A stretch of 42,408 nucleotides of DNA, from contig JAWLHR010000024.1 of the NCBI GenBank assembly GCA_041690295.1, positions 1 to 42,408 on the forward strand, given 5' to 3'. The position numbers and the translations under genes were made by a program. This document shows, piece after piece, positions 1-42,408 of this stretch. The notes under the pieces were generated by a model that was not told the origin of the DNA, made no database searches, and saw only the letters and a program-made list of their open reading frames with translations. Position 1 is the first letter of the stretch, and every line of letters starts with the position of its first letter. The DNA is from Bdellovibrionales bacterium. GTDB taxonomy: Bacteria; Bdellovibrionota; Bdellovibrionia; Bdellovibrionales; UBA1609.

Positions 1-97
1 CGTCGGAGGTTCGGCGGAAAAATCCGGCTTTCAAAATTCGCATCCGGTGATCGGACGTTTCTGGGGATGAATGGCAATAGGGGCAGCTTGGTCGCAT
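1..97 (-). CDS. Partial (5' end) putative IS1/InsA-like zinc-ribbon transposase
   Basis: ATG at 97 reads MRPSCPYCHSSPETSDHRMRILKAGFFRRTSD and stays open to the window edge. CPxC followed by a hydrophobic-K-x-G motif resembles the InsA-type N-terminal zinc ribbon. Confidence 0.5.
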   Translation of the reverse strand, partial: MRPSCPYCHSSPETSDHRMRILKAGFFRRTSD

Positions 98-112
98 GCT
101 CAGTGGTTAAGG

Positions 113-127
113 GCAAATTTCTCGCCA
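113..127 (-). promoter_or_regulatory. sigma54 (-24/-12) promoter-like motif inside the left repeat
   Basis: Minus strand TGGCGAGAAATTTGC = TGGC-N7-TTGC, exact sigma54 spacing. It ends 15 nt before the ATG at 97. Confidence 0.55.
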
Positions 128-156
128 TTATTTTCTGCAGGCTAGTGGGGCAGTTC

Positions 157-825
157 TTAGTGAACTTCGGCCGGAGTGTTGGCGCGAGCTTTAACCGTTT
201 GGTTCATCTCGCGTAAACGCTCATCGGCGATCGCACCGACTTGATCGCGATCGAGCGGGCGACCAGATTCGCTGGCCGCACCGTTGGTGTAGTTACGGGA
301 TGAAATGTACTCTTCGGGATGAACCGGGTTGGAAACGGAACGGTTCATATAGCCTTCTAGGAAGGAAAGAATATTTTCCTTTTGCTCGGGCAGGCGGCGA
401 ACGGCGTCGGCCGCATTACGCAAGAACTTCCAGAGGCTGGATTCGGAATTCGTGCCCACGGCATCGATTTTGGCCATATCCACCAGGGCGCGCTCCAGGA
501 AGGCCTTCATATCGCCGCCGCGGAACTTCGTATCGATTTGAAAAATCAGACGATCCAAGAATTCCTGGCGCAAAACATGTTCTTTTTTGGCCATTTTAAG
601 ATGGCTGATTTCCGCATCGATTTGAGACGGTTGGGCTTCTTCGATTTTGCGGGAAAGCGTTTTATCGATTTCCTGCAGGCGGTGTACGTTTTGAAAACGG
701 AGATCTTGCAAGTACTTCAAGCTGTCGGATTTAACGGATTCCGCCGAATCCGCCAAAACAGGGCCCGGGAGGCAGATTGCCACCATCATCAGGGCTATAT
801 TCAATTTGGCGGTCAGCGTTTTCAT
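157..825 (-). CDS. Hypothetical exported, largely alpha-helical protein
   Basis: 222-aa ORF with an N-terminal signal peptide (MKTLTAKLNIALMMVAICLPGPVLA) and an AAGGAG RBS upstream. Confidence 0.8.
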   Translation of the reverse strand: MKTLTAKLNIALMMVAICLPGPVLADSAESVKSDSLKYLQDLRFQNVHRLQEIDKTLSRKIEEAQPSQIDAEISHLKMAKKEHVLRQEFLDRLIFQIDTKFRGGDMKAFLERALVDMAKIDAVGTNSESSLWKFLRNAADAVRRLPEQKENILSFLEGYMNRSVSNPVHPEEYISSRNYTNGAASESGRPLDRDQVGAIADERLREMNQTVKARANTPAEVH

Positions 826-851
826 TATTGCGTCTCCTTGAGACTCATTTA

Positions 852-867
852 AGCAATTCTAAGGCCA
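852..867 (-). promoter_or_regulatory. sigma54 promoter-like motif for 157..825
   Basis: Minus strand TGGCCTTAGAATTGCT (TGGC-N7-TTGCT). The predicted start near 841 lies just upstream of the RBS. Confidence 0.6.
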
Positions 868-893
868 TTCCTATTTTGACAAGAGTCCAGTAT

Positions 894-906
894 TTTCAAT
901 AACTTA
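894..906. promoter_or_regulatory. IHF-binding-site-like motif
   Basis: TTTCAA-TAAC-TTA, one mismatch to WATCAANNNNTTR, about 30 nt upstream of the sigma54 motif. Confidence 0.35.
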
Positions 907-1010
907 AGATTTTGCCCAAGCCCTCTTTGAGACAATAAATGTCGGCGTTTTTGACACCCCTTGCTGCACCGCCAAATTACCTACACACATAAGCGTATTA
1001 AACCCGCTCC

Positions 1011-1940
1011 ATGGCCAGATTCGATCTCAGTTTGGAGCACAAGGTGATCAAGGCGCTTAAACCCGTTAAAGGTCGGGTTTGGCTCCTGGCCATCTCCGGC
1101 GGTGTCGATTCCATGGTCTTGGCGGAAATTCTGTGGCGCTGGCGCGGGCTTCTCAAAGTGGAACTGATCGTCGCGCACGTTCACCATGGACTTGGTCGGA
1201 GCGCCAAACAAAATCGGTTTCGTCACCGGGCCCAAACTTTGGTGCGATCATGGTGCGAAAAGCACGGGGCTCGTTTTCTCACCAATGAGCCTGAGCATCT
1301 CAACTTGCGCTCGGAGGCGGAACTTAGGGCCTATCGACGTAAAAAATTAATAAACTGGATGAAGGCCTCTGGAGCGGATCACATCGTATTCGCCCATCAT
1401 CAGGATGATCTTCTTGAGACACAGCTTTTGCGGCTCTTGCGCGGATCCGGCCGGCAGGGGTTGCGGGCCATGGCTGTACGAAGAGGCGCGGTTTTGCGTC
1501 CGCTCTTGACGTTGTCGGGGGAGGAAATTCGTCGGTACGCCCGCGTGCGCGGGCTAAAATGGGTCGAGGATCCGAGTAATCGGGACCCGAAAGCTCTACG
1601 AAATTGGTTGCGTCACAAATGGTTGCCCCAATTGGAGAAACGTTCCCGAGGTGCCAAAAAGGCGCTGGCCCGATCTCTCAGTCTGATCGCCGAGGACCGG
1701 TTCGTGGAGTCCGTCGGCGATTTTGTCGGACTGCGGCGCGCGCCTTTAAACCAGATTGAACCGGAACGGCGCGAGAGTGTTGTGGCTCGATACCTTCGCG
1801 TCCTGGGCGCCAAAAATTATACTCGAAGCCATGTGCAAGAACTGCTGAAACGTCTTGGTCCCGGCTCGTGTGAATTCGAGATGCTGGGATTTTCATTTAG
1901 AGCCACATCTGACTTTCTGTGGGCGAGTCGAGTTGAGTGA
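1011..1940 (+). CDS. tilS: tRNA(Ile)-lysidine synthetase (short form)
   Basis: PP-loop AISGGVDS plus HVHHGL, AHHQDDLLET, RPLL and EDPSN motifs. Lies upstream of ftsH. Confidence 0.93.
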   Translation: MARFDLSLEHKVIKALKPVKGRVWLLAISGGVDSMVLAEILWRWRGLLKVELIVAHVHHGLGRSAKQNRFRHRAQTLVRSWCEKHGARFLTNEPEHLNLRSEAELRAYRRKKLINWMKASGADHIVFAHHQDDLLETQLLRLLRGSGRQGLRAMAVRRGAVLRPLLTLSGEEIRRYARVRGLKWVEDPSNRDPKALRNWLRHKWLPQLEKRSRGAKKALARSLSLIAEDRFVESVGDFVGLRRAPLNQIEPERRESVVARYLRVLGAKNYTRSHVQELLKRLGPGSCEFEMLGFSFRATSDFLWASRVE

Positions 1941-2006
1941 CAACTCAACGCATGATAATGTCGACTGAGACTGGGTCGTATTTTCGCCCCTTCAAGAAAG
2001 GAATCT

Positions 2007-3986
2007 ATGCGTTCTCCCTCGAAAACCATGACCCTCTGGGCGCTGCTCATTGTTTTGGCTGTTTTATTTTTCCAGATGTACGAACGCCAAGCCAACCAGA
2101 TGGTTCGCGATTTTAATTACTCCAAGTTCCTCCAGGCTTTGGACAATGACCACATTAACAAAGAAGCTGGAATTTATTTCGACAAGAACACGCAGGAAAT
2201 CGAAGGTCAGTTGAACGAAGCCGGACAAAAAGTTTATGGCGGCAAACACTTTAAAATCCGCGGCAACACTGACGATGTCGGCTTCAATTTGGTGCGTGAA
2301 AAAGGAATCACGCCGAACTACGTGAGTTCGGATAATTCTTTCATGGCAAGTATGTTGCTTAACTGGCTTCCGCTCATCGTGATCATCCTGATGTTCATGT
2401 TCTTCATGCGCCAAATTCAGATCGGCGGCGGAAAGGCCATGGCGTTTGGCAAAAGCCGGGCGCGGCTGCTCACGGAAAATAAAAACCGTGTGACGTTCAA
2501 AGACGTGGCCGGCGTTGAGGAAGCCAAACAGGAATTGCGCGAAATCGTGGAGTTCCTGAAAGATCCAAAAAAGTTCACCAAACTGGGCGGCCGGATCCCC
2601 AAGGGCGTTTTGCTCGTCGGCCATCCGGGAACCGGTAAAACGTTGCTCGCCCGGGCGGTGGCCGGAGAGGCCAATGTGCCCTTCTTCACGATTTCCGGTT
2701 CGGACTTCGTGGAGATGTTCGTGGGTGTGGGCGCCAGTCGGGTACGCGATCTTTTTGAACAAGGGAAGAAAAACGCTCCGTGCTTGATTTTCATCGACGA
2801 GATCGATGCGGTGGGACGCCATCGCGGCGCCGGTATGGGCGGCGGTCACGATGAACGTGAACAAACGCTGAACCAGCTTCTCGTTGAGATGGATGGATTC
2901 GAATCGAATGACGGCGTGATTTTGATCGCCGCCACCAACCGTCCGGATGTTTTGGATCCGGCGCTGCTTAGACCGGGTCGTTTCGACCGCCGTGTGGTGG
3001 TGAACAAACCGGATTTAAAAGGCCGCGAAGAGATTTTGAAAGTGCACACCCGCCGCACGCCATTGGCGCCCGATGTGGATTTGGAAAAGATCGCGCGGGG
3101 TACGCCGGGATTCTCGGGTGCCGACCTTGAGAACCTGGTGAATGAGGCCGCTCTTCAAGCCGCGCGTGACAACAAAGCTCGGCTTGAAATGGAAGATTTT
3201 GAAAAGGCCAAAGACAAAGTCATCATGGGCTCCGAACGTAAATCCATGGTCATCAGCGATAAGGACAAGCGCATCACCGCTTATCACGAAGCCGGCCATG
3301 CGATCGTGGGCCGTCTCTTGCCCAATCTGGATCCCATTCACAAGGTGACCATCATTCCCCGTGGAATGGCCTTGGGACTGACGCAAACATTGCCCGAAGA
3401 AGACCAGCTGAATCTTTCGCTGAGCAAAGCCACCAACATGATTGCTTTCTTGTTCGGCGGTCGCGCGGCGGAAGAATTGGTTTTCAAAGATTTCACAACC
3501 GGCGCGGGCAACGACATCGAGCGGGCGACGGAACTGGCGCGCCGAATGGTGTGCGAGTGGGGGATGAGCGAAAAACTTGGCCCTCTTGCTTATGAAAAAC
3601 GTGAAGGTCCCGTGTTCTTGGGAATGCAAAGTTCACAAAGCCGGGATTACTCCGAAGCCAAGGCTCAGGAGATCGACACGGAAGTTTTCCGCTTGGTGAA
3701 ATCCGGTCACGATACAGCGCTCAAGCTTTTGAGCGAAAACATGCAGGCCCTGCACAATATGGCGGGCGCATTGTTGGAATATGAAACGATTGATTCCGAT
3801 GAGGTGAATCTCCTGGTTCAAGGCGGCACCTTGGAGGATTTGAAAAAGCTAAGAGAAAGCAAAAAGGAACAGTTGGAGCGGGATCGCAAGCAGGTGGCGG
3901 AGTCCCAAGAGAAGGCGGAAAAGGAAGTGCGTAAAAAGGCCTCCGGCTCTGATCCCGTCGGCCAGCCCGGTCCAGTAACTGCATGA
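2007..3986 (+). CDS. ftsH: ATP-dependent zinc metalloprotease FtsH
   Basis: Two N-terminal TM segments, Walker A GHPGTGKT, Walker [19 protein letters not shown], zinc motif HEAGH. Confidence 0.98.
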
Positions 3987-4786
3987 TGGACACCATTTGG
4001 AACAATTGGAGCGGGTTGTTCACGCAACTCCGTTTTCTGGATTTCGTCGATCTGGTTTTGGTCTGGATCGTCGTTTACCGGATATTGCTTCTCATCCGAA
4101 AATCCGGCGCGGTACAGATTCTCTCCGGTCTTGGCATAGTGGCGATCGCCTACATGCTTTCGATCTGGCTGGAACTGATCACCTTCAATTCCATTCTTGA
4201 AACGTTCTTCTCCAATCTTTTCGTGATCGTGGTGATCCTGTTCCAAGGCGAAATTCGCCGGGCGCTCGCGCAAATCGGAAGCAATCCGTTTTTGTCTGGC
4301 CAGCGCGCGGTTGAAGAATCCCATATGATCGAGGAATTGGCCAAGGGCATGGTGGCCTGCGCGCAACGCGGGTTCGGTGCTTTGATCGTGCTCGAGCGCG
4401 AGATTTCATTGGATTACTTTATCGAAGAAGGGCAGACCCTGAACGCCGATGTGTCGTCGGAATTGATTCAGGCGCTGTTTCACCCCTCAAGTCCATTACA
4501 TGACGGCGCCGTTTTGATTCGCGGCGGGCGGATCGTTTCCGCCGGTTGTTTTTTGCCGCTCAGTAAAAACTCGGCGCTGGATCGAAACCTGGGGACGCGC
4601 CATCGCGCCGCCATCGGTCTCACTGAAGAAACCGACGCTTATGTTTTTGTCGTTAGTGAAGAAACCCGCTCGGTCGGTATGGCCAATTCCGGCATTCTGC
4701 AATCGGATGTTGACCATGCCCAGATCCGGCAGACGCTTTACGAACTCTATGGCTTGACCAAGAGTATGGAGAGGGTGCACGCGTGA
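3983..4786 (+). CDS. cdaA: Membrane diadenylate cyclase CdaA/DacA
   Basis: Three N-terminal TM helices and a DAC domain with HDGA and GTRHRAA motifs. Followed by a YbbR-like gene and glmM. Confidence 0.95.
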
Positions 4787-5175
4787 AAGTCCGCATCATG
4801 AACAACCTGAGCTACAAGTTCGTGGCCTTGGGCGTGGCCATGGTGCTCTGGATGTCCATGTTAGGCCGCAAGGATTCCACCCTGATCAAAGAATTTGAAC
4901 TGCAAGTGCTGCTTGGCCCCCATATGGAGCTTGAAACCCAGGTGCCCCAGATCGTTCGGGTCGAAGTGGCCGGCCCGCGGGTGGCCTTGAAGAAAATCAA
5001 CCAGATGAATCCTTATTTCACCATTGATTTGACCTCGGGACGGCCCGGCCGCCAGGTTGTGGAGCTTCGTCGCGACGGGTTGAGCCTTCCCATCGGCGCT
5101 CGGGTTTTGACGATTGAGCCGAAAGAATTTACCGTGGTTCTTCGCGAAACTCGTCCTGTGGCAGAGGAAAAGTAA
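4783..5175 (+). CDS. cdaR: CdaR/YbbR-like protein (TM anchor plus single domain)
   Basis: NNLSYKFVALGVAMVLW anchor typical of the YbbR family, and VRVEVAGP. Sits between cdaA and glmM. Confidence 0.78.
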   Translation: MKVRIMNNLSYKFVALGVAMVLWMSMLGRKDSTLIKEFELQVLLGPHMELETQVPQIVRVEVAGPRVALKKINQMNPYFTIDLTSGRPGRQVVELRRDGLSLPIGARVLTIEPKEFTVVLRETRPVAEEK

Positions 5176-6539
5176 TGGCGCAGAGATTATTCGGTACGGA
5201 TGGTATTCGGGGAACGGCGAACCGGTTTCCAGTGACTCCCGAAATCGCCCTGAAAGTGGGACAAGCCCTTGGGCTTTTGCTTCGCGGCCAGACCACGCGT
5301 AACGGCCAAAAACTCATGGTTTTGATCGGCAAGGACACGCGCCTTTCCGGTTACATGATCGAACAATCCATGGCGGCGGGATTGAACTCGATGGGCGTGG
5401 GTGTGCAATTGACCGGACCGCTGCCCACGCCGGGGATCGGATTTTTGGCCCGCAATATGCGAGTGGATGCGGGTGTGATCATCTCCGCGTCCCACAATCC
5501 CTATGCGGACAACGGAATAAAAATTTTCGGTGCCGATGGGTTCAAAATTCCCGATCGGATGGAACGCGAAATCGAGCGCATTGTTTTTGAAGAAGACATC
5601 AACAAATATCTCGCGCCCGGTGACACCATCGGGCGCACCCGCCGCATCGACGATGCGGCCGGCCGCTACATCGTTTACGTGAAAAACGCTTTTCCGCTCA
5701 ATCTCTCGCTCGATGGTTTGAGAATCGTCTTGGATTGCGCGAACGGTGCCGCTTACAAAGTGGCGCCGGCGATCTTTTCGGAATTGGGCGCGGACTTGAT
5801 TGTGATTCACAACGAACCGAACGGTTACAACATCAATGACAAAGCGGGCGCGCTTTATCCGCAAAAAATGTGCGAAGCCGTGATCAAGTATCGCGCCGAC
5901 GTGGGCATTAGTCTTGATGGCGACGCGGATCGGGTGATCATGGTGGATGAGCGCGGCGAGATCGTGAATGGCGATCACATTTTGGCGATTTGCGCCCTTC
6001 ATCTGGCCAAGAAAAAGGCTCTTCCGCAAAACACCATCGTGGCTACACAGATGAGCAACGTCGGGCTTGACCAGGCGATGAAAAAGAACGGCATCTCCGT
6101 TTTGCGCACCGATGTGGGCGATAAAAACGTGGTCGAAGCCATGCGCCAACACGGGTACACATTGGGCGGCGAACAAAGCGGACATATCATTCATCTGGAA
6201 TACTCCACCACGGGCGATGGATGCGTGGCCGCGCTGAACGTCCTCGCCGTCATGCAGTCCGAAAATAAAAGACTCTCGGAATTGAAAAACATCATGGACG
6301 ACATGCCCCAGGTGCTGATCAATGCGCGCGTTTCGCAGCGAAAGGATTTGGAGTCGCTGGACGGTTATAAAAAGTTGATCGCCGACGTCGAAGATCAACT
6401 CAAAGGAGAGGGCCGCGTCTTCGTGCGCTTCTCTGGAACCGAGCCCGTCGTGCGCGTGCTGGTCGAGGGTCCCGATCGATCACAAATCGGGCGATTGGCG
6501 GAAGAAATCGCCAAGTATCTCCAGCGCGAGTTGGGATAA
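5175..6539 (+). CDS. glmM: Phosphoglucosamine mutase
   Basis: LFGTDGIRG, phospho-Ser motif ISASHNP, DGDADR, GGEQSGH, RFSGTEP. Confidence 0.97.
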   Translation: MAQRLFGTDGIRGTANRFPVTPEIALKVGQALGLLLRGQTTRNGQKLMVLIGKDTRLSGYMIEQSMAAGLNSMGVGVQLTGPLPTPGIGFLARNMRVDAGVIISASHNPYADNGIKIFGADGFKIPDRMEREIERIVFEEDINKYLAPGDTIGRTRRIDDAAGRYIVYVKNAFPLNLSLDGLRIVLDCANGAAYKVAPAIFSELGADLIVIHNEPNGYNINDKAGALYPQKMCEAVIKYRADVGISLDGDADRVIMVDERGEIVNGDHILAICALHLAKKKALPQNTIVATQMSNVGLDQAMKKNGISVLRTDVGDKNVVEAMRQHGYTLGGEQSGHIIHLEYSTTGDGCVAALNVLAVMQSENKRLSELKNIMDDMPQVLINARVSQRKDLESLDGYKKLIADVEDQLKGEGRVFVRFSGTEPVVRVLVEGPDRSQIGRLAEEIAKYLQRELG

Positions 6540-6544
6540 ATCCA

Positions 6545-8059
6545 ATGCGTCTCGCCACGGTCGAACAAGCGCGACAGATCGATGAGATGTCGCAAACCGC
6601 CTATGGCCTTGAAGCCGAAATTCTCATGGAATCCGCGGGGGCGTTAGCGGCTCGCGAAATCGATCTGGCTTTTCTTCCGGAGTTAACCAAAGGTTCCGTG
6701 TCGGTGATTTGCGGACCGGGAAATAACGGCGGCGACGGTCTCGTGGTGGCCAGACATCTGCATTCGGCCGGTCATCGAGATCTAACGGTTTTCCTGGTGG
6801 CGCCGCTTAAGTCGCGCTCTGAACTTTTTAAAAAACAACTTCACCGGCTGGAGCTTCAGGGATTCCGCCTGATTGATCTTTTGGATCAGCCCGAGAAAGC
6901 GAAACAGATTTCTTCGAGCGCGTTGATTGTGGACGCTCTCTTAGGGATCGGCTTGCGGGGTGAATTGCCCGAGTTGTTCGTGAAAGTGATCGAGACCATC
7001 AATGCGTCCAAAGCGCCGGTGGTGGCTCTGGATACGCCCTCGGGTTTGAACGCCGATACGGGGCAGGTGGAAGGTGCTGGTGTTCGCGCCACGATGACGA
7101 TCACCTTCGGGCTCGCGAAACCCGGATTTTTCGTCTGCGAAGGGCCGGGACATGTGGGGCGGTTAAGAATTCTCCCGATCGGATTTCCGTTTGAAAGTTT
7201 GCGTGGCATCGCGATGACACATTTTTTGTTCACTGAACGGTTGGCAAGGCGCTATCTGCCCAAGCGCAAAGACACCACCAATAAATCCCATCACGGACGG
7301 CTATTGGTTCTCGCCGGGCGACCGGGCTTTTGGGGCGCGGGCTTGCTCGCCTCCACGGCGGCCTTTCGCATCGGCGCGGGATATGTCATTTGGGCGAGTC
7401 ATGAGCCACCTTTGGAATCACTTAAGGAAGTTCCCGAAGTGCTGACGGGCCAGGTGAATGATGAGGCTTTGTGGAATCAGCCGCTGAGTGCGGTGGCGGT
7501 GGGTCCCGGCTTCGGCGTGGGGCCGGAAACCGCCGCCGTCATCGAACGTCTAAAGGCTCTTAATGAAATTCCCGTCGTGGTGGATGCGGATGCCATTACG
7601 GCCTGCGTGGAGCACAAATTATTTCCGCTGCCGGAGCACTGGGTGATCACACCTCACGCTGGAGAACTTTCGCGCATTCTTAAAATCAGCGCGCGGGATA
7701 TTGAACGGAACCGTTTCAAGGCCGCCTTCGCGGCCCATCAGGTGACCCGCTGTCATGTTTTGCTAAAAGGGTTTCGCTCACTGGTGGCCCATAAAGACCG
7801 ATGCCTGGTGATCAATGCGGGCAATGCGGCTTTGGCCAAAGCGGGAACCGGTGATGTTTTGACTGGAATGATCGGCGGTCTTCTCGCGCAAGGTTTGGAT
7901 ACACCCCAGGCCACGGCCACGGCGGCTTATCTTCATGGCCGCCTGGCGGATGAGTGGGTCCGGTCGGGGCAAGACAAATCGTCGCTCACGGCTTCGGATT
8001 TAAAATCCCTGCTACCACAAGTGATTTCACGTCTTCGTCTGGGCGGGAGCTTGGTTTGA
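6545..8059 (+). CDS. nnr: Bifunctional NAD(P)HX epimerase/dehydratase (YjeF)
   Basis: LMESAG, GPGNNGGDG and DTPSG (epimerase); VDADA, TPHAGE and AGTGDVLTG (dehydratase). Confidence 0.95.
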   Translation: MRLATVEQARQIDEMSQTAYGLEAEILMESAGALAAREIDLAFLPELTKGSVSVICGPGNNGGDGLVVARHLHSAGHRDLTVFLVAPLKSRSELFKKQLHRLELQGFRLIDLLDQPEKAKQISSSALIVDALLGIGLRGELPELFVKVIETINASKAPVVALDTPSGLNADTGQVEGAGVRATMTITFGLAKPGFFVCEGPGHVGRLRILPIGFPFESLRGIAMTHFLFTERLARRYLPKRKDTTNKSHHGRLLVLAGRPGFWGAGLLASTAAFRIGAGYVIWASHEPPLESLKEVPEVLTGQVNDEALWNQPLSAVAVGPGFGVGPETAAVIERLKALNEIPVVVDADAITACVEHKLFPLPEHWVITPHAGELSRILKISARDIERNRFKAAFAAHQVTRCHVLLKGFRSLVAHKDRCLVINAGNAALAKAGTGDVLTGMIGGLLAQGLDTPQATATAAYLHGRLADEWVRSGQDKSSLTASDLKSLLPQVISRLRLGGSLV

Positions 8060-8478
8060 TCACCACCTTGAATTCAAAGACAGAAACCGAAGCTTGGGCC
8101 AAAGAGTTCGCGCGATCCCTGAAGCGTCCGGCCGTTGTGGAATTCGTCGGCGATCTAGGGGCCGGTAAAACGCAAATGGTGCGTTGGATGGTGGAAGCGC
8201 TGGGCGGATCGTGGGCGAGTTCACCCACGTTCGCGATTCACCAGACCTATGAAACGCCAAGTGGAGTCATTGACCACTTGGATCTTTACCGACTCAAAGA
8301 TGTTCAGGACCTGGAAAGCACGGGGTTTTGGGATTTACTGGAACGCGATGACGCTTTGATCTTTATCGAATGGGCCGATCGCCTGCAAGATTTTCGCTGG
8401 CCGGAAACCTGGCGTAAGGCTCGCATCGAACTGACTCGTCTTGAAGGGGAAAAGCGGGCGATCAAATTCAGCGGATGA
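8056..8478 (+). CDS. tsaE: t6A biosynthesis ATPase TsaE
   Basis: GDLGAGKT, SSPTF, HLDLYRL, IEW. The start is placed at TTG 8056, which overlaps the nnr stop and has a GGGAG RBS. Confidence 0.92.
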   Translation: MITTLNSKTETEAWAKEFARSLKRPAVVEFVGDLGAGKTQMVRWMVEALGGSWASSPTFAIHQTYETPSGVIDHLDLYRLKDVQDLESTGFWDLLERDDALIFIEWADRLQDFRWPETWRKARIELTRLEGEKRAIKFSG

Positions 8479-8479
8479 G

Positions 8480-9631
8480 TTAAGCGGCGAGATTGGACGC
8501 CAAAGACGGAAGAAATTCGTTGGCGGCCGTCTCCGCCTCGTGAAGCGTTTCCAGGTTCTGCAGAGAGGCCTCTCCGAAAGCCACCAGCACTCCAACGAGA
8601 TTGCCGTTTTCATCTTTCACGGGAATGGCGCTCACACAACCAGGCAACTCGTTGATTTGCAGGCTTTCAAAAAATTCCTGGTGGGCGGGTGATTCCACCA
8701 AGTAACCGTGATAGGGCAAATGAGTTTTCGCGACAATGCGAAAGAAAGTGTGAAAACTGAGATCGACCGCGACATCCTTTTTCGGCTTCAGCGTCGAATC
8801 CCATTTATAGAGCAAGGCTTTGTTATCCACGCACTTCATCAACAGACAGTGCTTGTATTTTTTCTGAAGCGCGGTGAACAATTTTTCGATTTGTTTATCC
8901 CGCTCTTTGTCACTCAATTGAGGTTTCGCCGCGGCTTTCTCCACCTTGGGCGGCTTTTCCTTTTTCTCCGGTTTTTCAGCCACGGGAGGGGGCGCTTCCT
9001 CATTCAGGATCAAGGCCGCTTCATTGATACTGGTGAGGTTCAAGATCGGAGGGGACTCCGGTTCTTCCTCGCCCCCAGAACCAATGGCCTCTGACTTTCC
9101 CGCATCGGGCAATGGCGGCGCGGGGGGCAGGGTGGGATTTTCGGTATTGCCTTCCAAATTCAAATCCAGCTTGAATGGTTTGGCGCTGGTCGCGGCGGAC
9201 ATTCCGACCGGCATCTCAGGTTCTTCTTCGACTTGCTTGGTTCCGGTGGACTCCCAAGCTTTTTCCAGATCGTGGGGATCCGCTAAAACATAGCGCCAAT
9301 GGCTTTCGCCCGACTCGGGCGGCTCGACACAGCCGATGAGAAGCACGTCATCCCACTGCGCGAGGGGAAAGCGCCAGGCTGTCCACTCGCCATCGGAGCT
9401 TAAAAGAGTTCGGGATTCCTCAGCGTTGAAGGCGGTCTCAAAAAACTCGGAGTTCACCACGGGTAGCGCGTAATTTTCCTGAGCCCACCTGAGGTATTTG
9501 TCCACGGGAATATGGCCTTCTTTCAGGCACCAGATTAAAAGAGGCAGGTCGTCGGGTGCGAGCGCGCTCCACTCGTTAAGCTTTTCCGGACTGATTTTAA
9601 GGCCTTCGACCCAATTTCGCGAATTTGTCAT
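8480..9631 (-). CDS. Hypothetical protein: GspE_N/MshEN-like N-terminus, Pro/Glu/Lys linker, GAF-like C-terminus
   Basis: Start placed at ATG 9631 (MTNSRNW). LIWCLKEGHIPVDKYLRWAQENYALPVV resembles T2SSE N-terminal helices and VSAIPVKDENGNLVGVL resembles a GAF C-terminal strand. Domain calls were made by eye. Confidence 0.7.
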   Translation of the reverse strand: MTNSRNWVEGLKISPEKLNEWSALAPDDLPLLIWCLKEGHIPVDKYLRWAQENYALPVVNSEFFETAFNAEESRTLLSSDGEWTAWRFPLAQWDDVLLIGCVEPPESGESHWRYVLADPHDLEKAWESTGTKQVEEEPEMPVGMSAATSAKPFKLDLNLEGNTENPTLPPAPPLPDAGKSEAIGSGGEEEPESPPILNLTSINEAALILNEEAPPPVAEKPEKKEKPPKVEKAAAKPQLSDKERDKQIEKLFTALQKKYKHCLLMKCVDNKALLYKWDSTLKPKKDVAVDLSFHTFFRIVAKTHLPYHGYLVESPAHQEFFESLQINELPGCVSAIPVKDENGNLVGVLVAFGEASLQNLETLHEAETAANEFLPSLASNLAA

Positions 9632-9642
9632 GGACTGAATTC

Positions 9643-9669
9643 TTGTCGGAAATTGGGGGCTTAAGGTTA
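9643..9669 (-). promoter_or_regulatory. sigma28 (FliA)-like promoter for 8480..9631
   Basis: Minus strand TAAC-N15-TCCGACAA versus consensus TAAA-N15-GCCGATAA. Confidence 0.35.
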
Positions 9670-9715
9670 ATATACGCACCTTGTAACTAGACCATGGCCG
9701 TGCTAAGAATGCATT

Positions 9716-10888
9716 GTGTTAAAACCGGTCTACCTGGATCATAATTCAACCACTCCCCTCGACGCTGATTTGAAGCTTCAGCTAATGGATTGGATCGAGA
9801 GCTGGGGGAATCCCAGTTCCATACATTGGGCGGGCCGGGGTCCCAAGGCTTTGATCCGGAATGCCCGTCGCAATTTGGCGCAGATGATCGGCTGCGAACC
9901 TTTGGAAATTGTTTTTACCAGCGGAGGGAGCGAAGCGAACAATCTGGCGATCAAGGGTCTTTTGCCGGTTCACCCTCGAGGTGAGCGCAAACGGATTTTG
10001 ATTTCAGCGGTCGAGCACCCCAGTGTGTTCAAAACGGCGCACGCCATGACCGCCCGTGGGTATCAGGTTGATTTGATCCCCGTGAATCGGGATGGCCGGA
10101 TGGACCTGGAGCGATTGGATCAGCTCCTCAGTGAAAAAACCGCGCTGGTGTCGGTGATGCTGGCGAACAACGAAACCGGTCATTTGTTCCCCGTCCGTGA
10201 GATCGCAAAAAAGGCTCATGAAGCCGGTGCCTTGGTTCACTGTGATGCCGTTCAAGCTCTGGGTAAGATTCCCGTGGATGTGCGCGAACTGGGTGTGGAT
10301 GCGGCCAGCTTCTCGGGCCATAAGTTTTATTCCCTCAAAGGGGCCGGAGCCTTGTATGTGCGCCGGGGCATGAATTTGGAATCGTTGATCCACGGTGGCG
10401 GGCAGGAGCGGGGCCGTCGGGCGGGCACGGAAAACACTTTGTCCATCGCGGCTTTGGGATTCATGTGCGCCCGCTGGGAAAAAGTCGGTCTTGAGGCGGA
10501 CCGTTTAACGCGGCTTCGGGATGAAATGGAATCGCGCATTTTGCGTGAGATTCCCGACGTTACGATTTCAGGGCGGGACGGAAATCGGTTGCCCAACACC
10601 TCGAATATGAATATTTCGGGGGTCGACGGCGAGACGTTGTTGATGAACCTCGATGTTCAGGGCTTCGCCGTGAGCACGGGTGCCGCATGCAGCTCGGGCA
10701 ATCCTGAACCCTCTCCGGTTCTTCTGGCCATGGGCTTCACGCGGGCCGAGGCGCAAAGCAGTTTGCGCTTAAGTTTAGGCTGGGGCAACACCCAAGAGGA
10801 TATCGATCGTTTTGTCGAGGCGTTGAAAAACATTGTGACTCGATTGCGTGGATTCCGTTCGTCGGAGTCACAGGTGCATTATGTATAG
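9716..10888 (+). CDS. Group I cysteine desulfurase (IscS/NifS-like)
   Basis: YLDHNSTTP, FTSGGSEANN, HCDAVQ, PLP Lys in SGHKF, catalytic STGAACSS. Confidence 0.95.
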   Translation: MLKPVYLDHNSTTPLDADLKLQLMDWIESWGNPSSIHWAGRGPKALIRNARRNLAQMIGCEPLEIVFTSGGSEANNLAIKGLLPVHPRGERKRILISAVEHPSVFKTAHAMTARGYQVDLIPVNRDGRMDLERLDQLLSEKTALVSVMLANNETGHLFPVREIAKKAHEAGALVHCDAVQALGKIPVDVRELGVDAASFSGHKFYSLKGAGALYVRRGMNLESLIHGGGQERGRRAGTENTLSIAALGFMCARWEKVGLEADRLTRLRDEMESRILREIPDVTISGRDGNRLPNTSNMNISGVDGETLLMNLDVQGFAVSTGAACSSGNPEPSPVLLAMGFTRAEAQSSLRLSLGWGNTQEDIDRFVEALKNIVTRLRGFRSSESQVHYV

Positions 10889-11999
10889 CTTTGGTGAAAG
10901 TAAAAAAGGACGAGTCTTGGTCGCCATGAGCGGCGGGGTGGATTCGTCCGTCGCGGCCGCTCTCCTGGTCGAACAAGGCTATGACGTGATCGGCGCCACC
11001 ATGCAGGTGTGGGATTACTCAAACACCAGTTGTGATCTCAGCAAAGGCGGCCGTGCGACCATCGAAGGTCATGGGACTTGCTGTTCAAGTACCGATGTGG
11101 ACGATGCGCGCGCCGTGGCTGATCAATTGGGCATTCCTTTTTATGTGATCAACTGCGAGGCCAAGTTCCAGGCTTACGTGATTGATGATTTCATCGGTTC
11201 GTACTTGGAAGGCCGCACGCCGATTCCTTGTTCCAACTGCAACACCTATTTGAAGTTCGATCATTTATTGCAGAAAATGCGCGAACTGGAATGCGACTAT
11301 ATCGCCACCGGGCATTATGCGCGCATGGAACGCGACGGTGATCGCTACAAACTGATTTCCAGTGCTGATAACATCAAAGATCAGACGTACTTCCTGTTCA
11401 CTTTGCCGCAGGAAATTTTGCGACACATTCTTTTTCCCGTGGGTCATTTGACGAAGTCGGACGTTCGCGCGCTGGCGGAGAGCAAGGGGCTTCCGGTGGC
11501 GCGCAAGAAAGATTCCACCGGAATTTGCTTTATCGGCCCAGGCGGTTATTCAAGCTTCATTGAGCAGCATGTGGCCAAAGACTTGTTGAAGCCGGGTCTT
11601 TTGAAGTTGTATCCGAGCGGTGAAGTCTTGGGCGAGCATTCGGGCATTCATAATTTCACCTACGGCCAGCGTAAGGGCATTGGTGTGGCCGCCGGTCGAC
11701 CGCTGTTCGTGATCAAAATCGATCCGGCGACGCACGAGGTGTGGTTGGGTGATGAAGAACATCTGTTTTCCAAAAACCTCACCGTGCGCCGGAGTAATTG
11801 GCTGACTCCCATTCGCGAAGGTGAGGAGTACTCGGTGAAAATCCGGTTCCAACATCGGGGAGCGCTGGCTCGTGTGAAAAAGATCCGGGGCGATGAGGTG
11901 GACGTGGAGTTTTTGGAATCACAACGCGCGATCACGCCTGGACAGGCCGCGGTCTTTTACAGCGGTCGCCAGTTGATCGGAGGCGGCTGGATCCAATGA
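10881..11999 (+). CDS. mnmA: tRNA 2-thiouridine(34) synthase MnmA
   Basis: AMSGGVDSS, TPIPCSNCN, ATGHYAR, KDQTYFL, DSTGICF, TPGQAAVFY. The ATG at 10881 overlaps the desulfurase stop. Confidence 0.96.
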   Translation: MYSFGESKKGRVLVAMSGGVDSSVAAALLVEQGYDVIGATMQVWDYSNTSCDLSKGGRATIEGHGTCCSSTDVDDARAVADQLGIPFYVINCEAKFQAYVIDDFIGSYLEGRTPIPCSNCNTYLKFDHLLQKMRELECDYIATGHYARMERDGDRYKLISSADNIKDQTYFLFTLPQEILRHILFPVGHLTKSDVRALAESKGLPVARKKDSTGICFIGPGGYSSFIEQHVAKDLLKPGLLKLYPSGEVLGEHSGIHNFTYGQRKGIGVAAGRPLFVIKIDPATHEVWLGDEEHLFSKNLTVRRSNWLTPIREGEEYSVKIRFQHRGALARVKKIRGDEVDVEFLESQRAITPGQAAVFYSGRQLIGGGWIQ

Positions 12000-13273
12000 C
12001 GCCGCTTCGTTTTCAAATCCACACCTTCGGCTGCAAGGTGAACACCTACGATTCGGGACTTTTACAGTCGCGACTGAAGGGGCATGGATTTCTTGAAGAC
12101 GAAGGCCAACCTCAGGTTCACATTATTAACACCTGCGCGGTGACTAAAGAGGCCACGAGGGAAGCGGTCAAAACCGCGCGCCGGTTAAAGATTAAAAACC
12201 CCGACTCTCTCGTGGTGGTGACCGGATGCTCGGCTCAGGTGGACACCGAGGAATTCGAACCGGTTCGAGGGATTGATCTCATTGTCGCCAACTCCCACAA
12301 AGGCCAGTTGGAAAACTTAATTCGCCGGTACTATGCGGGTGAGCTGCGCGACCGGATTCATAAATCCAACATTTTTAAAAAAGAGGATTTAGAACCGGGC
12401 GGGGGCGTGGAAAGCGCGCATACGCGTTCTTTTTTGAAAATCCAGGACGGGTGCAATTCCTTTTGCACCTACTGTGTGATTCCCTTCGCCCGCGGCAAAA
12501 GCCGAAGCATCGGGATTTATGAGATCGTGGAACGAATCAATGCCCTGGTGGAGCAAGGTGTGAAGGAAGTCGTGCTCACCGGCGTTCACATCGCCGATTA
12601 TCGCGACGGTGAAAAAGGCCTTGATGATCTGGTGGAAACAGTTTTGCTGAAAACCAAGGTGCCAAGGCTTCGATTGACCAGTCTTGAGCCGCTGGAGTTA
12701 AGCGAGCGGTTGTTGGAGTGTTACGCGGATCAAAGGCTTTGCCGCCACTTCCATATGAGTATCCAAAGCGCGAACTCGAAAGTTTTGCGGGACATGAAAC
12801 GCCAATACGACGCCGCGGCGGTGGAGACGTCTTTGATGACGATCGCCGAGAAGGTTCCGGGAAGTTTCGTGGGAATGGACGTGATCGCCGGGTTTCCCGG
12901 GGAATCGGATGAGGAATTCGTTGATTCCATCGACCGACTGCGGGGTTTACCGTGGACTCGCTTGCATGTGTTTCCCTATTCCGAACGGCCGGGCACCTTC
13001 GCCGCCCGCCGAAAAGATCAGGTGCCTTCGACCTCCATTCACAAACGGGCGGCCATGCTGCGTGAGCTTTCAAAGGAGAGATTCGAACAGGAACGCCGCG
13101 CCCAAGTGGGAACCGTCAAACGGGGGCTCGCCCTTCAGAAGGGGCGGCTTTTGACCCGGGACTTCTGGAAAGTTGAACTTGAAGACCAGCCCGTAAGTAT
13201 CAACGAAGAATTCGAAATTCGGATCACCAACACCAAACCCGACAGCGAATCATTGATGGCCCGTAAAATGTAG
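11996..13273 (+). CDS. mtaB: tRNA ms2t6A methylthiotransferase MtaB
   Basis: TFGCKVN, NTCAVT, VTGCSAQ, radical SAM motif CNSFCTYC, HVFPYSERPGT. Confidence 0.92.
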   Translation: MTPLRFQIHTFGCKVNTYDSGLLQSRLKGHGFLEDEGQPQVHIINTCAVTKEATREAVKTARRLKIKNPDSLVVVTGCSAQVDTEEFEPVRGIDLIVANSHKGQLENLIRRYYAGELRDRIHKSNIFKKEDLEPGGGVESAHTRSFLKIQDGCNSFCTYCVIPFARGKSRSIGIYEIVERINALVEQGVKEVVLTGVHIADYRDGEKGLDDLVETVLLKTKVPRLRLTSLEPLELSERLLECYADQRLCRHFHMSIQSANSKVLRDMKRQYDAAAVETSLMTIAEKVPGSFVGMDVIAGFPGESDEEFVDSIDRLRGLPWTRLHVFPYSERPGTFAARRKDQVPSTSIHKRAAMLRELSKERFEQERRAQVGTVKRGLALQKGRLLTRDFWKVELEDQPVSINEEFEIRITNTKPDSESLMARKM

Positions 13274-13320
13274 GCCGTTCCTTTTCAGGATGCCGCGCAT
13301 CCTGAAAAGGAACGGCCTAC
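13270..13320. repeat. Perfect 24-bp inverted repeat with 3-nt loop (GTAG-REP/REPIN-like; possible bidirectional terminator)
   Basis: GTAGGCCGTTCCTTTTCAGGATGC-cgc-GCATCCTGAAAAGGAACGGCCTAC. The arms contain the TAG stops of both convergent genes. Confidence 0.9.
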
Positions 13321-14732
13321 CTAAACAGCTCGATGGCTTGCATGATCAGTCCGCAAAGTACAAGCGGCGTTACCAAATAACGAAGCACGAACTCCCAATG
13401 ACGAAAGACTTTGACCGTGCCCGGTTGATTGGGAAGGGTGAATTCCGCTTCCACCGCTTCACGCTTGAGATGCCAAATCACCGCTTGGGAAATTAAAAGC
13501 GCGGCGATAGGTAAACACCAATTGATCAAGGCGCTATCCAGGGACTGAAGGAGATTGCGGTGCCCGATGGTTACGTCACGTAAAACGCTGGATGAGAGCG
13601 CGGGGCCGACGGCGATAATGAAACAAAGGACCGCCACCGCATAGGCTCCCCGGGAGCGCGGAACCCGCCGAAACTCGCGCCAATTGGCGACCACGTTTTC
13701 AAAAAGCCCGATGCTGGCGCCCAATGAAGCGAGATAAAGGCAAAGAAAAAATCCCAAACCGAACCAGAGACCGCCAGGAAGTCTTTCAACCAGATGAGGA
13801 ACCGTTTGAAAGAGCAATTCCGGGCCCGCGTGGGGCGCCTGGGCGCCGCCGATCAAGACCATGGGAAAGATCAAAACTCCGGCGCACAATGAAATTATGG
13901 AATCCATCATGCACACGCGAAATCCCGCCATCGGGATGTAAACCTTCTCACGTAAATAGCTGCCGAAGGTCACCATCGTTCCAAAGCCAACACTTAAGGT
14001 GAAAAACACGTGGCCGATGGCCTGGCCCAGCGACGCCAAAGTCAATTTTGAAAAATCCGGGTAAAACAAAAACCGCAAAGCCGCGCCGGCCGATTCCAGG
14101 CGCAGCGAATGCACCGCCAAAATGACCAGCAAAACGCCGAAAACCGGCATGACATAGCCCACCCATTTTTCCAATCCGAACTCCAGATCCTTGGCCACGA
14201 TGATCGCCACGATCAAAAGATGGACGCTGGTCAAAAGAAGTTGCAGCCAACCGTTTTGCAAAAGCACCATCAACGCATCATCCGGGTGAAAGCGGGAGGG
14301 ATCAATCAGGGCCACCGCCATGCGCATGAAGTAATGCAGAACCCAGCCGCTGATCACCGCGTAGTAGGCGAGGACGATCAAGGTGATCACCAAGTTAAAA
14401 AGACCGAAGCGGGAGAGGATCGACTGGACGCGCGGGGACGGCTCGGTGGAATTTTCGCGGATTTCGCGAACCATGTAGCGCTGACCCGCCAGCTTCGAAA
14501 GCGCGGCGAGAAGACTGCTTTTACTGATTTTCCCCAGGGCCAGCTCGGCGATCATGATGGGTAAACCAAGGACGAAAACCAGGGCCAAATAGATGAGCAC
14601 GAAAGCGCCACCCCCATTTTCCGCCACGATGTAGGGAAAGCGCCAGAGGTTTCCGAGCCCGAAGGCGGAGCCGACGGCGGCCATGTAAAAACCTAAGCGG
14701 GTTCCGAAGACAACCGTTTTGGACGAGACCAA
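13317..14732 (-). CDS. Sodium-dependent transporter, NSS/SNF (LeuT-like) family
   Basis: AAVGSAFGLGNLWRFPY, GGGAF, FFTLSVGFG and multiple TM helices. The TTG start lies 1 nt after the der stop. Confidence 0.93.
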   Translation of the reverse strand: MVSSKTVVFGTRLGFYMAAVGSAFGLGNLWRFPYIVAENGGGAFVLIYLALVFVLGLPIMIAELALGKISKSSLLAALSKLAGQRYMVREIRENSTEPSPRVQSILSRFGLFNLVITLIVLAYYAVISGWVLHYFMRMAVALIDPSRFHPDDALMVLLQNGWLQLLLTSVHLLIVAIIVAKDLEFGLEKWVGYVMPVFGVLLVILAVHSLRLESAGAALRFLFYPDFSKLTLASLGQAIGHVFFTLSVGFGTMVTFGSYLREKVYIPMAGFRVCMMDSIISLCAGVLIFPMVLIGGAQAPHAGPELLFQTVPHLVERLPGGLWFGLGFFLCLYLASLGASIGLFENVVANWREFRRVPRSRGAYAVAVLCFIIAVGPALSSSVLRDVTIGHRNLLQSLDSALINWCLPIAALLISQAVIWHLKREAVEAEFTLPNQPGTVKVFRHWEFVLRYLVTPLVLCGLIMQAIELFR

Positions 14733-14733
14733 G

Positions 14734-16050
14734 CTATTTTCCTTCCATGACGAAAATACGCAGAGGAATGCCCTGCAAATCCCAATTTTCCTGAATCTTA
14801 CGAATCAGGAACCGGCGATAAGCGGGCGTCACACCTTCCGGGTGATTGGCGAAGGCGATGAAGCTCGGCGGTGTCTGATTGGTCTGCGTGAGATAATAAA
14901 ATTTCACGTTCTCCGTGCCATAGACCGGCGACGGCGCTTGCTTGATCACTTCAGTGAAGAAACGATTCAAATGGGAGGTGGGAATCTTGATCGCCAGCTT
15001 TTTCCGCACTTCCTCGATTTTACGGAAAAGTTCCTCGATGCCCTGGCCGGTGACGGCGCTGGTGAAAACCACGGGCACATCGGTGAAGAAATGGAATTCC
15101 CGTTGAACCCGTTCGCGGAACCATTCCCGCGGGTTCTCATGAATTTCGCGAGCCGCATCGATCTTGTTCGCCACGACGATAATGGCTTTGTGCTGCTCCA
15201 GGCACATTTCGATGATCCGCGAGTCCTGATGTGACGGGCCGATGGTGGCGTCGATCACCAGCAGAACGAGATTCGCCTTGGGAATGGCATCGCGGGTTTT
15301 AAAAGTGGAGAGAACTTCCACGCCGCCTTTTTGCTTGCCGGCTTTTCGAAGTCCCGCGGTGTCCACGAGAATGTACTTTTGGGCGCCGTATTCGAATTCA
15401 GCTTCAATCGCGTCCACGGTCGTGCCGGCGATATCCGACACCAGCATGCGCTTTTCACCAAGAAGAAGGTTGGCCAAGGAGCTTTTACCCGCATTGGGTT
15501 TACCAATAATGGCCAGACGAAATCCTTCGCGCTCTTCGGTTTCGCCTTTTTCCATGTTGGCGATGATCCATTCCACGATTTTGTCGATGTTGAAGTCGCG
15601 CTCGAACGCGGCGGGCAGGAGATCCACACCGAACTCGTAAAAATCGGCCAGATAAGATTCCGCCTCCAGCGTCTTGTCACACTTGTTCACCACAACCAGC
15701 ATGGGTTTATTCGATTGAAGCGCGATGCGGAAGGCGGTGCGGTCCTCGGGCATGATTCCCGTGCGGCCATCAACGATCAGGATGATCATGTCGACGGAAT
15801 TCAAATATTCCACCACCTGCTGACGAATCAGCGGCGAGAAGCCGGTCTTCTCTTCACTCAATCCGCCGGTGTCGACGACCTCGAAGGATTTTCCCCACCA
15901 CTCGGTGGGTTCGATTTGGATGTCGCGCGTGACCCCGGGTTCATTCTTCACCATGGCTTTGCGCGAGCGGGTGAGTCGGTTGAACAAAGTGGATTTACCC
16001 ACGTTGGGGCGCCCCACCAAGGCGACGCGTTTAAGACGGGTTGATGACAT
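14734..16050 (-). CDS. der: Ribosome biogenesis GTPase Der
   Basis: Two G domains (GRPNVGKST/DTGG/NKCD and GKPNAGKSS/DTAG/NKID) plus a KH-like C-terminus. Confidence 0.97.
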   Translation of the reverse strand: MSSTRLKRVALVGRPNVGKSTLFNRLTRSRKAMVKNEPGVTRDIQIEPTEWWGKSFEVVDTGGLSEEKTGFSPLIRQQVVEYLNSVDMIILIVDGRTGIMPEDRTAFRIALQSNKPMLVVVNKCDKTLEAESYLADFYEFGVDLLPAAFERDFNIDKIVEWIIANMEKGETEEREGFRLAIIGKPNAGKSSLANLLLGEKRMLVSDIAGTTVDAIEAEFEYGAQKYILVDTAGLRKAGKQKGGVEVLSTFKTRDAIPKANLVLLVIDATIGPSHQDSRIIEMCLEQHKAIIVVANKIDAAREIHENPREWFRERVQREFHFFTDVPVVFTSAVTGQGIEELFRKIEEVRKKLAIKIPTSHLNRFFTEVIKQAPSPVYGTENVKFYYLTQTNQTPPSFIAFANHPEGVTPAYRRFLIRKIQENWDLQGIPLRIFVMEGK

Positions 16051-16939
16051 AGCCAAGATCCTTCAGCACACCGAGATTTTTCATCCAATTTTTACGAGAC
16101 GTCACTTTGAGCTCGAGAAACACCTTGCGATCCAACAGGGCCTCGATTTCCTTGCGCGCTTCGCTGCCGATTTTTTTGATCAAAGCGCCTTCGCGTCCGA
16201 TCACGATGGGCCGGTGATTTTCTTTGGCGACGATGATTTCCGCGTCGATATGCACCACCGGTCCCCGGTCTTCGATGAAGTGATTGATTTTCACCGCGAG
16301 CCCGAAAGGGACTTCCTGATGGAGATTTTCAAAACATTTTTCGCGAATGATTTCCGCGCTCAGTTCGCGAACGGTGCTGAGCGTGTAAAGATCCGTATCG
16401 AACAGCGGCCGTTCCGCCTCGGGTAAGAGCGGCTCAATGGCCTCTAAAATCTTCTCACGGATTTCATCTTTGGGATCGATCGAGGAACCGGAGATCACCG
16501 GAACGCCCAATGGCGCCAAACGATCGCGCAGAATTTGCGGCCGGTGGATTTGCGGAAGGTCGGTCTTGTGAATCAACGCCACCCAGGGCTTTCCGCTTTC
16601 TTTCGCCAATTGAATGATCTGATCGAGTTTTTCAATCTGCGGTTCGTCGATGTTCAAGACCGCGACCAGCACGTCACTGTTCGTGATCACGTCCATGGCT
16701 TCATCACGAAGATAAAGGTTCAATCCCGAATGGGCGTGAATGATCCCGGGCGCGTCGACAAATACGGCCTGCATGTTGGGCGTGTTCACAAGCCCCATCA
16801 CGCGACGGCGAGTGGTTTGCGGCTTGGCCGTGACGATCGACACTTTTTCTCCCACCAGGCGGTTCATCAATGTGCTTTTTCCGGAGTTGGGGAGTCCGAT
16901 CAAACCCACGAATCCGGCGCGAAACTTCTTATCGCTCAT
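16031..16939 (-). CDS. era: GTPase Era
   Basis: GLPNSGKSTL, KPQTTR, DAPG, EIIREK, KH domain IVIGREG. Confidence 0.97.
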   Translation of the reverse strand: MSDKKFRAGFVGLIGLPNSGKSTLMNRLVGEKVSIVTAKPQTTRRRVMGLVNTPNMQAVFVDAPGIIHAHSGLNLYLRDEAMDVITNSDVLVAVLNIDEPQIEKLDQIIQLAKESGKPWVALIHKTDLPQIHRPQILRDRLAPLGVPVISGSSIDPKDEIREKILEAIEPLLPEAERPLFDTDLYTLSTVRELSAEIIREKCFENLHQEVPFGLAVKINHFIEDRGPVVHIDAEIIVAKENHRPIVIGREGALIKKIGSEARKEIEALLDRKVFLELKVTSRKNWMKNLGVLKDLGYVINPS

Positions 16940-17646
16940 GGCGTGGCTCCCCGTGTGAGGTGTTCAAGGGCCTGAGAGGCCGCGGCTTGTTCGGCGGTTT
17001 TTCGTGAAGCGCCCTCGCCTTCACCGAGACGGGTGCCATTCACCCAAACTTCATAGCGGAATTTTTTCGCGTGCTCCGGCCCTTCCGCCTGAACCAGCCG
17101 GTAATCAGGTAGGCAACGGAATTTTTTCTGCGCGTATTCCTGCAATCTGGTTTTGAAATCCGTGGCGAACTCGTTTTCCACATTGAGTTGCGCGAGATCC
17201 AGGGCGAATTGACCGACCACGAACTTTCGCGCGGCCTCAAGCCCGCCGTCCAAATAGATCGCGGCCACGATGGCTTCAAAAACCGAGGCGAGCATGCGCG
17301 GACGCGAAGCGGATTGTTCCCGGTTTTGCTCTTCGCTTCGACCGAGGTAAAGAAACCGGCCGAGTTGAAGCGCTCGGGCTTTCGCGGAAAGACTGGCTTC
17401 ATTCACCAAAGACGCCCGCCACTTTGATAAAGTGCCTTCATCCACATAGGGATAGTGGTTCATCAGCGCTTCCGACATGAGAAGGTCCAATACGGCGTCG
17501 CCGAGAAACTCCAAACGCTCGAAATGCCCGGGTGAGCGGGTCTTATTTTCAAAGTGATAACTTCGGTGAGTGATGGCCGTTCGCAGGAGCTCGGGCTTAG
17601 TGAATTGATGCCCGATCAGGGCCTGTAATTCTTCTTCTTTGGTCAT
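16936..17646 (-). CDS. rnc: Ribonuclease III
   Basis: ERLEFLGDAVL signature and C-terminal dsRBD (KTRLQEYAQ...GPEHAK...AEQAAA). Alternative ATG at 17655. Confidence 0.97.
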   Translation of the reverse strand: MTKEEELQALIGHQFTKPELLRTAITHRSYHFENKTRSPGHFERLEFLGDAVLDLLMSEALMNHYPYVDEGTLSKWRASLVNEASLSAKARALQLGRFLYLGRSEEQNREQSASRPRMLASVFEAIVAAIYLDGGLEAARKFVVGQFALDLAQLNVENEFATDFKTRLQEYAQKKFRCLPDYRLVQAEGPEHAKKFRYEVWVNGTRLGEGEGASRKTAEQAAASQALEHLTRGATP

Positions 17647-17687
17647 GCAGATCATCCCGGAAACCCACCGGTTTCCAACATAAAGCC

Positions 17688-17716
17688 CTTCTAGCCTGCG
17701 GAGCGCTCCGCGTCAA
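17688..17716 (-). promoter_or_regulatory. sigma70-like promoter of rnc-era-der with palindromic spacer
   Basis: TTGACG-N17-TAGAAG on the minus strand. The perfect palindrome GCGGAGCGCTCCGC lies at 17698..17711. Confidence 0.4.
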
Positions 17717-17723
17717 TAGGGTT

Positions 17724-18476
17724 CTAATGATGGGGACCGGTGAGCTTTTTCTCACAGGTGAGCCGAATTAATTGAGCGATTTTGATCTTTTCTTCCTTGG
17801 TCAGCGGCTGGAGCTGAGCTTCGCCGTAATAAATTTTACGGTGAATAATGCTATTGGCCGGGTCGGGGAAATCGAATTGATTGATGCTCAATCGAACTTG
17901 CACCGGCACCGATCCCCTGGAGAATTCGAGGGGTATGGCCACGGCCACTTCCCCCATCAATGGGGCGGACGGATCTAAAGAAAGCTCCGGTTCGGGGTTT
18001 AGAATGTCCGCGTGGGTGAGGACACTCGTGGCCACAATGCAGTCCGAGGGAAAACAGGGTTCATTAAAGTCCATGTCGTAATCAAAAATCTGACGTGAAA
18101 TACGGGCCGCGCCCACGATCAGTTCGTTGTAATCGTTGGCCGGCATGAACTTAACCGTGGTGGGTTGAGTTTGGAAATCATGCCAGCGATTGTTTTCCCG
18201 GCGCACATTGAGCCGGGTTTCGAGAAACGCCGCCGCTGAGGCGTCGTGAGGGTTGAAGTAGAGATCAATTTCCAAGCGATATTTGGTTTTATTGATCCAG
18301 TGCAAGCGTTTGTGAGACGACTGGCGGAGACGTGGCATGACGTCGCGAATGCGAATGGGCTGAAAGCTGAGATGGTAGTAGGCGTCGGTGTTGTAATTCG
18401 CGGCGGCGTAGAAAGAAAACCAGAAATTGACCAAAATCATGAACGGAAGAGAGGACTTCATTTTGCTCAACTCCAC
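17724..18476 (-). CDS. Hypothetical exported protein
   Basis: 250-aa ORF with a hydrophobic signal-like N-terminus ending YAAA. No family recognised. Confidence 0.7.
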   Translation of the reverse strand: MELSKMKSSLPFMILVNFWFSFYAAANYNTDAYYHLSFQPIRIRDVMPRLRQSSHKRLHWINKTKYRLEIDLYFNPHDASAAAFLETRLNVRRENNRWHDFQTQPTTVKFMPANDYNELIVGAARISRQIFDYDMDFNEPCFPSDCIVATSVLTHADILNPEPELSLDPSAPLMGEVAVAIPLEFSRGSVPVQVRLSINQFDFPDPANSIIHRKIYYGEAQLQPLTKEEKIKIAQLIRLTCEKKLTGPHH

Positions 18477-18506
18477 GGGATGAAATCACAGGTCCCGCTT
18501 GAGTTG

Positions 18507-18522
18507 TGCAAAAGCTAAGCCA
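18507..18522 (-). promoter_or_regulatory. sigma54 promoter-like motif for 17724..18476
   Basis: Minus strand TGGCTTAGCTTTTGCA (TGGC-N7-TTGCA), located in the short intergenic gap. Confidence 0.6.
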
Positions 18523-18529
18523 AGGGAAT

Positions 18530-19276
18530 TTAGAAATTGATACCGAGGATTCCCAGCACCGTCCAGGTGTCCCCATTGGGATATTTTCCGGTGGGTTCGC
18601 CGCCCTGATTAAACACAATTTGTGTATTTTCGTTGGCGAAGTTGACCATCTGGTACATACCCTGCGCGCCGAAATACATCTTGTTTCGCATCATCGGCAG
18701 CTCGATTCCCAAGCCGAAGTTGAAGGCCATGGCGCCTTCACGGCCGAATCCCGAAACGCCGTCGATGTGGGTGGTGCGGTCGATGCGTCCGAAGCCGCCG
18801 ATGAAATACGGATTGAAACGCGCCAATCCCTTGGTCACGTTTTGCGTGTTAACGTAATACTTCACATCGATCGCGAAATTGGTAAGGCTCACGTTACCGC
18901 GGGCGGTTTGACCACTCGGTGAGGTCAGCGAAAATGTATGGTCCGAAGTCAAAAAACTGAACTGAAGCGCGAAACGAAGATCAAAAAAGTAGCTTAAGTA
19001 AAGTCCGAAAGCGGGCGCCATTTTGTACATGGTTCCCATGCCGCCCGTGAAACCCCGGCTGCCTCCGGTGAAACCGATGGTGATGAAACGGCCGTTACGG
19101 AAAAAGTTGATGTCCGCTTCTTCTTCCTGGGCTTCGTCGAATTCGGAATAGTCGGCGAAGGGGTCATAGGTGTCATCGGCATCGAATTGGGCCACCAGGG
19201 GACCGAGCTGATCCGCCCCCGCGTTGGCGCTCCAAATGCACACGCCAAAAATCAATAATGCGATCCCCATCCTCAT
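18530..19276 (-). CDS. Outer-membrane beta-barrel protein (small OmpA-like barrel) with acidic N-terminal segment
   Basis: Signal peptide MRMGIALLIFGVCIWSANAGA, amphipathic strands (NPYFIGGFG) and C-terminal Phe (GILGINF). A GGAGAGG RBS precedes ATG 19276. Confidence 0.85.
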   Translation of the reverse strand: MRMGIALLIFGVCIWSANAGADQLGPLVAQFDADDTYDPFADYSEFDEAQEEEADINFFRNGRFITIGFTGGSRGFTGGMGTMYKMAPAFGLYLSYFFDLRFALQFSFLTSDHTFSLTSPSGQTARGNVSLTNFAIDVKYYVNTQNVTKGLARFNPYFIGGFGRIDRTTHIDGVSGFGREGAMAFNFGLGIELPMMRNKMYFGAQGMYQMVNFANENTQIVFNQGGEPTGKYPNGDTWTVLGILGINF

Positions 19277-19425
19277 GAACTCACCTCTCCAAATTAAATT
19301 AAGCCACAACTCGCACGGGATACCAAAAGGATTCGCCAAAGTATCGACTTGAGACAGGCCCAAATGGTTGTAATTGCTGGTCGGGTTTGGTATTTCAAGG
19401 CTCTCGTCTATAACAGGGAGTTCGA

Positions 19426-20451
19426 GTGGCCATCGATTACAAGCAGGCCGGTGTCGATGTCGAGGCTGGAGATGCCTTGGTGGACTGGCTGAAAGCCACA
19501 GCTCCTTCGCGATGGCCGCATCAAGAACGGTTGGTTGAAGGCATTGGCGGGTTCGCGGCTCTGTTTCGAGCCGATTTCAAAGAATACGAAGAACCCTGTC
19601 TCGTGAGTTGCACCGATGGTGTGGGCACCAAGATCAAGTTGGCCGTTCAATTTGACAGTTATCGCGAAGTTGCTCAGGATTTAGTCGCAATGTGTGTCAA
19701 TGACCTGGTGTGCACGGGCGCCAAACCGCTGTTTTTTCTCGATTATTATGCTTCAGGTCGATTGCGCTTACCCGCCGCCAAAGAATTCCTCGATGGAGTA
19801 AGGACCGCTTGCCTGGAATCCGAGTGCGCCTTGATCGGTGGTGAGACCGCCGAGATGCCGGGACTTTACGAAGGAAATGACTTTGATGCCGCGGGTTTCG
19901 CCGTGGGTGTGGTGGATCGCAAGAAGGCTTTGGGTTCTCACCGGGTCAAGCCCGGTATGAAATTACTGGGCTTAAGCAGCACAGGGTTTCATAGCAATGG
20001 TTTTTCACTGTTGAGAAAGCTCTTCGCGTCCGACCTCGAATCGTGGAGGGATGAACTTCTCCGTCCGACCGCGCTTTACGTGCGGGTGGTGCAAGCCGCA
20101 TTGGCCAAATCCAGTGGATTGCAGGCGGTGGCTCATATCACCGGCGGAGGAATGGATAATATTCCGCGCGTTCTTCCCGAAGGCGCTTTCGCCCGCATCA
20201 AGCCTTGGCCGGTGCCCGCGCCCTTTTTGGAAGTTAAAAAACGCTCAGGTCAGGCTTGGATGCCGCTTTTGAAAACCTTGAACTGCGGCGTGGGAATGGT
20301 TTGGGTGGTCACACCTGAGTCCGCCGACGAATTGAAGACCGTGATCACGTCCCATGGGTTTCGCGCCTTTAATTTGGGTGAAGTCGTGGAAGGTGAGCGC
20401 CCGGACGGTTGGGAACTCACGGATCCCCATTGGGAGGGCCTGGACACATGA
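19426..20451 (+). CDS. purM: AIR synthetase
   Basis: YKQAGVD, TDGVGTK, GGETAEMPG, HSNGFSL, HITGGG. Confidence 0.97.
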   Translation: MAIDYKQAGVDVEAGDALVDWLKATAPSRWPHQERLVEGIGGFAALFRADFKEYEEPCLVSCTDGVGTKIKLAVQFDSYREVAQDLVAMCVNDLVCTGAKPLFFLDYYASGRLRLPAAKEFLDGVRTACLESECALIGGETAEMPGLYEGNDFDAAGFAVGVVDRKKALGSHRVKPGMKLLGLSSTGFHSNGFSLLRKLFASDLESWRDELLRPTALYVRVVQAALAKSSGLQAVAHITGGGMDNIPRVLPEGAFARIKPWPVPAPFLEVKKRSGQAWMPLLKTLNCGVGMVWVVTPESADELKTVITSHGFRAFNLGEVVEGERPDGWELTDPHWEGLDT

Positions 20452-21647
20452 GCCAATGGCGCGTCAACATGGTCACCGCGTTCGGCCGTGGCGAAGCTTT
20501 GGCGATGGCGCTTCAGGAAAAAGATTTCGACGTTCACATTTTCGATTTAACCCAGGCGTTTCCTTTGGAGTTTCACCGCGGGGTCGGACCGTTTCCCATT
20601 CCTCAACAGGCCTACCTGGGAACCCACCTTTACTATTTTTCGATGGGTGAGATTCTGCCTAAAGGTTTCACGGTTTGGTTGAATGAAGGTCCACTGGAGT
20701 TCGCGGGACCCATGGCGCAGTTTTACGCCACCTACAATGAGGCCTTCCGTGTGGCGGTTCAAGGAAAGCCAAGCGCACAATTCAAAGACGATTGGTTGCG
20801 ACGGCTGCTGCGCAATTGGATCTCACCTTATCACCATGAGCCCTGGATGCTCGATTCTGGTGAACCTTTCCCGGTGGCGCATCCCTTGGTTCTCATCTCG
20901 CGGCCGAGAGAAAAATCGGCCATGGGATTTGATCGTTTGCAAGGCAAAGGCAATTACCACGAATGCAGCCGGATCGTGGATTTGCAAATCGAGTCGGGGC
21001 GTTTACAGGAAATGGAAGTCACCATCGGCAAGGACATGGGGGTCACGGCACCCCAGTGGATCTGGTGTCTCTCCAGTGAAGAAACCGAAATGATCAATCC
21101 CCATGTGGCCGAAGTTTTGTTCTCTCGGGATATCCGCCGCGCCGAATGGGTTTGGATCAAAATGGATGGTCGGGCGGAACGTGGACCTTGGAACGACGGT
21201 TTCGCCAAATACCTGATGGTGGTCAATGACATCCATTTACCATGGGTTTACGCCAACGCTTTTATTCTGGAGTGGTTGGATAAAGAGAATTTCTCAATCT
21301 GGCTGAAAGTGCCCAGTGGAAGCGCGCGCGACGATCATAAGCGCTCCGAATGGGCTGAGGACGTGGAAAAAAGCCTGAATGCGAGACTTAATCTCGCCAA
21401 GTGGAAGATCAGCGCCACGGCGTTTTCGATATGCCCGCACTCGCCGGTCTTTCCCAAACGGCAGAGTGAATGGAAGGAGCCGGGTTGGCGCAATTGGGAT
21501 TGGATCGCGCCTGAAACCATTTCCCGTTTGGACTTCGGCGCCCGCTTTCAACGGGAAGTGCAGTCGTTTCAGCGCCTGCTCGATTGGCGAGCCGATCAAC
21601 TTAAGAAACAAGGAGCCCAAAATGATCAAGCGCTACACGCGCCCTGA
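20448..21647 (+). CDS. Uncharacterised protein, possible degenerate FAD/NAD-binding (Rossmann) fold
   Basis: ATG 20448 overlaps the purM stop and the 3' end overlaps the purB start. The N-terminus VNMVTAFGRGEALAMALQEKDFDVHIFD has a beta-alpha-beta pattern. Confidence 0.75.
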   Translation: MSQWRVNMVTAFGRGEALAMALQEKDFDVHIFDLTQAFPLEFHRGVGPFPIPQQAYLGTHLYYFSMGEILPKGFTVWLNEGPLEFAGPMAQFYATYNEAFRVAVQGKPSAQFKDDWLRRLLRNWISPYHHEPWMLDSGEPFPVAHPLVLISRPREKSAMGFDRLQGKGNYHECSRIVDLQIESGRLQEMEVTIGKDMGVTAPQWIWCLSSEETEMINPHVAEVLFSRDIRRAEWVWIKMDGRAERGPWNDGFAKYLMVVNDIHLPWVYANAFILEWLDKENFSIWLKVPSGSARDDHKRSEWAEDVEKSLNARLNLAKWKISATAFSICPHSPVFPKRQSEWKEPGWRNWDWIAPETISRLDFGARFQREVQSFQRLLDWRADQLKKQGAQNDQALHAP

Positions 21648-22917
21648 GATGGGGGATCTTTGGACCGCTGAAGCCCGGTTTCAATGTTTAATGGAAGTGG
21701 AAATCGCGGTGGCCAAGGCTCAATCCGAGTTGGGCATCATTCCCGAAAAGGCTTACACGGACATCAAAAACAAAGCGCGCTTTTCCGTCAGCCGAATCAA
21801 CGAAATCGAAAAAACCACCCGTCATGATGTGATCGCCTTCGTGTCCAATCTGGCGGAAAATGTGGGGCCTTCGGGACGGTTTCTTCATTACGGAATGACT
21901 TCGTCGGACGTGCTCGACACCGCTTTGAGCGTGCAAGTGAAAAAAGCCGCGAAGGTCTTGAATAAAGGTTTCGAGCGGGTCGCCAATGCTCTTTCGCATT
22001 TGTCAAAAGAGCACAAACACACACTTTGCGCGGGGCGAACCCACGGCATGCACGCGGAAGCCACGACGTTCGGTTTTAAAATGGCCGGACATCTGGCGGA
22101 ATTCCGTCGCGCGCGCCTGAGAGTGGATCGGGCCATTGATCAAATGCTCATCGTAAAACTCAGCGGCGCGGTCGGCACCTATTCGACCCAGCCGCCGGAA
22201 GTTGAAAAACGCGTGGGTCAGGAATTGGGACTTCGCCCGGAAACGGTGGCCACGCAGGTGATCCCCAGGGACCGGCACGCCGAAATGATCTGGGCTCTGG
22301 CCATGACGGGGGCGGCGATTGAGCGATTGGCGGTTGAGCTTCGCCATCTGCAAAGAACGGAAGTCGGGGAAGTGGTCGAGAGTTTCGGCCGCGGCCAAAA
22401 AGGCTCAAGCGCCATGCCTCACAAGAAAAATCCGATCAGCGCGGAAAATCTGACCGGTATTTCCCGGCTTTTGCGCGCCAATGCGCAGGCGGCGATGGAA
22501 AACATCGCCCTTTGGCACGAACGGGACATTTCCCACTCCTCGGTGGAACGGGTGATCTTTCCCGATAGCTTCATTCTCGCCGATTACGCTTTGAACCGCT
22601 TGGGTGAACTGCTGGAAGGATTGGTGGTGAACAAAGAGCGCATGCTCGCCAATATGGATTTATCCCAGGGACAACTCTTTTCCAGCCAGGTTTTGCTGGC
22701 GTTGATCGATCGCGGACTGATCCGTGAGGATGCTTACCGCATGGTTCAGCGAGTCTGCCATGAACTCAAGCCCGGCGAGCGTTTGTATGATAAGCTGCTC
22801 GCGGATTCGGAAACGGGAAAACTTCTCGACGAGCAGATTTTGGCTCCGATTTTTTCCGGTGAACGCCAGCGCGCGCGCATCGAGGCGGTGATAGAAAAGG
22901 GAAGCGGTGATGAATAA
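21622..22917 (+). CDS. purB: Adenylosuccinate lyase
   Basis: MIKRY start with AGGAG RBS, RHDV, TSSD, GRTHG, signature GSSAMPHKKNP. Confidence 0.97.
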   Translation: MIKRYTRPEMGDLWTAEARFQCLMEVEIAVAKAQSELGIIPEKAYTDIKNKARFSVSRINEIEKTTRHDVIAFVSNLAENVGPSGRFLHYGMTSSDVLDTALSVQVKKAAKVLNKGFERVANALSHLSKEHKHTLCAGRTHGMHAEATTFGFKMAGHLAEFRRARLRVDRAIDQMLIVKLSGAVGTYSTQPPEVEKRVGQELGLRPETVATQVIPRDRHAEMIWALAMTGAAIERLAVELRHLQRTEVGEVVESFGRGQKGSSAMPHKKNPISAENLTGISRLLRANAQAAMENIALWHERDISHSSVERVIFPDSFILADYALNRLGELLEGLVVNKERMLANMDLSQGQLFSSQVLLALIDRGLIREDAYRMVQRVCHELKPGERLYDKLLADSETGKLLDEQILAPIFSGERQRARIEAVIEKGSGDE

Positions 22918-23635
22918 GGGCGAGCTTCTATATGAAGGCAAGGCGAAAAAAATCTTTTCAGTTCCCGGCCATGATGACGTGGTCTGGGTGGAGTACAAGG
23001 ATTCGCTGACCGCCTTCAACGCGCAGAAAAAATCCAGCTTCAGCGGCAAGGGCGAAATCAACGCCCGGATCACGGCGCTGATCTACGACCGACTCAACAA
23101 GGCGGGTATCGCCACCCATTTCGTGGAGTCGCGAGGCGATAAAGAGCTGATCTGCCGCAAGGTGAATATCGTGCCGCTGGAAGTGGTGACCCGGAATAGA
23201 CTCGCGGGCTCCACCGCGAAGAAATTGGGCAAAGAGGAAGGGACCCCGCTCAAAGAGCCGCTAGTGGAGTTTTACTACAAAGACGATCAGCTTGGTGATC
23301 CATTCGTGAGCGATGATCAGGCCTTGGTGATGGGCGCGGTTAAATCCCGTGCCGAGCTCGACGAGCTTCGCCGCGAAGCCCTTAAGGTCAACGACGTGTT
23401 GAAGCCGCTTTTTCAAGACGCGGGAATGGAATTGATTGATTTTAAACTGGAGTTCGGGCGAGATGAGCACGGGCGACTCTTACTGGCTGATGAAATTTCG
23501 CCGGACACCTGCCGGCTTTGGGATCTGAAAACTGGAGAAAAGCTGGATAAAGACCGTTTTCGCCGGGATCTGGGGCGGGTGGAAGAGTCCTACAGGGAAG
23601 TTTTGGAACGCTTGAGTAAAGGAGCGCGAGCATGA
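22910..23635 (+). CDS. purC: SAICAR synthetase
   Basis: LYEGKAK, PLEVVTRN, DFKLEFG, ADEISPDTCRLWD, DKDRFR. Confidence 0.97.
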   Translation: MNKGELLYEGKAKKIFSVPGHDDVVWVEYKDSLTAFNAQKKSSFSGKGEINARITALIYDRLNKAGIATHFVESRGDKELICRKVNIVPLEVVTRNRLAGSTAKKLGKEEGTPLKEPLVEFYYKDDQLGDPFVSDDQALVMGAVKSRAELDELRREALKVNDVLKPLFQDAGMELIDFKLEFGRDEHGRLLLADEISPDTCRLWDLKTGEKLDKDRFRRDLGRVEESYREVLERLSKGARA

Positions 23636-23874
23636 AGATCGGGGTTAAAATTTTACCGAAGAACGAAGTGCTGGATACCCAAGGGCGCGCGGTCGAGAGC
23701 ACATTGAAAGCCCATAAGAAAGATGTCTACCAGTGCCGGGTCGGAAAATACGTGCAATTGGAAATGGGGGATCTCGACGAGAAAAGCGCGCTCAGCAAAG
23801 CCAAAGAGATCGCCGAGTTCGTGCTCTATAATCCGCTCATTGAATCCTATGAATTGGAAGTGATCAAACAGTGA
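23632..23874 (+). CDS. purS: FGAM synthase subunit PurS
   Basis: 80 aa with VLDTQG, RVGK and NPLIE, between purC and purQ. Confidence 0.93.
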   Translation: MKIGVKILPKNEVLDTQGRAVESTLKAHKKDVYQCRVGKYVQLEMGDLDEKSALSKAKEIAEFVLYNPLIESYELEVIKQ

Positions 23875-24521
23875 AGGCCAAGGTTGGAATCGTACGATTT
23901 TTAGGAACGAATTGCGATCGCGATGTTTATCAGGCGGTCGCGGACATCGACCTGCGGCCGGAGTGGTTGTGGTTCGAGGATCAGTTCGATCCCAAGGAAT
24001 TTTCAGGCTTTATTTTGCCCGGCGGATTTTCTTACGGGGATTACCTTCGTTGCGGCGCCTTGGCCGCGAAAGCGCCGGTGATGAAGTCCATTCATGAGGC
24101 GGCGGGAAAAGGTTATCCGGTCCTGGGGATTTGCAATGGATTTCAAATTCTTTGCGAGGCCGGGTTATTGCCCGGCGCTTTGGTTCGCAATGAAAAACGC
24201 AAATTCATCGACCGTTGGGTGGAATTGAAACCGGAAACGCAAACCAAGTGGAGCTCCAAAGCGCGAGCGGTGATCCGCTTGCCGATCGCTCACGGCGAGG
24301 GCCGCTATTACGCGGAAGAAGCTGATTTGCAAAAGCTCTGGGATGGGGATCAGGTGTGGATGACCTATCGGGAAAATCCCAACGGTTCGTTGCAAAACAT
24401 CGCCGGTGTGACCAACAAAAATAAAAATGTCTGCGGTCTGATGCCCCATCCGGAAAGAGCCATGCATGAATGGATGGGCGGTTCGGACGGGCGCGTGATT
24501 ATGGAGAGCCTTTTAGGCTGA
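23871..24521 (+). CDS. purQ: FGAM synthase glutaminase subunit PurQ
   Basis: PGGFSYGDYLR, GICNGFQ, AHGEG, MPHPER. Confidence 0.97.
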   Translation: MKAKVGIVRFLGTNCDRDVYQAVADIDLRPEWLWFEDQFDPKEFSGFILPGGFSYGDYLRCGALAAKAPVMKSIHEAAGKGYPVLGICNGFQILCEAGLLPGALVRNEKRKFIDRWVELKPETQTKWSSKARAVIRLPIAHGEGRYYAEEADLQKLWDGDQVWMTYRENPNGSLQNIAGVTNKNKNVCGLMPHPERAMHEWMGGSDGRVIMESLLG

Positions 24522-24523
24522 GA

Positions 24524-26665
24524 ATGATGTCGGAACTGGATGCCAAATTAAAAAAATATCGATTATCCCGGGACGAATACCGGCGCATGGAAGAATTGCT
24601 CGGCCGCGCCCCACAAGGTGTGGAGTGGGCCTTGTTCTCGGCGCTTTGGAGCGAACATTGTTCTTATAAAAGCTCAAAGGTGCACTTGCGCAAGTTCGCT
24701 TTTAAATCCCCACGCGTTTTACAAAGCATGGGCGAAAACGCCGGTGTGATTGATCTTGGACAGGGTGAAAAGGTGGCGTTCAAGATGGAAAGCCACAACC
24801 ACCCGAGTTTCATCGAACCTTATCAGGGCGCGGCCACCGGAGTGGGTGGAATCTTGCGCGACATTTTCACCATGGGCGCGCGTCCCATCGCATTGGCTAA
24901 TTATCTTTGTTTCGGTGAACCTTCCGCGCCTCGCATGTCCGCCTTGGTGGACGGAGTGGTGGCGGGAATCGCCGGATACGGGAACTGTGTGGGTGTGCCC
25001 ACGATCACTGGGCAGACGGAATTTCATTCGAGCTATAACAACAATATTTTAGTGAACGCTTTGGCTGTGGGATTGTTCGCCGGCGACGATCCGGTGGTGA
25101 CGTCACAGGCCAAGGGTTCGGGCAATCTGGTGGTTTATGTAGGCGCGAAAACCGGACGCGACGGTGTCCACGGCGCGAGCATGGCCAGTGAATCCTTCGA
25201 TGAGGACAGTGAAAGCAAGCGTCCCACCGTACAGATCGGTGACCCGTTCTATGAAAAGCTCCTGATCGAAAGCTGCCTAGAAGTGATGAAGCGTGACCTG
25301 GTCGTGGCCATTCAGGATATGGGCGCCGCCGGTCTCACCAGCTCAAGCTTTGAAATGGCGGCCAAAGGGGGCGTGGGCTTCCGCATTCACCTGGATCGGG
25401 TTCCGCTCAGGGATTCAACGGTCGGACCGGAAGAGATTCTGCTTTCGGAAAGCCAGGAGCGCATGCTTCTCATTTGCGAGCCGTCCAAGTTCGATGCGGT
25501 TAAAGAAGTTTTCCATCACTGGGGCCTTGATGCCCAGGCGCTGGGTGAAGTTTGGGATGGACCTGAAATCGAACTTTACTGGCGCGGCGATTTAATTTGC
25601 AAAATCGATCCGCGACTTTTGACCGACAATGCGCCGGTTTATGAGCGGCCTTACCATCCGTGGACGCCGAAAAATAAAAAAGCGAAACTGTCCGCGCCGG
25701 AACTGAATTTACCGGAAATCTTAAGCTCCATCGAAGGCACTTCCCGTCGTTGGATTTACGAACAATACGATCAGCGCGTGGGCGCGAAAACGGTTCGCGA
25801 TTGCGAAGATTCGGTGGCGGTGGTGCGTTTGCCTTCGGGGCGCGGATTGGGTTTGGTCCTTGGCGCTCGTCCCCACGTAATGCGGGTTGATGCTCAAATT
25901 GGCGGTTACGATGCGGCTTTTTATCCGGCTCTTGAACTTGCGGCGAAAGGCTTTCAGCCGTTGGCGCTTACCGACTGCTTGAACTTCGGTAATCCTGAAA
26001 AACCGGAGATCATGAGTGAATTCGTCGCCGCGGTGGAAGCTTTGGCGAAAGCGTCCAAGACCCTCGATGCACCGGTGATCAGCGGGAACGTGAGCTTTTA
26101 CAACGAAACCATGGGACAAAACATCACTTCCACTCCCGCCACCGGCATGGTCGGGCTTCGTGATGAAGTTTTAAAGATTCCGCGATCGCATTTCACCATA
26201 GCGGGCGACAATGTCTACTTACTCCGGCTTCCGGGTGTTGAGCTTCTGGGCGATCAAATGGGTCGCTCGCAGGGATTTACCGGTGATTTGGACGTCAATA
26301 AGGTCACCCAGTTCATCGCCACGGTCAAAGATTTGGCGCTTACCGATTCAGTTCACGCCACGCGGGTTTGCGGAAAATTCGGTTTGGCTTATGCCCTTTA
26401 TCGGATGTGCACGGACACGTTGGGTGTTAACGTCGGTTCGGACATGGATTGGACCAAGGAAAAGCTTTACGAAGTCATCTTCGTGGGGACCGACGCTTTG
26501 GAAGGGTCATTGCAAAAGGCGGCGTCGACAATCGGAGCTGAATGTCTTAAACTGGGTTCGGTCCAAGAGAAGACCTTTGTTTTAGGTAAGCGGTCCTTCG
26601 ACCTCGCTCAATTGCATCAGTCTTATCGCAACGGATGGAGAATGCACTTTGGCCAGTTGGCGTGA
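24524..26665 (+). CDS. purL: FGAM synthase subunit PurL (small type)
   Basis: WSEHCSYKSS, ESHNHPS, DMGAAGL, SESQERM, DCLNFGNPE, SGNVSFYNE. Confidence 0.97.
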   Translation: MMSELDAKLKKYRLSRDEYRRMEELLGRAPQGVEWALFSALWSEHCSYKSSKVHLRKFAFKSPRVLQSMGENAGVIDLGQGEKVAFKMESHNHPSFIEPYQGAATGVGGILRDIFTMGARPIALANYLCFGEPSAPRMSALVDGVVAGIAGYGNCVGVPTITGQTEFHSSYNNNILVNALAVGLFAGDDPVVTSQAKGSGNLVVYVGAKTGRDGVHGASMASESFDEDSESKRPTVQIGDPFYEKLLIESCLEVMKRDLVVAIQDMGAAGLTSSSFEMAAKGGVGFRIHLDRVPLRDSTVGPEEILLSESQERMLLICEPSKFDAVKEVFHHWGLDAQALGEVWDGPEIELYWRGDLICKIDPRLLTDNAPVYERPYHPWTPKNKKAKLSAPELNLPEILSSIEGTSRRWIYEQYDQRVGAKTVRDCEDSVAVVRLPSGRGLGLVLGARPHVMRVDAQIGGYDAAFYPALELAAKGFQPLALTDCLNFGNPEKPEIMSEFVAAVEALAKASKTLDAPVISGNVSFYNETMGQNITSTPATGMVGLRDEVLKIPRSHFTIAGDNVYLLRLPGVELLGDQMGRSQGFTGDLDVNKVTQFIATVKDLALTDSVHATRVCGKFGLAYALYRMCTDTLGVNVGSDMDWTKEKLYEVIFVGTDALEGSLQKAASTIGAECLKLGSVQEKTFVLGKRSFDLAQLHQSYRNGWRMHFGQLA

Positions 26666-28016
26666 AGAGTGTGCCGTATTCGGTGTGTGGGGTGACCCGG
26701 AATCGGGTCGCATGACCTATTTGGGCCTCTACGCCCAACAACACCGGGGTCAGGAATCCGCCGGAATCGTTTCCCTCAAAGATGGTGATCACGTCGTCCA
26801 TAAAGGCATGGGCCTTGTGGGCGATGTTTTCAAGGAATCCGATCTGATTCGATTGGACGGCTCAGCGGCCATTGGCCACACCCGTTACTCCACCACGGGC
26901 GCCAGTCAAACAGATAATATCCAACCCTTGGCGGCGCACCTTTTAAACGGCCCAATCGCGCTGGCTCACAATGGAAACATCGTCAATTCGGATGAATTGC
27001 GCAACGAACTCAAAGCCGAGGGCGCCATTTTCCAAGGCACCAACGACACGGAATGTTTGCTTCACATGCTGGCTCGTATTCCATCGAATGACATCATCAC
27101 TTGCTTGAAAGAGGCACTGCCGCGATTGGTGGGGGCGTACTCATTGGTGTTGCTGACCCATGACCGGTTAGTGGCGGCCCGTGACCCTTACGGTTTCCGT
27201 CCTCTGGTTCTCGGTCGGCGGCCGCTGGGTGATGGAACTTCAAGCTGGGTGATCGCTTCGGAAACCTGTGCTTTTGATCTGATCGGCGCCAAGTTCGTGC
27301 GCGAGATCGAGCCGGGAGAAATCGTTTGGATCGACAACACCGGCGAACATCGTGACCGCATTCCGGGAGAAACCAAGCGTCTGGCGAAATGTGTTTTCGA
27401 GCATGTTTACTTCGCCCGACCCGATTCACAGGTCTTTGGCCTTAGCGTTTATGAATCACGCAAACGCATGGGTGAGATCTTGGCGGAAGAAAGTCCGGTC
27501 GACGCCGATCTAGTGGTTCCGGTTCCGGATAGCGGAGTTCCCGCGGCCATTGGTTTTTCGCGCAAAAGCGGAATCCCGTTCGAGCTTGGCATTATTCGCA
27601 ATCACTATATCGGGCGTACGTTCATTCAACCGTCGCAAAGTATTCGCAGTTTCGGCGTGAAGATTAAACTGAATCCACAATCGGAAGTGCTTAAAGGAAA
27701 GCGTGTGGTGGTTGTGGATGACTCGCTTGTGAGAGGAACCACCAGCCAAAAAATCATTCGTTTGGTCCGCCAAGCCGGGGCCAAGGAAGTTCATTTTCGA
27801 ATCGCCTCTCCACCGACCACCGGGCCTTGCTATTACGGGGTCGACACTCCCGGCAAAGCGCAGTTGATCGCTTCGCAACACACGCTGGAAGAGATCCGCG
27901 AGTTTATTGACGCGGACACATTGGCTTATCTTTCAGTCGATGGGATGATGCGCGCGGTTCGCGGGAGTAAAAACGAATTTTGTGCCGCTTGTTTTGACGG
28001 CAACTATCCCACTTAG
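26649..28016 (+). CDS. purF: Amidophosphoribosyltransferase
   Basis: Short propeptide followed by Cys (EECAVFG), QHRGQESAG, PRT motif VVVDDSLVRGTT, Fe-S Cys residues (CYYG, CAACF). Confidence 0.97.
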   Translation: MASWREECAVFGVWGDPESGRMTYLGLYAQQHRGQESAGIVSLKDGDHVVHKGMGLVGDVFKESDLIRLDGSAAIGHTRYSTTGASQTDNIQPLAAHLLNGPIALAHNGNIVNSDELRNELKAEGAIFQGTNDTECLLHMLARIPSNDIITCLKEALPRLVGAYSLVLLTHDRLVAARDPYGFRPLVLGRRPLGDGTSSWVIASETCAFDLIGAKFVREIEPGEIVWIDNTGEHRDRIPGETKRLAKCVFEHVYFARPDSQVFGLSVYESRKRMGEILAEESPVDADLVVPVPDSGVPAAIGFSRKSGIPFELGIIRNHYIGRTFIQPSQSIRSFGVKIKLNPQSEVLKGKRVVVVDDSLVRGTTSQKIIRLVRQAGAKEVHFRIASPPTTGPCYYGVDTPGKAQLIASQHTLEEIREFIDADTLAYLSVDGMMRAVRGSKNEFCAACFDGNYPT

Positions 28017-28606
28017 CGGACAACGTCCGCTTCGCTATCCATAAAGAAACCACCGGATCCCAAACTCTCGTCATTTTCGGGTTCAGGCGCGGGAGCGGAA
28101 GAGGGCACCGGTGCTGGCGGTCTTGGTCTTTGGGTTAGGACAAGAGGGAAATCAGGAATGACCGCGGCTCTCACCTGGGCGCATCGCACACGGGGCGCCG
28201 GATGAGGTGGAGAGGCGGGAGCATCCATGGGACCGAATGATCGGCAAATCGCCCGCGCCACGGACTCCGTCAACCAACCTTCCGTCACCGCTTGTGTGAT
28301 GGCGAATTTATCCGCGTCCAATTCTCTAAGCCTTCCGTGATTGTGTCCACATTCATGATAAAAAATGAACTTTTGCACCGCCGGTGAAAGTTGGCGGACA
28401 AGCCGTAAATTGATCTCGATGAGAGAGCGCCCATAATAACCGGAGCTGGCCGCCGCCTCGCTGGGAATGGAGTTATTGATGCGGATTTCGGAGCCAGGGC
28501 ATTCCAGACGTTCGCCATCGATTTCGACGGCTTCACCGTTTATAACTGTTAATGGCCAGGCCGGGATGGGGAGTAAGAAGGCCAATAAAAAGCCATAGGC
28601 TCTCAT
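28013..28606 (-). CDS. Exported HExxH zinc-metallopeptidase-like protein with Pro-rich tail
   Basis: Signal peptide MRAYGFLLAFLLPIPAWP, FIFYHECGH, ELDADKFA, HP..RVR. Confidence 0.72.
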   Translation of the reverse strand: MRAYGFLLAFLLPIPAWPLTVINGEAVEIDGERLECPGSEIRINNSIPSEAAASSGYYGRSLIEINLRLVRQLSPAVQKFIFYHECGHNHGRLRELDADKFAITQAVTEGWLTESVARAICRSFGPMDAPASPPHPAPRVRCAQVRAAVIPDFPLVLTQRPRPPAPVPSSAPAPEPENDESLGSGGFFMDSEADVVR

Positions 28607-28619
28607 AAGTACTGGAAAA

Positions 28620-28635
28620 AGCACCCCTTGTGCCA
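28620..28635 (-). promoter_or_regulatory. sigma54 promoter-like motif for 28013..28606
   Basis: Minus strand TGGCACAAGGGGTGCT (TGGCAC-N6-TGCT, exact GG/GC spacing). An IHF-like TGTCAA-AATC-TTA lies at 28674..28686. Confidence 0.6.
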
Positions 28636-28702
28636 ATTTGAGATGGCTTATAACGGGGGTGGGTCTTGGGAGATGTCAAAATCTTAGGTTGATGTTGAAC
28701 AT

Positions 28703-29293
28703 TTATCGCCGAGCTACGGAAAACTCATAGTGAATCTCCGGGCCGGTGACCGTGACGTGGTCGCCATCCTTTAAGGGGCCGACGCCTTCGGGTGTTCCGG
28801 TGAAAAGCAGGTCGCCCTCACAAACCGGAAACCATTTTTGCACATCCTGTAAGAGAAATTCCGGGTTCCAGCGCATATCTTTGCCCATTCCGGATTGGCG
28901 GACTTCGCCATTGACCGAAAGGGAAAATTTCTTTTCCAGGAGCGGGTGATAATCATCGATCTCCCGCCACGGTCCGAGGATGCATGAGTTGCGAAAAACT
29001 TTGGCGATCTCCCAGGGCAGGCCGGATTTTTTTTGCCGCGCCTGAATGTCCCTTAAGGTCAAATCCAAGCCGATGGTGTAACGGCTGAGCCGGCCCGCGC
29101 TGATTTCAAAAACCAATTCCACTTCGTGATGAACTTCACCTGTTCCCGGCAAAGTCACGACTTCGCCGGACTTTTGGACGGTGTGAATGGTGCTCGGCGG
29201 TTTCAAAAAATAAACCGGTTGCTCCGGAACCGCGTCGCCCAATTCGCGTGCGTGCTTTAAATAGTTTTTTCCTACGCAGATGACTTTATCCAT
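28703..29293 (-). CDS. Fumarylacetoacetate hydrolase family protein (FAHD1/YcgM-like)
   Basis: CVGKNY..H, FLKP, HHEVEL, DLTLRD, TGTPEGVG. Confidence 0.93.
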   Translation of the reverse strand: MDKVICVGKNYLKHARELGDAVPEQPVYFLKPPSTIHTVQKSGEVVTLPGTGEVHHEVELVFEISAGRLSRYTIGLDLTLRDIQARQKKSGLPWEIAKVFRNSCILGPWREIDDYHPLLEKKFSLSVNGEVRQSGMGKDMRWNPEFLLQDVQKWFPVCEGDLLFTGTPEGVGPLKDGDHVTVTGPEIHYEFSVARR

Positions 29294-29328
29294 GGCTCGC
29301 GGTTATCCTACCTCAAGCAGGAGGAGGC

Positions 29329-30261
29329 GTGAAAGTTAAACCTGTGGAACCCGGCGATATCGTGGATGTGATCGCGCCGGCCAGCCGTTGTTCGCCAAAG
29401 GAACTGCAAAACAGTTTGCGGTTTGTCATGTCCCTGGGGCTCAGACCGCGCATGCACGGCCGCTTATTCGCCCGCGAAAAATTAATCTTCGCCAACTCCG
29501 ATCAAGAGCGTCTGATTCAGCTCAAAAAAGCATTGTACGCGCCGGATTCACGAATGGTTTGGTGCGTGCGGGGCGGTTACGGCGCGATTCGTTTAATGCC
29601 CGAAATTTTGAAATGGAAGAAACCGAGCCAGCCTAAGATTTTTTTAGGCTACAGTGACATCACCACTCTCCATGCCCACTTGAATCAAAAATGGAAGTGG
29701 CCGACGATTCACGGGCCGTTGCTTGAACGGGCGGGCAGCGGGCGCATGGACGCTAAAGAGAAAAAGACTTTACTCGGACTGATTTTCGGAAGTTTGAACG
29801 AGGTTCGCTTCGAATCACTGCAACCATTGAATAAAGCGGCTCGGAAATCCGGAGTGATTCGTGCCACGGTCCATGGCGGGAACATGGCGACGCTGCAATC
29901 CAGTCTCGGAACACCCGCGGCGTTCAAACCGCAAAAACAGATTCTGTTTTTAGAAGATACAGGCGAATGGCCCCATCGGGTGGATCGCATGCTCACCCAA
30001 TTCCAGCAGGCGGGTTGGTTCAATGGCGTCAAGGCCGTGGTCTTCGGCCATTTTCTTTTGAATGATCGTAAGGCCCGCCGGGGACTTTGGCAGGAAGTCA
30101 TCCCGCGCTTCGCGCAGTCGGTAAAGATCCCGGTCCTCAAGGGTCTTCCGGTGGGACATGATCCGAAAGTTCAGATACCACTGCCATTCAACACCACGGC
30201 TGTTTTGAAAACGGGATCCGCGCCCGAACTTAGGGTTCAATCGGGAATAATAAGCCAGTGA
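29329..30261 (+). CDS. LD-carboxypeptidase, peptidase S66 (LdcA-like)
   Basis: IAPAS, RGGYG, nucleophile GYSDIT, FLEDTGE and PVGH catalytic residues. Confidence 0.93.
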   Translation: MKVKPVEPGDIVDVIAPASRCSPKELQNSLRFVMSLGLRPRMHGRLFAREKLIFANSDQERLIQLKKALYAPDSRMVWCVRGGYGAIRLMPEILKWKKPSQPKIFLGYSDITTLHAHLNQKWKWPTIHGPLLERAGSGRMDAKEKKTLLGLIFGSLNEVRFESLQPLNKAARKSGVIRATVHGGNMATLQSSLGTPAAFKPQKQILFLEDTGEWPHRVDRMLTQFQQAGWFNGVKAVVFGHFLLNDRKARRGLWQEVIPRFAQSVKIPVLKGLPVGHDPKVQIPLPFNTTAVLKTGSAPELRVQSGIISQ

Positions 30262-31307
30262 ACACGTTTGAGAAAAAGCTGAAAAGAAGAATCGATGAGC
30301 AGGTTCCGGATTTAAGCGCCGTCACACCGGGGGTGGTGGTGGGTGCCTGGCGGGCCGGTCGTTTGAAGGGTGTGGTCCGGTTGGGGAAGACCTACACTTA
30401 TTACGACCTCGCTTCACTCACCAAAATTCTATTTACCGCTTCCGCCTGCATGCACCACTTTTCGGAGAATCGGTCGCGAATCAGGCGACCGATCAGCGAG
30501 ATCCTTGAGGATTGGAAACTTAAGGCCACGCCGTTTTCACTCCTTACACACACGGCAGGCCTTGAATGGTGGCTGCCCATGTACCAGAAACTCAAGGGGC
30601 CGGTGGATCCCGAATCCCGCTGGCGTCAATTGGAAGCTCACCTGGCCAAGCTGAAAGCGAAACGCCGAAAAAAAGCGGTTTATTCCGATCCGGATTTATG
30701 GGTGATGGGCGCTTATCTGAGCCGGGCGACCCGGATGAGCTTGCATGATCTTTGGCTCAAAACCGCGGATCGCATCGGCGTTCAAGATTTGTTTTTTCAT
30801 CCGGGCAACAAACCGCTCAATCGCAAAGAACTTTATGCGCCGACGGAGAAATGCGATTGGCGCGGACGAACGCTCCAAGGCGAAGTGCACGATGAAAATT
30901 GCTGGGCCTTCGGTGGTGTTTCGTCCCATGCGGGATTGTTTGGAACCTTGGAAGGTGTGGCGGATTGGGGATTGGCTTTACGGAAGGCTTATCGGGGTGA
31001 CTCTAAAAAATTCGGCGATCCGGATCTGGTTCGGTATTTCACGGGACGGCGAATTCCGCGCGAGATCGGTGATTGGGGTCTCGGCTTCATGAAACCGTCC
31101 CGGCCGCGATCCAGTTGCGGACGCCGGTTTTCACTGCGATCCTTCGGGCACACGGGGTTCACTGGAACTTCGTTTTGGTTCGATCCCAAAGAGGATTTGA
31201 TGGTCATCATACTGAGCAACCGGGTTCACCCGACACGGGAGAATAACGCCTTTGTGAGTTTACGGCCGCGGATTCATGATTGGGTTCGTGAATCATTGGA
31301 AAACTAA
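30258..31307 (+). CDS. Beta-lactamase-fold serine hydrolase (AmiE/YbbE-like)
   Basis: DLASLTK (SxxK), LLTHTAGL, YSD, GEVHDEN, HAGLF, GHTGFTGT, SNRVHP. No signal peptide. Confidence 0.9.
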   Translation: MNTFEKKLKRRIDEQVPDLSAVTPGVVVGAWRAGRLKGVVRLGKTYTYYDLASLTKILFTASACMHHFSENRSRIRRPISEILEDWKLKATPFSLLTHTAGLEWWLPMYQKLKGPVDPESRWRQLEAHLAKLKAKRRKKAVYSDPDLWVMGAYLSRATRMSLHDLWLKTADRIGVQDLFFHPGNKPLNRKELYAPTEKCDWRGRTLQGEVHDENCWAFGGVSSHAGLFGTLEGVADWGLALRKAYRGDSKKFGDPDLVRYFTGRRIPREIGDWGLGFMKPSRPRSSCGRRFSLRSFGHTGFTGTSFWFDPKEDLMVIILSNRVHPTRENNAFVSLRPRIHDWVRESLEN

Positions 31308-31360
31308 CGCAATGTTATAGTGATTGCGACGGCAACCGGCGCACGATTACAATTGAAATC

Positions 31361-32770
31361 ATGGAGAAGTTGTCCCCTGGCGCGCATGTGCACTTCATCG
31401 GAATTTGCGGAACGGCGATGGCGTCGCTCGCCGGAATTCTGAAACAGCAGGGTTTCAAGATCACGGGGAGTGATCAAAATGTATATCCGCCGATGTCGAC
31501 CCAGCTGGCGAACCTGGGGATCCCCATTCAATCGGGCTTTAAAGGTGAGAACCTAACCCCTCGGCCCGATCTCGTGATCGTCGGTAATGTGATTTCGCGA
31601 TCCAACCCCGAGGCGCAAGCCTTATTGGCCACGGATATTCCCTACACCAGTTTGCCAAAAGCCCTTGGCGAATTCGTGATTGGAAAACGGGACAGCTTTG
31701 TGGTGGCCGGCACTCATGGAAAGACCACGACGACGTCGCTTTTGGCGTGGGTGTGTGATCAGGTGGGTTTGCAGCCTGGATTTTTGATCGGCGGAATCCC
31801 GTTGAATTACGATCTTTCGTTTCGTCCACCAAAAGCCAACGCCTTTGTGATCGAGGGCGATGAATACGACACCGCGTTCTTCGATAAAGTGCCTAAGTTC
31901 ATTCATTATCGGCCGAAGCATGTGATCCTCACTTCGATTGAATTTGACCACGCCGACATTTATCGCGACTTGGATCATGTGAAATCGGCGTTCAAATCCC
32001 TGATGGAATTGATTCCATCCGACGGGACTCTGGTTTACAACGCCGACGACGAGAACATTCGCGGTCTCTTGCCTCTTTGCAAAGGCAAGAAGGTCGGCTA
32101 CGGAATGTCGTTCGGCGATTATCGTTTCGTGGATCGGGAAATCGTGCAGGGGCGCAACCAATTCACGGTCATGCGCGGGGCGGACCGCATCGCCGATCTG
32201 GCACTTAAAATTTTTGGACTGCACAACACACTGAACGCGCTCGCTGTTTTTGCCTTGGCGGACACTTTGCAATTTCCCCGCGTCAAGGTGCTTCAGGCGA
32301 TGGCCGATTTCAAGGGCGTGAAACGGCGGCAGGAGATTTTGGGTGAAGTGAACGGCATCACGGTGATGGAAGATTTCGCCCATCATCCCACGGCCGTGGA
32401 ATTAACCATCGATTGCGTTCGGGAGCGCTATCCGGGTCGGCGCTTGTTCGCGGTTTTTGAACCGCGTTCGGCCACTTCACGGCGCAATGTTTTTCAAAAA
32501 GATTATGTGCGCGCCTTTGGTCGGGCTGATGCGATCTTCGCGGCTCAGCCTTATGACCAGAGTAAGATCGCGGATAACGAACGGTTTTCCACCGATCAAT
32601 TGATCACGGATTTGCGAAATCTGGGCAAAATCGCGGAAACCGCGAAGGACGTCGACGGGCTTGTCGCACGCATGAAAGCCCATGCCCGGCCCAAGGACGT
32701 AATCCTCGTTATGTCGAACGGCGGGTTTGACGGTATCTATCAGAAATTACTGCAGCAACTCTCGTCCTAG
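31361..32770 (+). CDS. mpl: Murein tripeptide ligase
   Basis: HFIGICGTAM, YPPMS, AGTHGKTTT, EGDEYDTAFFDK, DFAHHP, EPRS, MSNGGF. Confidence 0.95.
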   Translation: MEKLSPGAHVHFIGICGTAMASLAGILKQQGFKITGSDQNVYPPMSTQLANLGIPIQSGFKGENLTPRPDLVIVGNVISRSNPEAQALLATDIPYTSLPKALGEFVIGKRDSFVVAGTHGKTTTTSLLAWVCDQVGLQPGFLIGGIPLNYDLSFRPPKANAFVIEGDEYDTAFFDKVPKFIHYRPKHVILTSIEFDHADIYRDLDHVKSAFKSLMELIPSDGTLVYNADDENIRGLLPLCKGKKVGYGMSFGDYRFVDREIVQGRNQFTVMRGADRIADLALKIFGLHNTLNALAVFALADTLQFPRVKVLQAMADFKGVKRRQEILGEVNGITVMEDFAHHPTAVELTIDCVRERYPGRRLFAVFEPRSATSRRNVFQKDYVRAFGRADAIFAAQPYDQSKIADNERFSTDQLITDLRNLGKIAETAKDVDGLVARMKAHARPKDVILVMSNGGFDGIYQKLLQQLSS

Positions 32771-32785
32771 ACCGAAAAGAATTCG

Positions 32786-33709
32786 ATGCTACCGCTCACG
32801 AAAACGGATGCCAAATCGCCGTTGCAACCGGTTTTGGATCTTCTGGACTCCGTCATATTGGGGAAGCCCGAACAAGTGCGCCTTTCGCTGGCTTGCGTGC
32901 TGGCGCGCGGTCATCTTTTGGTGGAAGACGTTCCGGGTGTCGGAAAAACCACTTTGGTTCGAGCGTTGGCCCGCGTGTTGGGCTTGGAAACCACCCGGGT
33001 TCAGTTCACCAATGACCTACTTCCCGCGGACATTCTGGGCACCGCGATTTTTGATCCGAATAACCGCTCGTTTCATTTTCATCCCGGTCCGATTTTCACC
33101 AACGTGCTCATCGCGGATGAATTGAACCGGGGAACTCCGCGCACGCAGAGCGCGTTTCTTCAGGCGATGGAAGAGCGTCTTGTCTCGCAAGACGGAGTCA
33201 CGCGCGATCTGCCCACACCGTTTTTCGTGGTGGCCACCCAAAACCCCCGTGAGCAAATCGGAACTTATCCTCTGCCGGAATCCCAGTTGGACCGGTTTTT
33301 AATGCGCATTCATATGGGATTTCCGTCACCTGAGGCGGAGGTTGAGCTTTTGAAGGGCAATCGCCGAAAGCAGGAAGACCTATCGCCGATCCTCAATCAG
33401 GCGGAAGTTTTGCGGCTTCAGGACGTGGTGGATATGGTGCATTGCTCGGACCTGATTTTGTCCTTCGTGCAAAGAATTTTGACTCACAGTCGGGGACTTC
33501 GCGCTGATTTCTCAGGACTGTCTCCGCGCGCCGGTCTCGCGATACTGGCGGCGAGCCGGGCTTGGGCTTTCTTGGCGGGCCGGGATTTTGTCTTACCGGA
33601 AGACGTACAAAGCGTGGCCCCTTGGGTCATCAATCACCGTATGCGTTTTCCGACCACGACCGCCTACGCTCAGGCCAAGGAGTTCGTCTTAAGTCTTCCG
33701 GCGGAGTAA
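32786..33709 (+). CDS. MoxR-family AAA+ ATPase
   Basis: EDVPGVGKT, RVQFTNDLLPAD, DELNR, ATQNP, LPESQLDRF. Confidence 0.95.
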   Translation: MLPLTKTDAKSPLQPVLDLLDSVILGKPEQVRLSLACVLARGHLLVEDVPGVGKTTLVRALARVLGLETTRVQFTNDLLPADILGTAIFDPNNRSFHFHPGPIFTNVLIADELNRGTPRTQSAFLQAMEERLVSQDGVTRDLPTPFFVVATQNPREQIGTYPLPESQLDRFLMRIHMGFPSPEAEVELLKGNRRKQEDLSPILNQAEVLRLQDVVDMVHCSDLILSFVQRILTHSRGLRADFSGLSPRAGLAILAASRAWAFLAGRDFVLPEDVQSVAPWVINHRMRFPTTTAYAQAKEFVLSLPAE

Positions 33710-33712
33710 ACC

Positions 33713-34645
33713 ATGTTCAAATCGTGGCGACGAAAATGGATTCGCTACAACCGGATTTACATCATTCCCACGTGGGGCGGTCTGATGTTTCTTGGCGCGA
33801 TCGGCGTGCTCATTCTCACGGCCGCGACCTACAATAACAATCTCATTTATCTGCTCGCCTTTTTCATGTTCGCCGTGTTCATCGTGTCCATGATTCAGAC
33901 CCATTACAATCTCAAAGGCGTGCGGGTGAGATTTCGCTCGAGCGATGAAACGTTCGAGGAGGCGGAACTGGCCATCTGGTGTGAGATCACTCAGTCGCGC
34001 TCACGATACAAAACGCAGCTGCAACTGCGCGCGGATTCGGAAAAATTCGTGTCACTGGAGTCGCCAAAGCACGCGCTCAGTCCGGAAGAAACCACCAAAT
34101 TGGTCAAGGTTCCCGTGCGCGCTCCGAAGATGGGCTTGCATGAGCTCCCGGATTTTATTTTGGAGACTTCATATCCGCTGGGTTTATTTCGCGCGTGGAA
34201 GGTTTTTCGCTTTGAAGGGAAAATCGTGGTCTATCCCAAGCCGCAATACAGCCGCCTTCTCACCGCTAAAGGGGATCTGTCGGGCCGGGAAGCGCTGGCC
34301 CTGAGAACATCTCCGGATGGCGATTTCGGGGAACTCAAAGATTATTTGATGGGCGAGTCCTACCGGCAGATCGCATGGAAACATTATGCGCGAACGGGCG
34401 AGCTGTTCACCAAGGTTCACTGGGGGCAGGATCATAAGCATTATGAAATTCCATGGATCGGTGAAAAACCGGATCTCGAAACGAATCTGCGGCTCATGAG
34501 CTCGTGGATTCAAATCGCGCTGGGTGAAAACGCCACCTTCGAAATGCACACACCGGATTTCACGATTGAATCTGGGAGCGGTCTGGATCAGGCCCGCCGG
34601 TGCTGGCGAGCCTTGGCCGAAATCAAATCCAGGGTGGCCGCATGA
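33713..34645 (+). CDS. DUF58 domain membrane protein
   Basis: N-terminal TM pair with YNNNL, YPLGLFRAW, VVYP, and the DUF58 motif LKDY..GES.RQIAWK. Follows MoxR. Confidence 0.88.
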   Translation: MFKSWRRKWIRYNRIYIIPTWGGLMFLGAIGVLILTAATYNNNLIYLLAFFMFAVFIVSMIQTHYNLKGVRVRFRSSDETFEEAELAIWCEITQSRSRYKTQLQLRADSEKFVSLESPKHALSPEETTKLVKVPVRAPKMGLHELPDFILETSYPLGLFRAWKVFRFEGKIVVYPKPQYSRLLTAKGDLSGREALALRTSPDGDFGELKDYLMGESYRQIAWKHYARTGELFTKVHWGQDHKHYEIPWIGEKPDLETNLRLMSSWIQIALGENATFEMHTPDFTIESGSGLDQARRCWRALAEIKSRVAA

Positions 34646-36582
34646 ACGCCAAACTGAAGTCGTTGAACATTCCATTGATTCTTCTTCTGGTTTTTAACTT
34701 GCTGCCGAGCATGGCCCTGCGGCCGGTGTGGTTTGTGGCCATGGCCGGGGTGTTTCTTGGCTATCGGATGTGGCTGGATTGGGGGAATCGGCGCATGCCC
34801 CCTCGCTGGGTCTTGCTCCTGGCCCAAGTCGTGATCGCCTTCGCCGTGTGGGAACATTACCAGTCGCTTTTCGGAGATGAAGCGGCGGGCACGTGGCTCG
34901 CGCTACTGGCGTGCTTGAAGCTTTATGAGCTCCGGCGTGACCGGGATTACCTCATGCTCGTCATACTTTGTTTTCTGGTTCTGATGAGCGGACTTTTGTT
35001 GGATCAATCCTTACTGATGGGCATTCATCTTCTGCTCGCGTGTCTGGCCAATGTGGGTTTCCTCTATGCGCTTCAAGAAGGATTTTGGAAGTGGTCGAAC
35101 TGGAAAAAGAATCTGCGCCGGCCGCTTGGCATCTTTTTTCGTTCAGTGCCGTTGATCGCTTTGGTCTTTGTTCTCTTTCCGCGTTTTTCCACGGGGTTTG
35201 GCTCATCATCCAATGTCAAAGCCAAAACCGGGATCAACGACCGCCTTCATCCCCAATCCGTTTCGTCGCTCAGTCCAAGTGATGAGTTGGTTTTTCGTGC
35301 CACTTTTTTCAGCGGCATCATTCCCGCGCGGCAAACGCTTTACTGGCGAGGCGCGGTTTTGGACAAGGGGAACGGGTTAGTTTGGGAGCGGGCGGATAAA
35401 TCCGTGTCGCGCGCCCCCGTGCGAACGGAAAGTACGGATGAGGCGATTGAAATTTATCTTGAACCGGGATGGGACCGATTCCTATTCACCCTCGAGAACA
35501 CCGAGGCCATCGCGCTTCCGGACGAACCCATTCGAAAGCCATTGCTGATGCGGAACGGATTCATCTTCGAATGGGCGCACCCTCTCCAGACGCGCCAGAG
35601 ATATTTTTTGCGCGTGGGCGACGTGCGACCGACGGAAACGGAAGACCTGTACCCCTACCTGGAAGTGGCCGAGCCCAGTCCGGAACTGGCGGAGTTTCTG
35701 ACGCCGTTTAAAGCCATGCGGGAAGATGAGGCGGTGCGAGCGCTCATGCATGTCTTTCAGGATGGCGGGTTTCAATATTCGTTGGAACCTCCTCGGGTCG
35801 AGACCATGGAAGACTTCCTGTTTCGCACCAAAATCGGTTTTTGTGAGCATTTCGCGGCGACGCTCGCCACTTTGCTTCGGCATCTAAAGATCCCTTCACG
35901 GGTCGTTGTCGGCTTTCAAGGCGGCACGCCAAGTTTGCTGGAGAATTACATCACAGTGCGAGCTTATGACGCCCACGCTTGGGTTGAATATTACGATCGC
36001 GATGTCAAACGTTGGCGGCGATTGGACCCGACGGCGCAGGTCGCCCCCATCCGAATCAGTTCCGGTGGCCAGATTTTCGCCAATGAAGCTTTGCCCGCTT
36101 GGATGCCGAATTTCTTGACGCGAATTTATCGTAAACACCAAACTATCGTGGATGAAGTGGAAGCCGCGTGGATCAGCTTTTTGTTGCGATTCGATCTCGC
36201 CCGGCAGAAAGAACTTTTGGCCCGTTTCGGAATGGATGAGGTCTTGTTCCGGGCCTTGCCGGTCTTTTTACTTCTCGCGATTTTGCTGGTTCTCGCGTTC
36301 TTGTATTTCCTTGAAGCGCAACGGCGTGAACCATTGCCGGCGGAAGAGAAACTTTACCGGCTCTTTTTGCGCACACTTAAAAAGCGCCGGATCACTAAAA
36401 CCCCCAATGAGGGACCGATGAGTTTAATGGCGCGGATCGAAAAAACCGATCCGCGGTTGGCCGCCGCCTGCCGGCCGATTCTCATCGATCTTGTCAATTC
36501 CCGTTATGGCCGGTTGAAACTGAGCTCCGCCGATTTAAAACGGCTTAAGTGGCAACTGCGGTCATTGCGTAAAATCGCATAA
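34642..36582 (+). CDS. DUF3488-transglutaminase protein (TgpA-like)
   Basis: Multiple N-terminal TM helices, FVLFPR, LYWRG, and the triad motifs GFCEHFA / AHAWVE / LDPT. Confidence 0.92.
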   Translation: MNAKLKSLNIPLILLLVFNLLPSMALRPVWFVAMAGVFLGYRMWLDWGNRRMPPRWVLLLAQVVIAFAVWEHYQSLFGDEAAGTWLALLACLKLYELRRDRDYLMLVILCFLVLMSGLLLDQSLLMGIHLLLACLANVGFLYALQEGFWKWSNWKKNLRRPLGIFFRSVPLIALVFVLFPRFSTGFGSSSNVKAKTGINDRLHPQSVSSLSPSDELVFRATFFSGIIPARQTLYWRGAVLDKGNGLVWERADKSVSRAPVRTESTDEAIEIYLEPGWDRFLFTLENTEAIALPDEPIRKPLLMRNGFIFEWAHPLQTRQRYFLRVGDVRPTETEDLYPYLEVAEPSPELAEFLTPFKAMREDEAVRALMHVFQDGGFQYSLEPPRVETMEDFLFRTKIGFCEHFAATLATLLRHLKIPSRVVVGFQGGTPSLLENYITVRAYDAHAWVEYYDRDVKRWRRLDPTAQVAPIRISSGGQIFANEALPAWMPNFLTRIYRKHQTIVDEVEAAWISFLLRFDLARQKELLARFGMDEVLFRALPVFLLLAILLVLAFLYFLEAQRREPLPAEEKLYRLFLRTLKKRRITKTPNEGPMSLMARIEKTDPRLAAACRPILIDLVNSRYGRLKLSSADLKRLKWQLRSLRKIA

Positions 36583-36622
36583 CTCCATTGACCGCTGACG
36601 CATCTCACGGTACCGCCTTTTT

Positions 36623-38983
36623 ATGGGGACAAAATTAACACCATTGATGCAGCAATATTGGGAGATCAAATCCCAACACACCGATAAAATTGTACTTTTC
36701 CGCATGGGCGATTTCTTTGAAATGTTCCATGAGGATGCGGAAACGGCGGCACCGATTCTCAACATCGCCCTCACACAGAGAAATAAAAAAGACAGTGAAT
36801 CGGCGAAAATGTGTGGCGTGCCCCACCATAGCATCGCCGGACCGATCGGCAAATTGCTCGCCGCCGGACTTAAAGTCGCGATCTGTGATCAAATTGAAGA
36901 TCCCGCGCAAGCCAAAGGCATCGTTAAGCGCGCGGTCACCAGGGTTTTGACTCCGGGAATGGTTTATGACCCCGACACGCTGGATGAACTCAAGGCGCAC
37001 TATCTTGGTGCTTACAATGAATCGCAAGTGGCGGTGGTCGACGTATCGACGGGCGAAGCTTTAATTTATGATGCCGAAACCGCTCACGAGCGCGACGAAC
37101 TTCTCGCCCTATTGCAACCGGCGGAGCTGGTCACGGATCCGGCGGACCTCGAACCGGGTGAGCGGCTTCTGGCCTACATTGAAAAAATGCAAGGTCCCGA
37201 AACCCGCGCCTCGATCCGGCCGTTTGAACGCCGGGTTCGGCGTGGCGGACTTCGCATGAGCGCCACGACGGTCAATCACCTTGAGCTTTTAACCAACATG
37301 CGTGGCGGACGCGAGGGAACTCTTTTTCAAGCCATCAACCGCACCCGCACCTCCAACGGCGCGCGAATGCTTCGCAGTTGGTTGCTTTGGCCGCTCACCG
37401 ATTTGGATGAGATTCTTGCCAGGCAAAAGGAAATTGGATTTTGGGTCGAGCGTCCGGCGGAACTCAAAAATTTTCGAGAGGTCTTGGGGCAGCTGGGTGA
37501 TGTGGAACGGCGAATCGGTAAAGTGCACTCGAGCACATTCAACGCCCGGGACTTGCGCGCCATCGCCCAATCCATTTTGTCCGGCGAAAGACTATTTTCT
37601 CTTCATCCGAACCCTGGGTCACGGGAGGGTTTGGAAGAATGCGTGAAACTGGCCTCGGACATTGACCGGCTGCTGAATGAGGAACTGCCCCTGACGGTGA
37701 AAGAAGGTGGGTTGATCAAAGAAGGCGTGATCCCCGAGTTGGATGAGTTGATGGCGCTTTCCAAAGACATGCAGAACCTGCTTTTGGATTTGGAAAAGCG
37801 CGAGAAAGAACTCACCGGCATCCCCTCATTGAAAGTGCGCTATAACGGCGTGTTCGGATTTTATATTGAGCTGACGAAGAGTCATGCCCATAAAGCGCCG
37901 TCGCATTACATGCGCAAGCAAACGTTGACCAATGCCGAGCGCTTCACCACCGACGAGTTGGCCAAAATTGAAGAGAAAGTCCTTTCCGCTCGCGCCAAAC
38001 GCGATCAGATGGAATTTGAAATTTACAACGGTCTTCGCGAGCAGGTGATCCGGCTGACGCCGCACTTGATGAATCTCGCGCGAACGTGGAGCCGGTGGGA
38101 TGTCCTTGCCGGGCTTGCCTGGTTGGCGCTCGAGCGAAAGTATCAACCGCCAAGTTTCACCAATACCGGCGGGATGATCATTGAACTTGGCCGCCATGCG
38201 GTGGTGGAGCAAACCCTGGGCTCGCGTTTTGTTCCGAATTCGATTCGCCTTGGAGGCGGTGAAGCGCTTTTATTGACCGGCCCCAATATGGCGGGAAAAA
38301 GCACATTGATGCGGCAAGTGGCGTTGATGGCGATCTTGGCGCAGATTGGATCTTTTGTGCCCGCGGAGTCGGCGACGTTACCGATTTTCGACCAAATTTT
38401 CACTCGGATCGGAGCGAGTGATGCCCTCAATGAGGGGCTAAGTACCTTCATGGTGGAAATGAAGGAAACCGCTGAAATTTTAAAACGGGTGACCTCTTCA
38501 AGTCTGGTGATCATGGATGAAATCGGGCGGGGCACATCGACCTATGATGGACTTTCTCTCGCCCAGGCCATTCTCGAATATCTGATTTCCGAAAAGCGGC
38601 CTTATTTGTTGTTCGCCACCCATTACCAGGAGCTCACACCTCTTTCCGCGATTTATCCGCAGCTTCACAACGCGCACATGGCGGTCCAGGAGAAAGGCGG
38701 GAAAATCGAATTCCTGCACACCCTGATGCAAGGGGCGGCCAGCCGCTCCTACGGAATTCACGTCGCCAAACTCGCGGGTCTTCCGTTCACGGTGACATCC
38801 AGAGCCCAGACTCTCTTAAGCGGATTCGAAAACGCGCCTCGGGGCGGGGAACAGATGTTATTGACTCCGACCGCTCCCGAACATCCTTGGCTCAATGAAA
38901 TCCGCGAGTTAAATTTGAGCCAGATGACGCCGCTTCAAGCGCTGAATAAATTATTTGAATGGCAATCCGAAGTTTCCTCCTAG
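36623..38983 (+). CDS. mutS: DNA mismatch repair protein MutS
   Basis: TPLMQQY, FRMGDFFEMF, TGPNMAGKST, STFMVEM, DEIGRGTST, SYGIHVA, C-terminal TPLQAL. Confidence 0.97.
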   Translation: MGTKLTPLMQQYWEIKSQHTDKIVLFRMGDFFEMFHEDAETAAPILNIALTQRNKKDSESAKMCGVPHHSIAGPIGKLLAAGLKVAICDQIEDPAQAKGIVKRAVTRVLTPGMVYDPDTLDELKAHYLGAYNESQVAVVDVSTGEALIYDAETAHERDELLALLQPAELVTDPADLEPGERLLAYIEKMQGPETRASIRPFERRVRRGGLRMSATTVNHLELLTNMRGGREGTLFQAINRTRTSNGARMLRSWLLWPLTDLDEILARQKEIGFWVERPAELKNFREVLGQLGDVERRIGKVHSSTFNARDLRAIAQSILSGERLFSLHPNPGSREGLEECVKLASDIDRLLNEELPLTVKEGGLIKEGVIPELDELMALSKDMQNLLLDLEKREKELTGIPSLKVRYNGVFGFYIELTKSHAHKAPSHYMRKQTLTNAERFTTDELAKIEEKVLSARAKRDQMEFEIYNGLREQVIRLTPHLMNLARTWSRWDVLAGLAWLALERKYQPPSFTNTGGMIIELGRHAVVEQTLGSRFVPNSIRLGGGEALLLTGPNMAGKSTLMRQVALMAILAQIGSFVPAESATLPIFDQIFTRIGASDALNEGLSTFMVEMKETAEILKRVTSSSLVIMDEIGRGTSTYDGLSLAQAILEYLISEKRPYLLFATHYQELTPLSAIYPQLHNAHMAVQEKGGKIEFLHTLMQGAASRSYGIHVAKLAGLPFTVTSRAQTLLSGFENAPRGGEQMLLTPTAPEHPWLNEIRELNLSQMTPLQALNKLFEWQSEVSS

Positions 38984-41193
38984 AGGAAGAAATTCAGGAA
39001 GGCCGGCGAATTCTTCTCACCGATTCCCGGTTTCCTGAAAACGTGCAACAAAGCCGTCGGCGGTTTTCCCAATGGTTGGAAGGCCGCTTGAAAGCTCGGC
39101 TCTCCGAAATCGGAAATTTCGAGGAATTAAAGCCTTTGGCCCTGGGCAGTTGGTCGCGCGGCGAGCTTTGCCCGAAATCGGACATCGATCTCTTGCTTTT
39201 GGGCGATGAGAAAAAGGTGGAAGCCTTTGTTCGCGAGGCGTTCAAGCGTGGGTTGAAATTGCGCGCGCGAACGCCGGAGGATCCGAAGGATTGGACGGTG
39301 GGTGTGGAACCGTTCGACATCCTCGCCCTGTTAGGAATTGAATCTCAGGATGAGCGTGTCCGAAAAAACGCCCGACGAATTCTCTCCGCGGTTCGCAAAG
39401 AGCGTGAGGAACGTCGCCGTCGGCAGGATTCGGTCACCGCCTATCTTGAACCGAATTTAAAATTCGGCGTGGGCGGATTGCGTGACATCGAGCAAGCCAT
39501 GGCTTTGGGGCGTCTCTTCGCGCGCCGGTTTGAAAAACTCGATCCTTATCCTTTTCAAGTTCTGGCCACCATCAAAGAGGAGTTGCTGTTTTTGCGGGCT
39601 CTGCTGCATTTGCAGGGTAGCGGCGATATTCTCACCGCCACCGATCAGCTTGAGTTCACCAAGATCCTCCAGCAAAGCTCGCACGCGGAATTTATGAAGT
39701 TCATTCAAAGTGAACTGGAACGGGCGAGTTTTTACGGTGATTGGGTGGTGGCCGTTTGTTCGACGCCTGAAAAGAATCTGGTTCGGCGCCAACCTGAATC
39801 CATGAGTTCGGCGCTCCAGCGACTGGAAACGGACCCTTCCATTCTCACCCAATTTGAAATTCGCCGCCGGGTGCGCGACTTAAGCCAGGGGCTGACTCCA
39901 TTTGAAATCGGAAAGGTCGTTCACAAAGCGTTAAGTGGTCTGAAATCCGATGCCTTGATCGTGGCGCTTTATCGCACCCGGCTTTTAGAAGTTTGGATAC
40001 CGGATTTCCAGTTGATTCGTGGACTTGTCCAACATGATCACTATCATCGGTTCACCGCGGATGCTCACTTGGTGCAGACCTTGCGCGAGGTGGAACGGGC
40101 GCGGACGCGCAGCCGGTCGTTGGGGCGGTTGGGTCGTTTGACCCGCGAACTTTCAGCCACGGATTGGTGGATTTTGAAGCTGACCGCCTTGTTTCATGAT
40201 TTGGCCAAGGGCCGGGGCGGCGATCATTCCACCAAAGGCGCGGAGTTGGTCCATCAGTACCTGAGCGAATGGAATTATCCCGAGGCGATCAAAGAGGATG
40301 TGTCTTGGCTTGTCGCCAATCATTTGATTTTGTCGTCGGCGGCCTTTCGGCAGAACCCTCAGGCTGAGTCCACTTGGAAACGACTGTTCGAGCGGGGGGT
40401 GGAAGGCCGGCGTCTCGCTTTGCTCGCGCTTTTCACCGCCATTGATATCCGCGCCACCAATCCGGAAGCGTGGAATGAATGGAAATCCCAATTACTTTGG
40501 CAGTTAGTTGAAAATTTACGATCGAAGCGGGCGATGAAGCTGCAAGGACATTTACGCTATGTTCGTCGCCATAACGCGGTTGAAGCCGTGGATTGGATTT
40601 TGAACTTGGATCCCGCGATTTTGGAAATCCTAACTCCCAAAGTCTTGCTTGAAGATCTGCATGAGGCGGCGACCAGCCAAACCGATCTTCCGGTGCGGGT
40701 GATTTCAAGGGTGAAGACGAAAGGGCGGTTTTGGGTTCGGATTCATCGCAAACGGGACGAGCCTGGAATCTTCCTTGATCTCGTATCGCGATTTTTCGGC
40801 TTGGGTCTTTCCATTCAAACGGCCTGCGTGCACACCCTTTCGGGCGTGGGCGTTTACGATTGGTTCTGCGTAAGAAACGAGAAATCCGCCCGGCAAATCG
40901 CTCTTTGGCTCAATCAGTCGAATCCGCCGAAACCTTTCGTCGTGCCGGATGTGACCTTTCAGACCGTTGAACTGGTCGCCGAGGACGAAAACGAATGGAT
41001 CTTCAGTTTTCGCGGCAAAGACACGCGTGGACTTCTTTTGGCCGCGGCCGATGCATTGGCGAATCAGGGACTTTCACTTAACTGGGCGCGGGCTCACACC
41101 TGGGGACAACAAGTAGACGATATCTTTTCAGTCCGGCCTTTGGGTGAGGTGAATGAGGTTCTGCAGAGTCTAAAAAATCGGTTTGTAACATAA
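38959..41193 (+). CDS. glnD: Uridylyltransferase/uridylyl-removing enzyme GlnD (compact, divergent)
   Basis: NTase LGSWSRGELCPKSDIDL, EPNLKFGVGGLRD, HD domain YHRFTADAH...FHDLAKG, two ACT-like C-terminal domains (DEPGIF, DTRGLL). Confidence 0.85.
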   Translation: MAIRSFLLEEEIQEGRRILLTDSRFPENVQQSRRRFSQWLEGRLKARLSEIGNFEELKPLALGSWSRGELCPKSDIDLLLLGDEKKVEAFVREAFKRGLKLRARTPEDPKDWTVGVEPFDILALLGIESQDERVRKNARRILSAVRKEREERRRRQDSVTAYLEPNLKFGVGGLRDIEQAMALGRLFARRFEKLDPYPFQVLATIKEELLFLRALLHLQGSGDILTATDQLEFTKILQQSSHAEFMKFIQSELERASFYGDWVVAVCSTPEKNLVRRQPESMSSALQRLETDPSILTQFEIRRRVRDLSQGLTPFEIGKVVHKALSGLKSDALIVALYRTRLLEVWIPDFQLIRGLVQHDHYHRFTADAHLVQTLREVERARTRSRSLGRLGRLTRELSATDWWILKLTALFHDLAKGRGGDHSTKGAELVHQYLSEWNYPEAIKEDVSWLVANHLILSSAAFRQNPQAESTWKRLFERGVEGRRLALLALFTAIDIRATNPEAWNEWKSQLLWQLVENLRSKRAMKLQGHLRYVRRHNAVEAVDWILNLDPAILEILTPKVLLEDLHEAATSQTDLPVRVISRVKTKGRFWVRIHRKRDEPGIFLDLVSRFFGLGLSIQTACVHTLSGVGVYDWFCVRNEKSARQIALWLNQSNPPKPFVVPDVTFQTVELVAEDENEWIFSFRGKDTRGLLLAAADALANQGLSLNWARAHTWGQQVDDIFSVRPLGEVNEVLQSLKNRFVT

Positions 41194-41275
41194 CTGTTCA
41201 TTAACGATCTCAATATCTTCAATATGATGGGCAAATCGGTTAGCCCTTTCGACAGTCCGGTGCGAATTTTCCCCC

Positions 41276-41303
41276 TTGCGCGTAAAACGAAAATCTGTAG
41301 ACT
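41276..41303 (+). promoter_or_regulatory. Possible sigma70 promoter of the LuxR gene
   Basis: TTGCGC-N16-TAGACT in the 194-nt intergenic region. Confidence 0.3.
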
Positions 41304-41387
41304 TTAATACAGGTGGTCGTACTGGGATGGATCTTGGGCGACTAGAGTCGAGAGGGAAAACAAAACCATTAAGGGGAGGGAGCAAGG

Positions 41388-41753
41388 ATGCTCAGAGATG
41401 TCCTAATTCAAAAAGGTTTGTCGAACAGAGAAGCGGAAGTCGCCGAGCTGGTCACAAAGGGACTGTCAAACAAGGAAGTTGCTAACCAGTTGTTCGTGAC
41501 CGAAAAGACGGTAAAGTTCCATCTGACGAACATCTACAAAAAGATGAACGTGAAATCACGCGCACAGTTGATCGTGTGGTGCTTACCGCATCTCGGCTTC
41601 GTCGAGAAAGAAGAAAAGCCCGCGGCCGAAATCAATCCGGCTCAAGCGATCAACATGGGCTCGACAGCCGCTCCTGCTGGCGCCACCAGCCTCGCGCAAG
41701 GCGCTGGCCCGATCGGTCGCCGCAACGACTTCGGTAACGACGTCGGCGTATAA
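41388..41753 (+). CDS. Stand-alone LuxR/GerE-type HTH transcriptional regulator
   Basis: LSNREAEVAELVTKGLSNKEVANQLFVTEKTVKFHLTNIYKKM, no receiver domain, low-complexity tail. Confidence 0.92.
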   Translation: MLRDVLIQKGLSNREAEVAELVTKGLSNKEVANQLFVTEKTVKFHLTNIYKKMNVKSRAQLIVWCLPHLGFVEKEEKPAAEINPAQAINMGSTAAPAGATSLAQGAGPIGRRNDFGNDVGV

Positions 41754-41787
41754 CAACTCGCGTGAGTTTTATTCGGATGTGTTTTTG

Positions 41788-41816
41788 AAAAAGAGCCCGA
41801 CCAGGGCTCTTTTTTT
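41788..41816 (+). terminator. Rho-independent terminator after the LuxR gene
   Basis: AAAAAGAGCCC-gacca-GGGCTCTTTTTTT stem-loop with U tract. Confidence 0.85.
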
Positions 41817-41834
41817 CTTCGCGAAGGAATTGAG

Positions 41835-42311
41835 ATGCAGCCCATTCCTGTCAGCCAATCGATCACGTACATGTCGGAACTGGTTCTCCCAAGTCACACG
41901 AATGCTCTGGATAGCATTTTCGGCGGTGTGCTCTTGTCGTGGATCGATATTTGCGCGGCCATCGCGGCTCAACGCCATTCCCATATGCCCGTCGTGACCG
42001 CGAGCATCGATGCCATGAGTTTCGTGGCGCCGGTTTATCAAGGCTGGATCGTCAATCTGAAAGCTTCAGTGAACTATGTCGCTCGCACAAGTATGGAAGT
42101 CGGTGTGCGAGTGGACGCGGAAAATCCCATCGTGGGAAAAACCTTTCACACCGCTTCGGCTTACCTCACATTCGTGGCGCTCGGTACGGATGGCCGGCCG
42201 GCCCTGATCCCGCCGGTTAAACCAGAAACTCCGGAGCAAATCCGGCGGTACGAGGCGGCGGAAAAGCGTCGCCAGCTTCGTTTGCAGCAACGCTCTTCCA
42301 ACAAACCCTAG
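41835..42311 (+). CDS. Acyl-CoA thioesterase (hotdog fold, YciA-like)
   Basis: VLPSHTNALDSIFGG, WID, VVTASID, RTSMEVGV, YLTFVA. Confidence 0.94.
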   Translation: MQPIPVSQSITYMSELVLPSHTNALDSIFGGVLLSWIDICAAIAAQRHSHMPVVTASIDAMSFVAPVYQGWIVNLKASVNYVARTSMEVGVRVDAENPIVGKTFHTASAYLTFVALGTDGRPALIPPVKPETPEQIRRYEAAEKRRQLRLQQRSSNKP

Positions 42312-42339
42312 AACTGCCCCACTAGCCTGCAGAAAATCC

Positions 42340-42354
42340 TGGCGAGAATTTTGC
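42340..42354 (+). promoter_or_regulatory. sigma54 promoter-like motif inside the right repeat
   Basis: TGGCGAGAATTTTGC = TGGC-N7-TTGC. Confidence 0.55.
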
Positions 42355-42369
42355 CCTTAACCACAGGGC

Positions 42370-42408
42370 ATGCGACCAAGCTGCCCCTATTGTCATTCAT
42401 CACAAGAA
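42370..42408 (+). CDS. Partial (5' end) paralog of the zinc-ribbon ORF
   Basis: ATG 42370 reads MRPSCPYCHSSQE, 12/13 aa identical to the ORF starting at 97 on the minus strand. Confidence 0.5.
   Translation, partial: MRPSCPYCHSSQE

Follow-up and report, generated by a model that had tools for sequence, protein, structure and literature searches.

What sequence closes off both ends of this contig, and why do its copies lie so tightly against the ends of host genes? The window analysed here, 42,408 nt in length, is the entire contig C24 of a 2.88 Mb genome assembled into 30 contigs. As the original prediction held, its two ends carry the same element in inverted, outward-facing orientation: positions 59–157 match 42310–42408 at 91/99 nt (BLASTN 91.9% over 99 nt, E 2e-35), and at both ends the outer edge is sharp, falling at base 1 of a 23-bp terminal repeat (Table 1). 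Both tips also open an ORF, as had been noticed at first. The left one starts with an ATG at 97 on the minus strand and encodes MRPSCPYCHSSPETSDHRMRILKAGFFRRTSD, the right one with an ATG at 42370 on the plus strand and encodes MRPSCPYCHSSQE, and both run off the contig.

Table 1. Coordinates of the element tips, their flanks and the adjoining genes in the window
Feature	Position	Strand	Basis or remark
Left tip of one IS copy, truncated by contig start	1..157	-	Repeat and BLASTN match
23-bp left terminal inverted repeat AGAACTGCCCCACTAGCCTGCAG	135..157	-	Repeat search
Transposase ORF, first 32 codons (first CxxC pair of zinc ribbon)	1..97	-	Sequence
9-bp flank AGTTCACTA in target-site position	158..166	-	No duplicate at the matching right end, which reads TAATCTTTA
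222-aa conserved gene, no Pfam match	157..825	-	Stop TAA (159-157) completed by the element's first base (TA+A)
Thioesterase-superfamily gene (PF03061)	41835..42311	+	Stop TAG (42309-42311) completed by the element's first two bases (T+AG)
9-bp flank ACAAACCCT in target-site position	42301..42309	+	Sequence
Left tip of second IS copy, truncated by contig end	42310..42408	+	Repeat and BLASTN match
23-bp left terminal inverted repeat, second copy	42310..42332	+	Repeat search
Transposase ORF, first 13 codons	42370..42408	+	Sequence; comparison with full-length copies

The 23-bp repeat is found at 28 ends in the genome at up to 3 substitutions; a copy on contig C11, whose left repeat has lost one base, comes in addition to these. 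Full-length elements with the matching far end were recovered. They measure 968–969 bp and carry 23-bp inverted repeats on both sides, and the 969-bp insertion sequence holds a single 298-aa ORF with zinc ribbon, helix–turn–helix (HTH) and predicted RNase-H-like core. Nine copies lie within contigs. Seven of them measure 968–969 bp; another, of 966 bp, extends to a contig end, and the ninth is an internally deleted copy of 517 bp. The ORF is intact in seven of the nine and frameshifted in one. Six further left and six right pieces run off contig ends, which brings the total to about 15 copies in the genome. Of the 60 contig ends, 13 fall inside the element. This bears out the view of a multi-copy mobile family that has diverged by about 8% and where the assembly broke. 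An ordinary paralogous gene pair, which had been set beforehand as the refuting outcome (two copies only, no transposase, no edges), is contradicted by the 28 repeat matches, the transposase ORF and the sharp edges; copy number, sharp terminal repeats and full-length anatomy rule it out. The 517-bp copy (G000:C10:83374-83890, locus L008) retains both ends intact and is possibly a MITE precursor. No sigma-70-like promoter was found within the element.

Pairwise identity among the copies of this genome ranges from 0.896 to 0.948 and no two are identical, which counts against a recent burst. The seven intact ORFs are under purifying selection (mean dN 0.024, dS 0.34, dN/dS about 0.07 over 21 pairs). 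The copies are also mosaic: incompatibility between neighbouring sites is 0.26 vs 0.58 in permutations (p 0.001, 93 informative sites), although part of this mosaicism could come from short-read assembly.

The zinc ribbon is well conserved, with C41 and C44 present in 98 of 98 diverse representatives of the transposase, C5 in 91 and C8 in 86. A Pfam scan returned weak HTH hits, and helices 62–113 of an AF2 model match HTH structures (pLDDT 82 over the 298-aa protein; the loop at 226–246 is of low confidence). The model as a whole matches DDE transposases and integrases. The top structural match is the IS256-family transposase of ISCth4 (PDB 6xg8; Z 12.7, TM 0.50, rmsd 7.3 over 248 aligned residues), from which the protein differs by its 10–12% identity, an rmsd of 7–8 Å and a length difference of about 100 aa, and integrases follow at Z about 10 and rmsd 3.2–3.6. 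This fold match does not place the family, because no IS1 structure is among the listed matches; the IS256 profile NF033543 matches three of the 98 representatives, weakly. A sequence search against the PDB gave HLA matches only, which we attribute to chance.

Four residues, D123, D202, N248 and R255 (N+7), are invariant in all 98 representatives. In alignments with true IS1 transposases, D123 and D202 stand opposite the first two Asp residues. The counterpart of N248 is the catalytic Glu of IS1 (IER/IEQ) in two comparisons; a further comparison sets N248 opposite the Asn of IS1 at E+3, at the cost of a 3-residue gap. In either register the third catalytic position is without a conserved Glu. 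In DDE enzymes the catalytic Glu lies seven residues before a basic residue. A DDE triad followed by K/R is also mentioned in PMC7986276. Other residues could serve as third ligand in place of N248, namely H249 (conserved in 88/98), E235 (91/98) or D242 (96/98). N248, possibly together with H249, is nevertheless the best candidate third ligand of the predicted catalytic centre, because it is invariant and stands seven residues before an invariant Arg, and because E235 and D242 are absent from three inspected members of a 390-aa sister subgroup. In that subgroup the Asn is found in 119 of 120 sequences, a His after it in 119 and R/K at N+7 in all 120. We thus consider it likely that the transposase works with an Asp123–Asp202–Asn248 centre in what is, by prediction, an RNase-H-like fold. 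The 390-aa subgroup (L125:1372-2541 on the plus strand, also L126 and L129; 321 clusters) forms elements of about 1.2 kb with AACTGTGCG ends, a C-terminal extension and the same Asn-His...Arg motif, without the GQGEL loop. In another subgroup (L117, L118, L119), which keeps the Asn, the ends read ATACCTG and the inverted repeats are much longer (IR scores 38–65).

The zinc ribbon had been taken to resemble that of IS1-family transposases, and kinship with IS1 is supported: the NCBIfam and HHalign comparisons place IS1 nearest. The best curated NCBIfam model is that of IS1 (NF033558), which gives 52.3 bits over residues 33–213, under its cut-off of 100, and matches 95 of the 98 representatives. 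HHalign comparisons with IS1 gave 95.9% and 97.9%. The nearest Atlas clusters that bear a Pfam domain carry PF03400, although PF03400 itself gave no match at E up to 5 in the two copies scanned, against 58.8 bits for a true IS1 control. Compared with IS1 (E. coli IS1; WP_015213505, WP_281010015, BAU15903), the protein has the same order of zinc finger, HTH and catalytic core, the same D...D spacing and an RxxRLxRKT-type motif past the third catalytic position. The terminal repeats are similarly short (about 20–30 bp expected; 23 bp here and similar in the 74 elements analysed below), and the 9-bp target duplication of the family matches the 8–9 bp of IS1 (PMC12428005). The element differs from IS1 in its Asn in place of Glu, in two insertions, one of about 25 aa that follows strand 3 and one of about 15–17 aa before the catalytic helix, in its length (969 bp vs 768 bp) and in its ends. 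It also has one ORF, without the insA/insB -1 frameshift of the classical IS1 group; this does not exclude the IS1 family, because single-ORF members such as ISCaa1 exist (PMC3196728). In a quick tree, unrooted and with long-branch warnings, five IS1 rows stand apart on a long branch (SH-aLRT 98); one of the IS1 rows in the alignment and tree (L178) is frameshifted and was read unrepaired. Membership proper did not stand: with Asn at the third catalytic position, an HMM score under the cut-off and ends that are not of the GG type, we file the element, which acts like IS1, as an unclassified IS1-related subgroup outside the IS1 family.

IS1595 transposases likewise have a single ORF and an N-terminal zinc finger (PMC8101967). 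The IS1595 model NF033547 has no match in this genome and matches 2 of the 98 representatives, weakly, and the element differs from that family in its 9-bp duplication in place of 8 bp (k=8, 0/74; k=9, 13/74) and in lacking GG ends. In the IS1595-family element L140 the third residue is a His seven residues before a Lys, a precedent for a non-acidic third residue. DDN and DDH subgroups are included in the IS1595 family. The ISNCY groups include ISPlu15, ISA1214 and ISLbi1; no ISNCY model was among the NCBIfam matches of this protein and of the 98 representatives. The IS1 model is also cross-hit, through zinc ribbon and HTH, by apparently ISL3-like transposases of 400 aa (L127, L128, L137), and four matches of identical score lie in genome G092.

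Relatives of the transposase fall into 5456 clusters at 90% identity; of clusters built at 50% identity, 497 match at E up to 1e-30. The element is matched, in a patchy pattern, in 23 of 41 related genomes, and the best 80 genome loci are nearly all from Bdellovibrionota, with four labelled ‘Proteobacteria bacterium’. The suggestion of a lineage-specific element thus has to be widened, as it is not confined to one species. At E 1e-5 the 298-aa protein matches none of 72,556 plasmids and none of 50,697 phages; for a distant family member, the same collections gave one weak N-terminal match to an IS1595-like element. Among clusters and homologues, the most specific family name was ‘transposase-like’. 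The literature searched yielded no account of this clade; a prior description in ISfinder or in the key IS reviews is possible.

Ends were compared in 74 elements, made up of 66 of the best 80 loci (14 that were cut or unclear were dropped) and eight copies from this genome. An AACTG core follows two variable bases, which are AG, TA or AA and less often GG, CA, CT or GA. The ends of IS1 begin with GG as a general rule. Here GG tips account for 9 of 148 ends overall and 1 of 29 in this genome, compared with GGTAGT in three cyanobacterial IS1 controls, in agreement with the initial remark that the end is not recognisable as a described IS1 repeat. The proposed check for target-site duplications finds them in a minority of the family's elements and not in this genome: a 9-bp duplication with at most 1 mismatch occurs in 13 of the 74 elements against 0.3 expected, 11 of them exact, and is absent from all eight complete copies here. 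Duplications of 2–8 or 10–12 bp are not enriched at the true boundary, except at k=4 (2 vs 0.3), and what shows up at offsets -1 and +1 is these 9-bp repeats again, read out of register. That old duplications decayed through point mutation is unlikely, because mismatch counts between flanks leap from 0–1 (13 elements) to mostly 5–8 (48 elements).

The 13 duplicated targets define a palindromic AT-rich motif, about W-R-A-A-N-Y-T-Y-W. Where an element's two flanks differ by more than 2 mismatches (59 elements, 118 flanks), the flanks fit this motif in register (0.31 bits vs -2.04 ± 0.25, 0/1000 shuffles), as they do when the outer four motif positions alone are scored (likewise 0/1000). Consequently, each unduplicated flank looks like a separately chosen target of the transposase. 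Among left–right flank pairs of this genome, one of 210 matches at up to 2 mismatches; this pair, the C10 start and the C19 end (1 mismatch), may be one copy split by the assembly.

We then come to the stop codons. An inward stop, of an ORF of at least 100 codons, lies within 3 nt of the element at 18 of 29 ends in this genome, at 54 of 98 ends of other elements without duplication and at 6 of 24 ends of those with one (ends with less than 500 nt of flank were dropped). The near-stop share in this genome and in unduplicated elements is thus 55–62%, against a null of 9% from motif-weighted sites (72/800); intergenic sites gave 13/600. Inward stops occur at both ends of 34 of 57 elements that lack a duplication vs 2 of 11 that have one. 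Because elements of one genome or genus are not independent, the Fisher p of 0.011 overstates the significance. In 41 of the 54 near-stop ends of unduplicated elements, and in 11 of the 18 here, the stop is completed by 1–3 bases of the element. Over all ends, the commonest tips are AG, AA and TA. Both window genes that adjoin the element show this arrangement (Table 1). The 222-aa gene is 63–71% conserved in five of five relatives with a variable tail, the thioesterase gene terminates near the same residue (…NP*) in three of five, the gene at the C10 end terminates where its relatives do, and at the C6 site about four residues are missing from the left gene, to which the element contributes four. 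Judged from these sequence comparisons, the junction is placed at or near the natural gene end for the few genes compared with relatives.

Two insertion sites, that of the C6 copy and the left one of the window, are syntenic with empty sites in relatives, and the extra 9 bp is absent from both. The C6 site is syntenic in the 12 relatives fetched, the gap here being 0–31 bp shorter and never 9 bp longer; at the left site of the window the flanks overlap by 2 bp only. In five of five relatives the 222-aa gene faces the gene of C10:106559-107378. Since these two genes face each other, the left copy would span the gap between C10 and C24, and its remainder most likely lies at the end of contig C10, with its right end at C10:107384. 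For three other sites, five relatives offer no usable match to the right-hand flank; for a fourth, a break is seen, with the flanks about 16 kb apart or on different contigs in relatives. The two inverted copies flank a 42-kb block (window 1-42408), which could be inverted by recombination between them; in G016 the genes at its two ends sit on one contig, 43 kb from each other. A domain scan of seven proteins, including a control from outside the window, shows ordinary housekeeping genes in the interior of the block, such as those for a PP-loop protein, FtsH, a GlnD-like protein, a LuxR-type regulator and the thioesterase. The PP-loop and ftsH genes have the 222-aa gene upstream, in divergent orientation. 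Between the convergent ORFs 11996-13273 and 13317-14732, positions 13270-13320 form a perfect inverted repeat of 24 bp around a 3-nt loop, which is probably a bidirectional terminator or a REP-like hairpin.

Several observations bear on mobility. One contig of run X4 leads from a right end across 9 bp to a left end, and a contig of run X1 places a right end within a gene, where this genome and X4 both have an empty site; both junctions are on single low-depth contigs, and that of X1 is seen on one side only. The X4 junction suggests the spacer expected of a circle or a tandem. Elements that form circles have a spacer as long as their duplication (PMC3299598). Copies in other genomes reach 98.5–99.2% identity. 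Loose ends in the runs indicate that several insertion sites are common to other strains of the species; a second loose-end flank, from run X3, has no match in this genome, and no empty-site joint was seen at the C6 copy in four runs at depth 2–4.

The reading that we favour, at a probability of roughly 60%, is that of an IS1-related single-ORF insertion sequence of 969 bp with a predicted RNase-H-like fold and a likely Asp123–Asp202–Asn248 centre, which likely inserts at 9-bp AT-rich targets and then makes adjacent deletions up to stop codons. The zinc ribbon and HTH would bind the 23-bp repeats, as in IS1, and both ends would attack a palindromic 9-bp target together and duplicate it. Later intramolecular attacks on nearby targets would remove the duplication and flanking DNA, so that each flank becomes a separate target, and selection would retain the deletions that stop at a gene's end. 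Stopping there would be easy, because the tips (AG, AA, TA) finish or supply TAA/TAG. Recombination or gene conversion among copies would account for the mosaic copies. A 1995 paper by Turlan and Chandler reportedly names circles and replicative deletions in its title. Transposition of IS1 itself is described as mainly replicative (PMC12428005). The 2-bp overlap of flanks at the left site of the window counts against the deletion account, as it would need an unusually short deletion of 7 bp.

Direct targeting of gene 3' ends (convergent stops, terminators) might also place the element beside stops, its variable tips being selected to rebuild the stop and its two ends maybe integrating at separate nearby sites, thereby replacing intergenic DNA in one step. 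The completion of stops by element bases, the excess of inward stops at both ends of unduplicated elements and the commonest tips would all suit such targeting. We consider it unlikely, however, as elements with intact duplications, presumably the younger ones, adjoin stops less often, the X1 junction lies inside a gene, and unduplicated flanks fit all nine target positions, as concerted attack predicts. Loss of duplications through homologous recombination between copies would make adjacent deletions unneeded and stop adjacency a mark of tolerated insertion sites. Distant swapping of this kind would break the gene neighbours of relatives, yet these are kept at the C6 and left window sites, and the single matching flank pair, maybe one copy split by assembly, is all that it can draw on among the 210. 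Although the copies are strongly mosaic, swapped flanks would fit the target motif too, and 83% of full-length IS copies in Amoebophilus lack duplications (PMC3196728), we regard this route as improbable.

Least credible, in our opinion, is that the Asn blocks strand transfer and that each copy is a DNA-binding gene, old, immobile or domesticated, with gene conversion homogenizing the set. It would explain the missing third acidic residue, copies that are 5–10% apart, insertion sites common to other strains and the lack of matches in plasmid or phage collections, but it has to contend with exact 9-bp duplications, near-identical copies in other genomes, patchy presence across relatives and the polymorphic (X1) and end-to-end (X4) junctions. 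A bolder extension, which we hold to be doubtful, would make the element part of an IS family that is undescribed, occurs in predatory bacteria and has a natural Asp-Asp-Asn site. Such a family would have given up the GG terminus so that its first bases complete host stops, and would sit between convergent genes and strip intergenic DNA harmlessly as a genome-trimming device.

On the favoured reading of an IS1-related element that erodes its flanks, the consequences reach beyond this contig, of whose genome the element alone accounts for 13 of the 60 contig ends. Since the labels on thousands of these transposases go no further than ‘transposase-like’ or ‘hypothetical’, and they reach none of the curated family cut-offs tested, the number of insertion sequences in Bdellovibrionota is probably underestimated. 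If the Asn centre is active, the family would be a natural test of the tolerance of two-metal DDE chemistry to loss of the Glu, and also of transposase function where the terminal dinucleotide is not fixed. Set side by side, duplicated and unduplicated elements provide a measurable record of insertion sequences eroding their flanks to gene ends, and such erosion is a testable route to genome compaction.
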